Origin: a virus
Taxonomy: Duplodnaviria; Heunggongvirae; Uroviricota; Caudoviricetes
Length of the DNA stretch: 64,000 nt
Direction: 5' to 3' (one strand)
Virus record (IMG/VR): IMGVR_UViG_2700989507_000006
Part shown: positions 1-64,000 of the stretch, in pieces
Layout of the letters: each line of letters opens with the position of its first letter
Position numbering within the stretch: position 1 is the stretch's first letter
Made by a program: the position numbers and the translations under genes
Notes under the pieces: model-generated
Seen by the model: only the letters and a program-made list of their open reading frames with translations
Told to the model about the DNA's origin: nothing
The model's database searches: none

Positions 1-20838: not shown

Positions 20839-21627
20839 ATGCTGGAAAAAGACTACCAGTTATCCGCATATAAAAAATTGTCCGCCGCCGGTGGGATGAA
20901 AACACCTGGTGCCATAACATCGGCACGAAACAGTGCTAACACAGCAAAACTGCTTGCAGAAGAATTGACCGGATTAATTCTGGATACAATTGTCTATCCC
21001 GACACTATTACCAGCTATGTTTCAACGATCAGAACAACCGCAACTGGTTTAACGAATATTGGAGGGCTGGCAACTCAGCACGCGGACCTGTTGGCTGGTT
21101 ATGCTGATCTGTCAATGCTCCTTCAACTCGATATTGGTTGGGATGTTTACTGTCGTGCTAATGAGCGAGAAGTTTCAGAACTGCCGATCTCTATTGCCAT
21201 TGGTGACGCGACTACAACGAAATCGCTTGAGGACTCTGTAAATGCGCTTAATACGTCGAGTTTAGTCGCTGCTATGGGGGACATTAACCAGACCCTTAAC
21301 ACAGGCTCAGGAAGCTCGTCAGGCTCTGATTCAGGTGGCGGCGCAGTCACTCCCCCACCAGCACTGACAGAACAACAAGTTGAAGCACTGAAGGAAGCAA
21401 CTGAACAATTTGGTGCTTTTTTCGACCAGACAACAGTACCGGTAGCAGCATTGCAACAGCAGTATGAACGAGCGAAGGAAAGCGCCAGCGTAGCCATAAC
21501 TGCTTATAACCATGCTATCGGTACCGCGCTTGCGGAAGCATCAGCAAATAAGGCCAGCACAGCCAGCGCAGTCGCCGCTTTGGTTCCTGATTCTGTTCTT
21601 GATGAATTAAACAAAGCGGCACAGTAA
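20839..21627 (+). CDS. hypothetical protein with Ser/Gly-rich linker
   Basis: ATG 20839 after AGGAG RBS (track ORF from 20782); low-complexity TGSGSSSGSDSGGG segment. Confidence 0.5.
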   Translation: MLEKDYQLSAYKKLSAAGGMKTPGAITSARNSANTAKLLAEELTGLILDTIVYPDTITSYVSTIRTTATGLTNIGGLATQHADLLAGYADLSMLLQLDIGWDVYCRANEREVSELPISIAIGDATTTKSLEDSVNALNTSSLVAAMGDINQTLNTGSGSSSGSDSGGGAVTPPPALTEQQVEALKEATEQFGAFFDQTTVPVAALQQQYERAKESASVAITAYNHAIGTALAEASANKASTASAVAALVPDSVLDELNKAAQ

Positions 21628-21666
21628 CAAAGGACTTCATTGATAATTTTTCTTCAGGAGGAAGAC

Positions 21667-22089
21667 ATGTCATTCTTTTCTACGTTAAAAACAGCTTTGT
21701 CTTTGAAGGAGAAACTTGCTGCTACTGGTGTTCTTGTTCTGATTTGCGCACTTGTTGGTGCCGGGTTTGCATGGGAACGTCATCAGCTAAAGCAAGCCTT
21801 GGATAAAATTGGCAGTCTTGATCAGGCTGTTAAGGAACGTGATAAGTCAATAATGGATCTTAACCAGACCATTGAGACGATGAACAAAGCAGATCAACAT
21901 TTTCACAGCCAGGAAGTGAAAAATGAATCAGAACAAGCCAAGTATGCTGACAGGCAAATGGAACGAAAAGCAGAAGTTCAGAAACAACTGGTTGCGGCGG
22001 GTAATGTTCGCCAGCGCATTCCTGCTGACACTCAGCGGTTGCTCCGGGAGTCGATCAGCGAATTTAACGCCGACGCCGACAAAGGTTAA
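21667..22089 (+). CDS. i-spanin-like protein (Rz-type: N-terminal TM helix plus periplasmic coiled coil)
   Basis: ATG 21667 after AGGAGG; TM segment LAATGVLVLICALVGAGFAW then charged helical region; embedded +1-frame lipoprotein gene near its 3' end. Confidence 0.5.
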   Translation: MSFFSTLKTALSLKEKLAATGVLVLICALVGAGFAWERHQLKQALDKIGSLDQAVKERDKSIMDLNQTIETMNKADQHFHSQEVKNESEQAKYADRQMERKAEVQKQLVAAGNVRQRIPADTQRLLRESISEFNADADKG

Positions 22090-22255
22090 CCACCCTGCCC
22101 CCAAAAGTGCATTTATGTGCAGAATGCCAGAGTTTAGCAGTGAATATTTTGATGATCTGCCAGCGTATATCCTCGATACAGAAACGATGCTGATGGGGAT
22201 TAATAGGAAGAATCGCAACGTTAATGATTACAACCGCGCTATCAGCGGTAACTAA
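22004..22255 (+). CDS. o-spanin-like outer-membrane lipoprotein (Rz1-type, overlapped)
   Basis: MFASAFLLTLSGCSG lipobox (LSGC), Pro-rich TPTPTKVNHPAPK; starts inside the i-spanin-like gene in another frame. Confidence 0.5.
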   Translation: MFASAFLLTLSGCSGSRSANLTPTPTKVNHPAPKSAFMCRMPEFSSEYFDDLPAYILDTETMLMGINRKNRNVNDYNRAISGN

Positions 22256-22266
22256 AAGGAAAAACT

Positions 22267-22626
22267 ATGTCCGATATGGAAATTGAAAAAGAGATTCTGG
22301 CCAAAGGCAAAACAGCACCACGCCTGACTCCTGATCACATCGAGAGTGTGATTGCCGAAGAGCATTATTTCACAGCTTTTGACGGCATTCGCGCTGCGCA
22401 TGAAGGCGTTCGTGAGGTGCTGTCTGTTCATCCCTCTACGCGTAGCCTGACCATCTGTGTCTTGGTGCTGTGCAATGGATTCATTGTTACCGGGGAAAGC
22501 GCCTGTGCCAGCCCTAAAAATTTCGACGCGGAGATTGGCCGTAAGGTGGCCCGTAAGAACGCCATTGAGAAAATCTGGCCGCTGGAAGGTTATCTGCTGA
22601 AGCAAAAGCTCAGCGAGCAGATTTAA
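22267..22626 (+). CDS. Gp49/Sf6-gp66-like phage protein
   Basis: 119 aa; CNGFIVTGESACASPKNFDAEIGRKVARKNAIEKIWPLEGY matches remembered Gp49-family core. Confidence 0.45.
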   Translation: MSDMEIEKEILAKGKTAPRLTPDHIESVIAEEHYFTAFDGIRAAHEGVREVLSVHPSTRSLTICVLVLCNGFIVTGESACASPKNFDAEIGRKVARKNAIEKIWPLEGYLLKQKLSEQI

Positions 22627-22696
22627 TCAACTGTAGAAATCGTAATATCAACACTCATGACTTTACTTTGGCAGGAAGCCACTAAGGACAAACAAC

Positions 22697-23098
22697 ATGT
22701 TTGCGGTTAAACAAGAAATAAACAACGCTACTTCTTTGTTCGAAATTGAGAGTATTACCGTTGGATATCCTGGGTCAGATCAATTTAAACAGGCGTTCGA
22801 GATTGCTGAAGCACTGGGTATCAAAACGCCTGATGCGATTGAATATATCCCTGTTGCGTACGAAGATGAGGAGATGACAAAGGCAATCGGGGAAGAGCAA
22901 ACTTTGAGTACAGAGCGTAAGGATGTACAGCGGGATGACTGTATCGCCGTGATTTGCTCTGGGGTTGCTTCTGAAATGTTCCCCGACCTCCCTGCCATAG
23001 GAGGTGTTGGTTATCAATTCCTCTACAAAGGTGATACGTTACGCATCTATACAAGTAGTTTGTTGATCGAAGAAGTAGGTACGGAAAACGACAACTAA
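22697..23098 (+). CDS. hypothetical acidic protein
   Basis: 133-aa ORF upstream of the plasmid origin. Confidence 0.45.
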   Translation: MFAVKQEINNATSLFEIESITVGYPGSDQFKQAFEIAEALGIKTPDAIEYIPVAYEDEEMTKAIGEEQTLSTERKDVQRDDCIAVICSGVASEMFPDLPAIGGVGYQFLYKGDTLRIYTSSLLIEEVGTENDN

Positions 23099-23139
23099 TT
23101 CGCTTCAACTCTTCACAGAAATCGGTCCTCAGTGGCCGG

Positions 23140-23420
23140 TTTTTCACTTATCCACATTATCCACTGGGTAGATCCAATAATTAGGTCCATACAGATCCCA
23201 ATTAGATCCATATAGATCCCTGATCGTTGCAGGCCGCGCCACGTCTGGCTTAGAAGTGTATCGCGATGTGTGCTGGAGGGAAAACGATGTGTGCTGGCGG
23301 GATAAAAATGTGTGCTGACGGGTTGCTAATGTGTGCTGGCGGGATATAGGATGTGTGCTGACGGGAAAGCCTGGGTAGTTATCACCACTTATAAAAGCTA
23401 TCCACATAATTCGGAAAAAG
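23140..23420. other. plasmid replication origin (oriR): DnaA boxes, GATC cluster, iterons, repA promoter
   Basis: Tandem DnaA boxes ttatccaca/ttatccact at 23148-23165 and again at ~23380-23408; five GATC within 23170-23226; five iterons follow. Confidence 0.8.
23265..23370 (+). repeat. five direct 19-bp iterons (incC-type), consensus ATGTGTGCTGGAGGGAAAA
   Basis: gatgtgtgctggagggaaaa, gatgtgtgctggcgggataaa, tgtgtgctgacgggttg, tgtgtgctggcgggata, atgtgtgctgacgggaaa. Confidence 0.85.
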
Positions 23421-23424
23421 TAAT

Positions 23425-24285
23425 ATGAATCAATCTTTTATCTCCGATATTCTTTACGCAGACATTGAAAGTAAGGCAAAAGAACTAACAGTTAATTCAA
23501 ACAACACTGTGCAGCCTGTAGCGTTGATGCGCTTGGGGGTATTCGTGCCGAAGCCATCAAAGAGCAAAGGAGAAAGTAAAGAGATTGATGCCACCAAAGC
23601 GTTTTCCCAGCTGGAGATAGCTAAAGCCGAGGGTTACGATGATATTAAAATCACCGGTCCTCGACTCGATATGGATACTGATTTCAAAACGTGGATCGGT
23701 GTCATCTACGCGTTCAGCAAATACGGCTTGTCCTCAAACACCATCCAGTTATCGTTTCAGGAATTCGCTAAAGCCTGTGGTTTCCCCTCAAAACGTCTGG
23801 ATGCGAAACTGCGTTTAACCATTCATGAATCACTTGGACGCTTGCGTAACAAGGGTATCGCTTTTAAGCGCGGAAAAGATGCTAAAGGCGGCTATCAGAC
23901 TGGTCTGCTGAAGGTCGGGCGTTTTGATGCTGACCTTGATCTGATAGAGCTGGAGGCTGATTCGAAGCTGTGGGAGCTGTTCCAGCTTGATTATCGCGTT
24001 CTGTTGCAACACCACGCCTTGCGTGCCCTTCCGAAGAAAGAAGCTGCACAAGCCATTTACACTTTCATCGAAAGCCTTCCGCAGAACCCGTTGCCGCTAT
24101 CGTTCGCGCGAATCCGTGAGCGCCTGGCTTTGCAGTCAGCTGTTGGCGAGCAAAACCGTATCATTAAGAAAGCGATAGAACAGCTTAAAACAATCGGCTA
24201 TCTCGACTGTTCAATTGAGAAGAAAGGCCGGGAAAGTTTTGTAATCGTCCATTCTCGCAATCCAAAGCTGAAACTTCCCGAATAA
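23425..24285 (+). CDS. repA: iteron-binding plasmid replication initiator
   Basis: 286-aa ORF between two iteron arrays; N-terminus MNQSFISDILYADIESKAKEL matches P1 RepA as I remember it. Confidence 0.9.
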   Translation: MNQSFISDILYADIESKAKELTVNSNNTVQPVALMRLGVFVPKPSKSKGESKEIDATKAFSQLEIAKAEGYDDIKITGPRLDMDTDFKTWIGVIYAFSKYGLSSNTIQLSFQEFAKACGFPSKRLDAKLRLTIHESLGRLRNKGIAFKRGKDAKGGYQTGLLKVGRFDADLDLIELEADSKLWELFQLDYRVLLQHHALRALPKKEAAQAIYTFIESLPQNPLPLSFARIRERLALQSAVGEQNRIIKKAIEQLKTIGYLDCSIEKKGRESFVIVHSRNPKLKLPE

Positions 24286-24570
24286 GTGTGTGCTGGAGGG
24301 AAGCTGCATTAAAAAAATGTGTGCTGACGGGAAGGCTTGTCCAATTTCCTGTTTTTGATGTGCGCTGGAGGGGGACGCCCCGCAGTTTGCCCAGACTTTC
24401 CCTCCAGCACACATCTGTCCATCCGTTTTTCCCTCCAGTGCACATGTAATTCTCTGTCTTTCCCTCCAGTACACATATTTGATACCAGCGATCCCTCCAC
24501 AGCACATAATTCAATGCGACTTCCCTCTATCGCACATCTTAGACTTTTATTCTCCCTCCAGCACACATCG
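24286..24570. repeat. nine iterons in two orientations (incA-type copy-control array)
   Basis: Three copies of tgtgtgctggaggg-type in plus orientation followed by six ccctccagcacaca-type in inverse orientation. Confidence 0.85.
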
Positions 24571-24842
24571 AAGCTGCCGGGCAAGCCGTTCTCACCAGTT
24601 GATAGAGAGTGAAGCCTGGCAGCCCGTTGAAGCAGGAAATCACCAAAATGATTCAGGCTACAACCTGAACATAGAAGAAATCCGCGTCCTTTATACGTGG
24701 AGGATGCCAAAGCATGTTGTGACACACTTGGCAAAGGAGTAAACATGCAGAGAATGCTATGTACAAGCATCTACGCATACATTATTATTTTATGCAGCAT
24801 TTTTAATTAAATTCAAAAATACAGCATAAAGGATGACTTTCG

Positions 24843-26039
24843 ATGAGTGATTCCAGCCAGCTTCACAAGGTTGCTCAAAGAGCAAACAGAATGCTCAATG
24901 TTCTGACTGAACAAGTACAGTTGCAAAAGGATGAGCTACACGCGAACGAGTTTTACCAGGTCTATGCGAAAGCGGCACTGGCAAAATTGCCTCTACTGAC
25001 TCGAGCGAACGTTGACTATGCCGTAAGTGAAATGGAAGAAAAGGGTTATGTTTTCGATAAACGTCCTGCTGGCTCTTCAATGAAATATGCGATGTCAATT
25101 CAGAACATCATTGACATATATGAACATCGCGGAGTGCCAAAATACCGGGATCGCTACAGCGAAGCGTATGTGATTTTCATCTCCAATCTTAAAGGCGGTG
25201 TGTCAAAAACTGTATCGACGGTTTCTCTGGCGCATGCAATGCGTGCCCACCCTCATCTTCTGATGGAAGATTTAAGGATTCTGGTTATTGACCTTGATCC
25301 GCAATCTTCAGCAACGATGTTTTTAAGCCATAAACACTCTATTGGTATCGTAAACGCAACATCTGCACAGGCTATGTTGCAGAATGTAAGCCGTGAAGAG
25401 CTGTTAGAGGAGTTTATTGTTCCTTCTGTTGTACCTGGGGTTGACGTTATGCCTGCGTCGATTGACGATGCCTTTATTGCATCCGATTGGAGAGAGCTGT
25501 GCAATGAGCATCTACCGGGTCAGAACATCCATGCTGTCCTGAAAGAAAATGTGATTGATAAGCTGAAGAGCGATTATGATTTTATCCTCGTTGATAGTGG
25601 TCCTCACCTTGACGCCTTCCTGAAAAATGCTTTGGCCTCGGCCAATATACTGTTTACACCTCTGCCGCCAGCAACTGTCGATTTCCACTCATCGCTTAAA
25701 TACGTTGCCCGCCTTCCTGAGTTGGTGAAACTCATTTCGGATGAAGGCTGCGAGTGCCAGCTTGCGACTAACATTGGTTTTATGTCCAAGTTGAGTAACA
25801 AGGCAGATCATAAGTATTGCCATAGCCTGGCTAAAGAAGTGTTCGGTGGGGATATGCTCGATGTCGTCCTCCCTCGCCTTGACGGTTTTGAACGTTGCGG
25901 CGAGTCTTTTGACACTGTTATTTCAGCTAACCCGGCAACGTATGTTGGTAGTGCTGATGCATTGAAGAACGCGCGAATTGCCGCGGAAGATTTTGCTAAA
26001 GCAGTTTTTGACCGTATTGAATTTATCAGATCTAACTGA
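24843..26039 (+). CDS. parA: partition ATPase, ParA type Ia (deviant Walker A)
   Basis: 398 aa; KGGVSKT deviant Walker A; N-terminal HTH-like extension. Confidence 0.9.
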   Translation: MSDSSQLHKVAQRANRMLNVLTEQVQLQKDELHANEFYQVYAKAALAKLPLLTRANVDYAVSEMEEKGYVFDKRPAGSSMKYAMSIQNIIDIYEHRGVPKYRDRYSEAYVIFISNLKGGVSKTVSTVSLAHAMRAHPHLLMEDLRILVIDLDPQSSATMFLSHKHSIGIVNATSAQAMLQNVSREELLEEFIVPSVVPGVDVMPASIDDAFIASDWRELCNEHLPGQNIHAVLKENVIDKLKSDYDFILVDSGPHLDAFLKNALASANILFTPLPPATVDFHSSLKYVARLPELVKLISDEGCECQLATNIGFMSKLSNKADHKYCHSLAKEVFGGDMLDVVLPRLDGFERCGESFDTVISANPATYVGSADALKNARIAAEDFAKAVFDRIEFIRSN

Positions 26040-26055
26040 GGAGTAAGAAACCCCC

Positions 26056-27057
26056 ATGTCAAAGAAAAACAGACCAACAATTGGGCGAACCCTTAATCCT
26101 TCAATATTAAGCGGATTTGATAGTTCTTCAGCCTCTGGCGATCGAGTCGAGCAGGTATTCAAGTTATCAACTGGTCGCCAGGCCACATTTATTGAAGAGG
26201 TAATACCTCCGAACCAGGTAGAAAGCGATACCTTTGTTGATCAGCATAACAACGGGCGTGACCAGGCATCTCTTACGCCAAAATCATTAAAAAGTATCCG
26301 AAGCACTATTAAGCATCAGCAATTTTACCCTGCAATAGGTGTTAGACGGGCTACAGGGAAAATTGAAATTTTGGATGGTTCCCGGCGTCGAGCTTCTGCC
26401 ATCTTAGAGAACGTAGGGTTGCGGGTTTTAGTCACGGACCAGGAGATCAGCGTTCAGGAAGCGCAAAATTTAGCGAAAGACGTTCAGACAGCATTGCAGC
26501 ACAGCATTCGAGAAATAGGTCTGCGTTTGATGCGAATGAAAAATGATGGGATGAGTCAGAAGGATATTGCAGCCAAAGAAGGGCTGTCTCAGGCGAAGGT
26601 CACGCGTGCTCTCCAGGCAGCGAGTGCTCCGGAAGAATTAGTCGCCCTTTTCCCTGTGCAGTCGGAATTAACCTTTTCGGACTACAAAACGCTTTGTGCT
26701 GTTGGCGACGAAATGGGGAACAAGAATTTAGAGTTTGATCAGCTTATTCAAAACATATCCCCGGAAATAAACGACATCTTATCCATTGAAGAAATGGCCG
26801 AAGATGAAGTTAAAAATAAAATCCTGCGCTTGATAACAAAGGAAGCCTCACTACTCACGGATAAAGGTTCTAAAGATAAGTCCGTAGTTACTGAATTATG
26901 GAAATTTGAGGACAAGGATCGCTTTGCAAGGAAGCGCGTGAAAGGCCGTGCATTTTCTTATGAGTTTAATCGACTTTCAAAAGAGTTACAGGAAGAACTC
27001 GACAGGATGATTGGGCATATCCTTAGAAAGAGCCTCGATAAAAAGCCGAAGCCTTAA
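26056..27057 (+). CDS. parB: partition centromere-binding protein
   Basis: 333-aa ORF directly downstream of parA and upstream of a heptamer/hexamer-box site. Confidence 0.85.
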   Translation: MSKKNRPTIGRTLNPSILSGFDSSSASGDRVEQVFKLSTGRQATFIEEVIPPNQVESDTFVDQHNNGRDQASLTPKSLKSIRSTIKHQQFYPAIGVRRATGKIEILDGSRRRASAILENVGLRVLVTDQEISVQEAQNLAKDVQTALQHSIREIGLRLMRMKNDGMSQKDIAAKEGLSQAKVTRALQAASAPEELVALFPVQSELTFSDYKTLCAVGDEMGNKNLEFDQLIQNISPEINDILSIEEMAEDEVKNKILRLITKEASLLTDKGSKDKSVVTELWKFEDKDRFARKRVKGRAFSYEFNRLSKELQEELDRMIGHILRKSLDKKPKP

Positions 27058-27150
27058 ACTTTCGCCATTCAAATTTCACTATTAACATACTGTTTTTAAA
27101 GTAAATCACTCTAAAATTTCAAGGTGAAATCGCCACGATTTCACCTTGGA
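27058..27150. other. partition site parS (box A ATTTCAC heptamers, box B TCGCCA hexamers flanking an A/T-rich IHF-like core)
   Basis: tcgccattcaaatttcac ... A/T core ... gtgaaatcgccacgatttcac. Confidence 0.75.
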
Positions 27151-27207
27151 TTTTACCTTCCTCCCCTCCTCCCGAAAAAAATAAAAAAATTGCTTGTCAC
27201 GAGAAAG

Positions 27208-27231
27208 TCAACAAGTGACTTTCAATAAAAT
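27208..27231 (+). promoter_or_regulatory. late-promoter motif (tcaacaagtgactttcaa + TAAAAT)
   Basis: Member of the repeated late motif family; palindromic GTCAacaagTGAC core. Confidence 0.45.
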
Positions 27232-27282
27232 CTCTTCCGAAAAGGGATTCACACAAGTGCCTTGTGTTTAAGGAAGAGTAAA

Positions 27283-28989
27283 TTGAGTAACTTACGCGAA
27301 TACCAGAATCGTATTGCAGATATCGCAAAACGCTCTAAAGCTGTGCTTGGCTGGGCAAGCACTGCGCAGTTCGGTACTGATAACCAATTCATTAAAGATG
27401 ATGCCGCGCGTGCCGCATCTATCCTTGAAGCTGCACGTAAAGACCCGGTTTTTGCGGGTATCTCTGATAATGCCACCGCTCAAATCGCTACAGCGTGGGC
27501 AAGTGCACTGGCTGACTACGCCGCAGCACATAAATCTATGCCGCGTCCGGAAATTCTGGCCTCCTGCCACCAGACGCTGGAAAACTGCCTGATTGAGTCC
27601 ACCCGCAATAGCATGGATGCCACTAATAAAGCGATGCTGGAATCCGTCGCAGCAGAGATGATGAGCGTTTCTGACGGTGTTATGCGTCTGCCTTTATTCC
27701 TCGCGATGATCCTGCCTGTTCAGTTGGGGGCAGCTACCGCTGATGCGTGTACCTTCATTCCGGTTACGCGTGACCAGTCCGACATCTATGAAGTCTTTAA
27801 CGTGGCAGGTTCCTCTTTTGGTTCTTATGCTGCTGGTGATGTTCTGGACATGCAATCCGTCGGTGTGTACAGCCAGTTACGCCGCCGCTATGTGCTGGTG
27901 GCAAGCTCCGATGGCACCAGCAAAACCGCAACCTTCAAGATGGAAGACTTCGAAGGCCAGAATGTACCAATCCGAAAAGGTCGCACTAACATCTACGTTA
28001 ACCGTATTAAGTCTGTTGTTGATAACGGTTCCGGCAGCCTACTTCACTCGTTTACTAATGCTGCTGGTGAGCAAATCACTGTTACCTGCTCTCTGAACTA
28101 CAACATTGGTCAGATTGCCCTGTCGTTCTCCAAAGCGCCGGATAAAGGCACTGAGATCGCAATTGAGACGGAAATCAATATTGAAGCCGCTCCTGAGCTG
28201 ATCCCGCTGATCAACCACGAAATGAAGAAATACACCCTGTTCCCAAGCCAGTTCGTTATCGCGGCTGAGCACACGGTACAGGCGGCGTATGAAGCACAGC
28301 GTGAATTTGGTCTGGACCTGGGTTCCCTACAGTTCCGCACCCTGAAGGAATACCTGTCTCATGAACAGGATATGCTGCGTCTTCGCATCATGATCTGGCG
28401 TACTCTTGCGACCGACACCTTTGACATCGCTCTGCCGGTTAACCAGTCCTTTGATGTATGGGCAACCATCATTCGTGGCAAATTCCAGACTGTATATCGC
28501 GACATTATTGAGCGCGTTAAATCTTCTGGTGCGATGGGGATGTTTGCTGGTGCTGATGCAGCATCTTTCTTCAAACAGTTGCCGAAGGATTTCTTCCAGC
28601 CAGCCGAAGACTATATCCAGACTCCGTATGTTCACTACATCGGTACCCTGTTCGGTAACGTGAAAGTGTACGAAGTACCTGCTGGTATTTGTAAGAACTT
28701 AACGACAGAGAACATTCAGTTCAGCTCGATGGATGTGCTGTGCTACGTCCGTGATGAAAATCCGGGTAAAGCAGGCTTCGTGACTGGTGATGCTGTCCCG
28801 GCCATCCCGTTCCAGCATCCGACCACTCCGGCGCTGGTCAACCGTACCACGCTGTGGGGTTCGGCTATCAACGATATGCACCCACGCAACGGCGCTGATT
28901 ACTTCACTCGTGTAACGCTGACAATGGCCAAAAAAGGCGGGCTTAACTTCATAAGCGGCGACACGATTGATGCCGGTGACTCTGAGTAA
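27283..28989 (+). CDS. major head (capsid) protein precursor candidate
   Basis: Likely TTG start 27283 after AAGGAAG RBS (track ORF from 27262); ~568 aa with Ala-rich helical N-terminal ~130 aa resembling a cleavable scaffold domain; size fits P1 gp23. Confidence 0.5.
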   Translation: MSNLREYQNRIADIAKRSKAVLGWASTAQFGTDNQFIKDDAARAASILEAARKDPVFAGISDNATAQIATAWASALADYAAAHKSMPRPEILASCHQTLENCLIESTRNSMDATNKAMLESVAAEMMSVSDGVMRLPLFLAMILPVQLGAATADACTFIPVTRDQSDIYEVFNVAGSSFGSYAAGDVLDMQSVGVYSQLRRRYVLVASSDGTSKTATFKMEDFEGQNVPIRKGRTNIYVNRIKSVVDNGSGSLLHSFTNAAGEQITVTCSLNYNIGQIALSFSKAPDKGTEIAIETEINIEAAPELIPLINHEMKKYTLFPSQFVIAAEHTVQAAYEAQREFGLDLGSLQFRTLKEYLSHEQDMLRLRIMIWRTLATDTFDIALPVNQSFDVWATIIRGKFQTVYRDIIERVKSSGAMGMFAGADAASFFKQLPKDFFQPAEDYIQTPYVHYIGTLFGNVKVYEVPAGICKNLTTENIQFSSMDVLCYVRDENPGKAGFVTGDAVPAIPFQHPTTPALVNRTTLWGSAINDMHPRNGADYFTRVTLTMAKKGGLNFISGDTIDAGDSE

Positions 28990-29049
28990 TCAGGGGAAGT
29001 TCTCCGTTTAACATAGCGCCCCCGTGCGGGGCGCATAACAGGGAAAGTT

Positions 29050-30639
29050 ATGTCTCAATATTCAATTCAACAGTCATTAGGTAATGCATCCGGCGTCGCG
29101 GTTAGCCCGATCAATGCCGATGCGACGTTATCTACCGGTGTTGCATTAAATAGCAGCTTGTGGGCTGGTATTGGCGTATTTGCGCGTGGCAAGCCGTTTA
29201 CTGTTCTGGCGGTTACTGAGTCCAATTACGAAGATGTTCTCGGCGAACCGCTGAAGCCGTCTTCCGGCTCACAGTTCGAACCAATTCGTCATGTGTACGA
29301 AGCTATTCAGCAAACGTCTGGTTATGTTGTTCGTGCTGTTCCGGATGATGCGAAGTTCCCGATTATTATGTTCGATGAATCAGGCGAACCGGCTTACAGT
29401 GCGTTGCCATACGGTTCTGAAATTGAACTTGATAGCGGCGAAGCCTTTGCTATCTACGTTGATGATGGTGATCCGTGTATTTCACCTACCCGTGAGTTAA
29501 CCATCGAAACGGCAACAGCGGACAGCGCAGGTAATGAACGCTTCCTCTTAAAACTGACCCAGACGACTTCGCTCGGTGTGGTAACGACCCTGGAGACACA
29601 TACTGTGTCTTTGGCGGAAGAAGCGAAAGATGACATGGGCCGCTTGTGTTATCTGCCTACGGCTCTGGAAGCCCGTTCTAAATATTTGCGCGCGGTTGTT
29701 AATGAAGAGCTGATTTCGACGGCGAAAGTAACAAATAAAAAATCGCTGGCGTTCACTGGCGGTACCAATGGCGATCAGTCGAACATTTCCACTGCCGCTT
29801 ACCTGCGTGCGGTTAAAGTGCTGAACAATGCGCCGTACATGTACACCGCTGTTCTCGGCCTGGGTTGCTATGACAATGCGGCGATCACCGCGTTAGGTAA
29901 TATCTGTTCTGATCGCCTGATTGATGGCTTCTTTGATGTCAAACCGACATTGACGTATACGGAAGCGCTCTCTGCTGTTGAAGATACCGGTTTACTTGGT
30001 ACCGATTATGTAAGCTGTGCTGTCTATCACTTCCCGTTCTCCTGCAAAGACAAATGGACCCAATCCCGTGTGGTCTTCGGTCTTTCTGGCGCGGCGTATG
30101 CGGCGAAAGCTCGTGGCGTCAAGAAAAACTCTGATGTCGGCGGTTGGCATTACTCACCGGCTGGTGAAGAACGTGCCGTCATTGCTCGTGCGTCAATTCA
30201 ACCGCTGTATCCGGAAGATACCCCGGACGAAGAAGCAATGGTTAAGGGCCGCCTCAATAAAGTATCTGTTGGCACCTCTGGCCAGATGATCATCGACGAT
30301 GCTTTAACTTGCTGCACGCAGGATAACTATCTGCACTTCCAGCACGTCCCATCCCTGATGAACGCAATCAGCCGTTTCTTTGTCCAGTTAGCCCGACAGA
30401 TGAAGCATAACCCGGACGGCATTACTGAGTCTGGCCTGACTAAAGGGATGACCAAACTTTTGGATCGCTTTGTCGCCTCCGGCGCTCTGGTGGCTCCTCG
30501 TGATCCTGATGCTGACGGTACAGAACCGTATGTGCTGAAAGTTACGCAGGCGGAATTCGATAAATGGGAAGTAGTCTGGGCCTGCTGCCCGACTGGCGTA
30601 GCCCGTCGTATCCAGGGCGTACCGCTGCTTATTAAGTAA
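29050..30639 (+). CDS. contractile tail sheath protein candidate
   Basis: 529 aa; central segment AVLGLGCYDNAAITALGNICSDRLIDGFFDV parallels sheath-family core; directly after major structural gene. Confidence 0.5.
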   Translation: MSQYSIQQSLGNASGVAVSPINADATLSTGVALNSSLWAGIGVFARGKPFTVLAVTESNYEDVLGEPLKPSSGSQFEPIRHVYEAIQQTSGYVVRAVPDDAKFPIIMFDESGEPAYSALPYGSEIELDSGEAFAIYVDDGDPCISPTRELTIETATADSAGNERFLLKLTQTTSLGVVTTLETHTVSLAEEAKDDMGRLCYLPTALEARSKYLRAVVNEELISTAKVTNKKSLAFTGGTNGDQSNISTAAYLRAVKVLNNAPYMYTAVLGLGCYDNAAITALGNICSDRLIDGFFDVKPTLTYTEALSAVEDTGLLGTDYVSCAVYHFPFSCKDKWTQSRVVFGLSGAAYAAKARGVKKNSDVGGWHYSPAGEERAVIARASIQPLYPEDTPDEEAMVKGRLNKVSVGTSGQMIIDDALTCCTQDNYLHFQHVPSLMNAISRFFVQLARQMKHNPDGITESGLTKGMTKLLDRFVASGALVAPRDPDADGTEPYVLKVTQAEFDKWEVVWACCPTGVARRIQGVPLLIK

Positions 30640-30648
30640 GGAAATACA

Positions 30649-31464
30649 ATGAGCAAAAACTTTTTTCAATCCGGGGCATTTTTGGGGAATGGACTGTCTC
30701 GTTTCGCTTTGAACTCTGATCCTGTGCAGTTGATGGAGTCTGCCCGAGCAAGCGCCGAACCGACAACAGATCCGGTTATTAATAATAATCCGGAACCGGC
30801 GGCACAGACTAACGATAACGTTCCATCTGCCACGGCTCCTGAGCAAATCCTGGAAGGGAAAGACGGTAAAGAATGGACCGTCGAACAGGCGCACCAGATG
30901 ATTCTGGAGGCTGCAAATCGAAGTGCTATGCAGAATGCGTTGAGTGATGCGGCCGACGCCGTTTTCGCCTGGGCTGATAGCGGTGATCTGACTTTCGACT
31001 CCCTTGATGGTTTCGTTCAGGCTATCGCTGGTATCTCTGATGACGACGACTCCGAAGTTACAGAAGAACAGGACGATGCCTATAACGAAGCATGGGCAAA
31101 TGTTGCTGACTTCCTCGCAGCATGCGGTGTAGATGATGACCTGATCGAAGCACTGGCTGACGATGAAGACGACGACGCAGCTGCTGATGTTGGTGCCTCT
31201 ATCGCTGGTTTAGATAGCGACGACCGTGACGAACTGGAAGCGGCGTTTGTTGTTGCTGGCACTTCTGATGAAATGCTGACTGAAGCATTTAAGAAGGTAG
31301 TTCGTAACGGTGAGATCAAACTCATCCGTAAACGCCTGCGTAAAAAACGTCTGACTGCGGCTCAAAAATCGGCGCTGAAAAAAGCACGCCGTAAAGCCCA
31401 GACCGGCGCGGCAAAACTGGCCCGCAAAAAGTCAATGAAACTGCGCCGTAAGCGCCTCGGCTAA
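30649..31464 (+). CDS. hypothetical protein with acidic body and polybasic C-terminal tail
   Basis: 271 aa; D/E-rich middle, last ~55 aa KKVVRNGEIKLIRKRLRKKRLTAAQKSALKKARRKAQTGAAKLARKKSMKLRRKRLG. Confidence 0.5.
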   Translation: MSKNFFQSGAFLGNGLSRFALNSDPVQLMESARASAEPTTDPVINNNPEPAAQTNDNVPSATAPEQILEGKDGKEWTVEQAHQMILEAANRSAMQNALSDAADAVFAWADSGDLTFDSLDGFVQAIAGISDDDDSEVTEEQDDAYNEAWANVADFLAACGVDDDLIEALADDEDDDAAADVGASIAGLDSDDRDELEAAFVVAGTSDEMLTEAFKKVVRNGEIKLIRKRLRKKRLTAAQKSALKKARRKAQTGAAKLARKKSMKLRRKRLG

Positions 31465-31499
31465 AGGAGGAGGCCGGAGAACTCCGGCCTTTAACTTGA

Positions 31500-32081
31500 A
31501 TGGCACCTATACCTTATGGGGTTTACAGCCAGGCTGACGGTGTATCGCCATTTCTGAAAGTTACTTTAACGAACTCTCAGTACCAGGTTACCGGATATAT
31601 CAGCCAGGGGGCGGCAATGAACATGGCCCAGAATTGGGAAGCACCTTTTACTGGTATGTCCATGGGTTCTGTTGCTGGTGCCTTCAGTGGTTTTGCGCAG
31701 GTTGGTACTGAAACAACGTCTGTTGCTCGTTGGAACAGCTTAATGGTTTGGGAAGGGGGAACACCGCCGACTTTCACGCTGCCAGTAACTTTCATCGCTT
31801 TGTTTGACCCATTCACGGAGGTTTCAGGAGCTATCGCCGCATTGTCAGCGATGATTAGCCCGGAACTCAAAGATGCCAGTATTGGTGGTCGAATCCCGGA
31901 GCGTGTGACGCTAAACATTGGTCGCCGGATCAACATCATTGATGTCGCTATCCAGGACATAAGTTTCGATCTCGATGCGCCCAGGGACAGCAATGGGCAT
32001 TTCCTGAAAAACACCGTCAACCTCCAGTTGACCGGTTCTTCGATATATAACAGCTCCGATATTGTTCGGGCGTTCCAGTAA
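31500..32081 (+). CDS. virion structural protein (tail tube candidate)
   Basis: 193 aa (~21 kDa); position downstream of sheath candidate. Confidence 0.35.
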   Translation: MAPIPYGVYSQADGVSPFLKVTLTNSQYQVTGYISQGAAMNMAQNWEAPFTGMSMGSVAGAFSGFAQVGTETTSVARWNSLMVWEGGTPPTFTLPVTFIALFDPFTEVSGAIAALSAMISPELKDASIGGRIPERVTLNIGRRINIIDVAIQDISFDLDAPRDSNGHFLKNTVNLQLTGSSIYNSSDIVRAFQ

Positions 32082-32092
32082 AAGGATTTTAT

Positions 32093-32602
32093 ATGGGGCA
32101 CAATAACACTAAGGGAAACCGTAAATTTATTAAGGGCCGCTATACTGCCAACGCGGCCAAAGGCGAACGACTGGTATCTTCTGAATTCCAGCTCACTTTT
32201 GCAGGCCATGAAGATATCAGCGTACTGGTTCGCACGTCGCAAATTCCTGAAATGACCCGCGAGGATGTGGAGGACTATGGTCCGAATGGTGTGAAGTTCA
32301 ACCAGCACGGACCAATTCGAAACTCTGGGGAAATCCAGGTCCAGTGCGTGGAGACTATCGAAGGCGATATTCTTCAGTTCATCAAGGATCGCATTGCGGC
32401 GAAGGACTATGTTGATATCACGATGGCTGCTACCCCTGAATCCAAATCTTCCGGGGTTAACGCTGTGACAAAAGCTGCTACAACAATTGAAATGTTGGAC
32501 TGCAAAATCTACAGTGATGCAATCGACTTTAGTACCGAAGATGTGACTGCCGCTGTGCGCCCGTCACTTCGTATCGTCTACAACTGGATTGAGTGGGATT
32601 AA
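32093..32602 (+). CDS. virion structural protein (tail tube or tube-associated candidate)
   Basis: 169 aa; last gene before a strong terminator. Confidence 0.35.
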   Translation: MGHNNTKGNRKFIKGRYTANAAKGERLVSSEFQLTFAGHEDISVLVRTSQIPEMTREDVEDYGPNGVKFNQHGPIRNSGEIQVQCVETIEGDILQFIKDRIAAKDYVDITMAATPESKSSGVNAVTKAATTIEMLDCKIYSDAIDFSTEDVTAAVRPSLRIVYNWIEWD

Positions 32603-32621
32603 GAGTCATCCCTTGTATTTT

Positions 32622-32647
32622 AAAGCTCCTTCGGGAGCTTTTTTTAT
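32622..32647 (+). terminator. intrinsic terminator
   Basis: agctcc-ttcg-ggagct stem-loop followed by ttttttt. Confidence 0.6.
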
Positions 32648-32737
32648 AACTATTTTATATAAACATGCATCGATAACATTGTCTGGAGTTTTATGTTAGA
32701 TTATTAATGTTCTAATAAACTACAATTATTGAGGTAG

Positions 32738-33370
32738 ATGTTTGTGCCTGTACTGTTAAAGGGGGACTCTAAAATGGCTGTGATTCCAATGTCGTACTCC
32801 CCGGGTACTGTCGCTCGTCGATTTTCGATCCTGGACGGAGTTACCATCCAAGGTGTGCTTTACCAGGTTATATGGGATTCCAAAACCCCATTTGCAGCTG
32901 TAATAGAGGCTGCGCCTTCTATTATCGATGGTGATATGCGCCATAAGGTTGTAGCTACTCTTGAACTTCAACGTCGCCCGCAGCTTGAAGGCGTACTGGT
33001 AAGGAAGTTCTGGGAGGATAGCGATGTTGCCCAGATTGAAGGTATCGTGGTTGATGGAACCGTCCGGGATGTCGGTTTAGCTACTTTTGTTTACGAAACC
33101 GTAGCCTCAAAAGCTGGTGTTGTTTTGCTCAGTGATAATGAGCAATACGAAGGTGGAAAAGCTCTTTGGCAACACATCGCCCGTCGCTCTTCCGAGCTAA
33201 AAGTGTTTATCCTTGACACCGATGCCGCTCAGTATTACCCGTTTGACGGCGAACGTGTTTGCTATGACGGGGTAAGTATTCCTGAATCCGAGATATGGAG
33301 TGAACACCCAGATCGAAGTAAGCATGGGGTTGTTCTGGTCGCTGAATCCATAATTGGAAATGCGGCATAG
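32738..33370 (+). CDS. hypothetical protein
   Basis: 210-aa ORF (probable start MAVIPMSY at 32774); isolated between terminator and lytic replicon. Confidence 0.4.
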   Translation: MFVPVLLKGDSKMAVIPMSYSPGTVARRFSILDGVTIQGVLYQVIWDSKTPFAAVIEAAPSIIDGDMRHKVVATLELQRRPQLEGVLVRKFWEDSDVAQIEGIVVDGTVRDVGLATFVYETVASKAGVVLLSDNEQYEGGKALWQHIARRSSELKVFILDTDAAQYYPFDGERVCYDGVSIPESEIWSEHPDRSKHGVVLVAESIIGNAA

Positions 33371-33552
33371 CAGTAAAAAATTCCTTGCTCCTTAAAAGGG
33401 GAGAGGGTTAATCTACGTATGCTAAGCATAGATATGGCCTCAGATTAATGTTAAGCGTCTTGCAGGACGCGTAATGTTATCTGGGGCTTTCTTCTATCTG
33501 CTTTTCGGGTAATGCCTGAAGCAGATAGCCTCAAGCACCCGCAACGATTGTA

Positions 33553-33798
33553 TCAATGTCTGGCTTTTTTTCTATAGAAATCACCTGGAAGGGTGAATAT
33601 CCACATCAGAAGAAATGTTGCAGCAAACATGATCCCTAATGGCCAGACCGCGCCAAAGAAAATCCATACTAAGATCTCCTCTGCTTGTTCTTTGCGGTCG
33701 ATATCGACAAGCATTTTTCGGCTGATCATGTATACACAGAAGCCAATACAAACATATCCTGCAAAAGCGATCGCTAACTGTAAAAAATCAGATTGCAT
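33553..33798 (-). CDS. small two-helix membrane protein downstream of repL
   Basis: Track ORF 33553-33879; from internal ATG ~81 aa with two hydrophobic helices. Confidence 0.4.
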   Translation of the reverse strand: MQSDFLQLAIAFAGYVCIGFCVYMISRKMLVDIDRKEQAEEILVWIFFGAVWPLGIMFAATFLLMWIFTLPGDFYRKKARH

Positions 33799-33848
33799 CT
33801 CCGACCTCAAACTGAAAACGCCAGGTGACTCCAGATTAGAGCAATCTA

Positions 33849-34694
33849 TCACCCTCTGAATCCTGCCGGTATACCCCATTGTTCGTTATCTTTATTTTTG
33901 GCTAAAACCGCATTAAGAGCTTCGTTTACCGTCATGCAATGCGGCAGATTATCGAAGTTTGATACCCCGCCAATATCAGGAGAACGCTTGTTCTTCAGGT
34001 AAGCATATTTCCGCGCTGCCGCCTCTACTTTCTGCTTGAACTCATGTTTTTGAGCGCGTTTTTTGGATAACCGCAGATTGTCAGCCTTTGCTTTTGCCTC
34101 AGCGATCCATGAAGTCAATTTTTTGAGTCTGGTCGTTCCGGCACCGCCGGAAACTGATCTTTTTGTTTTTTTAACTTGTGACTTCTTATTCTTTATTGCC
34201 ACGTCATCCTGACAGGGGGAGGGGGTATCATTTTGACATGGGGGTGTGGATAAAAAATTAAATAAAGCCAATGTCTTAGCGAGAACAGCTTTAACCTTGG
34301 TTGCCGCTGAAGAGATCTTTAATTTGCTTTCAATCAGCGCATTTTTGGCTTGTTGTGCGAAGGCCAAAAAGGATAGTGTAAACCGGTACAGGTTAGCGCG
34401 ACGTTCATGGTGATCGCCGATAACAATCTCTACAGACAGAATTCCTTTGTTTACAGCTTCACGGAATGCACGAACGACGGTTGATTGGCTATAACCAGTT
34501 TCTGCCGCGATCAGGCGGTGAGGCTTGTGAATGAAGTATTCACTGGTTGTTGCCGCTAGATTTGCACATTGCGACAGGATATGCCCGGCGCTACGGGATA
34601 GACCGGAGTGTGTTACAAAGCAGGCCAATTCATAGCCAGAAAAAGTAAAATCGCTCATCGTTATACAGCTCAGGAAAGTGACTTTAGCCAGCAT
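33849..34694 (-). CDS. repL: lytic replicon initiator
   Basis: 281-aa ORF downstream of kilA in same operon; size and context match P1 repL (oriL expected inside the gene). Confidence 0.65.
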   Translation of the reverse strand: MLAKVTFLSCITMSDFTFSGYELACFVTHSGLSRSAGHILSQCANLAATTSEYFIHKPHRLIAAETGYSQSTVVRAFREAVNKGILSVEIVIGDHHERRANLYRFTLSFLAFAQQAKNALIESKLKISSAATKVKAVLAKTLALFNFLSTPPCQNDTPSPCQDDVAIKNKKSQVKKTKRSVSGGAGTTRLKKLTSWIAEAKAKADNLRLSKKRAQKHEFKQKVEAAARKYAYLKNKRSPDIGGVSNFDNLPHCMTVNEALNAVLAKNKDNEQWGIPAGFRG

Positions 34695-34723
34695 TACAAT
34701 GCTGGTGGTTCTTACTACGTCTG

Positions 34724-35524
34724 TTAGCGCGTTGCCGCGACAGGTACCAGCACACCAGCATCAAGCAATCGCTTCATCAGCCACTGCTGACCTTTGCCGG
34801 TTATACGAGTCGTGAAAGAAATCCTGCTTCCATTGCTTGTATCGATCACGGTTTCTTTAAGGGTGAAATACCCACGGGATATGTATTCTTGTTTGGGGAC
34901 GTTCCTGCGTTCACCGGTTGCGATCAGAATTCCGTTATCACGCAACCAGGTGAAGAGATAGTTTTGGCCCAGGCCGAGCACTTTGGCATAGTTGCCGATT
35001 AGAACCCCGCTGGCGGTAGCAACGCGTTCGGCGAATTCGACTTTAGGTGCATCCATAAGCATTTTTTGCTCCAGCCGTTGCTTTTGCTCTGCCAGGTCGG
35101 CAGCCAAACGGAGAGCTTCAGGGAGACTCTGCGGAATAGCAGGTTGTAATCTTCCGGCTCGATAGTCGATAAATGTCTGGTTTACCTTCAGCCGAAACGC
35201 GGGAGAAATCCAGCCTGCGTACTCCACAGCGAGCAATTCATGGGCAAAAGTGCCGCCGCCACGGCCTTCGAACGAAACTATGCAATTCTGCATAGTTTCT
35301 TTTTCAAGCTCTTCGATGAGCTGTTTTGCTGACAGCGTTCTTAGCCATTGAGCTGGCGCTTTATGGGCACCGAGTCCGCTCGCTCTGTGTAGAGCATTAA
35401 GGTTGTAACGGCCAGCGCGGTCGGTCGTAATTTCAACACCACAAATAACGGGCAGAGTGGTTGAAGGATCGACATTTTGATGAAGGTTTGATATATTCAT
35501 ATCCGCATTGAATGTTTGTTGCAT
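34724..35524 (-). CDS. kilA: KilA-N domain protein with KilA-C domain
   Basis: 266 aa; C-terminal ~130 aa alignable with C-terminus of adjacent antirepressor; C1 operator upstream. Confidence 0.7.
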   Translation of the reverse strand: MQQTFNADMNISNLHQNVDPSTTLPVICGVEITTDRAGRYNLNALHRASGLGAHKAPAQWLRTLSAKQLIEELEKETMQNCIVSFEGRGGGTFAHELLAVEYAGWISPAFRLKVNQTFIDYRAGRLQPAIPQSLPEALRLAADLAEQKQRLEQKMLMDAPKVEFAERVATASGVLIGNYAKVLGLGQNYLFTWLRDNGILIATGERRNVPKQEYISRGYFTLKETVIDTSNGSRISFTTRITGKGQQWLMKRLLDAGVLVPVAATR

Positions 35525-35593
35525 TTTTTCTCCAAATTTGCATCAACCTTCAATCACCAGCTCGAAATGGTGATTCTTTGCACTTAGAAAACG

Positions 35594-35610
35594 AAATTTA
35601 TTAGAGCAAA
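35594..35610 (-). promoter_or_regulatory. C1-repressor operator (TTTGCTCTAATAAATTT)
   Basis: 16/17 match; upstream of kilA-repL operon. Confidence 0.6.
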
Positions 35611-35687
35611 TTTCTCTGACTCGATCCAGATCGGGTTGGACGATCTGCTCAGAAACCTGCCAGTTTGCTGGCAGGTTTTTTCTTTTG

Positions 35688-37097
35688 TTAACCTATTGCT
35701 ACTGGTTTTAACAAACCAGCATCAAGTAGCTTGCGAGTTAACCACTGCTGGCCTTTACCCGTTAATTGGGGCGTCAGCCGTATCTGATAGCCATTTTCAT
35801 CATCCAGCACCACTTCTTTCACCGTGAAATACCCGGCGTTGATGTACTGTTGGCGCGGTACGTTTTTGCGCGCACCAAAAGCCATGAGAATGCCGTTCTG
35901 GCGCAACCATGAGAAAAGGGCGTTTTGCTTAAGTCCAACGACCTTTGCAAAGTTCCCGATCAGGATTCCATTAGCCACTGATACCCGATCGGCAAAATCG
36001 ACTTTAGGGGCTGCGGCCACCAGCTGCTGATTTAGCTGGTGGGTTTTCTGTTCCAGTAGCTGCTTTTGTTCAGCCAGCTCGGCAGCCAGGCGCAGAGCTT
36101 CGGGAAGCGTCTGGGGGATTGCGACCGGTTGCTGTTCTTTTTGCCGGAAGTAGCTGTCTTCCAGTTTTTCAAAGAATGCCCACGCTTGCTCTGTGTCTAC
36201 GATCTTAGACATGCGTGCCGCTCCGCGTTCGGTCCAGAGTATTAAGGATCTGGTCTTGGGGGAAATTTGCAGCTCGCTAAAAGATAGTCGCAAACTTTTT
36301 ATCTCATCTCCTTTGATTTTAAAGAAGTGTTTACCCTCTACAAATCGTTCTTCATTGCGATTGTAGTTCTGCTGAATACGAATAGGTGTAGTGCCATACC
36401 CTCTAGCAAGAGTCTCGGTTGTCACGACGCGTACTCCCTGCCATTCCAGAACGGGAATTTCATCAGGCTGATTTTCAACATTTATAGGTTCCAATGACTG
36501 AATCATGGTATGTAGCGAACGGCGGACCGCTTTTGACTCGCGCGCGGCGACTCGCAGGGCTTGTTTGTAGGTCATGGTTATGACAACCATAGGCGTACCA
36601 CCACCTGGCGGCACGGTTGCACTTTTTGTGTAACCGTCCTCACCTTCTAATTCGTCGAGTATTTTTTCGATGAATTTGTTGTTCCGAACCTCTGGTTCCC
36701 CACATAACTTACGCGCTTCATTGACCATCTTTAACAGTGTCTGGCTGTCGATTGTGTCTCCGGTGGTGGGGATGACATTCACGGCTGGTGCTGGCGTTGC
36801 TGAAGCAACAGGTGCTGGTTTTTTAACATTCAAATTATTACTGGTCATTCTATGTGCCTCCTTTCTCATTTCTGCTGCCACCGTTGCGTAACGTAGACGT
36901 CCTTGTTCAATCAAATAATCCCTGATCTCGGCTATCAGTAGCCTGTTGATCACAGCCTTATCTGTTCGGGTATAAAAACGTCTGGTTATCATGAAATAGT
37001 TGGCAATTGCGCCGGGGATCTCCCGTGTCGGCACACAGGCAGTATGCAGGGCGATCGCTTCGGCTATGTCATTACGGGTGACGAGAGGTTTTTTCAT
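35688..37097 (-). CDS. ant: antirepressor (Bro-N/ANT-like plus KilA-C domain)
   Basis: 469-aa ORF; start overlaps icd stop in ATGA; C-terminus paralogous to KilA C-terminus. Confidence 0.7.
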   Translation of the reverse strand: MKKPLVTRNDIAEAIALHTACVPTREIPGAIANYFMITRRFYTRTDKAVINRLLIAEIRDYLIEQGRLRYATVAAEMRKEAHRMTSNNLNVKKPAPVASATPAPAVNVIPTTGDTIDSQTLLKMVNEARKLCGEPEVRNNKFIEKILDELEGEDGYTKSATVPPGGGTPMVVITMTYKQALRVAARESKAVRRSLHTMIQSLEPINVENQPDEIPVLEWQGVRVVTTETLARGYGTTPIRIQQNYNRNEERFVEGKHFFKIKGDEIKSLRLSFSELQISPKTRSLILWTERGAARMSKIVDTEQAWAFFEKLEDSYFRQKEQQPVAIPQTLPEALRLAAELAEQKQLLEQKTHQLNQQLVAAAPKVDFADRVSVANGILIGNFAKVVGLKQNALFSWLRQNGILMAFGARKNVPRQQYINAGYFTVKEVVLDDENGYQIRLTPQLTGKGQQWLTRKLLDAGLLKPVAIG

Positions 37098-37315
37098 AAA
37101 CCCCCCTGAACGTCGGCAGAGAAGGGGAGGTTCCAGTAACTAAGTGAATTGCGCGAGTTAGTTGAAAAACGGGCAGTAAAAATGCAGGGGCCATCAGGCA
37201 ATTGAGAGCGTGCTTCGTCTTCTGTTGCTGCGATAACGAAGTGATAGTGGTGTTTTTTACAGGAATAGAAACGCCAGATGAATTCTTGGCGTGCGCAAGG
37301 ATTGGCATTAACCAT
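37094..37315 (-). CDS. icd: cell-division inhibitor, translationally coupled to ant
   Basis: 73-codon ORF between c4-like RNA and ant; ATGA overlap with ant. Confidence 0.65.
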   Translation of the reverse strand: MVNANPCARQEFIWRFYSCKKHHYHFVIAATEDEARSQLPDGPCIFTARFSTNSRNSLSYWNLPFSADVQGGL

Positions 37316-37365
37316 AGTTACGGCCTCACAATCAGGTTTAACAACCTGCTACCCGCTGCTAAACA

Positions 37366-37442
37366 GGTGGCAGGACGTGACGGGGTTAGCAGACTGGCGA
37401 TTGTGAAACCAGCAGGCCGAAGCCTCCCCATCACGCCCCACC
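37366..37442 (-). ncRNA. c4: c4-type antisense immunity RNA candidate (77 nt)
   Basis: 77-nt segment GGUGGGGCGUGAUGG...GUCACGUCCUGCCACC with complementary ends and internal GGC-UUCG-GCC hairpin; between operator and icd. Confidence 0.45.
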
Positions 37443-37629
37443 ATAATTTGGGCGTAACGCGGTTTTACGGACACAAAAATACCGCAATATAGGATATCTG
37501 CGGCTGTCCGCACAATCATTCAGGCTGCTAAACCCGGTCGCAGAATTTGCTACGACGGCGGAACTATAAGCCTGAACGATTAAAAGGTCAATATGATGCG
37601 AAAAGATAGCATTCGCGACTTAAAAATAC

Positions 37630-37646
37630 AAATTTATTAGAGCATT
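37630..37646 (-). promoter_or_regulatory. C1-repressor operator (AATGCTCTAATAAATTT)
   Basis: 16/17 match; upstream of c4-icd-ant. Confidence 0.6.
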
Positions 37647-37715
37647 ATATGCTTAATAAATACACAATTGGATCTAATAACCTCTTTTTTTTAAAGGCGA
37701 AAATATGTACCCTAA

Positions 37716-38390
37716 ATGAGTTATAAGGCAGGTGAGGTTATAATGAGAAAACTATTACTACCGTTATTATTTATGGCTGGGACTGTTAATGCAGCATCAA
37801 GCGTAAAGGAGATTTGTACCGATTATACGAAATACCTTGGGCACGTTTACGGCTTTGCTGTCAGTCAAGACGAATCCATGCGCAAGAAGTTACTGTCAGA
37901 TATGAAACGCCTTAAACTTTCTGAAGCGATGGTGCAGCAAGAACTGTATAAAGTCGCAACCAACGAAAATGCTAAATATCAATATTCTCGCCTGTTAAAT
38001 CCCGACGCAAACGAGATCAATCGAAGCTCTTTCGATTATATGGTAAAGGCATGCGAAACCGCTCCTGATTTTGCTATCCCTAGCTGGGGTGTGCTGGTGG
38101 CGAGCAATGCCGTTAATAAAGAAGACGTTGGAAGAAACGGCATTGATTCAATCAGAAACGCCCCGGGAATGCGCCATCAAAACGTGCAGGGTACGCTTGA
38201 AGAGCGGGCCAGGGGGCCGGGTACAAACTCCCCAATGGGAAACCTCTCACCAGAGGAATTGCAAGAGTATAACCAACGGATGGAGCAGTATGAGAAAGCG
38301 GCACGCGAACAAATGGAACAACAAAAGAACGGCTCACTTAATACCTTCCAGCAAGGTTTAAAAGCGCTTAATTTACCCTATGAATGGTAA
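37716..38390 (+). CDS. signal-peptide periplasmic protein (superinfection-exclusion Sim-type candidate)
   Basis: 224 aa; signal peptide MRKLLLPLLFMAGTVNAAS; contains PGMRHQNVQGTLEERARGPGT motif also present in the tape-measure/transglycosylase. Confidence 0.5.
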   Translation: MSYKAGEVIMRKLLLPLLFMAGTVNAASSVKEICTDYTKYLGHVYGFAVSQDESMRKKLLSDMKRLKLSEAMVQQELYKVATNENAKYQYSRLLNPDANEINRSSFDYMVKACETAPDFAIPSWGVLVASNAVNKEDVGRNGIDSIRNAPGMRHQNVQGTLEERARGPGTNSPMGNLSPEELQEYNQRMEQYEKAAREQMEQQKNGSLNTFQQGLKALNLPYEW

Positions 38391-38451
38391 ATATATTATG
38401 GATAACCAATTAAAATATTGATAATCGTTAATATCCAAAGGAGATAAATTA

Positions 38452-38928
38452 ATGCGCATCAAACGATTTTTTCTAATTCTTGCTTTGCTTACTCCATTTT
38501 CATCAATGGCAAATGTAAGCAAATGGTCAACCGGCGAGACTCATGGTGTTCGTTCTTATGCTGTTTCCAGCAAAGATAATTATACGCTTACATTTGAGTG
38601 CGATGTTGGATTTAATAATACGGATCCCAATCAAGTAGGAACACGACTACTCACTCTCATGAAAACAGAACCTGGCGGTGAGTCATTTGATGCTAAAAAA
38701 GAACAAATAACGCTGAAAGTTGGTGATGATGAATATCCTATCAGTTCTATCGGTTCCTCTGTGGGTGATAGTTACTGGTATGGTTTTTGGTCAGATACCC
38801 CTGATATGGAAGTTAAAACATTCGATGCATACGTAGACGGAAAAAAAATCGCAACATTTACGCTACGTAAGGCCGCAGAGCTTTTCAACGCGGCACCTGA
38901 AGATGGCTGCCTGAAGCGCGCAAAATGA
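38452..38928 (+). CDS. secreted protein with signal peptide
   Basis: 158 aa; MRIKRFFLILALLTPFSSMANVS signal sequence. Confidence 0.5.
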   Translation: MRIKRFFLILALLTPFSSMANVSKWSTGETHGVRSYAVSSKDNYTLTFECDVGFNNTDPNQVGTRLLTLMKTEPGGESFDAKKEQITLKVGDDEYPISSIGSSVGDSYWYGFWSDTPDMEVKTFDAYVDGKKIATFTLRKAAELFNAAPEDGCLKRAK

Positions 38929-38932
38929 CCTG

Positions 38933-38955
38933 TCACAAATGACTACTCGTAGAAT
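38933..38955 (+). promoter_or_regulatory. late-promoter motif (tcacaaatgactactcg + TAGAAT)
   Basis: Near-identical to motif at 6904-6927; ~30 nt upstream of structural operon leading to sit. Confidence 0.5.
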
Positions 38956-38962
38956 CGGTTAA

Positions 38963-39553
<591 letters not shown>

Positions 39554-39563
39554 GGGGGCTGAT

Positions 39564-40175
39564 ATGGGGCTTAATGTTGCTTCAGTAAAGTCTTATGTAT
39601 CTTCGGCATTAACGACGACATTATTTGGCTCCGGCGTTGGTGAGCGGGAAGTTGGTAAGCTGACGTCAATCATCATGAACAAAATGCTGTTCGCGCAAGG
39701 ATGGCAGTTCTCTGTCGAAGTTGATGGTCTGGAGGGGGCAGACTTCTTTGCTAAAGACATTACCTACCACGATTACAGCATCGAATATGAAACGATTAAA
39801 ATCGGCGGAGGGAATATCCTTCAGCCAACGGAGCGTTCGCCTGGGCAGATAACAATGATGGTCAGGGATACCGTTGATGGCCTCGTTTTGGACTGGTTTA
39901 AGACGGCAAAAGGTCGGGTGATCAATCCGGACGGTACCGGGAATATACCGTCTAAATATTTGCTCAATGTGCGTATTTATCGGTTGCTGTCCTCCGGTTT
40001 AACCAAACTGGAAAATGAGATGACGGTATTCCCGGTCACTACCGGCGATGTCACCTATGCGCGAGATCAGGTTACGGAATTTAAGTCATTCCCAATGACC
40101 TTCGCATTGCACAGCACGTTTAACCAATCCTCAAGTTCTTTAGCTTCCCTTCTGGGCTTTAGTTTTTCTCTTTGA
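39564..40175 (+). CDS. tail tube-like structural protein candidate
   Basis: 203 aa; position two genes upstream of tape-measure-like gene. Confidence 0.35.
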   Translation: MGLNVASVKSYVSSALTTTLFGSGVGEREVGKLTSIIMNKMLFAQGWQFSVEVDGLEGADFFAKDITYHDYSIEYETIKIGGGNILQPTERSPGQITMMVRDTVDGLVLDWFKTAKGRVINPDGTGNIPSKYLLNVRIYRLLSSGLTKLENEMTVFPVTTGDVTYARDQVTEFKSFPMTFALHSTFNQSSSSLASLLGFSFSL

Positions 40176-40189
40176 ATTAAGGAGCAAGG

Positions 40190-41071
40190 ATGCTTTTACC
40201 TCTTTTCCCGCTACCATCGCGGCCAACTGAATTGATCCAGTTCCGTCAGCCAAATATTGCTGATGCGATGCGTTTCAACTCGATAACACCGGAGGAACAA
40301 GAACAACAGACAACGGCGTATTTAAAAGCCTTGCTGGCTGAACCCGCGAAATATGATCCCCTGACATGGACGGCGCAGGACCGGATTACCGCGTTATGGT
40401 GGATATTTACTGGCTCCCGTGAAACACCGGTCGAGACATTCACCTACACCTGTAAACATTGTGGTAAAGAGCATTATTACGATTGCGATATGAATGCTCT
40501 GGCTGAAGATATCCAGGTCCTGGAAGTGGAACCGTTCATTGACGATATTGAGGTGTCTGTAGAGGGCGTGCCTTATCAATGGCGTATCGTGCCGCTTGAT
40601 GGTTGGGCAATGGAAATGCTGGAGATGCGCCGTGCAGCATTGCCACCTGAAGACGACGCGGAATTCAAAGAAGCGATCGTTGATTTGCGTTTTTGGGAAT
40701 TCGCTTATCAGTGTGAACTTTATAACGATGTTAGCGGTACTCGTGAAGAGCAGGCTGAGCGTCGTTATGAAACGATCAAACGGATGGCCATTGATACTGA
40801 ATTTATGAAGCTGGCGGCACACATCCGGCTGGCTCATGAAAAGCTCGAACATGGTTTACCGTGCTACATCGATAAAGGCGAAATGCGTCTTCGTCTCCCG
40901 CCGCACAAATGCCCAAACCAGGATACAAAGGAGTCCACAGAGGGTGCGTATACCCGTCTGTGGGTGCCCTTTCGGGCTACCGACTTCATTCCACAGGTGG
41001 GGATTGAAAAGCTATCAGACCTTAGTGTCCAACCTGGTTTTGTATGGGGGTATACCGATTCAGGACGCTGA
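40190..41071 (+). CDS. hypothetical protein with zinc-ribbon motif (possible tail assembly chaperone)
   Basis: 293 aa; CKHCGKEHYYDCD; overlapping alternative-frame ORF extends to 41141. Confidence 0.5.
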   Translation: MLLPLFPLPSRPTELIQFRQPNIADAMRFNSITPEEQEQQTTAYLKALLAEPAKYDPLTWTAQDRITALWWIFTGSRETPVETFTYTCKHCGKEHYYDCDMNALAEDIQVLEVEPFIDDIEVSVEGVPYQWRIVPLDGWAMEMLEMRRAALPPEDDAEFKEAIVDLRFWEFAYQCELYNDVSGTREEQAERRYETIKRMAIDTEFMKLAAHIRLAHEKLEHGLPCYIDKGEMRLRLPPHKCPNQDTKESTEGAYTRLWVPFRATDFIPQVGIEKLSDLSVQPGFVWGYTDSGR

Positions 41072-51729: not shown

Positions 51730-53205
51730 TTACACCTGTGCGACGTTATACCATGTGCCATTGATGTATTTTTGTATTGGCCTGAATACTGCGGGGTCAT
51801 CACCATCGACTTCACCGACAATACCAAGCCCGGTAATTACGTGCCCTGCTTTCTCATACATCACCCCTTTCTGCATAGTCTGGACAACACGTGTGCCAAG
51901 TCTGATATCTCTCACATAGCGGGAATCAAAGTTACCGTAATCCGAGGGATTAACACGCCCCGTAATATTTATGGTCTTATTACTTTGAATGCTTCCGGAA
52001 ACAAAGCGCATAACATGGACGTTATTAGCATAAACATCCAGATTACCATCGCCATTTTGTTTAAATCCGGTGTCGTTATCACCAAGAACAATAGAGTTCC
52101 CACCCAACGCGTTATTCGTGCCAAGTGCCAGCCCGCCATCAATCCTGGCACCATTACCAACAGACACAACTCCTGTTCTTAAGTTGATGCCGAATGGCCT
52201 TAATGGCCCAATATCTCCATTTTCACCCTCATTTTCTCGTGTAGGGATGATATACAGGTTTTCTTCAGAACGGCGAAAAATAGCACCAAAAGATGAATTA
52301 AATATCCTCAGTGCATTGACTGTAGATATTTTTACTTCACTGCTGAAAAGGGCTTTAACAAGAACATACAGAGCATCCCATTTAAGATTCATCAGATCTT
52401 TTGTTGTGGTGCTCTGACGACTTCTCCATTTGAAATATTCATTGCCGTTGTCACCTGTTTCAAACCACATGTATGAATCAGTGTCACCATCGGCATCATT
52501 TTTAAATCCAATCTTCGCCCAGTCAGTATTTCGAATCCAGGCAAGGATTGAGTCGTTTTCAAAAGTAAGTCCGCCGGACAAGATATCGCCTGAACGCTGA
52601 ACGGCATTATTTGCTTTATTAATGAATTCCTGTAGATTTAAATCTTCCGCCGTTAGCTCAATGTTTTTAGAACCATCAAACGAGACACCGTTAATAGTAC
52701 GTGCTGTCTGCAATTTGGTCGCTGTAGCCGCATTACCAGAGGTGTCCTGATTCCCTTTGGTATTAACGCCGGGAACGGAATCTTTTGACGTATAGATCTG
52801 TGCCCATTCGGACCATGCCGCAGCAGTGCTATCTCTTTTGGATCGAATGAAAGCTGGTGCATGAGCGCCATTTGTGCCACTCCAGCCAATGAGCAACTCG
52901 CCTTCACCAGTGGATGCAGCTCCCTTCAGGTGAAGTACATTCCCGTAAGTCGTCGGATAACCATTGTTGTATGCCTCATACATCTGCAATCCAGTAGCAG
53001 CACCTTGCGTTGTACCGGTAAGCGCAGTAACGCGTCCTCTAGACGTAATTGTTGGTATCGAAATGTTCGTAGAACCATCGAATCTGACGCCATTAATGTT
53101 TATGGCTGTTTTTAATTTCGTCGCGGTGTCGGCGTTCCCTGTCAGCGCCCCGGTGATCCCGCCGTTGAAAGTCTGGCGTGCACTCCATGTGTTAGCCGTG
53201 CTCAA
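51730..53205 (-). CDS. Sv': alternative tail-fibre variable segment (promoterless until inversion)
   Basis: 491-aa ORF whose first ~200 aa are identical/near-identical to residues ~494-700 of S; no independent start context. Confidence 0.7.
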   Translation of the reverse strand: MSTANTWSARQTFNGGITGALTGNADTATKLKTAININGVRFDGSTNISIPTITSRGRVTALTGTTQGAATGLQMYEAYNNGYPTTYGNVLHLKGAASTGEGELLIGWSGTNGAHAPAFIRSKRDSTAAAWSEWAQIYTSKDSVPGVNTKGNQDTSGNAATATKLQTARTINGVSFDGSKNIELTAEDLNLQEFINKANNAVQRSGDILSGGLTFENDSILAWIRNTDWAKIGFKNDADGDTDSYMWFETGDNGNEYFKWRSRQSTTTKDLMNLKWDALYVLVKALFSSEVKISTVNALRIFNSSFGAIFRRSEENLYIIPTRENEGENGDIGPLRPFGINLRTGVVSVGNGARIDGGLALGTNNALGGNSIVLGDNDTGFKQNGDGNLDVYANNVHVMRFVSGSIQSNKTINITGRVNPSDYGNFDSRYVRDIRLGTRVVQTMQKGVMYEKAGHVITGLGIVGEVDGDDPAVFRPIQKYINGTWYNVAQV

Positions 53206-53215
53206 CAGGGGGATC

Positions 53216-53241
53216 TTTTCACCGCTGGTACCGAGTTCTCT
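53216..53241. other. invertase crossover site (cix-type, right)
   Basis: ttctcttaaacc-aa-ggtttaggattg; lies between Sv' and cin. Confidence 0.6.
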
Positions 53242-53252
53242 TAAACCAAGGT

Positions 53253-53813
53253 TTAGGATTGAAATGACGACGCCGGAAACTTCTTATAAAGCGTGGAAAC
53301 AGCCACATCATAGATGATTGCAACCTGCTTACGGGGGATGCCATTCTCCAGCAATCGCCGCATTTGCTGCCATGTTTCTTCTTGGTATTTAGGCCGACGC
53401 CCACCTATACGACCTTCTGCGCGAGCTGCATCAAGTCCAGCGCGTGTACGTTCAACGATAAGCTCACGTTCCATTTCTGCCAGCGCCCCCATTACGTGAA
53501 AGAAAAAGCGCCCCATTGGTGTACTGGTGTCGATAGAGTCAGTGAGACTCCGGAAATTAATTCCTCTGTCACGCAGCTCTTCCACCAGCACAACCAAGTG
53601 ACGCATGCTGCGCCCAAGACGATCTAACTTCCATACGACCAGGGTGTCACCTCTGGAAAGCATACGCAAAACCTTTTTTAGCCCAGGGCGTTCAGTCTTT
53701 TTGCCGCTCGCCTTATCCTCAAAAATTAGCTCACATCCTGCGCTTTCAAGGGCATTTCGTTGCAAAGCAGTGTTTTGTTCATTTGTTGATACGCGTACAT
53801 AGCCGATCAGCAT
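53253..53813 (-). CDS. cin: serine recombinase, DNA invertase (Hin/Gin/Cin family)
   Basis: 186 aa; MLIGYVRVSTNEQ catalytic serine motif, C-terminal HTH; adjacent to cix sites. Confidence 0.9.
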   Translation of the reverse strand: MLIGYVRVSTNEQNTALQRNALESAGCELIFEDKASGKKTERPGLKKVLRMLSRGDTLVVWKLDRLGRSMRHLVVLVEELRDRGINFRSLTDSIDTSTPMGRFFFHVMGALAEMERELIVERTRAGLDAARAEGRIGGRRPKYQEETWQQMRRLLENGIPRKQVAIIYDVAVSTLYKKFPASSFQS

Positions 53814-53934
53814 GATTTTTACTCTAATGCGTTGTTCTTATGAGTCTGCGAATTTTAAAGAACAAAGCGTTATGCACAGAAATAACAATCTGAATAGGTT
53901 CCTGCTTGATTTTTGTTAGATCCGGGAGGAGCTT

Positions 53935-54219
53935 ATGCAGATTTTGATTTTTTTAATGTCCATTATTAGTGGAACCTATTTATTTCTTACTGGAGTTAGG
54001 CGTGGAGCTTATAAGCCATGTTTTTTACATTGGCTTGAAGCATGGCTGCTTGCCATAAAAGGTGGTTTTGTTGGTTTTTGTCTTGCAGAAGTTCAGTGGG
54101 GAAACTCATTTTTGAATGTGGTTGCTTTTTTGATATGTAGTTGGAATAGCCATTTTGTATTAAGAATAACCAAAATATGGGTTTTTCACTTGATTTACGA
54201 ATGTATTGGCAAATTATGA
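53935..54219 (+). CDS. small AT-rich membrane protein (three predicted TM helices)
   Basis: 94 aa; strong RBS GGGAGGAG 4 nt before ATG; F/L/W/C-rich; GC content visibly below flanking genes. Confidence 0.4.
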   Translation: MQILIFLMSIISGTYLFLTGVRRGAYKPCFLHWLEAWLLAIKGGFVGFCLAEVQWGNSFLNVVAFLICSWNSHFVLRITKIWVFHLIYECIGKL

Positions 54220-54230
54220 ACAACCAGATG

Positions 54231-54251
54231 AGAAGTTACTTTGCATACCAT
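54231..54251 (+). promoter_or_regulatory. late-promoter-like motif (agaagttactttgca + TACCAT)
   Basis: AAGTTACT box as at 47193; ~30 nt upstream of holin-like gene. Confidence 0.35.
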
Positions 54252-54279
54252 TACCTCCTGACAACGTAGGAGGGAACTT

Positions 54280-54609
54280 GTGCTTGACACACAGGAATTA
54301 GCTCCAGTTGCTATTGCGCTCCTGCTTTCAGTAATTGGTGGGATAGGCACGTTCCTGATGGATGTCCGAGACGGTCGCCAGTCTGGCAATTTGTTGGGAT
54401 TGGTTACGGAGATCTTTGTTGCAGTGACAGCTGGCGCGGTGGCGTACCTATTGGGGCAACACGAGGGCTGGGAGTTATCAATTACGTACTTAATGGTAAC
54501 GATAGCCAGCAATAACGGTCATGAGGTGATTTCAGGGATGAAACGAGTGAATATCGATAGCATTCTGAATGTTCTTACAAGTTTGGTGAAAAAGGGAGGT
54601 GGGAAATGA
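54280..54609 (+). CDS. lydA: holin-like membrane protein
   Basis: 109 aa, GTG start after AGGAGG; two to three hydrophobic helices and charged C-terminus. Confidence 0.55.
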   Translation: MLDTQELAPVAIALLLSVIGGIGTFLMDVRDGRQSGNLLGLVTEIFVAVTAGAVAYLLGQHEGWELSITYLMVTIASNNGHEVISGMKRVNIDSILNVLTSLVKKGGGK

Positions 54610-55049
54610 TTGGCTGGGGTGTATGCGTTCTTGCGTTAGCCTTAGCCGATCGCTATTTGCTAAAACGCAAGGACATCACGCATTTAGAACTTGGTGATGT
54701 GGAAATTAAACCGGGTTTCATCCGGGTGCCGTTCAAGTACCGGTCTAAATTCCCGTTTTTGCGCGGCGCAACGGTCAGATATTGGATCCGCGATGTTCAG
54801 AAGCCGACGACAGTGATTGAAGGTGAACAACGTTGTCTGACGTCGGCTGAACAGGGCGAAAACAGTGAATGGTTGTACATACCCACTGAATATATGGGTA
54901 AAGGAGAGCGACTGTGGCATTTCAACGTCATGGTTACGCATGGCGACTCGTTCATTAACCCGTTGTATCGGATTTTCCCTGTTACTCAGCAAATCCGCAG
55001 AAGTTACGTAATAAATCTCGCACAGGATGTGTCAGATGACGAAAAATAA
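54606..55049 (+). CDS. lydB: antiholin-like protein
   Basis: 147-aa ORF overlapping lydA stop by 4 nt; N-terminal hydrophobic segment. Confidence 0.5.
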   Translation: MIGWGVCVLALALADRYLLKRKDITHLELGDVEIKPGFIRVPFKYRSKFPFLRGATVRYWIRDVQKPTTVIEGEQRCLTSAEQGENSEWLYIPTEYMGKGERLWHFNVMVTHGDSFINPLYRIFPVTQQIRRSYVINLAQDVSDDEK

Positions 55050-55638
55050 GTATGCAACGGTCGATTTTGACCAGGTTAATGAAAAGGGGCTGAAATCCCT
55101 TATCGCGGCGATCAATAAAACCGGTGTTACGGTAATTGAGGTTGACTCCAGCAACCGCGCAACAACGAAAGATGGCGTTAAAGTTAAAACCGCAAAGCTG
55201 GTTCTTAACGACGGACAAATTCTTGCCATACAGGTAAACGATACTGGCGATATATCGTCTGTGAAACTGAATGGAAAAGCTATTCCTAACGCTCAGTCGC
55301 CGGATATCAAGACGCTTGGTACCGTCATGGGACAGGCGGCCCGCAAAAACTCCGCAAAATTCCAGAAATCACTGATCGCCAAAGCGAAGCGTGTTGCCAA
55401 TCCGGTAGACAAGAAACCGGCAGTTAAATCCAACTTTCAGCGCCTGCAAGAAGCAAAACAGCGGAATGCTCAGGTGGTTGCCGCTTATAAGTCCGCGCAG
55501 AATTCGGTGTCTTTCAATCAACAGCAGATCACTGATTTGCGGGCGAAGCTGGATAAGGAGACGGGCCGACTCAATAACGAAAAGGCACGGAATGGCGAAC
55601 TCAAACGTCGTCTTAAGCAACTGAAAGCAGGAAATTAA
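55036..55638 (+). CDS. hdf: coiled-coil protein sharing a motif with DarA (homologue of DarA fragment)
   Basis: ATG 55036 (track ORF from 55027); ARKNSAKFQK matches EKNSAKFQR in the downstream 639-aa protein. Confidence 0.5.
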   Translation: MTKNKYATVDFDQVNEKGLKSLIAAINKTGVTVIEVDSSNRATTKDGVKVKTAKLVLNDGQILAIQVNDTGDISSVKLNGKAIPNAQSPDIKTLGTVMGQAARKNSAKFQKSLIAKAKRVANPVDKKPAVKSNFQRLQEAKQRNAQVVAAYKSAQNSVSFNQQQITDLRAKLDKETGRLNNEKARNGELKRRLKQLKAGN

Positions 55639-55639
55639 C

Positions 55640-57559
55640 ATGGAACAGTTCAATATCAATAAAGGGGTGACGATCAAGCCTGGGCTTGACGTGCTTCCCC
55701 CGCCAGTGACTGATGATGAATATCGCGCATTAATGGCCGGTGAGGACCGCTATCTGATGACGGAATCCAACACCCTGGAGGAAATCGAGGCTACGTTCTT
55801 CTATGACACGCCGATCCACTGGTGTGCTACGGATTTATTGGAGGCGATTAGTTCTACTCGTTTGCAGTTACACCGGACCATGCAGGCATTTGTCCGGGCA
55901 TTGAACCAGAAGCTGAATGGTACCGGAATCTCTGCGGGGAGTGATAAAACGGGGGATGTGGCCCAGAGCGGCGCGCGCGCGATCGGCGGCGCTGAAATTG
56001 GCCGGGCACGTAACGTTAACGGGCTGCCAGTCCTGCCAGCCATTATTCCGCTCAGTGATGGTCAGACTATCAGTATTCTGTTTCATAGCCCGACAGCGGA
56101 AAACCGGATCACCAATAGCGATACGCTGGTTGCTTTCCAGTTCTTACTGAATAAAAAAGACGTTACTCACACCGTTGCTCCGATGAGTGGACGTGATATG
56201 ACGCTGGCGCAGGTCACCATGAAACTTGCCAACCTTGCAGAGAAAAACTCGGCAAAATTCCAGCGTGCGCAGAAGAAGAAAAAAGCCCTTGTTGATGAAA
56301 TAACCCAACTACAGGCTGACAGTGACCAGAAAGAGGATGCCATGAGCGACCTCGCGGATCAGGTGGCAGCGGTAGAAGGGCAGAAGGCAGATCTGGAGCA
56401 GAAAATTAACGCTGTTGCATCGGAAGCGGATTCTCTTTATGAAGAGAATGAGCGTTTGCAGACGGAGATTGATCAGCTCAATCGCACTGGTGGGCGCGAT
56501 ACCATTGCTCCAGCGGGGATGACTGGTGGGCACTCTCGCGCGCTGACGGATCGCCTTGCCAGTATCAAAAATCGTATGCATATGGACGGGGAAGTGACGC
56601 TCAGTAATGGTGCATCAATGAAGCAATTCATTGGGGGCGGCGAAGGGTATATCCAGTTAACCGATCCGGATGGCAGCGTATACATGATCAAGGCTAAATC
56701 CATACAGGGTGTGGACATGGCAGATGCGATCGGCAAGCTGTTTAAAGCCTATAAAGCGGGTAATGTATCGGAATACCTGGTCCAACCAGAAGAACATAAA
56801 CCGGAAAACGTCGAACCTGAACCAGCGGAGGATACCGGTAGCTCTTCGCCTGAACCAGAAGTCTCTGTAGGTGCATATCGATATGCCCTGCAAATGCGTC
56901 CGGCGGCCCCTGGCGCAATACCTGAAGGTAACAAAGCAATTCTGCCGCGCCCTGATGAAGGTGACCCGTATTATGAATATGCACGCTACGGCATTGCTAC
57001 TTACGATACCCCGCTTTCTGATCAGCAAATGAGTGAGTACGACCTGAAGTTATTGCCTCGCGAGGATTCTTTCGACTTCCTGGCGAAGACACTTACTAAT
57101 GGTCCGTTTGGCAAATATGCACAAAAAGCTCTGGAGCTGGCCACCAGCTCACCAGACGAGTTCCGCGTAATGCTGAAAACTCAGTTTCAAAAAACTTTCC
57201 CCAATATTGCGTTTCCTGGGGGCGCTGGCACCGAGAAAATGGTGCAGAGCATGATCAATGCATTGCAGGCCGAAGTCGGTGAGATTACTCAGCCAGAACC
57301 GGCCCCGGCACAGCCTGATGAAACGGTTAGCGAAGCAGATGCAGAGGCTAATAAAGCCATTGAATATCTCAATAACGTGATGGATATACAAAGCACTGAC
57401 ATGGCGGAGATCCGTAACGCCCGGGGCAATGTCCGGGAAGCGATTGCAGCCCTTCAGGCTGCCGGACGTTTTGAGGAAAACGAAGAGCTGGTTAACGGCG
57501 CAGCTCGCCACCTGGCTGATCTGCTGGTAGCAATCCAGAAAGCGGGGGTAGCGGCATGA
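55640..57559 (+). CDS. darA: head-packaged antirestriction protein DarA-type
   Basis: 639-aa ORF in operon after holin/antiholin and hdf; coiled-coil middle, Pro/Glu-rich linker; size matches P1 DarA as remembered. Confidence 0.6.
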   Translation: MEQFNINKGVTIKPGLDVLPPPVTDDEYRALMAGEDRYLMTESNTLEEIEATFFYDTPIHWCATDLLEAISSTRLQLHRTMQAFVRALNQKLNGTGISAGSDKTGDVAQSGARAIGGAEIGRARNVNGLPVLPAIIPLSDGQTISILFHSPTAENRITNSDTLVAFQFLLNKKDVTHTVAPMSGRDMTLAQVTMKLANLAEKNSAKFQRAQKKKKALVDEITQLQADSDQKEDAMSDLADQVAAVEGQKADLEQKINAVASEADSLYEENERLQTEIDQLNRTGGRDTIAPAGMTGGHSRALTDRLASIKNRMHMDGEVTLSNGASMKQFIGGGEGYIQLTDPDGSVYMIKAKSIQGVDMADAIGKLFKAYKAGNVSEYLVQPEEHKPENVEPEPAEDTGSSSPEPEVSVGAYRYALQMRPAAPGAIPEGNKAILPRPDEGDPYYEYARYGIATYDTPLSDQQMSEYDLKLLPREDSFDFLAKTLTNGPFGKYAQKALELATSSPDEFRVMLKTQFQKTFPNIAFPGGAGTEKMVQSMINALQAEVGEITQPEPAPAQPDETVSEADAEANKAIEYLNNVMDIQSTDMAEIRNARGNVREAIAALQAAGRFEENEELVNGAARHLADLLVAIQKAGVAA

Positions 57560-57921
57560 CACTATCAGCTATTGAGTTAATGGACCTCAGCGACAAGTTG
57601 GATTCTCTGATGTCCAAAGCTGCTACCGCGAGTGGCATGGAGTTGTTGGATATCAGCGATGAAATTGACCAGATCATGCAACAGATGGGGTACGGCGCGT
57701 CCGGCGGCGGTAGTGGTGAGGAAAAACAACCTTCGGTACATGATGGTGTGCCAAAACTGGTTGCTGATTTCCTGGCTGATAAATTCGTCGATCAGAGCAC
57801 CGATGCATTTATCGGTACGTTGCAGGACTTGAGTCAATATGTTGGCACATACATCGATCTGGACCAGGTTAAACAACACACGGCGGCATGGATAGCCGCC
57901 AACATTAAAGAGGCAGCATAA
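57556..57921 (+). CDS. small acidic protein in dar operon
   Basis: 121-aa ORF, 4-nt overlap with upstream gene, GGGSG linker. Confidence 0.45.
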   Translation: MTLSAIELMDLSDKLDSLMSKAATASGMELLDISDEIDQIMQQMGYGASGGGSGEEKQPSVHDGVPKLVADFLADKFVDQSTDAFIGTLQDLSQYVGTYIDLDQVKQHTAAWIAANIKEAA

Positions 57922-57933
57922 GGCGTAACAGGG

Positions 57934-60921
57934 ATGAGCTTAAGCGATCAGGTGGTGATGGCCACCAGCATAGAAACGCTGATCGAGCTGCTAAAAAACC
58001 TGCCCGATTACGGGCGGGTTTCGTATGTGGTGACAGCGAAGGGAGACGAGGTAAAAACAGCGTTTGATATCGTCGATGCCTCAACTCTTTTGGTATCCAA
58101 TACTCTGGACGGGAAAATTAATCCGGACTATCCCCAGGAACTTCAGCCGCGCGACCGGACCCGCGCATCCAGCCTTCTTCAGGTTAACCAGATATCCAAG
58201 GATTTGCGGCCTGCTCAGCTTACCGATTCCGGTCTATCCAGCCATGGCGCGCCGATAATTGGTGAGGACAATGCCGTTGAGTCAGGTAATGGACGGACCA
58301 TGGGGATCATTAAAGCCTATCAGGACGGCAATGCGGATCGGTATCGGGAGTACCTGATTGAACATGCGAGCGAATTCGGCATACGTCCTGAAAAGGTTGA
58401 ATCAATGACGGCTCCGGTACTGGTGCGCCGCCGGTTAACTAAGGTTGACCGCGTTCAGTTTGCCAAAGACTCAAATATTTCTGATCTTCAGGAAATGGCA
58501 GCCAGTGAAAAGGCTTTTGTTGATGCCGACAGCATAACACCGGCGATGATGGCGCTGTTTAATCCGTCAGAAAGCGGAGATCTGCTTAGCCGCAGTAATG
58601 ACGCGTTTATTCGCGGATTCATGACGCAAGTTGGTGCCACACAGGCTGCTGGCCTTGTAACGGAAGATGGGCGACCAACGCGGCAACTTGTTGACCGTAT
58701 ACAAAACGCGATCTTTGCCAAGGCATATAAGGATGCGCGCCTGGTAAGGATGGTTGCAGAAGAACCTGATCCGGATATGCGTAATGTTCTGACGGCGCTT
58801 AATGCGGCGGCCAATGATTTTGTACAGATGCAGGCTTTATCAGGAGAAGCGCACAAGCAGGCTGTGACAACTATCGTTGATGGTATTGAAACAGCGGATA
58901 GCCTCGATAAAAAGGCGCTGGCGGCATTGAAAGATGCGGTAGACCTGGTAAGGCAATCGAAGGAGTCAGGCCAACATATTACCGATGTTATTGCTCAGGG
59001 GGATATGTTCAGCGAAACGGCCCCGGAAGTGAAAGCACTCGCGTTGTTTATCGTCGCGAATAACCGTAGCGCGAAGCGTATGGCCACCGCCTTTAAGTTG
59101 ATGGCGCAACGTATCAATGATGAGTTACAGCACCAGGGCCAGGCGCTCGGGGATATGTTTGGCGGCGGTGATGTGTCGTTACAGGATATCCTTCGCCAGG
59201 TGTCTCAGGAACTGGAAAACGAAGGCATGCAAGGGATATCCGGCGGTCTTTTCGAGTCCGTTTCCGGCGGTAGTTACAACGGCGTTGCTCCATATACCAG
59301 TTTGCTATTACATCGGGCATCCGGCACCAAAGACATTATTCATCTGATCAGGCTGCTTTCCCGTACAGATCCCCAGGATGAACAGCTTGTTCAAGTGCTT
59401 GCGCATTTTGTTCGAATGCCTGTTGCCGACGTGAAAAAATGGTGCCGATTATTCGGTATCAGCAATTCGTTACTTCGCGGCTTGTTAAATCACGCATCCT
59501 CCCTTGGGCGCGATGGCTTTGACGAGATAGCGCAGGCGATAAAAAACGGAGATATGCCACCAGCTATTGACTGGTTTTCCATTCGCCCAACCAGGGTGAA
59601 AGCATTCCTTAGCGCGGCGCAATCAGCATCACCATTGGCAGAAATGGTTCAGAGGTTATCGCTCATATTCACAGACCATACCGCGTTGGGTGATCTGACT
59701 CTGGACGAGATGAAGGAAGCCTCCATTCAGTGGGCCGATCAACAAAATGAGGTTAACTCAGACTTCTTGCCAGCATTCAGGAAGGCCGTTAGTAAAGCGG
59801 ATGATGCCCGTGGAATTCTGAAGGCATTTAAGGCATTGCAAAGTCGTGTTAATAAACATGTCGGTGATATCGATGGGGTAACGGCGGAAGGCCGGGATAT
59901 CCTTAAAGAGCACGGCATAACGCCAGAGTTTATTGATGAGATCAGGACTGATATGCAGCGTGAGGTCGTATCGTCCCTGCAAATCGTAGCCAGAGCGTTG
60001 GCGGATGCTAATCCGAAGAGTGCGGCCATTGTTAACCGTGTTATTGGTGATATTGAAGCATCGGAGGGCATGGGGGCGCTGAAACTCTTCCTTTCGCGAG
60101 CGTTTAATCCTAACGGCAATATTCTCCCCAGCATTATTGGTGAGGCTAAAAAGCATGTCAGTGAAGAAGAACTTGAGCTGCTTAACCAGCTACTCAATCG
60201 ATTTTCATATATCCCGCAGAAACGCTGGCAAATGAATCAGCGAAGTATGGATTCGGTCTACGAGAAAGTGTTATCTGCCATGAACAGTGCGATCGCCAAC
60301 TCATCTGTATCAGAAGAAAAAGCTCTTGAGTGGGCCGACTCTTTTATCACGGAAGAAGTGGAAGAAGCCCGCGCTGGACAGAATGGTGGAATAGACTTGC
60401 GCAAGGAACTTGCTGATATTTATCGCCTGACCGGCGGGAAAATATCAACCTTATCAAGGGTAATTCACCACAAGGGTAGGGCGTATGCAAATCTTAATGG
60501 TGTTGTTGCTGTCGATTTGCACGATGAAAATGCAAATGCACTGTGGCACGAGCTGGGTCATCATCTTGAGTACAGTAACCCGGGGTTGTTAGAGAAAGCC
60601 AGGTCATTCCTGAAGGCCAATGTTGAAGGGGATAAGCCATCTTTCGTTAATATCGGTGGGCGTGGCAAGCCTGAATGGTGCTTCAGATCTCGATTGAGTG
60701 ATATTTATATGGCGAAGGTATACCCGCCAGCCTCAGTAAGTAACACCGGGAAAATTCGGCAGAAATCACCGACTATTTCCAAAACGTCAGCAACGGAAGT
60801 ATTCTCTATGGCTCTTCAGTTGTATCATGACAAAGAGGCCGCTGCCGCATCACTGATGAATGGTGACGGATTGCTGGAACTGTTATTAGGTGTGGCAAAG
60901 GAGCTAAATAATGCAGATTAA
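57934..60921 (+). CDS. large dar-operon protein with C-terminal HExxH zinc-metallopeptidase-like motif
   Basis: 995 aa; LWHELGHHLEYSNPG at 60547-60564 region; otherwise helical with no other recognised motif. Confidence 0.5.
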   Translation: MSLSDQVVMATSIETLIELLKNLPDYGRVSYVVTAKGDEVKTAFDIVDASTLLVSNTLDGKINPDYPQELQPRDRTRASSLLQVNQISKDLRPAQLTDSGLSSHGAPIIGEDNAVESGNGRTMGIIKAYQDGNADRYREYLIEHASEFGIRPEKVESMTAPVLVRRRLTKVDRVQFAKDSNISDLQEMAASEKAFVDADSITPAMMALFNPSESGDLLSRSNDAFIRGFMTQVGATQAAGLVTEDGRPTRQLVDRIQNAIFAKAYKDARLVRMVAEEPDPDMRNVLTALNAAANDFVQMQALSGEAHKQAVTTIVDGIETADSLDKKALAALKDAVDLVRQSKESGQHITDVIAQGDMFSETAPEVKALALFIVANNRSAKRMATAFKLMAQRINDELQHQGQALGDMFGGGDVSLQDILRQVSQELENEGMQGISGGLFESVSGGSYNGVAPYTSLLLHRASGTKDIIHLIRLLSRTDPQDEQLVQVLAHFVRMPVADVKKWCRLFGISNSLLRGLLNHASSLGRDGFDEIAQAIKNGDMPPAIDWFSIRPTRVKAFLSAAQSASPLAEMVQRLSLIFTDHTALGDLTLDEMKEASIQWADQQNEVNSDFLPAFRKAVSKADDARGILKAFKALQSRVNKHVGDIDGVTAEGRDILKEHGITPEFIDEIRTDMQREVVSSLQIVARALADANPKSAAIVNRVIGDIEASEGMGALKLFLSRAFNPNGNILPSIIGEAKKHVSEEELELLNQLLNRFSYIPQKRWQMNQRSMDSVYEKVLSAMNSAIANSSVSEEKALEWADSFITEEVEEARAGQNGGIDLRKELADIYRLTGGKISTLSRVIHHKGRAYANLNGVVAVDLHDENANALWHELGHHLEYSNPGLLEKARSFLKANVEGDKPSFVNIGGRGKPEWCFRSRLSDIYMAKVYPPASVSNTGKIRQKSPTISKTSATEVFSMALQLYHDKEAAAASLMNGDGLLELLLGVAKELNNAD

Positions 60922-61222
60922 AATCGCAGCGCCATTAGGCGGAGATGCCATTATCGAATTTGATGATAATGAAGAAGTTTCCGGGCGTTTAAGCATTATC
61001 TCCGGTGACATTACCGAGGACATGATCGCTGAAGCCATAGTTGGGGCAAATCCCAATAGCTATATGGGATTCGTTAATACCCTTGATGCTCCCGCAAGTG
61101 ATGTTCTCCGAACGCTGCATCTTTACGCTGGCTGGTTTGTTGATTGGCCAGCAGTAGATGGTGGTGATGAGGACGACGACGACGATGATTTTGGTGATCA
61201 TGTAGACCAGATCGTATATTGA
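60911..61222 (+). CDS. small protein with poly-Asp C-terminal tail
   Basis: 103 aa ending DGGDEDDDDDDFGDHVDQIVY; last gene before terminator. Confidence 0.4.
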   Translation: MQIKIAAPLGGDAIIEFDDNEEVSGRLSIISGDITEDMIAEAIVGANPNSYMGFVNTLDAPASDVLRTLHLYAGWFVDWPAVDGGDEDDDDDDFGDHVDQIVY

Positions 61223-61224
61223 AG

Positions 61225-61251
61225 AAATCCCGCCAATCGGCGGGATTTTTA
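61225..61251. terminator. bidirectional intrinsic terminator
   Basis: aaatcccgccaatcggcgggattt stem-loop then ttttt; convergent operons meet here. Confidence 0.55.
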
Positions 61252-61253
61252 CC

Positions 61254-62348
61254 TCACGAGAAGCTCTTTTCTGATGTCAGCCAACAGTGCTCGTGCAAAT
61301 CTCTTGGTGGTTTTTCGACAAATGCCTCTTCAGCTACATCCCGCCAGGGAATTTGTTTAGCCCATTCAGCTATAGCGTTATGGTTTGCTGAGAATAACGG
61401 TATTGTATAGGCTTTCAGCCAGTCTAATGTGCTGGAGTTGTGTTTTTGAGCGTGATGTTTCGCATGGTGTTTGGCGATCACGATCGTAGGCACTACCCAT
61501 TTACTACCGTCAGTCATTGTGAAGTGCATATTACGGGGAACAGATGATTTTTCCATCAACTCCCGAATCCCAGGGAATTTCCCCAAGATCAATCGGCGAT
61601 ATTTATCGCTATTGCACCCACCAAACTCTTTGGCTTTATATTCAAGATATGCTTCAGAAACGAGAGGTGAATCCTCTGTGCTGAGAGTTATAGCCGTGAA
61701 AATACCAGCAGGATTGTTCTCACTATGGGCCAACCGGTGATGCGAATCATAAAAATACCCTTTCTCTCGTTCCGATGGTTTCGACAGCAACAGCAGGCGC
61801 GAATCATAACCGGTCAAATTGCCTGTTATCACAGCATGAGCGCGGTCGCTGATTTCTGCCGCGTTAATAACGATGAAGAGATCATGCGGCCCAGTAAAAC
61901 CAGCCAGAGATTCTTCGTTATTCAGACAATAGTTTAAATATACACATCCCCATGCTTCACTGATATGTACCAACCCTTTTTCAGGGTGCAGTTTGAAATG
62001 ATTGCCAAGAAAAGGGTGTTTCTTGATAACCTGCGCCCAATAACAGCACATATAGTCAATTATATTGTTTCGACTATCGTTAATAGCAGGAGAAACAACC
62101 ACTGTACGGGAACACGAATACAGTATTGTTTGCAGGATGCTAATCACTGCCACAATAGAGGTTTCCCCAATACCATGTGGTGTGGTGGCAGTGACTTTGG
62201 CTCCGGTGTTCTTTATCGCGTTAATAATTTTTGCTTGATGAGGTGTTAACTTAATATCAAGCAACTCTTTTGCTGCCAGTTCCCAATTGTCTTTATACCG
62301 TTCTATCAGTGCTAACCAGGCAGATTCATTCTGTATACGATTAATCAC
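61254..62348 (-). CDS. hypothetical protein
   Basis: 364-aa ORF, last gene of ssb operon; Cys/His-rich; no confident family. Confidence 0.5.
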   Translation of the reverse strand: MINRIQNESAWLALIERYKDNWELAAKELLDIKLTPHQAKIINAIKNTGAKVTATTPHGIGETSIVAVISILQTILYSCSRTVVVSPAINDSRNNIIDYMCCYWAQVIKKHPFLGNHFKLHPEKGLVHISEAWGCVYLNYCLNNEESLAGFTGPHDLFIVINAAEISDRAHAVITGNLTGYDSRLLLLSKPSEREKGYFYDSHHRLAHSENNPAGIFTAITLSTEDSPLVSEAYLEYKAKEFGGCNSDKYRRLILGKFPGIRELMEKSSVPRNMHFTMTDGSKWVVPTIVIAKHHAKHHAQKHNSSTLDWLKAYTIPLFSANHNAIAEWAKQIPWRDVAEEAFVEKPPRDLHEHCWLTSEKSFS

Positions 62349-63135
62349 TTTCCACCTCTTCCGTGGTGTTTTCTTGCAGTTCTGTTAATGCAGCACGACA
62401 CAGGTTCCGGGCATTGGCTATAGCCACACTTTTTACCTCATCCGTCATTGTGCAGGTAATGTACTGATCGAGTTCTTCAGCTCGGATGATGCTTTTCCCA
62501 ATCATAAACTCTATTTGCCAGAGCAGATCGGCATCCATCGTCAGTATTTCAGCCTGGCCTTCTGGGCCTGCGGGGAAGCAAACATAAGACTGTTTGCCCA
62601 GGCCGATAACTCGACAACTTGCTTCAAGAATTGCACGCTTGAGGTCTAACTTTGTAACTGAAACAGGTTGATTTTCACCTGTGATTACGCCATTGACATG
62701 GACGTGGAAGGGCATGTAGCTTGAAATTCGCTCTACTTTCCATACGCCAGCAAGCGATCCTTCATGCAGCACAATGGGGGTAACCGCGAGTTTCATCTCA
62801 CCATATAACTGCTGGCAGATAGCTGGATTGCTGAATACATCCAAAGGTTCACACTCAAACAGCGGCGCAATCTGCATGAGGTCCATCATGGTCATACCAG
62901 GGGTACGAGCAGTAATGAATCTGCGCATTCCAGTATCCATTGTGCGCCAGATAGCTACACCATGCTTTTTGCTCACTTCTTCAGTAAAGCCAAGGTGGCA
63001 CATGATGGTTTTTTCGATAGCCAGATCAGAGATAGAAACCTTTTCGCCTGGCACTCCATCATTATTGATGGTCACTTCGACACTCTGGCCATTACGTAGG
63101 CGGTATTGAATGGTTTTAGTATTTTGTGCTGTCAT
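62341..63135 (-). CDS. hypothetical protein
   Basis: 264-aa ORF between ssb and the 364-aa gene; 8-nt overlap with downstream gene. Confidence 0.5.
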   Translation of the reverse strand: MTAQNTKTIQYRLRNGQSVEVTINNDGVPGEKVSISDLAIEKTIMCHLGFTEEVSKKHGVAIWRTMDTGMRRFITARTPGMTMMDLMQIAPLFECEPLDVFSNPAICQQLYGEMKLAVTPIVLHEGSLAGVWKVERISSYMPFHVHVNGVITGENQPVSVTKLDLKRAILEASCRVIGLGKQSYVCFPAGPEGQAEILTMDADLLWQIEFMIGKSIIRAEELDQYITCTMTDEVKSVAIANARNLCRAALTELQENTTEEVESD

Positions 63136-63232
63136 AGTCTTTTCTCTGCTTAAAAACTGATGTATTGCGCCTTCAGGTTGGTTAGGAATGTTTTCCCACC
63201 AGCGAAAGCAATATCTCGGGGTGTTCTATTCG

Positions 63233-63721
63233 TTAAAACGGAATATCGTCTTCAAAGTCCATTGGAGGTTCGTTATTGGCGTTGCTCTGAGGTTTACCGC
63301 CACCGCTGTATTGCTGGTGGTTTTGAGGTTGGTTTGACTGCCCCCAGCCATTTGAGGACTGTGAATCGTCGCGGCGAGCGCCGATCATTTGCATGGTGCC
63401 GCCCTGGCTGACGATAATTTCCGTCGTGTAACGTTCTACACCGGCGTCATCTGTCCACTTACGGGTTTTAAGTTTCCCTTCGATGTAGACCTGAGAACCT
63501 TTTCGTAAATATTCACTCGCAATTTCAGCAAGTTTTCCGAACAAAACGACTTTATGCCATTCTGTTTGCTCTTTCTGTTGGCCCGTTTGCTTGTCGCGCC
63601 ATGATTCATTCGTTGCGATGCTGAGTCTTCCGACCGCTCCGCCATTTGGTATATACCTGATCTCCGGGTCTTGCCCCAGGGTACCAATCAGGATGACTTT
63701 GTTTACACCGCGTTGTGCCAC
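63233..63721 (-). CDS. ssb: single-stranded DNA-binding protein
   Basis: 162 aa; OB-fold N-domain, Gly/Gln-rich linker, acidic C-terminal tail ending DDIPF. Confidence 0.9.
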
Positions 63722-63740
63722 TTATCTTACCTAATAAAAT

Positions 63741-63757
63741 AAATTAATTAGAGCAAT
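63741..63757 (-). promoter_or_regulatory. C1-repressor operator (ATTGCTCTAATTAATTT)
   Basis: 16/17 match, ~20 nt upstream of ssb start. Confidence 0.55.
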
Positions 63758-63890
63758 AATGTATATCTTTGAAACGTAGCTAACAAGTGATTTGCATTAT
63801 CCTGTGCCTTCTAAAGGGATCGAGTCAGTCGGTATTGGCTGTGAATGGGTGTTTGTCCTGGAGCGTAAAAAATTCGCTTATGAGGTCTTT

Positions 63891-64000
63891 ATGAAGGGAA
63901 AAACAGCCGCAGGAGGCGGTGCAATTTGCGCTATCGCGGTGATGATTACCATCGTGATGGGTAATGGCAATGTGCGAACCAACCAGGCGGGGCTTGAGCT
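63891..64000 (+). CDS. small membrane protein, N-terminal part (runs off window end)
   Basis: ATG 63891 after GAGG RBS; MKGKTAAGGGAICAIAVMITIVMGNG hydrophobic start. Confidence 0.35.
   Translation, partial: MKGKTAAGGGAICAIAVMITIVMGNGNVRTNQAGLE

Follow-up and report, generated by a model that had tools for sequence, protein, structure and literature searches.

The DNA analyzed here (the window, 64,000 nt from a P1-like phage-plasmid) carries at 21667-22255 two overlapping open reading frames that an earlier note had read as a two-component spanin pair. The question that this locus raises is whether the two frames encode the spanin of the phage, whether their products serve the cell envelope in some other way, or whether the second frame merely follows from the sequence of the first. 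The region of the locus matched P1-type phages and phage-plasmids, with hits to 19 phage and 741 plasmid records, most of them of Escherichia or Salmonella origin; Escherichia phage vB_EcoM-813R1 was the best match (99.1% across the full 1.3-kb query). With respect to the P1 reference NC_005856 the window is inverted, and the interval corresponds exactly to P1 ppfA (P1_gp064) and mlp (P1_gp063) in that record, where they are labelled "possible periplasmic function" and "membrane lipoprotein precursor," the RefSeq name for mlp being "Rz-like spanin." Compared with their P1 counterparts, PpfA showed three substitutions and Mlp two, each protein being 98% identical (features are collected in Table 1).

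The pair is already known from the literature. Kongari et al. list P1 as "ovl" in their Table S1, assigning gp064, which has 140 aa and lacks a periplasmic Cys, as the i-spanin and gp063 as the o-spanin (Kongari et al., 2018), and Bednarek et al. describe a partial overlap of ppfA and mlp, treat the spanin role as predicted, credit the identification to Summer et al. (2007), and assign the P1 spanin genes to an operon with no linkage to the remaining lysis genes (Bednarek et al., 2022). The lysis genes of P1 are scattered, and the unlinked position of this pair is a recognized peculiarity among them. The significance of the present analysis lies mainly in correctly annotating what is already on record as the spanin candidate of a classic model phage; many records of P1-like phage-plasmids omit, truncate or mislabel mlp.

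Table 1. Features of the ppfA/mlp locus, its neighbors and the other lysis genes in the window.
Feature	Coordinates	Strand	Basis
upfC + upfB, same orientation, directly upstream of ppfA	20546..21627	+	ORFs, P1 annotation
ppfA, i-spanin candidate, 140 aa	21667..22089	+	ORF, P1 identity, phrog_89, Kongari 2018 Table S1
Single N-terminal TM helix of PpfA, ~residues 17-36, LAATGVLVLICALVGAGFAW	21715..21774	+	Kyte-Doolittle
Heptad-repeat (coiled-coil type) segment, PpfA residues 41-79	21787..21903	+	permutation test
mlp as annotated in P1, o-spanin candidate, 110 aa	21923..22255	+	ORF, P1 identity, PHROGs, Kongari 2018
Alternative shorter mlp, 87 aa from TTG 21992 (further ATG 22004)	21992..22255	+	diverged-lineage starts, LysC alignment
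Predicted break between PpfA helices, residues 111-119 AGNVRQRIP	21997..22023	+	DSSP of AF2 model
Lipobox LSGC, Cys codon TGC 22040-22042, +2 residue Ser	22031..22042	+	sequence, conservation
Second, periplasmic Cys of Mlp, mature residue 27, motif FMCRMPEF	22118..22120	+	conservation
Most conserved part of Mlp, EYFDDLPAYILDTETMLMGINRKNRNVNDYNR, outside ppfA overlap	22142..22237	+	substitution counts
oriR plasmid origin (DnaA boxes, GATC sites, incC iterons)	~23127..23368	+	alignment to annotated P1 oriR
repA, after oriR	23425..24285	+	P1 homology
lydC-type holin gene	53935..54219	+	phrog_1527 holin (lydC-type/lydA matches 2e-35 and 4.3e-49)
Late promoter LPdar	54233-54251	+	exact match to P1 LPdar sequence
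lydA holin gene	54280..54609	+	phrog_1527 holin (lydC-type/lydA matches 2e-35 and 4.3e-49)
lydB antiholin gene	54606..55049	+	phrog_1898 3.6e-85
lyz 5' end (SAR endolysin), cut by window end	63891..64000	+	tblastn

Both the transmembrane helix and the coiled coil that had been ascribed to an Rz-type frame were borne out by analysis of PpfA. The ppfA ATG sits 5 nt after the Shine-Dalgarno sequence AGGAGG (21656-21661), the strongest such site of the region. Kyte-Doolittle hydrophobicity in 17-residue windows exceeded 1.6 for window starts 13-22 and peaked at 2.36 at start 17; this was the one hydrophobic segment of the protein, it is preceded by K8, K14 and K16, and 35% of the other 104 residues are charged. 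PpfA is predicted to adopt an N-in/C-out topology. The only Cys of the protein, C27, lies inside the transmembrane segment, leaving the periplasmic part free of cysteines. Within residues 41-79 we detected heptads with L, I, V, I, I and D at the a positions and A, L, R, L, M and F at the d positions (permutation p = 0.0002), so that L/I/V/M/F occupied 69% of a/d positions compared with a background of 24%. An AF2 model built with 19 homologues, of moderate confidence (mean pLDDT 68.7), showed one helix at residues 13-110 and another at 120-137, separated by a break at 111-119 in which G112, R115, R117 and P119 are invariant among the 19 homologues. PpfA therefore displays the features expected of an i-spanin, namely a single N-terminal transmembrane helix and a remainder predicted to be periplasmic and mostly helical with an internal break. 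The DNA that encodes this break doubles as signal-peptide coding sequence of Mlp in the +1 frame.

We then considered Mlp, whose frame is +1 relative to ppfA and open over 21920..22255. As had been proposed for a lipoprotein frame with the lipobox LSGC, it begins inside ppfA and reaches 166 nt past the ppfA stop, the overlap measuring 86-167 nt depending on the start codon. The title of the earlier note had called the pair embedded; the layout is instead an overlapped one of the P2 lysB/lysC type, which matches what the text of that note itself described. The Mlp N-terminus contains an RR n-region and a hydrophobic h-region followed by LSGC, as expected of a lipobox cleaved by signal peptidase II, and of the 335 ORFs with 50 aa or more that the six frames of the window contain, a simple filter for lipoprotein-type N-termini retained the mlp ORF alone. 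Under the sorting rule of the Lol pathway, lipoproteins without Asp at +2 are directed to the outer membrane; the mature N-terminus of Mlp reads CSG, CSS or CSN across lineages, with Asp at +2 in none of them. The description of the protein as Pro-rich was mildly overstated, as the enrichment is modest: 6 of the 71 residues of mature Mlp are Pro (8.5%), 4 of them among the first 25. The second Cys of Mlp was kept in all diverged lineages, aligns with a Cys of P2 LysC and is nearly invariant in a sequence alignment. Because the periplasmic part of PpfA lacks Cys and Mlp has this one conserved Cys, any disulfide-linked dimer would be on the o-spanin side only. A C-terminal helix of Mlp was predicted in an AF2 model of low confidence (pLDDT 55.6).

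The start codon of mlp was considered at two positions. Initiation at ATG 21923, which is preceded by AGGA (AGGAGG in three relatives), would give an atypical signal peptide of 39 residues with the lipobox Cys as C40, and the short form would have a 16-residue signal peptide, MRRVMFASAFLLTLSG, followed directly by the Cys. The codon at 21992 is ATG in four of the five diverged lineages examined and AGG in L011; its Shine-Dalgarno sequence is poor, and that at 21923 is the stronger in most lineages. The N-terminus of P2 LysC coincides with the codon at 21992, the PpfA residue encoded across this position varies between V, H and D, and codons 1-23 of the long form evolve like sequence that encodes PpfA only. 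In simulations with synonymous codons, an open +1 frame over codons 1-23, an ATG near 21923 and a start at codon 24 were all largely expected by chance, and neither start was statistically supported by conservation alone. An assignment of TTG 21992 as the firm true start was withdrawn in view of the AGG in L011, the stronger Shine-Dalgarno sequence at 21923 and the simulations. Mature Mlp is identical with either start.

Profile searches connected both proteins with known spanins. PpfA matched the PHROG family phrog_89, annotated as "Rz-like spanin" (2.6e-24, residues 21-139), along with the spanin families phrog_739 and phrog_214, and Mlp matched phrog_30284, also annotated as "Rz-like spanin" (4.4e-59), and phrog_456, the P2 LysC family (2.1e-5). 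In turn, P2 LysB matched phrog_89 (5.8e-61), and P2 LysC matched both phrog_456 (1.7e-31) and phrog_30284 (5.4e-4). BLASTP aligned Mlp directly with P2 LysC (38% identity over 68 aa, E 9e-9) in an alignment that starts at LysC residue 1 and extends over the signal peptide and a linker rich in Pro and Thr to include the second Cys. When PpfA was compared by BLASTP and hhalign with P2 LysB and lambda Rz as single sequences, no significant similarity was found, and its link to these families runs through the PHROG profiles. Scores stayed below the NCBIfam cut-offs for PpfA against TIGR03495 (LysB; 18.3 vs. 92.75 bits) and for Mlp against NF038368 (LysC; 14.4 vs. 27 bits), and Pfam returned no spanin family for either protein, giving sub-threshold coiled-coil noise and a generic LPAM_1 signal. 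These matches suggest that the P1-type pair is a remote relative of P2 LysB/LysC, with Mlp a remote relative rather than an equivalog of LysC.

To place the pair in its genomic context, we examined the genes on either side. The gap between upfB and ppfA is 39 nt, and in the 2026 cryo-EM structure of P1 (PMC12810830) UpfC is the tip of the baseplate spike and UpfB a "tripod" on that tip. The genes upfC, upfB and ppfA/mlp probably share one transcription unit, and since baseplate genes lie directly upstream across so short a gap, it is more apt to describe ppfA/mlp as the end of a unit of virion genes than as a neighbor of the replicon. The pair had been said to lie next to the plasmid origin, which holds in a loose sense: oriR begins 872 bp past the end of mlp, and two small genes, a Gp49-family gene and a phrog_1453 gene that replace upfA of P1, occupy the interval. 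A survey of 77 P1-like phage-plasmids reported the segment between mlp and oriR as hypervariable, and because it is a variable cargo region, the closeness of the pair to oriR looks incidental. On the other side, the distance of about 32 kb given for a holin-like gene at 54280 proved accurate, with 32,025 bp separating mlp from what we identified as lydA, and lyz lies 41.6 kb away. The endolysin gene was located by tblastn with a P1 Lyz sequence as the query (36 of 36 residues identical, 63891-63998). The ppfA/mlp pair is thus not adjacent to holin and endolysin genes in the manner of a canonical lysis cassette, and such adjacency is no requirement for spanin status.

We also searched for promoters from which the pair could be expressed. 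The pattern used for late promoters, AAGTTACTT-N4-TAnnnT, recovered LPdar and others and gave nothing convincing as a canonical P1 late promoter upstream of ppfA/mlp at 20300-21670; a match of 6/8 at 21629 was rejected, as it is not conserved in relatives. For the ppfA/mlp region the P1 record contains predicted sigma-70 promoters only, and from the P1vir transcriptome supplement the timing of ppfA and mlp expression could not be read. Conserved across lineages is a TAnAAT hexamer (20508-20513) beside the C1 operator Op68 (20448-20464), itself conserved. One could imagine an unusual mode of expression, in which the pair has no Lpa-dependent late promoter and is transcribed with upfC/upfB from the candidate promoter at TAnAAT, and in which the o-spanin is started at both 21923 and 21992/22004. 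We regard this arrangement as unlikely; if it did hold, the dual starts could tune the ratio of o-spanin to i-spanin.

To assess conservation and selection, we compared the window with 80 near-identical IMG/VR loci and with five diverged P1-like lineages (L003-L006 and L011); the IMG/VR scan kept near-identical loci only, and a scan of genome contigs gave a single locus and did not widen the comparison. PpfA identity to the window was 47-62% in L003-L006 and 58% in L011 (protein P0082). We found that the order rdgC-uhr-upfC-upfB-ppfA-mlp-(variable)-repA was preserved in all five diverged lineages, followed by parA in four of them, that the +1 frame was open in all five, and that the overlapped layout was the same in all relatives. 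The lipobox Cys, whose loss had been named as grounds for abandoning a spanin assignment, was kept throughout: LSGC was present in 80/80 IMG/VR loci, and the diverged loci read LNGC (L003), LVAC (L004 and L006) or LSAC (L005 and L011). The frame of 87 codons was intact in 79/80 IMG/VR loci. In the survey of 77 P1-like phage-plasmids, mlp and ppfA were among the 21 genes described as extremely conserved.

We next sorted the substitutions relative to the window by mlp codon position. In the 150 nt past the ppfA stop, third positions of mlp codons accounted for 24-30 of the 37-47 differences, and Mlp outside the overlap retained 76-84% amino acid identity, compared with 48-53% for PpfA residues 1-85, which are free of the mlp frame. 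This position-3 bias, together with the high protein identity past the ppfA stop, shows that the mlp frame is under purifying selection. Within the true overlap of ppfA and mlp, differences were fewer and evenly spread over the codon positions, a pattern that points to dual constraint on this segment.

These observations bear directly on the possibility that the +1 frame is a chance by-product of ppfA or a decaying relic, with ppfA as the sole functional gene. Such a reading is contradicted by the bias and the protein identity in the 166 nt past the ppfA stop, as well as by the retention of both Mlp cysteines in lineages with only 47-62% PpfA identity, by the intact 87-codon frame in 79/80 IMG/VR loci and by the homology to P2 LysC. 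What it can draw on are the simulations, which expect much of the open frame and its start codons from the PpfA sequence, and the state of public data, in which 195-aa frameshifted PpfA::Mlp fusions occur and several records omit or truncate mlp. On balance, we find this explanation scarcely credible.

It is also conceivable that PpfA and Mlp are genuine proteins of the envelope that act outside lysis, for instance in superinfection exclusion or in an envelope function of the plasmid prophage, and that their likeness to spanins is mere resemblance. The position of the pair beside the plasmid replicon, distant from lydA/lydB and lyz, would suit such a role, yet the closeness to oriR looks incidental for the reason given above, and the genes upstream encode parts of the virion baseplate, not plasmid functions. 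Promoter data lend it some further room, in that the canonical late promoter was not found and the P1 record offers sigma-70 predictions only, as does the standing of the spanin function as a prediction. In a genome-wide CRISPRi screen, ppfA and mlp were both non-essential, and knock-down of either left plaques intact, which might be taken to favor a role outside lysis; however, phages grown in shaken laboratory cultures are expected to do without spanins (Bednarek et al., 2022), and since this outcome is the expected one for spanins in laboratory conditions, the CRISPRi result supports nothing. A role outside lysis would also have to accommodate the profile-level homology of both proteins to P2 LysB/LysC and the same overlapped layout, and we consider it very unlikely.

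From the gene anatomy, conservation and homology of the two genes, we conclude that ppfA/mlp is very probably the two-component spanin locus of a P1-type phage-plasmid, in an overlapped architecture and outside any lysis cassette, its lysis function being predicted. The spanin-pair reading of the earlier note is upheld by the identity to P1, the PHROG spanin profiles, the relation to P2 LysB/LysC, the conservation of the Cys and the Ser at +2. PpfA, as the i-spanin, would be anchored in the inner membrane by its N-terminal helix and would extend a mostly helical domain of ~100 residues into the periplasm. Mlp, as the o-spanin, would be exported and would receive its lipid at the lipobox Cys; after cleavage by signal peptidase II it would, by virtue of its +2 Ser, be sorted to the outer membrane, and its conserved C-terminal part would be the likely contact for the conserved C-terminal helix of PpfA. 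Complexes of PpfA and Mlp would then span the periplasm and be kept inactive by the peptidoglycan mesh until LydA/LydB and the SAR endolysin Lyz bring about degradation of the wall, whereupon the freed complexes could fuse the inner and outer membranes and so remove the last barrier to phage release. We infer the topology, the complex formation and the membrane fusion by analogy with lambda Rz/Rz1 and P2 LysB/LysC.

Lambda Rz/Rz1 resembles the spanin pair proposed here in pairing a type II protein of the inner membrane, whose helical periplasmic domain contains a hinge, with a small lipoprotein of the outer membrane that is read in the +1 frame, all of which are predicted for PpfA/Mlp. The two systems differ in that Rz1 lies entirely inside Rz, while mlp extends 166 nt past the end of ppfA. 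Lambda Rz also has periplasmic cysteines that form disulfides, whereas PpfA has none, and Rz1 contains ~25% Pro, compared with 8.5% in mature Mlp. No significant sequence similarity was detected between Rz/Rz1 and PpfA/Mlp.

Another known parallel is P2 lysB/lysC, the textbook overlapped spanin pair (Kongari et al., 2018), in which the o-spanin gene likewise starts in the +1 frame, toward the 3' end of the i-spanin gene, and passes the stop of that gene, and in which the i-spanin is of nearly the same length (141 aa for LysB, 140 aa for PpfA). Unlike the P1-type pair, which stands 32-42 kb from the other lysis genes, lysB/lysC belongs to a lysis cassette and follows right after the holin gene Y, the endolysin gene K and lysA, and the C-terminal halves of LysC and Mlp are unlike. 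With P1 itself, in addition to the near identity of both proteins, the window shares the upstream order rdgC/hrdC-uhr-upfC-upfB-ppfA-mlp and the downstream order oriR-repA-parA, differing in the two genes that follow mlp where P1 has upfA; in both, the pair is equally unlinked from lydA/lydB and lyz.

The transmembrane helix in PpfA and the lipobox in Mlp point to roles opposite to those assigned by Bednarek et al., 2022 (PMC9025707), in which ppfA carries the o-spanin label and mlp the i-spanin label, and by one table of the 2025 P1vir hfq preprint, which labels the two genes likewise; in Table S1 of Kongari 2018, the roles are reversed relative to both. The annotation of mlp is also inconsistent between phage records. 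In that of JL22 (locus L009, 1316..1456), the “Rz1” label covers only the 46-aa tail beyond the ppfA stop, leaving both the signal peptide and the lipobox out of the annotated protein, while in the 813R1 record (L002) mlp is not annotated at all.

Fusions of PpfA to Mlp, each a protein of 195 aa, can be found in public collections (P0034, P0042, P0048, P0050, P0057, P0072, and P0077); they are homologous to 21667..22255 of the window, and in them the ppfA frame passes into the mlp frame at at least six distinct positions in the overlap, one of them a run of five As (21918-21922). Judging from the protein sequences, a 1-nt deletion would explain these shifts. The majority of the fusions originate in automated assemblies of reads, whereas the 80 IMG/VR loci contain none; they may represent either sequencing errors or genuine loss-of-function alleles. 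One of these 80 loci (L066, IMGVR_UViG_3300045988_158986) carries an mlp frame of 95 codons versus 87, with a C-terminal extension. Another ppfA, 98% identical to that of the window, lies on a 5.9-kb contig (L010, JAFAFU010000017.1) of a metagenome-assembled genome that bears the label “Bacillota bacterium”; most likely the contig is a binning contaminant derived from an enterobacterial P1-like element.

Features around the ppfA/mlp pair and among the lysis genes of the window.
Feature	Coordinates	Strand	Description
C1 operator	20448-20464	-	Position of P1 Op68/Odmt
TAnAAT hexamer	20508-20513		~45 nt downstream of the C1 operator, upstream of upfC
upfC	20546..20830		PAAR-like, phrog_281
upfB	20782..21627		
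Gp49-family gene	22267..22626		PF13876 match, 1.1e-33
phrog_1453 gene	22697..23098		Between mlp and oriR
94-aa ORF	53935..54219		Between cin and lydA; LydA/LydC holin PHROG phrog_1527, 2e-35
Late-promoter-like site	63785-63803		AAGTGATTT-N4-TATCCT; lyz starts ~90 nt downstream

Upstream of ppfA, the C1 operator matches 16 of 17 positions of the consensus. Both the operator and the TAnAAT hexamer are kept in lineages down to ~60% nucleotide identity; neither a good -35 nor a late-promoter -22 box was found alongside the hexamer. Long annotated as “unknown protein function,” upfC and upfB were placed in the baseplate spike tip and tripod by a 2026 cryo-EM paper (PMC12810830). Several records give upfB a shorter start (MLEKDYQ, from the ATG at 20839, with AGGAG just before it).

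Elsewhere among the lysis genes, the 94-aa ORF is at the lydC position, which has been reported to be variable among P1-like elements; a tblastn search with LydA as the query showed no similarity at this ORF. The lyz gene (63891-64000) is cut by the window end, and lydD and lydE therefore fall outside the window.

The repA-upfA segment has been reported as a hypervariable cargo site. Where P1 has upfA, the window instead has the Gp49-family and phrog_1453 genes, both between mlp and oriR, an arrangement shared with phage vB_EcoM-813R1 and many plasmids.

What the first reader, a model, noticed from the sequence alone, without database searches (positions are those of the whole stretch)
30649..31464. 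Protein with acidic body and extreme polybasic tail between sheath and tube candidates
The 271-aa protein is D/E-rich in the middle and ends with ~55 residues containing more than 20 K/R. That charge architecture suggests a nucleic-acid-binding or packaged internal protein, or a molecular ruler/chaperone, in a slot where myoviruses usually encode only sheath and tube.
Basis: seen in the sequence. Interest (0 to 1): 0.4.

Follow-up and report, generated by a model that had tools for sequence, protein, structure and literature searches.

The report
P1 gene 21: likely head-core protein
The acidic protein with a polybasic tail is the phage P1 gene 21 product, labelled a tail part in databases, but its sequence says it is built into the immature phage head and cut up by the head-maturation protease, like the T4 core protein gp68, which may fill P1's "missing scaffold" gap.

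Summary
ORF 30649-31464(+) encodes 271 aa with an acidic helical body and a 56-residue tail holding 25 K/R. The window is a P1-like phage-plasmid and the ORF is the homolog of P1 gene 21, annotated "baseplate or tail tube".

Published virion proteomics does not list gp21, and three cryo-EM papers on P1 do not mention it. The true tube is BplB.

New here: gp21 carries five copies of hydrophobic-hydrophobic-Glu|Ser/Ala, against 0.3 expected. This is the motif at the Edman-verified cleavage site of the P1 capsid protein. Nine tail and baseplate proteins have none in about 4,750 aa.

Across 54 diverse P1-like loci, the residue before the cut (E, D or A) switches together in the capsid propeptide and in the gp21 sites. 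This happened in at least three lineages.

The conserved basic tail aligns profile-to-profile with the C-terminal module of T4 gp68, a prohead core protein degraded by the T4 protease (E 1.9e-5; 0 of 150 shuffles reach the score).

Best reading (0.68): a gp68-like prohead core or scaffold protein processed by the capsid protease. Main rival: a non-virion tail-assembly factor, supported only by old amber phenotypes that may be polar on pmgG and bplB. The new reading is computational and readily testable.

The parts
30649..31464 (+). Homolog of P1 gene 21 (gp21), 271 aa, PHROG 1053 'unknown function'; proposed prohead core protein
30638..30643 (+). Shine-Dalgarno-like AAGGAA, 5 nt before the ATG
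   Evidence: sequence read directly
30649..30738 (+). Residues 1-30: N-terminal segment ending in site A (LME|S). Proposed propeptide or capsid-targeting-like segment. Low AF2 confidence
30730..30741 (+). Site A, residues 28-31 LMES: predicted cut after E30. Conserved as h-h-E/D-S/A/G in the family and covaries with the capsid-protein site
30847..30858 (+). Residues 67-70 ILEG: additional motif copy in the disordered linker; conservation across the family was not examined
30880..31257 (+). Residues 78-203: acidic all-helical bundle (block pLDDT 77-93, mostly about 90). No significant fold match
30901..30912 (+). Site B, residues 85-88 ILEA: predicted cut after E87. Conserved in the P1-proximal half of the family and covaries (E/D/A) with the capsid-protein site
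31141..31152 (+). Residues 165-168 LIEA: additional motif copy inside the helical domain
31276..31287 (+). Site C, residues 210-213 LTEA: predicted cut after E212, in a flexible linker (pLDDT<50). The position before the cut is E or D in 96% of 201 aligned members, the position after it is A/S/G in 96%. Covaries with the capsid-protein site
31285..31461 (+). Residues 213-271: polybasic module (beta-hairpin KVVRNGEIKLI plus helix-turn-helix, net +25, 6.8 kDa). Most conserved part. Occurs duplicated or standalone in other phages. Aligns with the C-terminal module of T4 gp68
27283..27642 (+). Context: N-terminal 120-aa propeptide of the major capsid protein (gene 23 homolog). It holds 3 copies of the motif, the mature part none
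   Evidence: PMC9024508
27634..27645 (+). Context: capsid-protein maturation site MLE|S (E120|S121), identical to the Edman-verified P1 site (mature N-terminus SVAAEM)
   Evidence: PMC9024508
55835..55846 (+). Context: DarA residues 66-69 LLE|A, at the boundary of the N-terminal 69 residues that are invisible in the cryo-EM model. Second likely substrate site of the same protease
   Evidence: PMC12810830
29050..30639 (+). Context: tail sheath (gene 22 homolog), directly upstream in the same late operon
31500..32602 (+). Context: pmgG (tube-linking) and bplB (tail tube), essential genes directly downstream. Likely targets of polarity from gene 21 nonsense mutations
   Evidence: PMC9024508, PMC10304247

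Best explanation
The ORF is the P1 gene 21 product. It is most likely a component of the prohead interior, a core or scaffold-type protein related in its basic module to T4 gp68, and not a tail part.

Inferred mechanism:
- The protein is co-assembled inside the procapsid.
- Its conserved C-terminal basic module (beta-hairpin plus helix-turn-helix, +25) anchors it. The partner could be the inner shell or propeptide layer, the acidic bodies of neighbouring copies (a block polyampholyte, -34/+24), or later the DNA.
- The acidic helical bundle fills and organises the core.
- The capsid-maturation protease that removes the 120-aa propeptide of gp23 (presumed to be Pro) then cuts gp21 after Glu at h-h-E|S/A sites. 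The sites are E30, E87 and E212, and probably E69 and E167.
- This yields acidic fragments of 2-8 kDa, which leave the head or are expelled by incoming DNA. It also frees a 59-residue polybasic peptide.

Shown here:
- the charge architecture and its conservation;
- the motif enrichment;
- co-variation of the site residues with the capsid-protein site;
- profile similarity of the basic module to T4 gp68.

From the literature: the gp23 cleavage site, and the absence of gp21 from the virion protein list and cryo-EM accounts consulted.

Inferred only: prohead location, actual cleavage, the scaffolding or size-determining role, and the fate of the basic peptide.
For: (1) Motif enrichment. gp21 has 5 copies of [LIMVF][LIMVFT]E[SAG] against 0.30 expected from shuffles (0 of 2000 shuffles reach 5). 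That is 1.85 per 100 aa, the highest density in the window. Nine tail and baseplate proteins (PmgG, BplB, Tub, PmgB, Sit, BplA, gp16, S, gp5) have 0 in about 4,750 aa. gp23 has 3, all in the cleaved propeptide, including the verified MLE|S. DarA has 2, both in the N-terminal 69 aa missing from the mature model (PMC9024508; PMC12810830).

(2) The two best-conserved sites flank the helical domain in low-confidence, flexible linkers.

(3) Co-variation in 54 diverse P1-like loci. The residue before the capsid-protein cut and that of gp21 site C are E/E in 42 loci, D/D in 9, and A/A or A/S in 2, with 1 ambiguous locus. The D state occurs in a deep clade and again in L137/L140, nested among E phages, where the capsid site and sites A, B and C are all D. 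The A state occurs in L084 (capsid LLLA|SV, gp21 ALFA|SV) and L111 (LMLA|SA, LMLA|AV).

(4) Motif density switches class only in the capsid propeptide and gp21. In 41 E phages, hhE runs at 1.90 and 1.06 per 100 aa, against 0.06-0.33 in seven other structural proteins. In 10 D phages, hhD runs at 1.56 and 1.12. In 2 A phages, hhA runs at 2.09 and 1.07.

(5) Within-genome identity of the six residues around the cut, capsid site against gp21 sites, exceeds shuffled genome pairings: P=2e-4 (site A), 4e-4 (site B), 2e-4 (site C). Fisher test for E against non-E gives 3e-9; the loci are not phylogenetically independent.

(6) hhalign of the gp21 family against the T4 gp68 family: probability 77.6%, E 1.9e-5, 56 columns. 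The match covers the whole basic module, ends at the extreme C-terminus in both families, and in both is preceded by h-x-E. The reversed control scores 15.7. In 150 block-preserving column shuffles the mean is 17.4, sd 4.0, max 30.0, against 38.8 observed. T4 gp68 shows the same acidic-N, basic-C layout. It is a prohead core protein of about 240 copies, non-essential, degraded by the gp21 protease at L/I-x-E, and linked to head size (PMC9958956, PMC9026906).

(7) gp21 is not among the virion LC-MS/MS proteins in the Table 1 rows seen: gene positions 54, 55, 57 and 58 are listed, 56 is not. 'gp21' does not occur in the text of PMC10304247, PMC12810830 or bioRxiv 2025.07.21.665459.

(8) Both P1 papers state that no separate scaffolding protein has been identified.

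(9) The prt-pro operon lacks the usual scaffold and capsid genes. gene 21 shares the late operon LP23 with the capsid gene.

(10) A standalone 76-aa version of the module (P0246) lies between a T4-type capsid gene and the sheath gene. It has a 13-aa N-terminal LDE|GR segment resembling that phage's putative capsid site ISE|GR.
Against: Classical genetics: P1 gene 21 was defined by amber mutants classed as tail-defective, hence the GenBank annotation 'baseplate or tail tube'. I could not read the original papers.

Gene position: in all 54 loci the gene sits immediately after the sheath gene and before tube-like genes. On position alone that suggests a tail role.

No experiment shows gp21 in proheads or shows it cleaved.

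The motif was defined after looking at the sequences, although the D and A lineages act as an independent test.

The similarity to gp68 is limited to a 56-column, compositionally biased module at 78% probability. gp21 does not hit the gp68 PHROG.

P1 already has a 120-aa capsid propeptide thought sufficient for scaffolding.

The identity of the protease (Pro) rests on the literature. These tools found no similarity between Pro and known prohead proteases.
Confidence: 0.68

Rival explanations
1. Non-virion tail-assembly factor. gp21 would act in the cytoplasm as a chaperone, cap or initiator for baseplate-tube or tube-sheath polymerisation and be discarded before the particle is complete. For example, the basic tail could occupy the negatively charged tube lumen or keep BplB or the sheath unpolymerised.
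For: The annotation 'baseplate or tail tube' comes from amber-mutant phenotypes. Position is invariant between sheath and PmgG/BplB in 54 loci. Absence from virion accounts fits a chaperone too. CRISPRi knock-down of 21 abolishes plating. The tube lumen is reported to be negatively charged (PMC10304247).
Against: This reading does not explain why the protein carries 3-5 copies of the capsid-maturation cleavage motif, nor why the residue before the cut changes E to D or A together with the capsid propeptide in separate lineages, while seven other structural proteins of the same operon (sheath, tube and tail proteins) show no such pattern. It also leaves the similarity of the basic module to T4 prohead core protein gp68 unexplained. 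The genetic evidence is confounded. 21 lies upstream of essential pmgG and bplB in one late operon. The CRISPRi authors state that essentiality can be assigned only to the last required gene of a transcript. No sequence or fold link to any chaperone family was found.
Confidence: 0.17
2. Structural tail tube or baseplate protein of the virion, as many database records name it ('tail tube protein Gp21', 'putative baseplate protein').
For: Only propagated names in GenBank and UniRef.
Against: AF2 predicts an all-helical bundle plus disordered regions, not a tube beta-sandwich. There are no tube or baseplate family hits. Cryo-EM assigns the tube to BplB, the initiator to Tub and the linker to PmgG, and names the baseplate proteins it identified, with gp21 not among them. 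gp21 is not in the virion LC-MS/MS rows seen, although it has four tryptic peptides of 15-22 aa.
Confidence: 0.02
3. Cytoplasmic nucleic-acid-binding regulator, for example of late mRNA or DNA. The basic tail would bind RNA or DNA and the acidic body would act as an autoinhibitory mimic, with no link to particle assembly.
For: The extreme polybasic helix-turn-helix tail. Standalone basic modules of 61-76 aa exist.
Against: The gene always sits within the structural late operon. Protease-site grammar and its co-variation point to the prohead interior. The module resembles that of a known prohead core protein. No similarity to any nucleic-acid-binding family was found.
Confidence: 0.03

Closest known systems
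T4 gp68 prohead core protein (precomputed Pfam PF26830; phrog_1049 'head scaffolding protein')
   Same: Acidic N-terminal part plus polybasic C-terminal module ending ...RKK(S/A)(M/L)K.RK.LG(L) at the extreme C-terminus. The module aligns profile-to-profile over 56 columns (E 1.9e-5, z about 5 against shuffles). In both it is preceded by a hydrophobic-x-Glu protease motif, and there are several such motifs in the acidic part. Neither is reported as an intact protein of mature virions: gp68 is degraded by the head protease (PMC9958956). Both are encoded next to sheath, tube and capsid genes: T4 order 18-19-20-67-68-21-22-23, P1 order 23-22-21-pmgG-bplB.
   Different: gp21 is twice as long (271 against 141 aa). 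It has a confidently predicted 125-aa helical bundle and an N-terminal propeptide-like segment with no counterpart alignment in gp68. gp68 has a 14-residue insertion in the module. gp21 does not score against the gp68 PHROG, and gp68 does not score against PHROG 1053. Cleavage and prohead location are experimental for gp68 and only inferred for gp21.
T4 gp22 major scaffolding core protein (Pfam PF25623 T4_CASP)
   Same: Similar size (269 aa), acidic, helical, multiply cleaved at h-x-E sites by the prohead protease, absent as an intact protein from virions (PMC9026906).
   Different: No detectable sequence relationship (hhalign probability 0.1%). gp22 has no polybasic tail.
T4 internal proteins IPI-III and their capsid targeting sequence; P1 DarB N-terminal targeting signal
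   Same: Short N-terminal segment ending in a protease motif (gp21 residues 1-30 ending LME|S). Basic cargo that could stay with the DNA. P1 is known to target proteins to the head through N-terminal signals (PMC9024508).
   Different: No sequence similarity between the N-termini of gp21, DarB and DarA. The T4 internal proteins remain in the virion as detectable proteins, whereas gp21 has not been detected. Targeting by the gp21 N-terminus is untested.
P22-type scaffolding proteins (C-terminal basic helix-turn-helix that binds coat protein)
   Same: Elongated or helical acidic body with a basic C-terminal helix-turn-helix as the most conserved, partner-binding element (comparison from general knowledge).
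   Different: No Pfam or PDB sequence match. P22 scaffold exits intact and is recycled, whereas gp21 is predicted to be cut into pieces.
Tail assembly chaperones (lambda gpG/gpGT, P2 gpE/E+E')
   Same: Acidic, non-virion, encoded within a tail gene cluster.
   Different: Those lie between the tube and tape-measure genes and use a programmed frameshift. Here the gene lies between the sheath gene and pmgG, and pmgB is the gene directly before the tape measure. There is no family hit. Chaperones are not known to carry capsid-protease sites.

Membership tests
T4 gp68-like prohead core proteins | Direct family-model hit (phrog_1049 or Pfam PF26830) | tested here: not met
   gp21 and 43 relatives hit only phrog_1053. 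gp68 hits phrog_1049 and not 1053. PF26830 is absent from the local Pfam copy.
T4 gp68-like prohead core proteins | Conserved polybasic C-terminal module | tested here: met
   hhalign A2 against A5: probability 77.6%, E 1.9e-5, 56 columns. Module-only A3 against A5: E 1.2e-4. Reversed control 15.7; 150 shuffles max 30.0 against 38.8 observed.
T4 gp68-like prohead core proteins | Multiple cleavage motifs of the cognate prohead protease | tested here: met
   Five motif copies against 0.3 expected. The copies covary with the capsid-protein maturation site in 54 loci. This is sequence evidence only.
T4 gp68-like prohead core proteins | Physical presence in the prohead core and degradation on maturation | not testable with these tools
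   Only indirect support: gp21 is not in the virion proteome rows seen and not named in the cryo-EM accounts.
Contractile-tail tube proteins (T4 gp19-like) | Tube beta-sandwich fold or a family hit | tested here: not met
Contractile-tail tube proteins (T4 gp19-like) | Present in the assembled tail | tested here: not met
   Literature read here: the tube is BplB, the initiator Tub, the linker PmgG; gp21 is not listed.
Tail assembly chaperones (gpG/GT type) | Gene located between the tube and tape-measure genes, immediately before the tape measure | tested here: not met
   Gene order is sheath-21-pmgG-bplB-pmgC-tub-pmgB-sit. pmgB precedes sit.
Tail assembly chaperones (gpG/GT type) | Programmed -1 frameshift extension | not tested
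   No slippery-site analysis was done. The ORF ends at a conserved C-terminus in 204 relatives.
Tape measure or ruler proteins | Length scales with tail or tape-measure length | tested here: not met
   Tape measure is 611, 961, 1142 and 1130 aa in L085, L084, L086 and the window. The gp21 homolog is 229, 233, 232 and 271 aa.
P22-like scaffolding proteins | Family-model or solved-structure sequence match | tested here: not met
   No Pfam family for gp21 or 43 relatives. No PDB sequence match.

The most novel reading that the evidence does not exclude
After cleavage at E212|A213, the 59-residue peptide (+25, pI 12, 6.8 kDa) is not expelled. It stays in the DNA-filled head as a protamine-like, DNA-neutralising internal peptide and may be co-injected, comparable to adenovirus mu/pVII or a basic counterpart of the T4 internal peptides. 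The acidic body would then serve as a cleavable 'antidote' and scaffold. Such a peptide would have escaped all published analyses. Trypsin cuts it into fragments of at most 7 residues, and DNA-bound peptides are invisible to cryo-EM averaging. Standalone and duplicated versions of the module in other phage lineages fit an autonomous function for the module.
Probability: 0.25. Interest if true: 0.75.

Novelty: new member of a known kind. Interest (0 to 1): 0.62.

Why it matters
P1 is a classical model phage, yet gene 21 still carries a forty-year-old phenotype label that databases have propagated as 'tail tube protein'. Two recent P1 structure papers state that no separate scaffolding protein has been found.

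If gene 21 encodes a protease-processed head-core protein, four things follow:
- A classical P1 gene moves from the tail to the head.
- P1 gains a T4-like core component, which is relevant to its unusual production of big, small and minute heads.
- A large uncharacterised family gets a testable function. The family is PHROG 1053, with 608 clusters at 50% identity.
- The approach is reusable: co-variation of protease-site residues between a capsid propeptide and candidate proteins can find prohead-internal proteins from sequence alone.

The predicted cleavage sites and the 59-aa basic peptide can be checked directly.

Tried and rejected
Family, sequence and fold searches that found nothing useful:
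- Pfam on gp21 and on 43 relatives: nothing.
- PDB sequence search with the single sequence and with a profile: only noise.
- Foldseek against BFVD: nothing with E below 0.06.
- PHROGs: only phrog_1053, function unknown.

Comparisons with specific proteins:
- hhalign against T4 gp22: no relation.
- P1 Pro against T4 gp21 by BLASTP, against PDB and against Pfam: no relation detectable. The identity of the protease therefore rests on the literature.

Hypotheses rejected:
- Ruler: tape-measure length varies almost two-fold while gp21 length does not.
- Synteny as a discriminator between head and tail roles: useless, because all 54 loci carry both a P1-type capsid gene and a P1-type sheath gene next to the gene.

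Searches that failed or were uninformative:
- The search for related loci with A2 failed because no stretch was conserved enough.
- With A1 it returned only near-identical P1 relatives.
- With P0215 it found nothing.
- The module-only database search returned mainly short fragments.
- The hit P0252 in a T4-like contig (L096, opposite strand, next to a DHFR gene, E 6e-6) is probably not informative.

Papers I could not read: Lobocka 2004 and Walker & Walker 1983 are not held. The exact gene 21 mutant phenotype and how the ORF was assigned to gene 21 therefore remain unverified.

The small gene between the capsid and sheath genes in relatives has no motif enrichment and was set aside.
Full report
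**1. What is there**

The window is a P1-like phage-plasmid (Punavirus). It has repA, parA and parB at 23.4-27.1 kb, followed by homologs of P1 genes 23 (capsid), 22 (sheath), 21, pmgG and bplB. On the opposite strand lie repL, kilA and ant. The region 30000-32700 is 96-99% identical in DNA to P1, P7, SJ46 and RCS47.

The flagged ORF, 30649-31464(+), is the homolog of P1 gene 21. GenBank AF234172 annotates it 'baseplate or tail tube'. Other records call it 'tail tube protein Gp21', 'tail protein', 'putative baseplate protein' or hypothetical.

**2.

- The protein is 271 aa, 29.2 kDa, pI 4.55.
- Residues 100-200 hold 34 D/E and 1 K/R.
- The last 56 residues hold 25 K/R and 1 D/E.
- No shuffle in 20,000 gives a 56-aa window above +15; the observed value is +24.
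- 95% of 204 relatives keep the acidic body and basic tail.

AlphaFold2 on a 26-sequence alignment gives these regions:
- a low-confidence N-terminus (residues 1-75);
- a confident helical bundle (78-203, block pLDDT 77-93);
- a floppy linker (208-224);
- a beta-hairpin followed by a basic helix-turn-helix (237-270).

The family has no Pfam model, no PDB relative and no significant fold match. It equals PHROG 1053, 'unknown function'. It is large: 608 clusters at 50% identity with E at or below 1e-3. The basic tail is the most conserved part. It behaves as an autonomous module, duplicated in some relatives (P0188, P0212, P0215 and a jumbo-phage contig L093) and standalone at 61-76 aa in others.

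**3. What the literature says**

- The virion LC-MS/MS table rows I saw in Gonzales et al. 2022 list BplB, PmgG, gp22 and gp23 (gene positions 54, 55, 57, 58). Position 56, gp21, is not among them (PMC9024508). gp21 nevertheless has four tryptic peptides of 15-22 aa.
- Cryo-EM assigns the tube to BplB, the terminator to gp24 and the sheath to gp22 (PMC10304247). A later paper names the head, connector and baseplate proteins it identified (PMC12810830). A 2025 preprint covers the tail-baseplate complex. The term 'gp21' does not occur in the text of any of the three.
- Both P1 papers note that no separate scaffolding protein has been identified and propose that the 120-aa gp23 propeptide does the job.
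- CRISPRi knock-down of 21 abolishes plating. The authors stress that roadblocks are polar, so essentiality can be assigned only to the last required gene of a transcript. 21 lies upstream of essential pmgG and bplB (PMC10695390).
- I could not obtain Walker & Walker 1983 or Lobocka 2004.

**4. Gene context**

In four distant P1-like phages (Mailhella, Vibrio and two metagenomic contigs), and then in about 50 further IMG/VR loci, the order is invariant. It runs capsid, sometimes a small variable gene, sheath, gp21 homolog, PmgG, BplB, PmgC, Tub, PmgB, tape measure, PmgA, BplA, gp16.

Tape-measure length ranges from 611 to 1142 aa while the gp21 homolog stays at 229-271 aa. That excludes a ruler role.

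Every locus has both the P1-type capsid gene and the P1-type sheath gene, so synteny cannot decide between a head and a tail role. T4 also interleaves these genes: 18 sheath, 19 tube, 20 portal, 67, 68, 21 protease, 22 scaffold, 23 capsid.

**5. The decisive sequence signal**

The P1 capsid protein is cut between E120 and S121, in the sequence ...AMLE|SVAAEM (Edman sequencing, PMC9024508). The window has the identical site.

gp21 contains LME|S (residues 28-31), ILE|G (67-70), ILE|A (85-88), LIE|A (165-168) and LTE|A (210-213). That is five matches to [LIMVF][LIMVFT]E[SAG], against 0.30 expected from shuffles (0 of 2000 shuffles reach five).

For comparison:
- Nine tail and baseplate proteins totalling about 4,750 aa have none.
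- gp23 has three, all inside the removed propeptide.
- DarA has two, both in its N-terminal 69 residues. One is LLE|A at 66-69, exactly at the boundary of the part invisible in the cryo-EM model. DarA is known to lose about 9 kDa from its N-terminus (PMC12810830).

Sites A (E30) and C (E212) are conserved across 204 relatives. At site C the residue before the cut is E or D in 96%, and the residue after it is A, S or G in 96%. Both sites fall in flexible linkers flanking the helical domain.

**6. Co-variation**

I used 54 diverse loci. The residue before the capsid-protein cut and that of gp21 site C pair as follows:
- E/E in 42 loci;
- D/D in 9 loci;
- A/A or A/S in 2 loci;
- one ambiguous locus, L118, whose capsid propeptide has both an E and a D site.

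On a sheath neighbour-joining tree the D state occupies a deep clade (L104-107, L110, L115, L121). It appears again independently in L137/L140, nested among E phages, where the capsid site and gp21 sites A, B and C are all Asp. The A state occurs in L084 (capsid LLLA|SV, gp21 ALFA|SV) and in L111 (LMLA|SA, LMLA|AV).

Motif density switches class only in the capsid propeptide and in gp21:

| Phage group | Motif | Capsid propeptide (per 100 aa) | gp21 homolog (per 100 aa) | Other proteins |
|---|---|---|---|---|
| 41 E phages | hhE[SAG] | 1.90 | 1.06 | 0.06-0.33 (mature capsid, sheath, PmgG, BplB, PmgC, Tub, PmgB) |
| 10 D phages | hhD[SAG] | 1.56 | 1.12 | 0-0.34 |
| 2 A phages | hhA[SAG] | 2.09 | 1.07 | 0-0.38 |

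In the D phages, hhE falls to 0.30 in the propeptide and 0.26 in gp21.

Within-genome identity of the six residues around the cut, capsid site against gp21 sites, beats shuffled genome pairings at P=2e-4 (A), 4e-4 (B) and 2e-4 (C).

The simplest reading is that the protease which matures the capsid protein also cuts gp21. That places gp21 inside the prohead.

**7. Link to a known core protein**

A profile of the gp21 family aligns with T4 gp68 and with a 16-member gp68 family profile over the entire basic module:
- gp21 residues 215-271 align with gp68 residues 71-140;
- probability 77.6%, E 1.9e-5;
- there is one 14-residue insertion in gp68;
- both alignments end at the extreme C-terminus...RKK(S/A)(M/L)K.RK.LG(L).

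Controls support a real similarity. The reversed gp68 alignment scores 15.7. In 150 block-preserving column shuffles the mean is 17.4, sd 4.0 and max 30.0, against 38.8 observed.

gp68 has the same layout at half the size, with an acidic N-part and a basic C-module preceded by LNE|F. It is a prohead core protein of about 240 copies. It is dispensable for assembly, degraded by the T4 gp21 protease (which cuts after L/I-x-E), and implicated in head-size determination (PMC9958956, PMC9026906). T4 gp22 shows no similarity.

**8. Weaker supporting context**

A standalone 76-aa module (P0246, contig L095) lies between a T4-type capsid gene and the sheath gene. Its 13-residue N-terminal segment ends LDE|GR, like that phage's putative capsid site ISE|GR. 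It is followed by three paralogs sharing an N-terminus MFDIEIEPDEG.

A protein with two modules in a 205-kb contig lies 5.7 kb upstream of a Peptidase_S77 head protease.

**9. Interpretation and its limits**

Best explanation (0.68): gp21 is a gp68-like prohead core or scaffold protein processed by the capsid protease.

Predicted products:

| Residues | Net charge or size |
|---|---|
| 1-30 | neutral |
| 31-69 | -5 |
| 70-87 | -2 |
| 88-167 | -20 |
| 168-212 | -15 |
| 213-271 | +25, 6.8 kDa |

What the basic module binds (shell, propeptide, neighbouring acidic bodies or DNA) is not known, nor is the fate of the released peptide.

The main conflict is the classical tail-defective amber phenotype. 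It can be reconciled by polarity on pmgG and bplB, which lie in the same LP23 late operon. Gonzales et al. also remark that heads look amorphous in tail-defective lysates, which could mask a head phenotype. This reconciliation is an assumption, so the tail-assembly-factor rival keeps 0.17.

The protease's identity (Pro) rests on the literature. These tools find no similarity between Pro and known prohead proteases, and its PHROG carries the label 'tail fiber protein'.

The motif was defined after inspecting the sequences. The D and A lineages, analysed afterwards, serve as an independent check.

**10. Verdict**

The finding is real and the protein is a known gene. Its database function is almost certainly wrong for 'tail tube', and probably wrong for 'tail' altogether. 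The new reading makes it a new member of a known kind, the protease-processed prohead core proteins. It addresses an explicit gap in P1 biology and is directly testable.

Noticed in passing
window 29016-29034: GC-rich inverted repeat GCGCCCCCGTGCGGGGCGC in the 60-nt gap between the capsid gene (23) and the sheath gene (22), with no T-run after it. It could be an attenuator or an RNA-stability element that sets the capsid-to-tail expression ratio within the LP23 late operon.
   Followed up: no
window 32738-33370 (+): A 210-aa ORF (phrog_7522, unknown; weak sub-threshold GNAT acetyltransferase hit) sits where P1 has the 99-aa pmgF. P1 and P7 cover only 98% of the 30000-32700 query, while SJ46 and RCS47 cover 100%. 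The window is therefore closer to the SJ46/RCS47 type of P1-like plasmid here.
   Followed up: partly
L095 10243-11877 (and 10001-10231): In a 110-kb myophage contig with a T4-type capsid gene, the standalone basic module is followed by three paralogous genes of about 177 aa. They share the N-terminus MFDIEIEP(D/N)(E/A)G, reminiscent of the T4 internal-protein cluster with a common capsid-targeting and cleavage peptide.
   Followed up: partly
L093 9533-10429: A 205-kb (jumbo) phage contig encodes a 298-aa protein with two copies of the basic module, acidic spacers and two CxxC pairs (Zn-ribbon-like). It lies 5.7 kb upstream of a 529-aa Peptidase_S77 protease with a coiled-coil C-terminal extension.
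   Followed up: partly
L094 3015-4034 (P1 pro, outside the window): P1 Pro, the presumed prohead protease, has no Pfam hit, no PDB sequence hit and no BLASTP similarity to T4 gp21. Its PHROG (1801) is labelled 'tail fiber protein', apparently a mislabel. Its C-terminal part contains LLE|S and HLE|A, which could be self-cleavage sites.
   Followed up: partly
L002 7924-8235; L084 7952-8377; L085 7823-8371; L086 7996-8373: Distant P1-like phages have a small, highly variable gene (103-182 aa, partly Ala/Pro/Glu-rich) between the capsid and sheath genes. It is absent from P1 and from the window, and it shows no protease-motif enrichment. It may be a decoration or accessory protein.
   Followed up: partly
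window 38987-41071 (188, 203 and 293 aa ORFs) and L087: In AF234172 the 293-aa gene directly upstream of sit is annotated pmgB and the 203-aa gene is tub. The 188-aa ORF upstream of tub should then be pmgC. Table 1 of PMC9024508 lists PmgC as 31.9 kDa, which fits the 293-aa product better. There may be a naming or size inconsistency between the papers and the GenBank record.
   Followed up: no
window 55640-57559 (darA), residues 66-69: LLE|A at DarA 66-69 coincides with the end of the N-terminal 69 residues missing from the cryo-EM model. N-terminal sequencing of mature DarA gave no clear signal in PMC9024508, so this is a specific prediction for the unresolved DarA processing site (new N-terminus A69).
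   Followed up: partly

Follow-up and report, generated by a model that had tools for sequence, protein, structure and literature searches.

The passage of the genome of contractile-tailed phages like P1 through the periplasm and the inner membrane is poorly understood. Several phages encode an envelope protein that is proposed to stop genome delivery by an incoming phage via its tape measure, as described for the exclusion proteins T4 Imm, HK97 gp15 and TP-J34 Ltp. All three are membrane-embedded or lipid-anchored tape-measure binders. A different target is represented by T4 Sp, a periplasm-facing exclusion factor that acts against the cell-wall-degrading part of the incoming tail by inhibiting the tail lysozyme gp5. 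In P1 itself, the SimC protein is reportedly processed and exported, and it is said to exclude superinfecting phage after adsorption. The protein described here is comparable with Imm, gp15 and Ltp in its proposed point of attack and with Sp in facing the periplasm, although it has no homology to Sp. It differs from the former three in that it is predicted to be soluble, with a cleavable signal peptide only, and in that it contains a copy of a tape-measure segment, which has been reported for none of them. Exclusion proteins acting on tape-measure-mediated entry are already known. A secreted protein carrying a tape-measure segment was found nowhere in the literature searched, which is likewise silent on the shared motif and on exclusion proteins of a decoy type.

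The window, that is, the whole stretch of 64,000 nt that was analysed (IMG/VR virus record IMGVR_UViG_2700989507_000006), belongs to the P1 family. The 8 kb around the open reading frame of interest are 98% identical to Escherichia phage vB_EcoM-Ro157c2YLVW (Ro157) and about 97-99% identical to phages P1 and P7 across 84-87% of these 8 kb; what is not common to P1 and P7 is exactly the interval from c4 to pmgC. The gene order is kilA, ant, icd and c4 on the minus strand, followed by the simA-like gene, a 158-aa open reading frame, pmgC, tub, pmgB, sit, pmgA and bplA. By synteny with P1, the simA-like gene therefore sits in the sim (superimmunity) locus, which extends from c4/Op51 to pmgC/LPsit. 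This slot is occupied by simA-simB-simC in P1, by upf50.5-upf50.0 in P7, and by two other open reading frames with signal peptides in the window and in Ro157; it corresponds to the hypervariable 'region 4' cassette of P1-like phage-plasmids (PMC9603915). The simA-like gene adjoins a C1 operator, lies upstream of the late promoter region and is not part of the late operon. The operator sequence AAATTTATTAGAGCATT is the same in P1 and is kept even in Cronobacter phage JK004, as seen in the alignment. The coordinates of all features are compiled in Table 1.

Table 1. Features of the sim locus and of sit in the window (positions in nt of the window).
Feature	Position	Strand	Remarks
C1 repressor operator (equivalent of P1 Oc4/Op51)	37631..37647	none	AAATTTATTAGAGCATT; separates the simA-like gene from the divergent c4-icd-ant operon
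Predicted PsimA promoter (P1 annotation)	~37652-37678		after the C1 operator
Full-length simA-like gene	37743..38390	+	215-aa precursor; phrog_3933, E=6e-137
Signal peptide	37743..37793	+	MRKLLLPLLFMAGTVNA; Sec-type; signal peptidase I site VNA/AS; by sequence inspection
Orphan all-helical N-domain	37794..38132 (aa 18-130)	+	invariant C25, C104 and IPSW motif
Sit-like module in flexible linker	38142..38246 (aa 134-168)	+	IDSIRNAPGMRHQNVQGTLEERARGPGTNSPMGNL
Glu/Gln-rich long C-terminal helix	38250..38366 (aa 170-208)	+	AF2 helix, pLDDT 60-77
Companion gene, 158-aa secreted protein	38452..38928	+	phrog_3429; relatives have Pfam YfjT (PF27224)
sit, tape-measure protein with lytic transglycosylase domain	41153..44545	+	1130 aa; phrog_2533; PF01464 SLT at aa 748-857, E=9e-27
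Sit module copy 1	43955..44059 (aa 935-969)	+	VNKFMNGRGMRREVVQGTLEERARGKGTATAAGNV; ~85 aa past the SLT domain
Sit module copy 2, partial	44156..44200 (aa 1002-1016)	+	LFDKLRNSPGMRKNN

A preliminary description of the sequence had labelled the simA-like protein as Sim-type and considered it as the possible exclusion protein, a premise that is wrong in detail: the characterised Sim of P1 is SimC (264 aa), to which the simA-like protein has no similarity, and the profile of the simA-like family finds no SimC-like protein. The two have in common the slot between c4 and pmgC, a signal peptide, export (by prediction in the case of the window protein) and the stage of action after adsorption and before DNA entry (proposed for the window protein). 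However, they do not resemble each other in sequence, SimC has no segment in common with Sit, and SimC alone of the two has experimental support for exclusion. An identity with Upf50.0/DUF5384 or Upf50.5 of P7 was likewise rejected, as these represent different cassettes.

The true counterpart in P1 is SimA (gp043, 52 aa), annotated as 'putative superimmunity accessory function'. Its first ~45 residues including the signal peptide are near-identical to the window protein, the upstream DNA with the C1 operator and PsimA is essentially identical to the window, and the locus and the orientation are the same (window 37716-37871 compared with positions 2213-2371 of the P1 locus, L001). P1 SimA is a stub, however: its 52 codons run up to the start of the simB-simC cassette, and the body of the N-domain, the module and the tail are missing. 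Because the ~45 residues and the upstream DNA match, and divergence sets in at codon ~45-55, at the junction where simB starts, the P1 simA gene is a 5' remnant, the body of which has been replaced by simB-simC, and the window gene is the intact, ancestral gene of this locus. P1 simA is accordingly to be annotated as a gene remnant instead of an 'accessory' gene; its truncated origin from a widespread 215-aa gene appears to be absent from the annotations seen.

The open reading frame at 37716-38390 (224 aa) is the longest reading frame of this gene. The ATG at 37743, rather than 37716, is most likely its true start, since a Shine-Dalgarno motif (GGTGAGG) is located 6 nt upstream and the same start is found in Ro157 and in all homologues. 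In the signal peptide, N16 and A17 are invariant throughout the family, and residues 1-15 have pLDDT values below 50. Sequence inspection revealed no lipobox, transmembrane helix or Cys at +1, in keeping with the prediction of a soluble, helical mature protein. Export is supported by the signal peptide and by the two invariant cysteines. The N-domain is highly conserved and is the best-folded part of the protein (aa ~20-130, pLDDT >90 in the AF2 model); no relatives were detected by sequence or fold in Pfam, NCBIfam, PADLOC and fold comparison. The tails downstream of the module are mosaic in relatives, where a coiled-coil-like helix, a small module with a Cys pair, or a shortened or absent tail was observed. 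Alleles of 163-179 aa, which stop a few residues past the module, are common, so that the N-domain plus the module looks like the functional unit. Two other assignments of the simA-like protein were rejected. One is a known defence family, for which PADLOC and NCBIfam gave no match. The other is a PTP-like phytase (PF14566), which scored 26.5 bits compared with a cutoff of 27, matched profile positions 47-132 only and covers aa 34-118 of the 224-aa open reading frame; family members in the protein database have the same match among their precomputed annotations. As the catalytic Cys-x5-Arg (HCxxGxxR) loop is missing, this is probably a spurious helical match.

The assignment of the downstream gene to a Sit-type tape measure/transglycosylase was borne out by the SLT domain, the full-length match to phrog_2533, the length of more than 1000 aa, and the position in the order pmgB-sit-pmgA within the tail/baseplate operon. 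Annotation and synteny of sit agree in P1, P7 and Ro157. Sit is also supported by the literature (PMC9024508), and it is unresolved in the cryo-EM structure of P1 (PMC12810830). The first Sit copy of the module is strongly conserved: every Sit homologue that was inspected, even one with an identity of 37%, has the pattern G-M-R..V..G....R-A.G.G. In the AF2 models, the linker with the module in the simA-like protein (aa 140-170) has a pLDDT of ~45, with a sole short helix at 152-157 (TLEERA), and Sit copy 1 has a pLDDT of ~30, low values that may partly reflect the shallow alignments behind the two models (21 and 10 sequences). The module is thus predicted to be flexible or disordered in both proteins.

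The peptides PGMRHQNVQGTLEERARGPGT (nt 38163-38225) in the simA-like protein and GMRREVVQGTLEERARGKGT (nt 43979-44038) in Sit, from which the preliminary description started, are located exactly at these positions. The run VQGTLEERARG is the same in both proteins, and eight of the 33 nucleotides that encode it differ, all eight of them synonymously. The proposed motif of 11 residues is therefore real, but the similarity is longer than had been recognised: it forms a module of ~35 residues, from phi-x-N-x-x-G-M-R through G-N-[LV]. Four approaches argue against a chance match. First, BLASTP aligned the simA-like protein to Sit with 23 identities in 47 positions (E=7e-9). Second, the PHROG profile of each of the two families detects the other protein at exactly the module (E=8.6e-8 and 3e-4). 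Third, seven SimA-like module sequences, and none from Sit, were used to build an HMM; when this was applied to 1134 six-frame segments of the window, Sit copy 1 was its sole match (44.5 bits, E=5.9e-13), with Sit copy 2 as a weak secondary domain. Fourth, the full-length family profile yielded 14 matches among 1.84e9 representative proteins; 13 are family members or fragments, and the only non-family match is a 1081-aa Sit homologue, hit at residues 937-979 (E=6.5e-5). In addition, tblastn with the module-bearing third of the simA-like protein directly matched a Salmonella Sit gene (E=7e-7). Obviously, the likeness of the module in the simA-like protein and in Sit is real and beyond chance. 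It is also specific to this pair: no third family and no host protein with the module was found at significant score among the 1.84e9 representatives, none of the other open reading frames of the window contains it, and of the products encoded in the slot, the simA-like protein alone has sequence in common with Sit, whereas SimB, SimC, the Upf50.x proteins, the 158-aa protein and the SH3 proteins of related cassettes have none.

The weaker second copy that had been noted in Sit is indeed present, as LRNSPGMRKNN (Sit aa 1006-1016, nt ~44168-44200), yet taken alone it reaches only marginal significance (BLASTP E=0.033; HMM domain i-E 0.23). It is situated inside an insertion of ~60 aa (window 44060-44240, Sit aa ~970-1030) that was observed in the E. 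coli P1-type Sit only and is missing from the Salmonella, Klebsiella and Cronobacter-type Sit. Copy 2 is thus a lineage-specific, partial internal duplication. Most of the proteins found in a word-seeded search for homologues of the C-terminal part of Sit were partial, and apart from P0040 the search contributed little.

The view that the shared peptide is under selection and does not reflect a recent DNA duplication was upheld by a comparison of the two copies in five genomes, which gave pS values of 0.71-1.0, that is, saturation, versus pN values of 0.26-0.32. Between orthologues, the module has pN values of 0.16-0.43, again with saturated pS. The saturated dS rules out that the simA-like gene and sit have recently undergone duplication or gene conversion, and the combination of saturated synonymous sites with a low pN indicates an ancient module that is maintained by purifying selection. 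The most divergent family member, P0045, keeps 17 of the 23 module residues at an overall identity of 42%, and its protein stops 14 aa past the motif core GMR...GT. Most simply, the module is homologous in both genes, and that of the simA-like gene would be a captured piece of an ancestral sit. A comparison of the SimA-like and Sit modules of the same genomes gave no convincing sign of co-variation: the sum of the cognate identities equalled the permutation maximum, a value that is reached by six of the 120 permutations and comes from only ~4 independent lineages; P0045, with contigs of ~1 kb, was outside this comparison.

Long selection on a copy kept by a prophage protein marks the corresponding Sit segment as functionally important. 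We tentatively propose that the simA-like protein could be a superinfection-exclusion factor that acts at genome delivery by competition of the modules. Exclusion by mimicry of Sit is favoured because the protein carries an export signal, its gene occupies the slot of the P1 exclusion gene, neighbours the immunity operator and lies outside the late operon, and its copy of the Sit segment is under selection; these grounds are entirely those of position, export and homology. We infer that the gene would be expressed from the prophage, giving rise to a Sec-exported, soluble periplasmic protein that would display, on a flexible tether, its copy of the module that follows the transglycosylase domain in Sit. 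After contraction, T4 releases the C-terminal part of its tape measure to the periplasm, and it is this part that Imm binds (bioRxiv 10.64898/2026.03.06.709160). By analogy, the post-SLT region of Sit is expected to be the first part that emerges into the periplasm when the incoming tail contracts. The displayed module might then compete with that of Sit for a partner, inferred to belong to the host envelope or to be another Sit chain or the end of the tube, and the infection would stall after adsorption, at genome delivery. The mimicry could thus take the form of competition for the partner of the module or of co-assembly with Sit. To our knowledge, no partner of the Sit module has been described, from the host or otherwise. 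The competition suggested in the preliminary description is accordingly plausible and still the leading hypothesis. It is rather doubtful at present that the simA-like protein will turn out to be the first superinfection-exclusion factor that mimics a tape measure, with the post-SLT module of Sit as a key element of P1 genome entry. A pure decoy leaves the role of the well-conserved N-domain unexplained. Moreover, P1 itself and many relatives have lost the body of the simA gene, which shows that the gene is dispensable.

The N-domain is central to one alternative, which we regard as unlikely: it may bind incoming Sit directly, in which case the module would be a pseudo-ligand in cis, or the module may co-assemble in a Sit oligomer as an oligomerisation element. 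Direct binding would be in line with the conservation and confident folding of the N-domain and with the well-studied exclusion proteins of this stage, all of which bind the tape measure directly, and co-assembly would be in line with the oligomeric nature of tape measures. However, the AF2 monomer model does not dock the module on the N-domain, and no sequence or fold similarity of the window protein to the known tape-measure binders Imm, gp15 and Ltp was found.

Equally, there is little reason to expect that the module is an envelope-targeting element, used by both proteins to contact peptidoglycan or a periplasmic chaperone or as a site of protease processing, without any role in exclusion. 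The simA-like protein would then have another job, for example, in lysogenic conversion or envelope modification. Both proteins act in or reach the periplasm, the Sit module comes after the peptidoglycan-cleaving domain, and the tape-measure-dependent entry of HK97 reportedly requires a periplasmic chaperone, all of which would fit such an element. Yet a general targeting motif that reaches a significant score in just two families among 1.84e9 proteins would be unusual, and Pfam, NCBIfam and PADLOC gave no match.

It is improbable that the simA-like protein inhibits the transglycosylase of Sit, as T4 Sp does with the gp5 lysozyme; here, the module would interact with the SLT domain, with an autoregulatory effect within Sit and an inhibitory one in trans from the secreted protein. 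AF2 modelled the SLT domain of Sit 730-1130 with confidence, and no packing of the module on it was seen, in a part of the model that has low confidence and a shallow alignment. Finally, a functionless relic, that is, a sit fragment caught by illegitimate recombination in a neighbouring gene, might be considered for two genes 3.4 kb apart in a recombination-prone mosaic region, but is hardly credible given that, despite the saturated synonymous sites, the key residues do not vary among the members from E. coli, Salmonella, Klebsiella and metagenomes, and that P0045 conserves the module better than the whole protein.

If the mimicry of Sit is true, it would represent a new mechanism of superinfection exclusion, with a decoy rather than a binder, and it would explain the cassette of about a quarter of the P1-like phage-plasmids, a group of elements that is important for carrying antibiotic-resistance genes in Enterobacteriaceae. 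The simA-like protein also offers a genetic handle on P1 genome entry.

The simA-like family is very small, and its members come solely from P1-like elements of Enterobacteriaceae. Clustering at 90% identity gave 28 clusters among 5.8e9 proteins; the family has 14 representatives, including the Sit match, among the 1.84e9 and is annotated everywhere as 'hypothetical protein' or 'simA domain protein'. The module-bearing gene is present in 123 of the 475 P1-type plasmids of PLSDB (about a quarter), and ~140 more plasmids have the stub only. The stub alone accounts for about half of the P1-like plasmids with a match to the gene. The gene was also found in 96 of 5426 complete E. coli genomes.

Within the family, N-x-x-G-M-R is nearly invariant, and the sequence that follows it defines two classes. 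Class A has x-V-x-G-[TS]-[LM]-x-x-R-A-x-G-x-G at this place, resembling Sit copy 1, and has the invariant module residues N139, M143, R144, Q146, G150, L152, R155, A156 and G158. Class B, exemplified by Cronobacter phage JK004, continues with Q-P-S-x-x-S and is nearer to Sit copy 2. Absence of the motif from homologues had been named in the preliminary description as an observation that would refute its proposal. The G-M-R core is in fact kept down to 42% identity, whereas VQGTLEERARG is missing in class B, which keeps only N-x-x-G-M-R, so that this run is not a universal element.

The companion gene for a 158-aa protein with a signal peptide adjoins the simA-like gene in all seven of the related loci with a motif-bearing simA-like gene that were inspected. 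These include E. coli, Salmonella, Klebsiella aerogenes and Cronobacter phage JK004, and the companion is sometimes cut to 92 aa. The two genes may work as a module. In NZ_LR890336 (L005, 8704-10662) and NZ_CP038288 (L007, 8581-10258), extra cassette genes are located between the simA-like gene and pmgC; they encode a polytopic membrane protein of ~116 aa and a protein of 344-389 aa with a C-terminal SH3 domain. The presence of such genes in the cassettes of relatives supports the notion that the slot collects envelope-directed accessory genes.

Among the relatives of window 38071-38361 and 43971-44231, several database proteins (P0008, P0021, P0038, P0043 and P0048) are chimeras in which a frameshift joins the simA-like or sit frame to its +1 frame; in P0038, for example, the Sit frame switches into the frame of the window open reading frame 43971-44231. 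Most likely, these chimeras do not represent alternative products but stem from pseudogenes or from errors in sequencing or assembly. Upstream of the sim locus, the Ant1 antirepressor (35688-37097, minus strand) has 469 aa in the window versus 347 aa in P1. The flanks of the window protein are 81-84% identical to P1 Ant1, with an ORF6N domain (PF10543, aa 216-299) as a central insertion between them.

Follow-up and report, generated by a model that had tools for sequence, protein, structure and literature searches.

The P7-type allele of lydC in a P1/P7-type phage-plasmid: a distant LydA/LydC family member with a predicted RNA hairpin over its start

The lysis determinant LydC of phage P1 was characterised by Bednarek et al. 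in 2022, who found that cloned P1 lydC, like lydA, is lethal or growth-arresting, and that a P1 lydC frameshift mutant shows delayed lysis in both Escherichia coli and Enterobacter cloacae (PMC9025707). A lydA lydD double mutant of P1, in which LydC is the sole remaining holin, formed no plaques, and when lambda R replaced lyz in P1, the loss of lydC slightly sped up lysis in E. coli (PMC9025707). These authors predicted two membrane spans for both P1 LydC and LydA, described P1 lydC as a single-gene operon under a putative early promoter, and concluded that LydC is an accessory canonical holin, possibly with a role in timing. They also noted that the endolysin gene lyz of P1/P7 is encoded in a separate operon and that the P1 and P7 lysis proteins match completely or almost completely "except that of LydC" (PMC9025707). 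In a genome-wide CRISPRi study, P1 lydC was non-essential (PMC10695390).

Identity and family membership of lydC

We analysed a 64-kb stretch of phage DNA (64,000 nucleotides; the window), in which a first-pass annotation had described a 94-codon ORF for an F/W/C-rich membrane protein, located between an invertase gene and the lysis/dar operon. The region contains the following features.

53253..53813, minus strand: cin DNA invertase, divergent neighbour of lydC (ORF list; P7 and P1 annotations)
53805..54228, no strand: replaceable cassette with the cin promoter region and lydC (DNA alignment of window, P7 and P1; megablast)
53935..54219, plus strand: lydC coding sequence, P7-type allele, 94 aa, paralog of the LydA holin (ORF list and homology)
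54233..54251, plus strand: late promoter LPdar, with -22 box AAGTTACTT and -10 TACCAT (coordinates transferred from the P7 and P1 annotations)
54280..54609, plus strand: lydA, main holin and lydC paralog (Pfam PF16083, 30.1 bits; PHROG 1527, 4e-49; annotated in P7 and P1)
54606..55049, plus strand: lydB, LydA antagonist (antiholin) (Pfam PF16084 LydB, 8e-104; annotated in P7)
55027..55638: hdf/odaE (gene order as in P7 and P1)
55640..57559: darA (gene order as in P7 and P1)

Both the ORF and its position held up. The ORF comprises 94 codons and a stop, and its frame is open over 93 codons in just 0.07% of shuffles of its own bases, while the other two forward frames contain 8 and 6 stops; the frame is therefore hardly open by chance. 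The gene lies between cin (minus strand) and lydA (plus strand), and the order cixL, cin, lydC, LPdar, lydA, lydB, hdf/odaE, darA is the same as in P7 and P1. Megablast of positions 53700-54700 gave 99.8% identity to phage RCS47 and 99.7% to P7 over the full length. The surroundings of lydC are those of a P1/P7-type phage-plasmid. The protein was 98.9% identical to P7 LydC (AAQ07503.1, record AF503408) and to the RCS47 'putative lysis determinant LydC', with a single difference from P7 LydC (N61 here, D61 in P7), and it matched a 'hypothetical protein' encoded by the E. coli plasmid NZ_CP012497.1 at 100% identity. The P7 record annotates the ORF as lydC, "lysis determinant C; putative holin"; in the P7 and RCS47 records this holin label derives solely from homology. 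Judged by its sequence, the ORF is the P7-type allele of lydC, a gene already known and named in the P7 and P1 records (AF503408, AF234172), and nothing of substance separates it from the P7/RCS47 gene, with which it shares its neighbours and a cassette 99.7-99.8% identical in DNA.

P1 LydC (AAQ14002.1) likewise lies between cin and LPdar and is of nearly the same length (93 vs 94 aa). The two proteins show collinear, ungapped similarity, have the TM1, TM2 and ICSxN motifs in common, and are both Cys-rich, yet their identity is only 25-30% (BLASTP: 30% over 73 aa, ungapped, E 5e-11; global: 25%). Identity between P7-type LydC and LydA was about 24%, and BLASTP of P7-type LydC against LydA returned no alignment. 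Because membrane proteins can resemble each other through composition, we applied shuffle controls. Against composition-preserving shuffles, Smith-Waterman z was 15.5 for P1 LydC and 8.4 for LydA, and an HMM based solely on six P1-type LydC alleles gave the P7-type protein 36.1 bits, compared with at most 5.7 bits for 500 shuffles. With tblastn against whole collections, homology to members of the LydA holin family was also significant (E 9e-6 to 2e-5). Twelve columns were invariant among P7-type LydC, P1 LydC and LydA (M1, L7, S9, G13, F17, L18, V21, A40, G44, I67, S69 and N71), clustering in TM1 (S9, G13, F17, L18, V21), TM2 (A40, G44) and an I-x-S-x-N segment. The shuffle-tested homology, the P1-type HMM and the shared columns together mark P7-type LydC as a genuine, very distant member of the LydA/LydC family.

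Profile databases gave a divided picture. PHROG 1527 'holin', to which LydA also belongs, matched the lydC product at 2e-35, a value that is possibly partly circular if the family includes P7 LydC. Pfam PF16083 (Phage_holin_3_3, LydA holin) did not match P7-type LydC even at E <= 10; its gathering threshold of 28.4 bits is just passed by P1 LydC (30.4) and LydA (30.1). The NCBI pipeline names P7-type alleles 'hypothetical protein' and P1-type alleles 'phage holin family protein', so that automated annotation misses the P7 form. No sequence relative of P7-type LydC was present in the PDB. LydA differs from P7-type LydC in having an N-terminal extension, a Lys-rich tail (KKGGGK) and no Cys, and it is expressed from the late promoter LPdar together with its antagonist LydB, unlike LydC.

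The claim that lydC has a lower GC content than its flanking genes was borne out by a scan of GC by codon position. The GC of lydC was 33.7%, compared with 47.8% for the whole window, and its GC3 was 27%, whereas cin, lydA, lydB, hdf and darA had GC of 47-52% and GC3 of 47-53%. By GC, the ORF falls within the lowest 0.14% of all 285-bp windows of the 64 kb. The GC2 of lydC resembled that of the neighbouring genes; codon choice and first positions, and not hydrophobic residues alone, hence account for the deviation. P1-type lydC is also below backbone GC (about 41%; fetched P1-type alleles 38-43%), if less so than the P7-type (34%), and low GC therefore characterises the locus itself and does not come from recent foreign insertion alone.

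The residue counts agreed with the description of the product as F/W/C-rich (9 F, 5 W and 4 C in 94). With 94 aa and at least one predicted transmembrane helix, the protein has the size and span number expected of a holin. The annotated three helices stood in part: hydropathy analysis gave one strong segment at about residues 2-21, followed by two of borderline strength (about 30-52 and 58-76), with peaks of 2.1, 1.6 and 1.5 in a 17-residue window, but the C-terminal helix is also fairly hydrophobic, and an AlphaFold model of low confidence (four-sequence alignment, pLDDT 58.7) contained four helices (2-22, 30-53, 57-70 and 75-92). This model, built on a shallow alignment, was used for helix positions alone, and the three-helix description is reasonable but unproven. 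A three-span topology with the N-terminus out and the C-terminus in would, by the positive-inside rule, place both the basic loop RRGAYKPC (22-29) and the C-terminus in the cytoplasm. The last 18 residues, RITKIWVFHLIYECIGKL, carry 3 K/R, 1 E and 1 H (net about +2), with a mean hydropathy of 1.16, compared with -0.46 for the polar, amphipathic C-terminus of P1 LydC. The C-terminus of the P7-type thus carries net positive charge yet is hydrophobic, and appears to lack the polar character of the tail usual in holins.

The lydC cassette and its distribution

The conserved lydA-lydB-hdf-darA operon starts with LPdar, a promoter of identical sequence in P1; lydC lies outside this operon, upstream of LPdar, and lydA is encoded 60 nt downstream of lydC. 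A three-way DNA alignment found the window, P7 and P1 nearly identical through 53804 and from 54229 onwards. The intervening 424-bp block (53805-54228), which holds the first cin codons, the cin promoter region and all of lydC, differs throughout between the P7-type and the P1-type. Megablast placed the right border at the same point: P1-type phages and phages lacking lydC match again from query position 530, which is window position 54229. These alignments indicate that an AT-rich 424-bp cassette carrying lydC and the cin promoter region is swapped between lineages as a unit. The description of lydC as compositionally atypical was correct, and the gene lies within this replaceable cassette.

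We then surveyed relatives, as the first-pass annotation had proposed. In the phage collection, P7-type lydC was found only in P7 and RCS47, and in PLSDB it was carried by 20 of the 202 plasmids that gave a lydC-like match of any kind. The LPdar/lydA junction was present in 466 records of complete E. coli genomes. Of these, 331 (~71%) had the P1-type cassette, called at a coverage of 80% or more and matching at 78-100% DNA identity, 29 (6%) had the P7-type and about 106 (~23%) had neither; about 77% of E. coli P1-like elements thus have a lydC gene at this site. Four of the about 106 'neither' elements were inspected, and all four were without cin and lydC; tblastn found no lydC-like sequence in them, and LPdar was abutted by serine acetyltransferase, LPS glycosyltransferase genes or a TnpB gene. 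We also considered a hypervariable lydC locus with many allele classes, but eleven fetched plasmid alleles formed two classes, a P1-type with mutually similar members and the P7-type.

A source of the AT-rich allele was sought among proteins. When 5.8 billion proteins were searched through a word index and 1.84 billion representative proteins exhaustively with HMMER, the only relatives of the P7-type protein to emerge were near-identical copies from P1-like contigs. One additional hit in these searches was a spurious repetitive protein.

Within the P7-type, the ORF was intact in all three haplotypes (that of the window and P7; L012/L021; L018-L020), one of which has an in-frame 9-nt deletion that removes three TM2 residues. 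Apart from this deletion, 5 non-synonymous changes and 1 synonymous change were observed, and this polymorphism is too small to demonstrate purifying selection. Between haplotypes, there were 2 substitutions in the 285 nt of the ORF versus 6 in 121 nt of adjacent intergenic DNA.

Leader RNA and expression signals

The start of lydC is accompanied by the following features.

53818..53834, plus strand: C1 operator Op(lydC) of the P7 record, weak and doubtful (annotation)
53887..53943, plus strand: RNA hairpin pairing the Shine-Dalgarno (SD), AUG and codons 2-3 with an upstream anti-SD arm (RNA folding)
53924..53931, plus strand: SD of lydC, GGGAGGAG (read from the sequence)
53944..53955, plus strand: U-rich tract UUGAUUUUUUUA, codons 4-7, directly 3' of the hairpin (read from the sequence)

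A very strong ribosome-binding site had been noted for lydC, and this reading was confirmed: the GGAGG of the SD ends 5 nt 5' of the ATG, and the SD core is retained across all three P7-type haplotypes as GGGAGGAG, GGGAGGAA or GGAAGGAG. RNA folding predicted that this site lies in a long, interrupted hairpin, with a left arm at 53887-53912, a loop at 53913-53917 and a right arm at 53918-53943, in which AAUCUG-A-AUAGGUUCCU... pairs with ...AGGAGCUUAU-G-CAGAUU. Its minimum free energy was -26.4 kcal/mol (z -4.9 to -5.3); none of 200 shuffles folded equally well, and the hairpin ranked in the top 0.25% of GC-matched 76-nt windows on both strands of the whole window. All three P7-type haplotypes retain it (z -3.9 to -5.3), the two variant haplotypes having z between -3.9 and -4.2. 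The four haplotype substitutions that fall in the hairpin spare its 21 main stem pairs: two together turn the G.G of a 1x1 internal loop into A.A, a third lies in a 2-bp inner helix, and the fourth replaces a G.U with an A-U.

Together with the U-tract that follows it, the hairpin is terminator-like and might function as an intrinsic terminator. The run UUGAUUUUUUUA also simply encodes the hydrophobic residues I-L-I-F-L, and it is missing from the P1-type cassette. A simple terminator scan did not call the hairpin and U-tract, and a search for known RNA families in 50000-58000 found nothing relevant.

The canonical P1 leader was predicted to fold analogously, pairing codons 2-4, UGUGAUUUC, with GAAAUCACA and the SD GGAAAU with GUUUCC (-17.2 kcal/mol, z -2.8; canonical P1 and close variants, z about -2.5 to -2.9). 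In both types, then, the SD and first codons would pair with an upstream arm, but the P7-type hairpin is much stronger (z about -5 vs -2.8) and is followed by the U-tract. The P1-type sub-variants L003, L004 and L006 had no analogous fold (z about 0), and the hairpin is therefore not universal to the lydC locus. Covariation support across P1-type sub-variants was accordingly mixed, with canonical P1 for it and these three against.

RNA structures also control translation initiation of the lambda S holin gene. Like lydC, lambda S is a holin-family gene with its translation-initiation region within mRNA secondary structure. The lambda structure splits initiation between two starts, yielding holin and antiholin, whereas in lydC a single start is seemingly occluded by the predicted hairpin. 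The hairpin probably restrains the translation, and perhaps the transcription, of lydC, whose P1 counterpart encodes a protein lethal on expression.

An extended -10 element (TGtTAGAT, 53914-53921) had also been proposed for lydC, and this proposal failed. The hexamer TAGATC fits TATAAT at 3 of 6 positions and is without the final T, and the motif forms the apex of the hairpin. A start about 7 nt downstream of the hexamer would land inside the lydC SD, so that the claimed promoter and the strong ribosome-binding site cannot both serve one mRNA. No sigma-70-like site passed a consensus scan of 53700-54400, and a relaxed promoter scan near lydC gave 7-8 of 12 matches at best. A private lydC promoter was therefore rejected.

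The operator annotated in the P7 record fared no better. Op(lydC) is the best site near lydC, with 6/17 mismatches to the C1 operator consensus ATTGCTCTAATAAATTT, compared with 0-3 mismatches in ten convincing C1 operators elsewhere in the window. A site as good as Op(lydC) is present in 22% of 151-nt stretches of the window, and its CTCTAAT core is altered in haplotype L012/L021. As a C1 operator, this site is indistinguishable from chance and is not conserved among P7-type haplotypes. The near-consensus operator overlapping a promoter that would define a C1-repressed operon was thus not found at lydC.

Functional interpretation and alternative readings

The first-pass annotation had suggested that lydC encodes a toxin, an exclusion factor or a holin-like modulator. 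The holin-like part of this proposal stood: lydC is a paralog of the LydA holin gene, and its P1 counterpart is lethal when cloned and affects lysis timing. The exclusion part did not, as PADLOC models at E <= 1 gave no defence family match for LydC, and a defence or exclusion role was rejected. The annotation had also stated that conserved presence with a canonical lysis function in relatives would count against its reading; this pattern was largely found, with lydC present in ~77% of E. coli P1-like elements and a lysis role known experimentally for the P1 allele. The supposed link to the recombinase gene was not upheld. Adjacency to cin is incidental, and lydC belongs functionally with the lysis genes downstream, lying directly upstream of lydA (holin) and lydB (antiholin).

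The P7-type ORF probably encodes an accessory holin-family lysis protein. Homology and position make holin activity of the P7 allele most likely. On this account, P7-type LydC would be a small inner-membrane protein of the LydA family that acts as P1 LydC does: it would accumulate in the cytoplasmic membrane, be lethal when over-produced, and aid the main holin LydA, with the pinholin LydD and the SAR-endolysin Lyz, in scheduled lysis, while being unable to support lysis alone. Its expression would be held back at the RNA level, with SD, AUG and codons 2-3 in a stable hairpin followed by a U-tract. The natural dispensability of the gene (~23% of elements with neither cassette; 4/4 inspected without cin and lydC) fits an accessory role.

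The P7-type protein might instead have diverged into a lysis-timing regulator, an antiholin-like membrane partner that binds LydA or LydD and forms no hole itself. Its identity to P1 LydC is just 25-30% within an otherwise nearly identical backbone, and the polar C-terminal tail is lost and a hydrophobic fourth helix gained, according to prediction. The TM1/TM2 residues shared with LydA (S9, G13, F17, L18, V21, A40, G44) are retained, as a hetero-oligomerising partner would need, and the slightly faster lysis upon lydC loss in P1 with lambda R for lyz led the authors of that work to consider a timing role (PMC9025707). However, mutation of lydC delays lysis in wild-type P1, which is the opposite of an antiholin phenotype, and cloned P1 lydC is lethal like a holin (PMC9025707). 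P7-type LydC also has no dual-start motif with added charge, residues 2-7 before Met8 being uncharged. We consider such a regulator unlikely. A decaying or silenced copy, in which the ORF persists behind a locked ribosome-binding site and without a promoter, so that functional expression is lost, seems quite improbable. It would account for the failure to find a sigma-70-like promoter in 53700-54400, for an annotated C1 operator no better than chance, for the sequestration of SD and AUG in a predicted -26 kcal/mol hairpin followed by a U-tract, and for within-class changes that are mostly non-synonymous, with three TM2 residues missing from one haplotype; lydC is also non-essential in P1 (PMC10695390). 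Yet the frame is open in every haplotype, the deletion being in-frame, the SD is retained in all of them, and the ORF has fewer substitutions (2/285 nt) than adjacent intergenic DNA (6/121 nt). A hairpin placed exactly over SD and AUG, with an analogous fold in canonical P1, resembles regulation more than decay.

It is harder still to see lydC as a horizontally acquired moron, that is, a small membrane protein that serves as a toxin or in superinfection exclusion and whose expression is separate from lysis, and we regard this as most improbable. Significant homology to LydA/LydC, the same position as P1 lydC, the demonstrated lysis phenotype of the P1-type allele at that position (PMC9025707), the lack of a PADLOC defence model match and the GC of about 41% of the P1-type allele, also below that of the backbone, all speak against it. 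In its favour are the strongly atypical GC and GC3, the location in a discrete replaceable cassette outside the late operon and upstream of LPdar, the absence of cin and lydC from 4/4 inspected elements of the ~23% that match neither cassette, and the finding that, in a set of 1.84 billion representative proteins, its relatives are confined to P1-like elements.

A broader reading combines several of these observations, and we rate it as rather unlikely. P7-type LydC would then not be the equivalent of P1 LydC but a distinct, fast-diverged or foreign four-helix protein without the polar holin tail, whose hairpin-gated synthesis would give the ~6% of elements that carry it a different lysis clock or host range. 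The hairpin would occlude SD and AUG, might also terminate transcription, and could be released, for example, by a transcript starting inside the left arm, by RNase III cleavage or by anti-termination. A gate on lydA might also exist: a candidate lydA anti-SD (54254-54260) would lie just upstream of the late transcription start, and transcripts reading through from lydC would keep the main holin silent.

With the accessory holin-family reading preferred, the predicted RNA gate of lydC and the divergence of its alleles are minor new details on a gene that was already named in both phages and characterised for P1 (PMC9025707). The gene exists in two deeply divergent forms (25-30% protein identity) exchanged as a 424-bp cassette, and the published experiments concern the P1 form. 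Predicted RNA structures over the ribosome-binding site of lydC, and possibly of lydA, suggest how the phage may tolerate a lethal membrane protein outside its late operon.

Predicted hairpin in the lydA leader

RNA folding was used to examine the leader of lydA, and the features involved are as follows.

54233-54251: LPdar, the annotated late promoter of the lydA operon
54254-54273, + strand: lydA Shine-Dalgarno (SD) hairpin with a 7-bp stem, CCUCCUG-N6-UAGGAGG
54280: start of lydA

In the predicted hairpin, the SD of lydA is paired with an anti-SD. The 51-nt fold at this site reached -15.4 kcal/mol (z -2.6; 3/200 shuffles), and the alignment showed that the hairpin sequence of the P1 copy is identical. 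Transcription from LPdar should begin at about 54258, within the anti-SD arm, so late LPdar transcripts would leave the lydA SD free, while in transcripts reading through from lydC the SD of the main holin, LydA, would stay closed. We scanned the lydC-lydA interval for a terminator and found none.

C1 operators and the cin-lydC intergenic region

We searched the window with the P1 consensus of the C1-repressor operator, ATTGCTCTAATAAATTT, and obtained ten matches with 0-3 mismatches, compared with 0.3 expected by chance, confirming that the window is a P1-family genome under immunity control.

1102-63757: range of the ten C1 operator matches, including 1102-1118, 16926-16942 and 20448-20464
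53825-53872: inverted repeat in the cin-lydC intergenic region, with 15-nt arms TAATGCGTTGTTCTT and AAGAACAAAGCGTTA

The arms of the inverted repeat are 87% complementary and spaced 18 nt apart. The repeat overlaps both Op(lydC), a doubtful C1 operator annotated in the P7 record, and TGTGCA-15-TAAAAT (53878 to 53852), the best promoter-like sequence for cin on the minus strand. As RNA, it folded only slightly better than shuffled sequences (z -1.65 on the plus strand and -0.89 on the minus strand). The repeat is a candidate protein-binding palindrome that could control cin or lydC.

Variation and location of the lydC cassette

One natural P7-type lydC haplotype (P0002; L018-L020) carries an in-frame 9-nt deletion, equivalent to window 54064-54072 and flanked by short GGTTTT repeats, which removes F45-V46-G47 from the Gly-rich part of TM2 (GGFVGF). 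This haplotype additionally has L16F and R23C, and it was found on about ten contigs, some of them 39-93 kb long.

Four P1-like E. coli plasmids (L014-L017: NZ_AP018809.1, NZ_CP075059.1, NZ_CP148447.1 and NZ_CP136027.1) were inspected and found to carry other cargo in place of the entire cin-lydC module, adjoining LPdar at one common junction equivalent to window ~54229. The cargo types were a serine acetyltransferase, a DapH/GlmU-like acyltransferase with an LPS N-acetylglucosaminyltransferase, and a TnpB/InsQ gene. The position just 5' of LPdar resembles a boundary at which recombination has recurred, or a hotspot for cargo.

Two records of E. coli 06-00048, those of plasmid NZ_CP012497.1 and of the chromosome, both contain the P7-type cassette at 100% identity.

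NZ_CP015229.1, 1910001-1910466: chromosomal copy of the P7-type cassette, E. coli 06-00048

Chromosomes held 10 of the 470 places matching the cassette query. These results suggest that the chromosomal matches are integrated P1-like elements or assembly artefacts.

Follow-up and report, generated by a model that had tools for sequence, protein, structure and literature searches.

A divergent zincin-like metallopeptidase domain in the head protein DdrB of a P1-like plasmid prophage

Does the HExxH sequence near the C-terminus of the large protein of a phage dar operon mark a genuine metallopeptidase, and would such an enzyme act on the phage's own proteins as the head is built or on host proteins after injection? 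The question arises at an open reading frame (ORF) at 57934..60921 on the + strand of a 64,000-nucleotide stretch of viral DNA (the window), for which a first-pass annotation had suggested either that host defence proteins are attacked proteolytically or that the protein processes itself during packaging. The ORF begins with ATG and encodes a protein of 995 aa and 108.9 kDa; it is the ddrB gene of a plasmid prophage resembling P1 and the orthologue of phage P1 ddrB, and its product belongs to the classic P1 Dar system, a model for virion-delivered anti-restriction.

The ddrB gene and earlier work on its product

Megablast alignments of ddrB to 19 Punavirus records, P1, P7, RCS47, SJ46 and JL22 among them, extend over the full length of the gene with 96.9-97.6% nucleotide identity. 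The DdrB of P1 (P1_gp022, YP_006491.1), Prt of P7 and the JL22 orthologue represent the same gene in the same operon position with the same motif, at 97% nucleotide and amino acid identity over 995 aa. Relative to P1 DdrB, 965 of the 995 residues are identical, and 18 of the 30 substitutions fall in aa 701-900, with none at the conserved catalytic positions described below. The gene order lydA-lydB-hdf-darA-ddrA-ddrB-hxr is also that of P1, with lydA (54280-54609) and lydB (54606-55049) followed on the + strand by hdf (55027-55638; Pfam DarA_N, PHROG Hdf-like), darA (55640-57559; Pfam DarA_N and DarA_C), ddrA (57556-57921; PHROG DdrA-like), ddrB itself and hxr (60911-61222; PHROG 2292), a putative Xre-like repressor by P1 annotation, whose first 11 nt are shared with ddrB. 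In P1 an isaB/IS1 segment lies downstream of hxr, whereas the window is without it. The first description of ddrB as downstream of a DarA-type gene is right as to direction, but the two are not adjacent, because ddrA intervenes.

Peptidase activity has been proposed for DdrB before. In the RefSeq entry for P1, which derives from the genome paper of 2004, the gene is described as "unknown protein function; possible metallopeptidase"; the P7 orthologue is named prt ('putative protease'), the JL22 orthologue is a 'putative metallopeptidase', and Lenart et al. (2013) cite the family. A C-terminal metallopeptidase (MPTase) domain was formally identified in DdrB by Iyer, Burroughs, Anand, de Souza and Aravind (2017; PMC5512222), who report that DdrB is cut to a polypeptide of ~76 kDa before packaging. 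These authors proposed autoproteolysis with retention of the N-terminal ParB fragment and, as an alternative, that the MPTases of polyvalent proteins act on host proteins. GenBank annotations and the literature thus already contain the motif, the assignment of the domain and the two candidate roles, and the two functional suggestions of the first-pass annotation coincide with the 2017 hypotheses, so that the finding is correct and already known. No paper testing DdrB catalytic residues biochemically or genetically was found in the searchable literature. What is added here is a model relating the domain to lethal-factor-like and MtfA-type gluzincins, a predicted catalytic set (H872, E873, H876, Y930 and E955), and a map of the domains in which two conserved modules flank a hypervariable helical region.

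The six Dar proteins, DdrB included, become part of the phage head during its construction and leave it with the DNA on release. DdrB is non-essential, and is a confirmed P1 head protein, represented by 39 peptides and 59.5% coverage in the virion proteome of Gonzales et al. (2022); this coverage is compatible with retention of either end of the protein. The same paper gives its role as "aids DarB addition to capsid", and a link to protection against EcoB/EcoK has also been reported for DdrB.

The HExxH motif and its predicted fold

The sequence LWHELGHHLEYSNPG corresponds to DdrB aa 870-884 (nt 60541-60585) and contains the HExxH motif H872-E873-L-G-H876 at 60547..60561 on the + strand, whose two His are predicted to bind the metal and whose Glu would be the catalytic base, all on a helix spanning aa 868-881. 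The motif had been placed at nt 60547-60564, which we confirm; that range spans HELGHH, with HELGH occupying aa 872-876. Given DdrB's own composition, 0.026 chance matches to HExxH are expected. When all six frames of the window are scanned for stop-free stretches of 150 aa or more, which sum to 20,702 aa, HELGH is the sole HExxH. Its presence at this position, the low chance expectation and its uniqueness in the window together indicate that the observation is real and correctly placed.

Conservation of the motif was examined among homologues of the C-terminal domain. A word-indexed search with this domain recovered close relatives only and an exhaustive search was required; HMMER with aa 761-995 as the query identified 359 proteins at E<=1e-3, for 154 of which sequences were retrieved. 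HExxH is present in 152 of these, and the remaining two, one of them a 134-aa fragment, align solely downstream of the motif. In a 45-sequence alignment reaching down to 24% identity, H872, E873, H876, Y925, Y930 and E955 are invariant, and G835, R849, A852, H877, E879, E914, T954, S958 and G986 are at least 90% conserved, the near-invariant H877 and E879 lying directly after the motif. The same residues recur when full-length DdrB-like proteins and, separately, 72 homologues of diverse architecture are aligned independently. The motif is thus strongly conserved, its two His and its Glu being invariant in the 45-sequence alignment together with Y925, Y930 and E955, and it is of a functional type and no chance match.

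The first-pass annotation had proposed looking for a third zinc ligand, a downstream Glu or His, and E955 is a plausible candidate, being present in 153 of the 154 homologues. It lies within T954-E955-V-F-S958 (60793..60807, + strand), a predicted 'glutamate helix' in which T954 is found in 139/154 and S958 in 147/154 homologues, and E955-V-F-S958, at a helix N-terminus in the model, matches the gluzincin signature Exx(A,F,T,S,G) (PMC7213743). Between the two helices is a segment with the invariant Y925 and Y930 and with K928, conserved in 140/154 (60706..60723, + strand). Y930 and E955 are spaced 5-7 residues apart in 102 of the 151 homologues, and P1-type proteins have an insertion of ~19 residues at this point.

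An AlphaFold2 model of aa 761-995, built with the 45-sequence alignment, has a pLDDT of 91.8 and a pTM of 0.89, and places the motif in a zincin-like alpha/beta domain (aa ~769-995; 60238..60918, + strand) rather than in a non-metalloprotease fold. N-terminal helices and short beta-strands forming a small beta-sheet are followed by the HExxH helix (868-881). Beyond it come one more helix and an insert rich in beta-structure, before the chain enters the helix that starts at T954-E955. A zincin is expected to have a beta-sheet and an N-terminal helix ahead of its active-site helix, as this model does, and the model resembles solved zincins, with comparison figures of 8.0 for PPEP-3 (9g0j), 7.4 for PPEP-2 (6fpc), 7.0 for the Certhrax lethal-factor-like domain, 6.7 for both MtfA (3dl1) and anthrax lethal factor, and 3.9 for ArdC (6sna). 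M32 and M1 peptidases, Wss1, thermolysin, botulinum light chain and IrrE are lower in the comparison. On this comparison the closest solved relatives of the model appear to be lethal-factor-like and MtfA-type gluzincins, with 11-16% sequence identity, and not ArdC or Spartan.

Database matches are sparse, and would favour regarding the HExxH as a chance occurrence or as part of a degenerate, non-catalytic pseudo-peptidase. No peptidase family in Pfam is matched above threshold by whole DdrB (E<=1) or by the 72 and 45 homologues, and aa 761-995 match no Pfam family of any kind at E<=10; searches of PDB sequences with a single sequence or a profile yielded no significant match, the alignment to a botulinum-like toxin at E 0.52 covering HExxH only; and Foldseek found no match to the model in the PDB. 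Matches in BFVD are to uncharacterised phage proteins and one MuF protein only. Among the homologues, the sub-threshold Pfam matches are mainly to zincin families (Reprolysin_2 to 5, Zincin_1, Peptidase_M91 and eCIS_core). With the conservation described above, a chance or degenerate motif is strongly disfavoured, to the point of being scarcely credible, and the C-terminal domain is a divergent zincin beyond current Pfam models. The alignments and the model together make a true zincin fold highly probable, and the model suggests that the last ~230 residues (aa ~769-995) form a divergent gluzincin metallopeptidase of the 'MPTase' type common in phage and plasmid polyvalent proteins.

Domain organization and relation to known systems

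A model of full-length DdrB (pLDDT 79) was combined with the conservation profile to define five regions. The first is a DdrB-like domain of the ParB/sulfiredoxin superfamily (Pfam PF18763, E 2.5e-39; aa 36-167, 58039..58434, + strand), which is alpha/beta in the full-length model, the ParB-like alpha/beta region as a whole spanning aa 28-170. The second is a helical extension, aa 173-431, and together these make up a conserved N-terminal module (aa 1-431; 57934..59226, + strand) with column identities of 0.66-0.91 among 44 DdrB-like proteins. A predicted disordered Gly/Ser-rich linker with the sequence GISGGLFESVSGGSYNG follows (aa 432-449; 59227..59280, + strand; pLDDT <50), and then a poorly conserved, all-helical middle domain (aa 453-756; 59290..60201, + strand) with column identities of 0.23-0.38. 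The peptidase region, aa 769-995, is moderately conserved (0.41-0.65). The view that the motif sits inside an otherwise helical protein does not hold: aa 36-167 are alpha/beta and ParB-like, the zincin domain around the motif is likewise alpha/beta and includes several beta-strands, and all-helical structure is confined to aa ~173-431 and 453-756.

DdrB is the example that Iyer et al. themselves give of a polyvalent-protein MPTase, and it shares with that group a C-terminal HExxH, a downstream Glu and an effector-type DdrB-ParB domain in a virion-delivered protein, with DdrB-ParB and peptidase in one polypeptide. The acidic E879, three positions past the motif, is a feature reported for the widespread phage-type clade, whereas the conserved His at the end of strand 2 described in the same study (PMC5512222) is not evident in the DdrB alignment, where R849 is conserved instead. 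Neither DdrB nor the 72 sampled homologues match any Pfam peptidase family, which places the DdrB clade outside the Pfam models. The model for the polyvalent MPTase clade that Pfam does cover, MPTase-PolyVal, was not matched by aa 761-995 at E<=10 or by the whole protein at E<=1.

We also compared DdrB with the M34 (anthrax lethal factor/PPEP) and M90 (MtfA) families and with ArdC. M34 and M90 members are secreted or cytoplasmic bacterial enzymes, whereas DdrB is a phage head protein, and P1-type DdrB differs from them in the ~19-residue insertion between Tyr and Glu in addition to the low sequence identity; membership of the ATLF (M34) or M90 profiles is not indicated by Pfam, and the PDB sequence searches likewise gave no significant match. 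ArdC of plasmid R388 (PDB 6SNA; PMC7213743) acts against type I restriction and has a layout like that of DdrB, with a nucleic-acid-binding N-terminal domain and a C-terminal gluzincin (HExxH and Glu). DdrB is nevertheless not of the ArdC type, which combines an ArdC-N ssDNA-binding domain with a Spartan/IrrE-like peptidase domain.

Possible processing at head assembly or action on host proteins

The alignments and the model predict three metal ligands, two on the active-site helix (H872 and H876) and one on the later helix (E955); E873 would act as the general base, and Y930 is probably the residue that stabilises the transition state. H877, E879, E914, R849 and Y925 may contribute further to the pocket. 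We consider it likely that the DdrB peptidase is catalytically active.

A plausible scheme is that the peptidase acts at head assembly, cleaving DdrB itself and possibly partner Dar proteins, that the 76-kDa virion form would correspond to about aa 1-695, the conserved N-terminal portion with the ParB domain, and that the peptidase module, once cut off, would stay behind or be discarded. From the fragment masses, an N-terminal 76-kDa fragment would end near aa 690-700, upstream of the peptidase, and in the full-length model this coincides with a gap between predicted helices at 664-689 and 694-709. That assembly or self-processing is the main role of the peptidase we propose tentatively; as an explanation of the whole, a P1-like DdrB with an active gluzincin that performs processing at head assembly fits best, with the balance of probability about even.

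The alternative, also raised by Iyer et al. (PMC5512222) for polyvalent-protein MPTases, is that full-length DdrB or a peptidase-bearing fragment is injected and cleaves host defence proteins, such as subunits of type I restriction enzymes. Dar proteins do enter the host with the DNA, and the reported link of DdrB to EcoB/EcoK protection is in keeping with such an effector, as are the metallopeptidase domain of ArdC, another antirestriction protein, and the presence of secreted and toxin peptidases (lethal factor and PPEPs) among the nearest solved folds. However, Dar protection operates only in cis, in that co-packaged DNA is protected while co-infecting dar- phages are still restricted, which is hard to square with a diffusible enzyme destroying host restriction proteins and is why we prefer processing. 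The reported 76-kDa form is explicable by loss of a C-terminal piece containing the peptidase, as the ~33 kDa removed is enough for the whole domain if it is C-terminal, and the role that Gonzales et al. assign to DdrB in DarB entry to the capsid also speaks against an effector. Moreover, ArdC E229A, with a substitution at a metal-ligand residue of the peptidase domain, retains antirestriction (PMC7213743), and this property of the nearest functional analogue supports a processing role over attack on host enzymes. Together, and in part by analogy, the cis-only Dar phenotype, the 76-kDa form and ArdC E229A would favour processing, and we regard the injected effector as unlikely. The status of DdrB as a head protein reportedly needed for DarB addition was also counted for a processing role.

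Processing at head assembly need not be carried out by the DdrB domain. P1 encodes a T4-gp21-like prohead protease, Pro, a virion component that cleaves the major capsid protein on the C-terminal side of E120, and DarA is proteolytically processed during head maturation according to P1 annotation. Pro could generate the 76-kDa form, with the DdrB peptidase cutting other Dar proteins in trans or the domain serving as a non-proteolytic scaffold that recruits DarB/Ulx. The occurrence of related peptidase domains in proteins without a ParB domain, encoded beside DarA_N proteins, is consistent with such an arrangement, but the full catalytic set is invariant in distant homologues, which argues for catalysis rather than a scaffold. 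We give this explanation a minor share of the probability. The chance that the prohead protease is what processes DdrB counts against self-processing; the single known Pro site in P1, after E120, is too few for a usable consensus.

The genomic contexts of the peptidase clade were also considered. Homologous domains are fused to MuF head-morphogenesis domains, to ddrB-ParB or to InPase, and in an unrelated phage contig a peptidase-domain gene adjoins genes for an InPase-DarA_N protein and an LPD1 polyvalent protein. These other virion-linked contexts fit a general role in the handling of packaged polyvalent proteins.

A further proposal would reconcile injection with cis action. If the peptidase stayed with the ParB-like DNA-binding module and were injected, it could act as a DNA-tethered, Spartan/Wss1-like protease that cuts solely those type I restriction complexes that have engaged the incoming P1 DNA, and this would explain the strictly cis-acting nature of Dar protection. 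DdrB would then be a proteolytic anti-restriction effector of a kind undemonstrated in any phage. We consider this very unlikely. Separately, one P1-like element (L006) seemed to carry ddrB naturally divided into a ParB gene and a peptidase gene, which was considered as evidence for action in trans and was dropped; the peptidase frame there is open upstream across the A7 run that ends the first ORF, such that a frameshift or sequencing error is more likely than a true split.

Variation within ddrB

Differences between ddrB and its P1 counterpart are concentrated in one fifth of the gene, with 36 of the 87 nucleotide differences falling within window positions 60034–60633 (aa 701–900), together with 18 of the 30 amino acid differences between the two proteins. 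This stretch runs from the last part of the variable helical domain into the peptidase domain, of which it takes in the first half, and none of the differences within it is at a catalytic residue. The cluster could correspond to a recombination patch, or could reflect diversifying selection.

The helical middle domain as a whole (aa 451–775, window 59284–60258) is much less well conserved among DdrB-like proteins than the two modules on either side, with column identities of 0.23–0.38 compared with 0.66–0.91 for the N-terminal module and 0.41–0.65 for the peptidase. It is nonetheless predicted with good confidence despite this low conservation, and it could be a fast-evolving module for specificity or interaction.

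A 122-aa antisense open reading frame lies inside ddrB (window 58488–58856, minus strand), at the position equivalent to P1 iddB, which is annotated as internal to ddrB; it has no Pfam match.

Peptidase relatives in other elements

In a P1-like element (L006, GCA_000307305.1; 6610–8774) ddrB is apparently split, with the ParB part encoded as a protein of 425 aa and the peptidase part as a separate protein of 257 aa. A true split is disfavoured, because the peptidase frame is open upstream through an A7 run adjoining the stop codon of the first reading frame, and the arrangement probably results from a frameshift or a sequencing error.

A more distant family member is encoded in a gene cluster on a metagenomic phage contig (L004, SRR9182847_86721; 4986–14221). 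This protein is 625 aa long, carries the domain mid-protein and lacks ParB, and its gene is flanked on one side by that for an InPase-DarA_N protein of 1001 aa and on the other by that for an LPD1 polyvalent protein of 1448 aa. These neighbours therefore place a Dar-like gene cluster in a phage with no relation to P1.

Regions flanking the dar operon

Immediately upstream of the dar operon are a resolvase-type invertase gene (window 53253–53813, minus strand), in the position of P1 Cin, and an adjoining tail-fibre gene segment (51730–53205, minus strand), matching the expected neighbourhood of the P1 invertible C-segment.

Downstream of hxr the window departs from P1, in which isaB and IS1 follow; both are absent here, and there is no IS1 sequence in the entire window. 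Instead there is about 1.1 kb (61221–62324) without relation to P1, overlapped by a 364-aa open reading frame (61254–62348, minus strand) with no Pfam match. Homology to P1 restarts at 62325 with isaA and then ssb. In P7 and JL22, the site of the non-P1 segment is occupied by a porin gene.

Follow-up and report, generated by a model that had tools for sequence, protein, structure and literature searches.

Why a P1-like phage-plasmid should keep two genes of no assigned function behind ssb is the question raised by a 64,000-nucleotide stretch of caudoviral DNA (IMG/VR record IMGVR_UViG_2700989507_000006), here called the window. The initial annotation had left the genes, ORF264 and ORF364, unassigned, and had suggested a role in replication, recombination, or anti-defence. 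Their coordinates agree exactly with the ORF list, and the locus is organised as follows.

60911..61222, plus strand: hxr, the convergent neighbour (phrog_2292; Hxr is annotated in P1) and right-hand edge of the variable locus
61225..61248, strand unassigned: GC-rich hairpin of 10 bp between the convergent ORF364 and hxr
61254..62348, minus strand: ORF364 (364 aa; ORF list), downstream of isaA
61254..61565, minus strand: ORF364 residues 262-364 and stop codon, a separate C-terminal domain of about 90 aa
61566..62339, minus strand: ORF364 residues 4-261, PacB/TerL-type ATPase domain with ablated catalytic motifs
62341..62348, minus strand: 8-nt overlap of the isaA stop and the ORF364 GTG start, GTGATTAA
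62341..63135, minus strand: isaA (ORF264, 264 aa; ORF list), directly 3' of ssb
63136..63232, minus strand: ssb-isaA spacer of 97 bp; by alignment, 96 bp are deleted relative to P1 and MH422554
63233..63721, minus strand: ssb, first gene of the operon (Pfam SSB, E 7e-40; annotated as ssb in P1 and relatives)
63724..63786, minus strand: region matching the P1 promoters P1ssb and P2ssb (Pr21), identical to P1; coordinates transferred from the P1 annotation
63741..63757, minus strand: C1 operator (P1 Ossb/Op21), ATTGCTCTAATTAATTT, overlapping the ssb promoters, with one mismatch to the C1 consensus
63891..64000, plus strand: 5' end of lyz (P1 endolysin), divergent from ssb and leaving the window

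The earlier placement of both genes behind ssb was confirmed, and their membership in one C1-controlled unit is supported. They lie on the same strand, and the 161 bp upstream of ssb align with P1 with a single mismatch, located further upstream, so that the Op21/Ossb operator-promoter stretch next to ssb is identical. The 64-kb window contains eight matches to the C1 operator versus 0.02 expected by chance; a consensus promoter scan did not call the P1ssb/P2ssb region. No terminator-like site was found on the coding strand from ssb to the end of ORF364, and the ssb-isaA spacer, whose short form is shared with pESA138_1 of E. albertii, contains neither a terminator-like nor a promoter-like site. 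The hairpin past ORF364 (folding dG -21.9 kcal/mol, z -3.26) is likely a bidirectional terminator that closes the operon. From the common strand, the site-free spacer, the gene overlap, and the position of the only hairpin past ORF364, we infer that isaA and ORF364 are transcribed together with ssb from its C1-controlled promoter. Once C1 repression is lifted, both genes would then be expressed early, alongside SSB. The 8-nt overlap, which recurs in the annotated coordinates of P1-type alleles, putatively reflects translational coupling; the GTG start of ORF364 is preceded by GAGGTGG. The initial annotation was also right in suspecting that the operon departs from that of reference P1, where IS1 and isaB occupy the ORF364 site and ORF364 is absent; homology to P1 restarts at position 61220. 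The argument that it had drawn from the lysozyme gene fails, as lyz starts at 63891 on the plus strand, divergent from ssb exactly as in P1, and all 36 N-terminal residues that could be read equal those of P1 Lyz.

ORF264 matches residues 57-320 of the annotated P1 IsaA at 259 of 264 positions (98%), fits phrog_2326 over its full length (E 1e-149), and occupies the position of isaA in P1, directly 3' of ssb. By sequence and synteny it is the orthologue of IsaA (P1_gp017, YP_006486; phrog_2326). An orthologue of a P1 gene is thus in place where none had been assigned, and the initial annotation retains its point only in so far as isaA is named but uncharacterised. The RefSeq entry of P1 IsaA differs by 56 additional N-terminal residues, read from a GTG start. 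A TAG codon closes this extension both in the window and in MH422554, and 264 aa is therefore likely the true length of IsaA. An AF2 model (pLDDT 87.6) predicts the fold confidently and is uninformative on function. Values of dN/dS are 0.08-0.16 for most pairs of isaA alleles and 0.24 for the closest pair, and in the P1/D6 supergroup of phage-plasmids isaA is both old and conserved. For lytic growth of P1 it is dispensable according to CRISPRi (PMC10695390), which is neutral with respect to the counter-defence reading developed below. Neither IsaA nor ORF364 has a match in Pfam or, at E values up to 1, among the families of PADLOC-DB 2.0, and searches of PDB sequences with both proteins and with the IsaA family profile returned nothing significant; the literature on 1R7L and 4PUP was not informative. 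A relationship of the IsaA family to Tad2-like proteins was rejected (hhalign probability 5.5%), as was one to the C-terminal domain of ORF364, for which hhalign found no relation.

ORF364, in which no motif had been recognised, resembles the large subunit of the phage's own packaging enzyme. BLASTP aligns it with PacB of P1 at 35% identity (E 2e-52), colinear from residues 11-272 with 11-274, and hhalign aligns residues 4-261 with PacB residues 5-261 (probability 100%, E 1.9e-52). The pacB genes of P1, P7, SJ46, RCS47, and D6 are matched in tblastn with E values of 3e-44 to 8e-48, and ORF364 also matches phrog_2 (E 9e-9). In Foldseek, the top matches of its predicted structure are TerL ATPase domains (Sf6 gp2 at 1.5e-9, P74-26, and T4 gp17; also D6E TerL). 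Only tblastn against phage genomes revealed the relation to PacB; a word-indexed protein search gave three matches, with PacB not among them. Sequence and model together identify residues 4-261 as a paralogue of the PacB ATPase domain.

The catalytic residues of this domain are gone. The Walker A motif reads TPHGIGETS in ORF364 versus SGHGTGKSD in PacB and SGHGCGKS in a consensus of 37 TerLs, at least 90% of which have the Walker A lysine. At Walker B, FIVINAAEI stands against YIIDEASGV of PacB, with Asp-Glu replaced; D6-type alleles have IIVDSAH at this position. None of the 34 IMG/VR alleles has the Walker A lysine or the Walker B glutamate. The nuclease motif DVARYGDD and the rest of the RNase H-like domain are absent as well; the hhalign alignment ends at residue 261, and the protein has 364 aa versus 494 aa in PacB. 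Judged by these motifs, ORF364 is a catalytically dead, truncated copy of PacB. The possibility of an active, non-canonical terminase was rejected, since of five features that define TerL only the N-terminal ASCE ATPase domain is present, and the Walker A lysine, the Walker B glutamate, the nuclease domain, and a location in a packaging module beside pacA or the portal gene are all lacking. The true pacAB genes adjoin c1 in P1, and a search for pacB within the 64-kb window gave no match. In MH422554 and MH445380 ORF364 is annotated as terminase large subunit, which on the same motif evidence is a mis-annotation; elsewhere it is listed as hypothetical. No account of a PacB paralogue or of a terminase decoy was found in the literature.

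The C-terminal domain of about 90 aa was not aligned to PacB by hhalign, is not the TerL nuclease, and is modelled by AF2 with low confidence. It is homologous to a stand-alone 98-aa protein, gene_35 of the Cronobacter P1-like phage JK004, which is encoded two genes past the DnaB/Ban helicase. The same domain ends the 471-aa phrog_17928 proteins of Xanthomonas CP2-like phages, whose genes adjoin those for a recombinase, an exonuclease, and SSB. Judging from these homologues, the domain is otherwise found in phage replication and recombination modules.

The isaA-ORF364 locus is the accessory slot RD-2 (P1 variable region 2) of a P1-like phage-plasmid, situated inside the C1-repressed ssb operon. 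According to two studies, the ssb-hxr locus (RD-2, isaA-IS1-isaB) is a recombination hotspot of these elements (PMC6906374, PMC9603915). ORF364 is unrelated to IsaB and thus is not the intact version of the P1 gene disrupted by IS1, a candidate that was rejected. In other P1-like elements the same slot contains a dGTPase (PADLOC E 9e-87), the HipA-family kinase YjjJ, or a porin; the presence of defence or toxin genes and of a porin marks a general cargo hotspot rather than a dedicated anti-defence island. Immediately upstream of isaA, a Tad2-like anti-Thoeris gene is frequent. SJ46, Ro157c2, and pE2865-1 have a Tad2 homologue between ssb and isaA (Pfam PF11195, 3e-22; PDB ModTad2/Tad2, 9e-20), in D6 the Tad2-like orf114 directly precedes isaA, and in one further locus (L014) a dUTPase-Tad2 fusion adjoins the IsaA homologue. 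The 64-kb window itself contains no Tad2-like gene. These neighbours suggest an early counter-defence cassette, and the anti-defence part of the roles proposed initially is plausible because sibling phages carry the Tad2 homologue in the same operon.

Within this slot, ORF364 directly follows isaA in every evaluable locus with upstream sequence, whereas isaA often occurs without ORF364. Both genes are complete and in this order in 20 of 21 P1-type loci, the exception being one in which isaA is reduced to its last 48 codons. Carriers of the pair include phage vB_EcoM-813R1 and the MH422554 type. The 13 D6-type loci, 12 of them evaluable, have, in this order, dUTPase, in some cases a Tad2-like gene, and homologues of IsaA (47%) and ORF364 (52%). 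The pair, at about 50% identity, is thus located in two different operons, the ssb operon in P1-like elements and downstream of cre in D6-like ones. In the one D6-type locus whose junction was read (L055), the two genes overlap in a different manner, ATGGCGACTAA. In PLSDB, about 120 plasmids reach a match of at least 80% to the isaA-ORF364 stretch, and for the divergent array about 44 D6-like plasmids reach the same threshold; a scan of genome contigs with the D6-type ORF364 homologue gave no match.

The intact alleles and the dN/dS values show that isaA and ORF364 are real genes. ORF364 is intact in all 34 IMG/VR alleles (364 or 362 aa) and is under purifying selection, with dN/dS of 0.2-0.37 for divergent pairs and about 0.25 overall; residues 91-146 form a local patch with a value of 0.68, in which 18 of 56 positions are variable. 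That ORF364 might be no more than a functionless relic of a pacB copy, once duplicated or captured and now in decay, would fit the loss of the catalytic motifs and the nuclease domain, its absence from many relatives, and a dN/dS above the values of isaA and ssb. However, a decaying gene would hardly be full-length in every allele, drop to dN/dS of 0.12-0.17 in several regions, or retain 52% identity end to end from the P1 to the D6 lineage, with the acquired C-terminal domain and an overlapping junction with isaA both kept. This most improbable of the explanations is already largely refuted. The identity and architecture of isaA and ORF364, taken jointly, can be stated with high confidence.

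The function of ORF364 is a matter for more guarded statements. Its sequence implies that it can neither hydrolyse ATP nor cut DNA, and hence it would have to act by binding. The best explanation of the locus as a whole, which combines the identity and architecture above with a non-catalytic terminase mimic that acts as part of an early counter-defence cassette, is offered tentatively, and the mimicry mechanism by itself is doubtful. Together with IsaA, ORF364 would mimic the ATPase domain of the terminase without its catalysis and would tie up or misdirect a host factor able to recognise the PacB/TerL fold, such as a terminase sensor of the Avs type. Avs1-3 are triggered by TerL, and KpAvs2 binds Ksap2, a small phage protein resembling the TerL ATPase (PMC11564622, PMC13581612). 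By analogy, ORF364 made early with IsaA might bind and neutralise host pattern-recognition receptors, the terminase-sensing STAND NTPases of the Avs1-3 type, as a mimic of the ATPase domain of the phage's own terminase, a specific form of the mechanism that we consider unlikely. Avs sensors are normally activated by binding, and an ORF364 decoy would thus have to bind without permitting oligomerisation. In the Avs3-terminase structure, the contacts of Avs3 reportedly extend to the ATPase active site and to the nuclease domain; ORF364 lacks both, which counts against the mimic. So do the negative PADLOC and Pfam searches, the nature of the slot as a general cargo hotspot and the location of the D6-like pair downstream of cre, outside the ssb operon. 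The link of the C-terminal domain to replication modules points elsewhere, and the association with Tad2 is a weak argument of guilt by association.

Being a dead version of PacB's ATPase domain, ORF364 might instead bind PacA, PacB, or the portal and act as a packaging modulator or poison subunit. It could restrain the phage's own pacase early and so prevent premature pac cleavage, or, as a dominant-negative subunit, poison the pentameric motors of P1/D6-type competitors. Inactive subunits are a classic means of poisoning oligomeric ring ATPases. ORF364 is indeed closest to the phage's own PacB, colinear over 260 residues, its most conserved stretch (aa 175-230, VITG..LLLS.P...GYFYDSHHRLA) is common to PacB, and it lies behind an early promoter while pacAB lies behind a late one. 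However, ORF364 is only about 35% identical to PacB of both the P1 and the D6 lineages, which offers no obvious discrimination between self and non-self, and a subunit made only after release from C1 would also poison packaging by its own phage. Moreover, reference P1, P7, SJ46, and D6 package without ORF364, which is hence dispensable, and the obligate pairing with IsaA and the new C-terminal domain are left unexplained. A packaging role is thus rather unlikely. A further reading, close to the initial proposal, is that ORF364 assists replication or recombination as an accessory factor: its C-terminal domain would anchor it to SSB, to a helicase of the DnaB type, or to recombination proteins, with the dead ATPase domain as a DNA- or protein-binding scaffold. 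The inferred membership in the ssb transcription unit and the neighbourhood of the domain's homologues (DnaB/Ban in JK004; recombinase, exonuclease, and SSB in the Xanthomonas phages) would be in line with such a role. It is nevertheless improbable, given that the D6-like pair lies away from ssb, after cre, dUTPase, and the Tad2-like gene, that ORF364 is an accessory gene missing from many P1-like phages, and that Pfam and PDB sequence searches detected no homology to known replication or recombination proteins.

As a prophage-encoded defence or abortive-infection system of two genes, the pair could also protect the lysogen against other phages, for instance if it sensed or trapped their packaging proteins. 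Small defence systems have a similarly tight two-gene architecture, and the slot accommodates the dGTPase (PADLOC E 9e-87) and the HipA-family kinase mentioned above. Yet the genes have no promoter of their own and are coupled to a C1-repressed operon, and should therefore be silent in lysogens; PADLOC gives no match, the searches detected nothing of effector type (a nuclease, TIR, or Sir2 domain or a membrane-spanning segment), and the immediate neighbour is an anti-defence rather than a defence gene. This explanation is quite improbable.

The recognition of ORF364 as a dead PacB paralogue corrects annotations as hypothetical protein or terminase, and for the first time isaA has consistent partners in the genome, with a Tad2-like gene on its upstream side and a pseudo-terminase on its downstream side. 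P1 is a workhorse among phages, and phage-plasmids of its type occur widely in E. coli and Salmonella. ORF364 is a testable candidate for a protein that mimics a conserved phage "pattern" molecule, of relevance to how phages handle terminase-sensing immunity or to competition among related phage-plasmids at the packaging step. If the Avs mechanism were true, ORF364 would become the first case of a decoy that inhibits an NLR-like sensor of bacteria, and P1/D6 phage-plasmids would carry, beside Tad2, a new anti-defence system made up of the two proteins IsaA and ORF364.

Among known systems, PacB, the pacase large subunit of the TerL family (phrog_5902 and phrog_2), shares the ATPase-domain fold with residues 4-261 of ORF364. 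However, PacB is a core protein, whereas ORF364 is accessory and has its gene in the early ssb operon, flanked by isaA and hxr, rather than beside pacA. The Tad2/DUF2829 sponges (PF11195; PDB 8v3e, 9eib) directly precede isaA in SJ46, Ro157c2, pE2865-1, D6, and D6-like plasmids, yet neither IsaA nor ORF364 is homologous to Tad2, and Pfam finds no PF11195 match in them. As far as term searches show, the RD-2 descriptions present P1 genes, or other contents only as unnamed ORFs or a putative phosphohydrolase, with no mention of a PacB-derived gene or of its conserved pairing with isaA (PMC6906374, PMC9603915). Ksap2 activates KpAvs2 and is no inhibitor, and it has no sequence relation to ORF364, so that the comparison is an analogy only; like ORF364 as proposed here, however, this phage accessory protein is no terminase yet has a weakly terminase-ATPase-like fold, and it engages the terminase-sensing immune receptor KpAvs2 (PMC11564622).

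The window is a P1-like phage-plasmid, 96-97% identical to Punavirus records over 4.5 kb (59500-64000); the C1 operator consensus matches it at eight places, where chance would give 0.02. Two genes downstream of ssb, which the initial annotation had delimited at 61254-63135, appear at exactly these coordinates in the ORF list.

63233..63721, minus strand: ssb (Pfam SSB, E 7e-40), first of three consecutive genes
62341..63135, minus strand: ORF264 (isaA), second of the three
61254..62348, minus strand: ORF364, third of the three
61225-61248: strong hairpin after ORF364, facing the convergent hxr

The GTG start of ORF364, with GAGGTGG 5' of it, and the stop of ORF264 share an 8-nt overlap, and no terminator-like or promoter-like sites were found between ssb and the two ORFs. 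The Op21/Ossb operator and promoter stretch 5' of ssb is identical to that of P1; in a 161-bp alignment with P1 upstream of ssb, the sole mismatch lies further upstream than this stretch. We infer with good reason that isaA and ORF364 are co-transcribed from the C1-controlled promoter, and this operon context is, with the anti-defence hunch, the part of the initial interpretation that stands. Its lysozyme argument fails: on the plus strand lyz starts at 63891 and is transcribed away from ssb, as in P1, and the 36 residues read at its N-terminus are identical to those of P1. P1, MH422554 and most relatives have ~193-195 bp between ssb and isaA, and the spacer of the window (63136-63232) measures 97 bp; the 96-bp deletion is flanked by CGTTTT and GCTTTT microhomologies, and the short spacer is also found in the E. 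albertii plasmid pESA138_1. Inside ddrB and on the opposite strand to it lies a 132-aa ORF (59758-60156, minus strand), which equals the annotated P1 iddB (132 aa) in length and has a similar position within ddrB. IMGVR_UViG_3300014523_000004 and the window encode ssb, isaA, ORF364 and hxr products that are 100% identical between the two; the record probably represents the window's own element or a near-clonal relative.

A word-indexed protein search returned only three relatives of ORF364, and the match to PacB, the large subunit of the P1 pacase, came via tblastn on phage genomes. Residues 11-272 share 35-36% identity with PacB of P1, P7, SJ46, RCS47 and D6 (E 3e-44 to 8e-48). A BLASTP alignment with P1 PacB reaches E 2e-52 and is colinear in residue numbering, and profile-profile comparison yields a probability of 100% (E 1.9e-52, residues 4-261). 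The best fold matches of the AlphaFold model (pLDDT >85 across residues 10-260) are the TerL ATPase domains of Sf6 gp2, P74-26, T4 gp17 and D6E. The initial view that ORF364 contains no placeable motif thus gives way to a TerL ATPase domain and, by sequence, profile and fold, a PacB paralogue. Its catalytic motifs are compared below.

Walker A: SGHGTGKS in PacB, SGHGCGKS in the consensus of 37 TerL, TPHGIGET in ORF364
Walker B: IIDEASG in PacB/TerL, VINAAEI in ORF364
Nuclease: DVARYGDD motif and full domain in PacB/TerL, absent from ORF364

The 34 ORF364 alleles from IMG/VR are all intact, with 364 or 362 aa, and none has the Lys of Walker A or the Glu of Walker B; divergent pairs show dN/dS of 0.2-0.37. 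As judged from these motifs, ORF364 is a catalytically dead paralogue of the large terminase that the phage itself encodes. Amino-acid changes cluster in residues 91-146 (codons at 61913-62078), where 18 of 56 positions vary over 15 distinct P1-type alleles and local dN/dS reaches 0.68 versus 0.12-0.38 elsewhere; this segment could be a fast-evolving interaction surface, with which the pattern is compatible without proving it. ORF364 fails four of the five terminase-defining features, and MH422554 and MH445380 mis-annotate it as "terminase large subunit". ORF364 was also rejected as a counterpart of P1 IsaB, to which it is unrelated.

Residues 262-364 form a separate conserved domain. In JK004, a P1-like phage of Cronobacter, it makes up a 98-aa gene of its own (gene_35, locus L025 3010-3306), two genes past the DnaB/Ban helicase. 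In the CP2-like phages of Xanthomonas it ends the 471-aa phrog_17928 proteins, whose genes belong to the recombination module; in the Xanthomonas phage Tenjo (L026 1385-2800) it is fused, again in a recombination module, to a 370-aa N-terminal region with a weak DUF1351 match. This ~90-aa unit is a mobile domain. Its Trp-rich core is conserved, and its His residues are not.

ORF264, initially listed as unassigned, is IsaA: it occupies the same genomic place as in P1, and 259 of its 264 residues agree with positions 57-320 of the P1 protein as annotated. The name derives from the location of the gene beside IS1. An exhaustive HMMER search delineated a real, if small, family, with members of 250-310 aa and identities down to 24-33%. 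The AlphaFold model built from the family alignment is confident (pLDDT 87.6, pTM 0.83), and fold searches with it matched nothing beyond generic dsRBD-like folds and small phage proteins that are themselves uncharacterised. The invariant residues (Y11, G126, L128, W132, A168, G178, D223) do not resemble the residues of an active site. For most allele pairs dN/dS is 0.08-0.16 in isaA; in ssb it is 0.04-0.13. CRISPRi knock-down of isaA left P1 lytic growth unaffected (PMC10695390). The 56-residue N-terminal extension of the P1 RefSeq protein is probably spurious: the PHROG profile spans 264 positions, and the P1 frame of the extension is closed by TAG in the window and MH422554. The first 56 residues of the annotated 320-aa P1 IsaA (P1 RefSeq, L002 7228-7395) and of the annotated 281-aa Tad2-like protein J46_0048 of SJ46 (L005 3720-3887) both result from translating, from a GTG, one conserved spacer close to ssb, and both N-termini are probably annotation artefacts. 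The Tad2-like gene of Ro157c2 is annotated at 225 aa.

isaA sequence precedes ORF364 in all 33 loci with upstream sequence (the thirty-fourth, L049, has none and is outside this count), and the gene is complete in 32. Only L037 (1956-2099) retains just the last 48 isaA codons, which may reflect an insertion or truncation upstream. Conversely, isaA without ORF364 is frequent. Since isaA is always upstream of ORF364 yet often alone, the dependence is one-way, and ORF364 appears to need IsaA. Most telling is a second lineage: in D6-like phage-plasmids, ORF364 homologues with 51-53% identity occur at 13 IMG/VR loci, and the array is at least 80% covered in 44 PLSDB plasmids. It belongs to a different operon, 3' of cre, with the order 113-aa gene, 137-aa gene, dUTPase, optional Tad2-like gene, IsaA homologue (47%) and ORF364 homologue (52%). 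At the one D6-type locus examined the IsaA/ORF364 junction also overlaps, with other sequence (ATGGCGACTAA). Phage D6 itself has the dUTPase, Tad2-like gene and IsaA homologue but lacks ORF364. In more distant P1-like elements the IsaA homologue directly follows a dUTPase or dUTPase-Tad2 fusion. Divergent P1/D6-like phage-plasmids (loci L012, L014, L016, L017 and L061, ~1200-6000 each) have in common a conserved array downstream of a cre-like recombinase: genes for ~110 aa and ~140-174 aa are followed in some cases by a dUTPase or dUTPase-Tad2 fusion, and the IsaA homologue comes last; the first two small proteins had no Pfam match in the loci looked up.

The ssb-hxr interval corresponds to variable region 2 / RD-2 of P1-like elements, a region already described in two studies (PMC6906374, PMC9603915).

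Gene content of the ssb-hxr interval
Window, MH422554, ON470617: ssb, isaA, ORF364
PLSDB plasmids: at least 80% of the isaA-ORF364 stretch covered in 120 of 338 matching records
pE2865-1: ssb, Tad2-like, isaA, ORF364
SJ46: ssb, Tad2-like, isaA
Reference P1: ssb, isaA, IS1, isaB
pEC18-3: ssb, isaA, yjjJ (HipA-family kinase; L019 1555-2859)
P7: ssb, nmpC (porin NmpC; L003 5457-6572)
673R5: ssb, split dGTPase (defence gene, PADLOC E 9e-87; L004 3002-4355)

Because YjjJ, dGTPase and NmpC occur at the same slot, the hotspot serves defence, counter-defence and surface genes. Here it holds a non-catalytic PacB ATPase-domain paralogue that is fused to a small replication-module-linked domain and coupled to IsaA, and the pair is placed behind a C1-repressed early promoter; in other elements a Tad2 sponge is often adjacent. 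ORF364 would act through binding, not catalysis. As part of an early counter-defence cassette, ORF364 together with IsaA would present a host factor with a mimic of the terminase ATPase domain that this factor recognises, a reading that we prefer tentatively as one possibility. Avs1-3 are triggered by terminase, and a small phage protein resembling the TerL ATPase is a ligand of KpAvs2 (PMC13581612, PMC11564622). Against counter-defence counts that the slot holds defence genes in other elements. Avs proteins are normally activated by binding, which also speaks against a mimic, and Avs3 reportedly contacts the catalytic-site and nuclease surfaces of terminase; ORF364 is devoid of both, which argues against mimicry towards Avs.

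A packaging modulator or poison subunit targeting PacA, PacB or the portal is a rather unlikely alternative to the counter-defence cassette. The neighbourhoods of the C-terminal domain suggest an accessory factor of replication or recombination, roles already considered in the initial annotation, which we judge unlikely. A prophage-encoded defence pair is very unlikely, as the promoter is repressed and effector domains are lacking. That ORF364 is a relic is hardly tenable and largely refuted, the alleles indicating a maintained gene.

isaA as a gene, the locus as a hotspot and the sequence of ORF364 (as hypothetical protein or mislabelled terminase) are already known. The papers searched or read were not found to describe ORF364 as a catalytically dead PacB paralogue, nor that catalytic residues are lost throughout its family while purifying selection acts on it, that it is strictly paired with isaA, with overlap, in both phage-plasmid lineages, or that it recurs next to Tad2. 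A term search of a survey of 268 anti-defence proteins turned up a ligase and a DprA-like protein as two that act against Avs, and no inhibitor derived from terminase. ORF364/isaA offers a good experimental lead at low cost; it does not amount to a new mechanism that has been demonstrated. At the site of ORF364, reference P1 differs from the window in carrying IS1 and isaB, and P7 in carrying nmpC.
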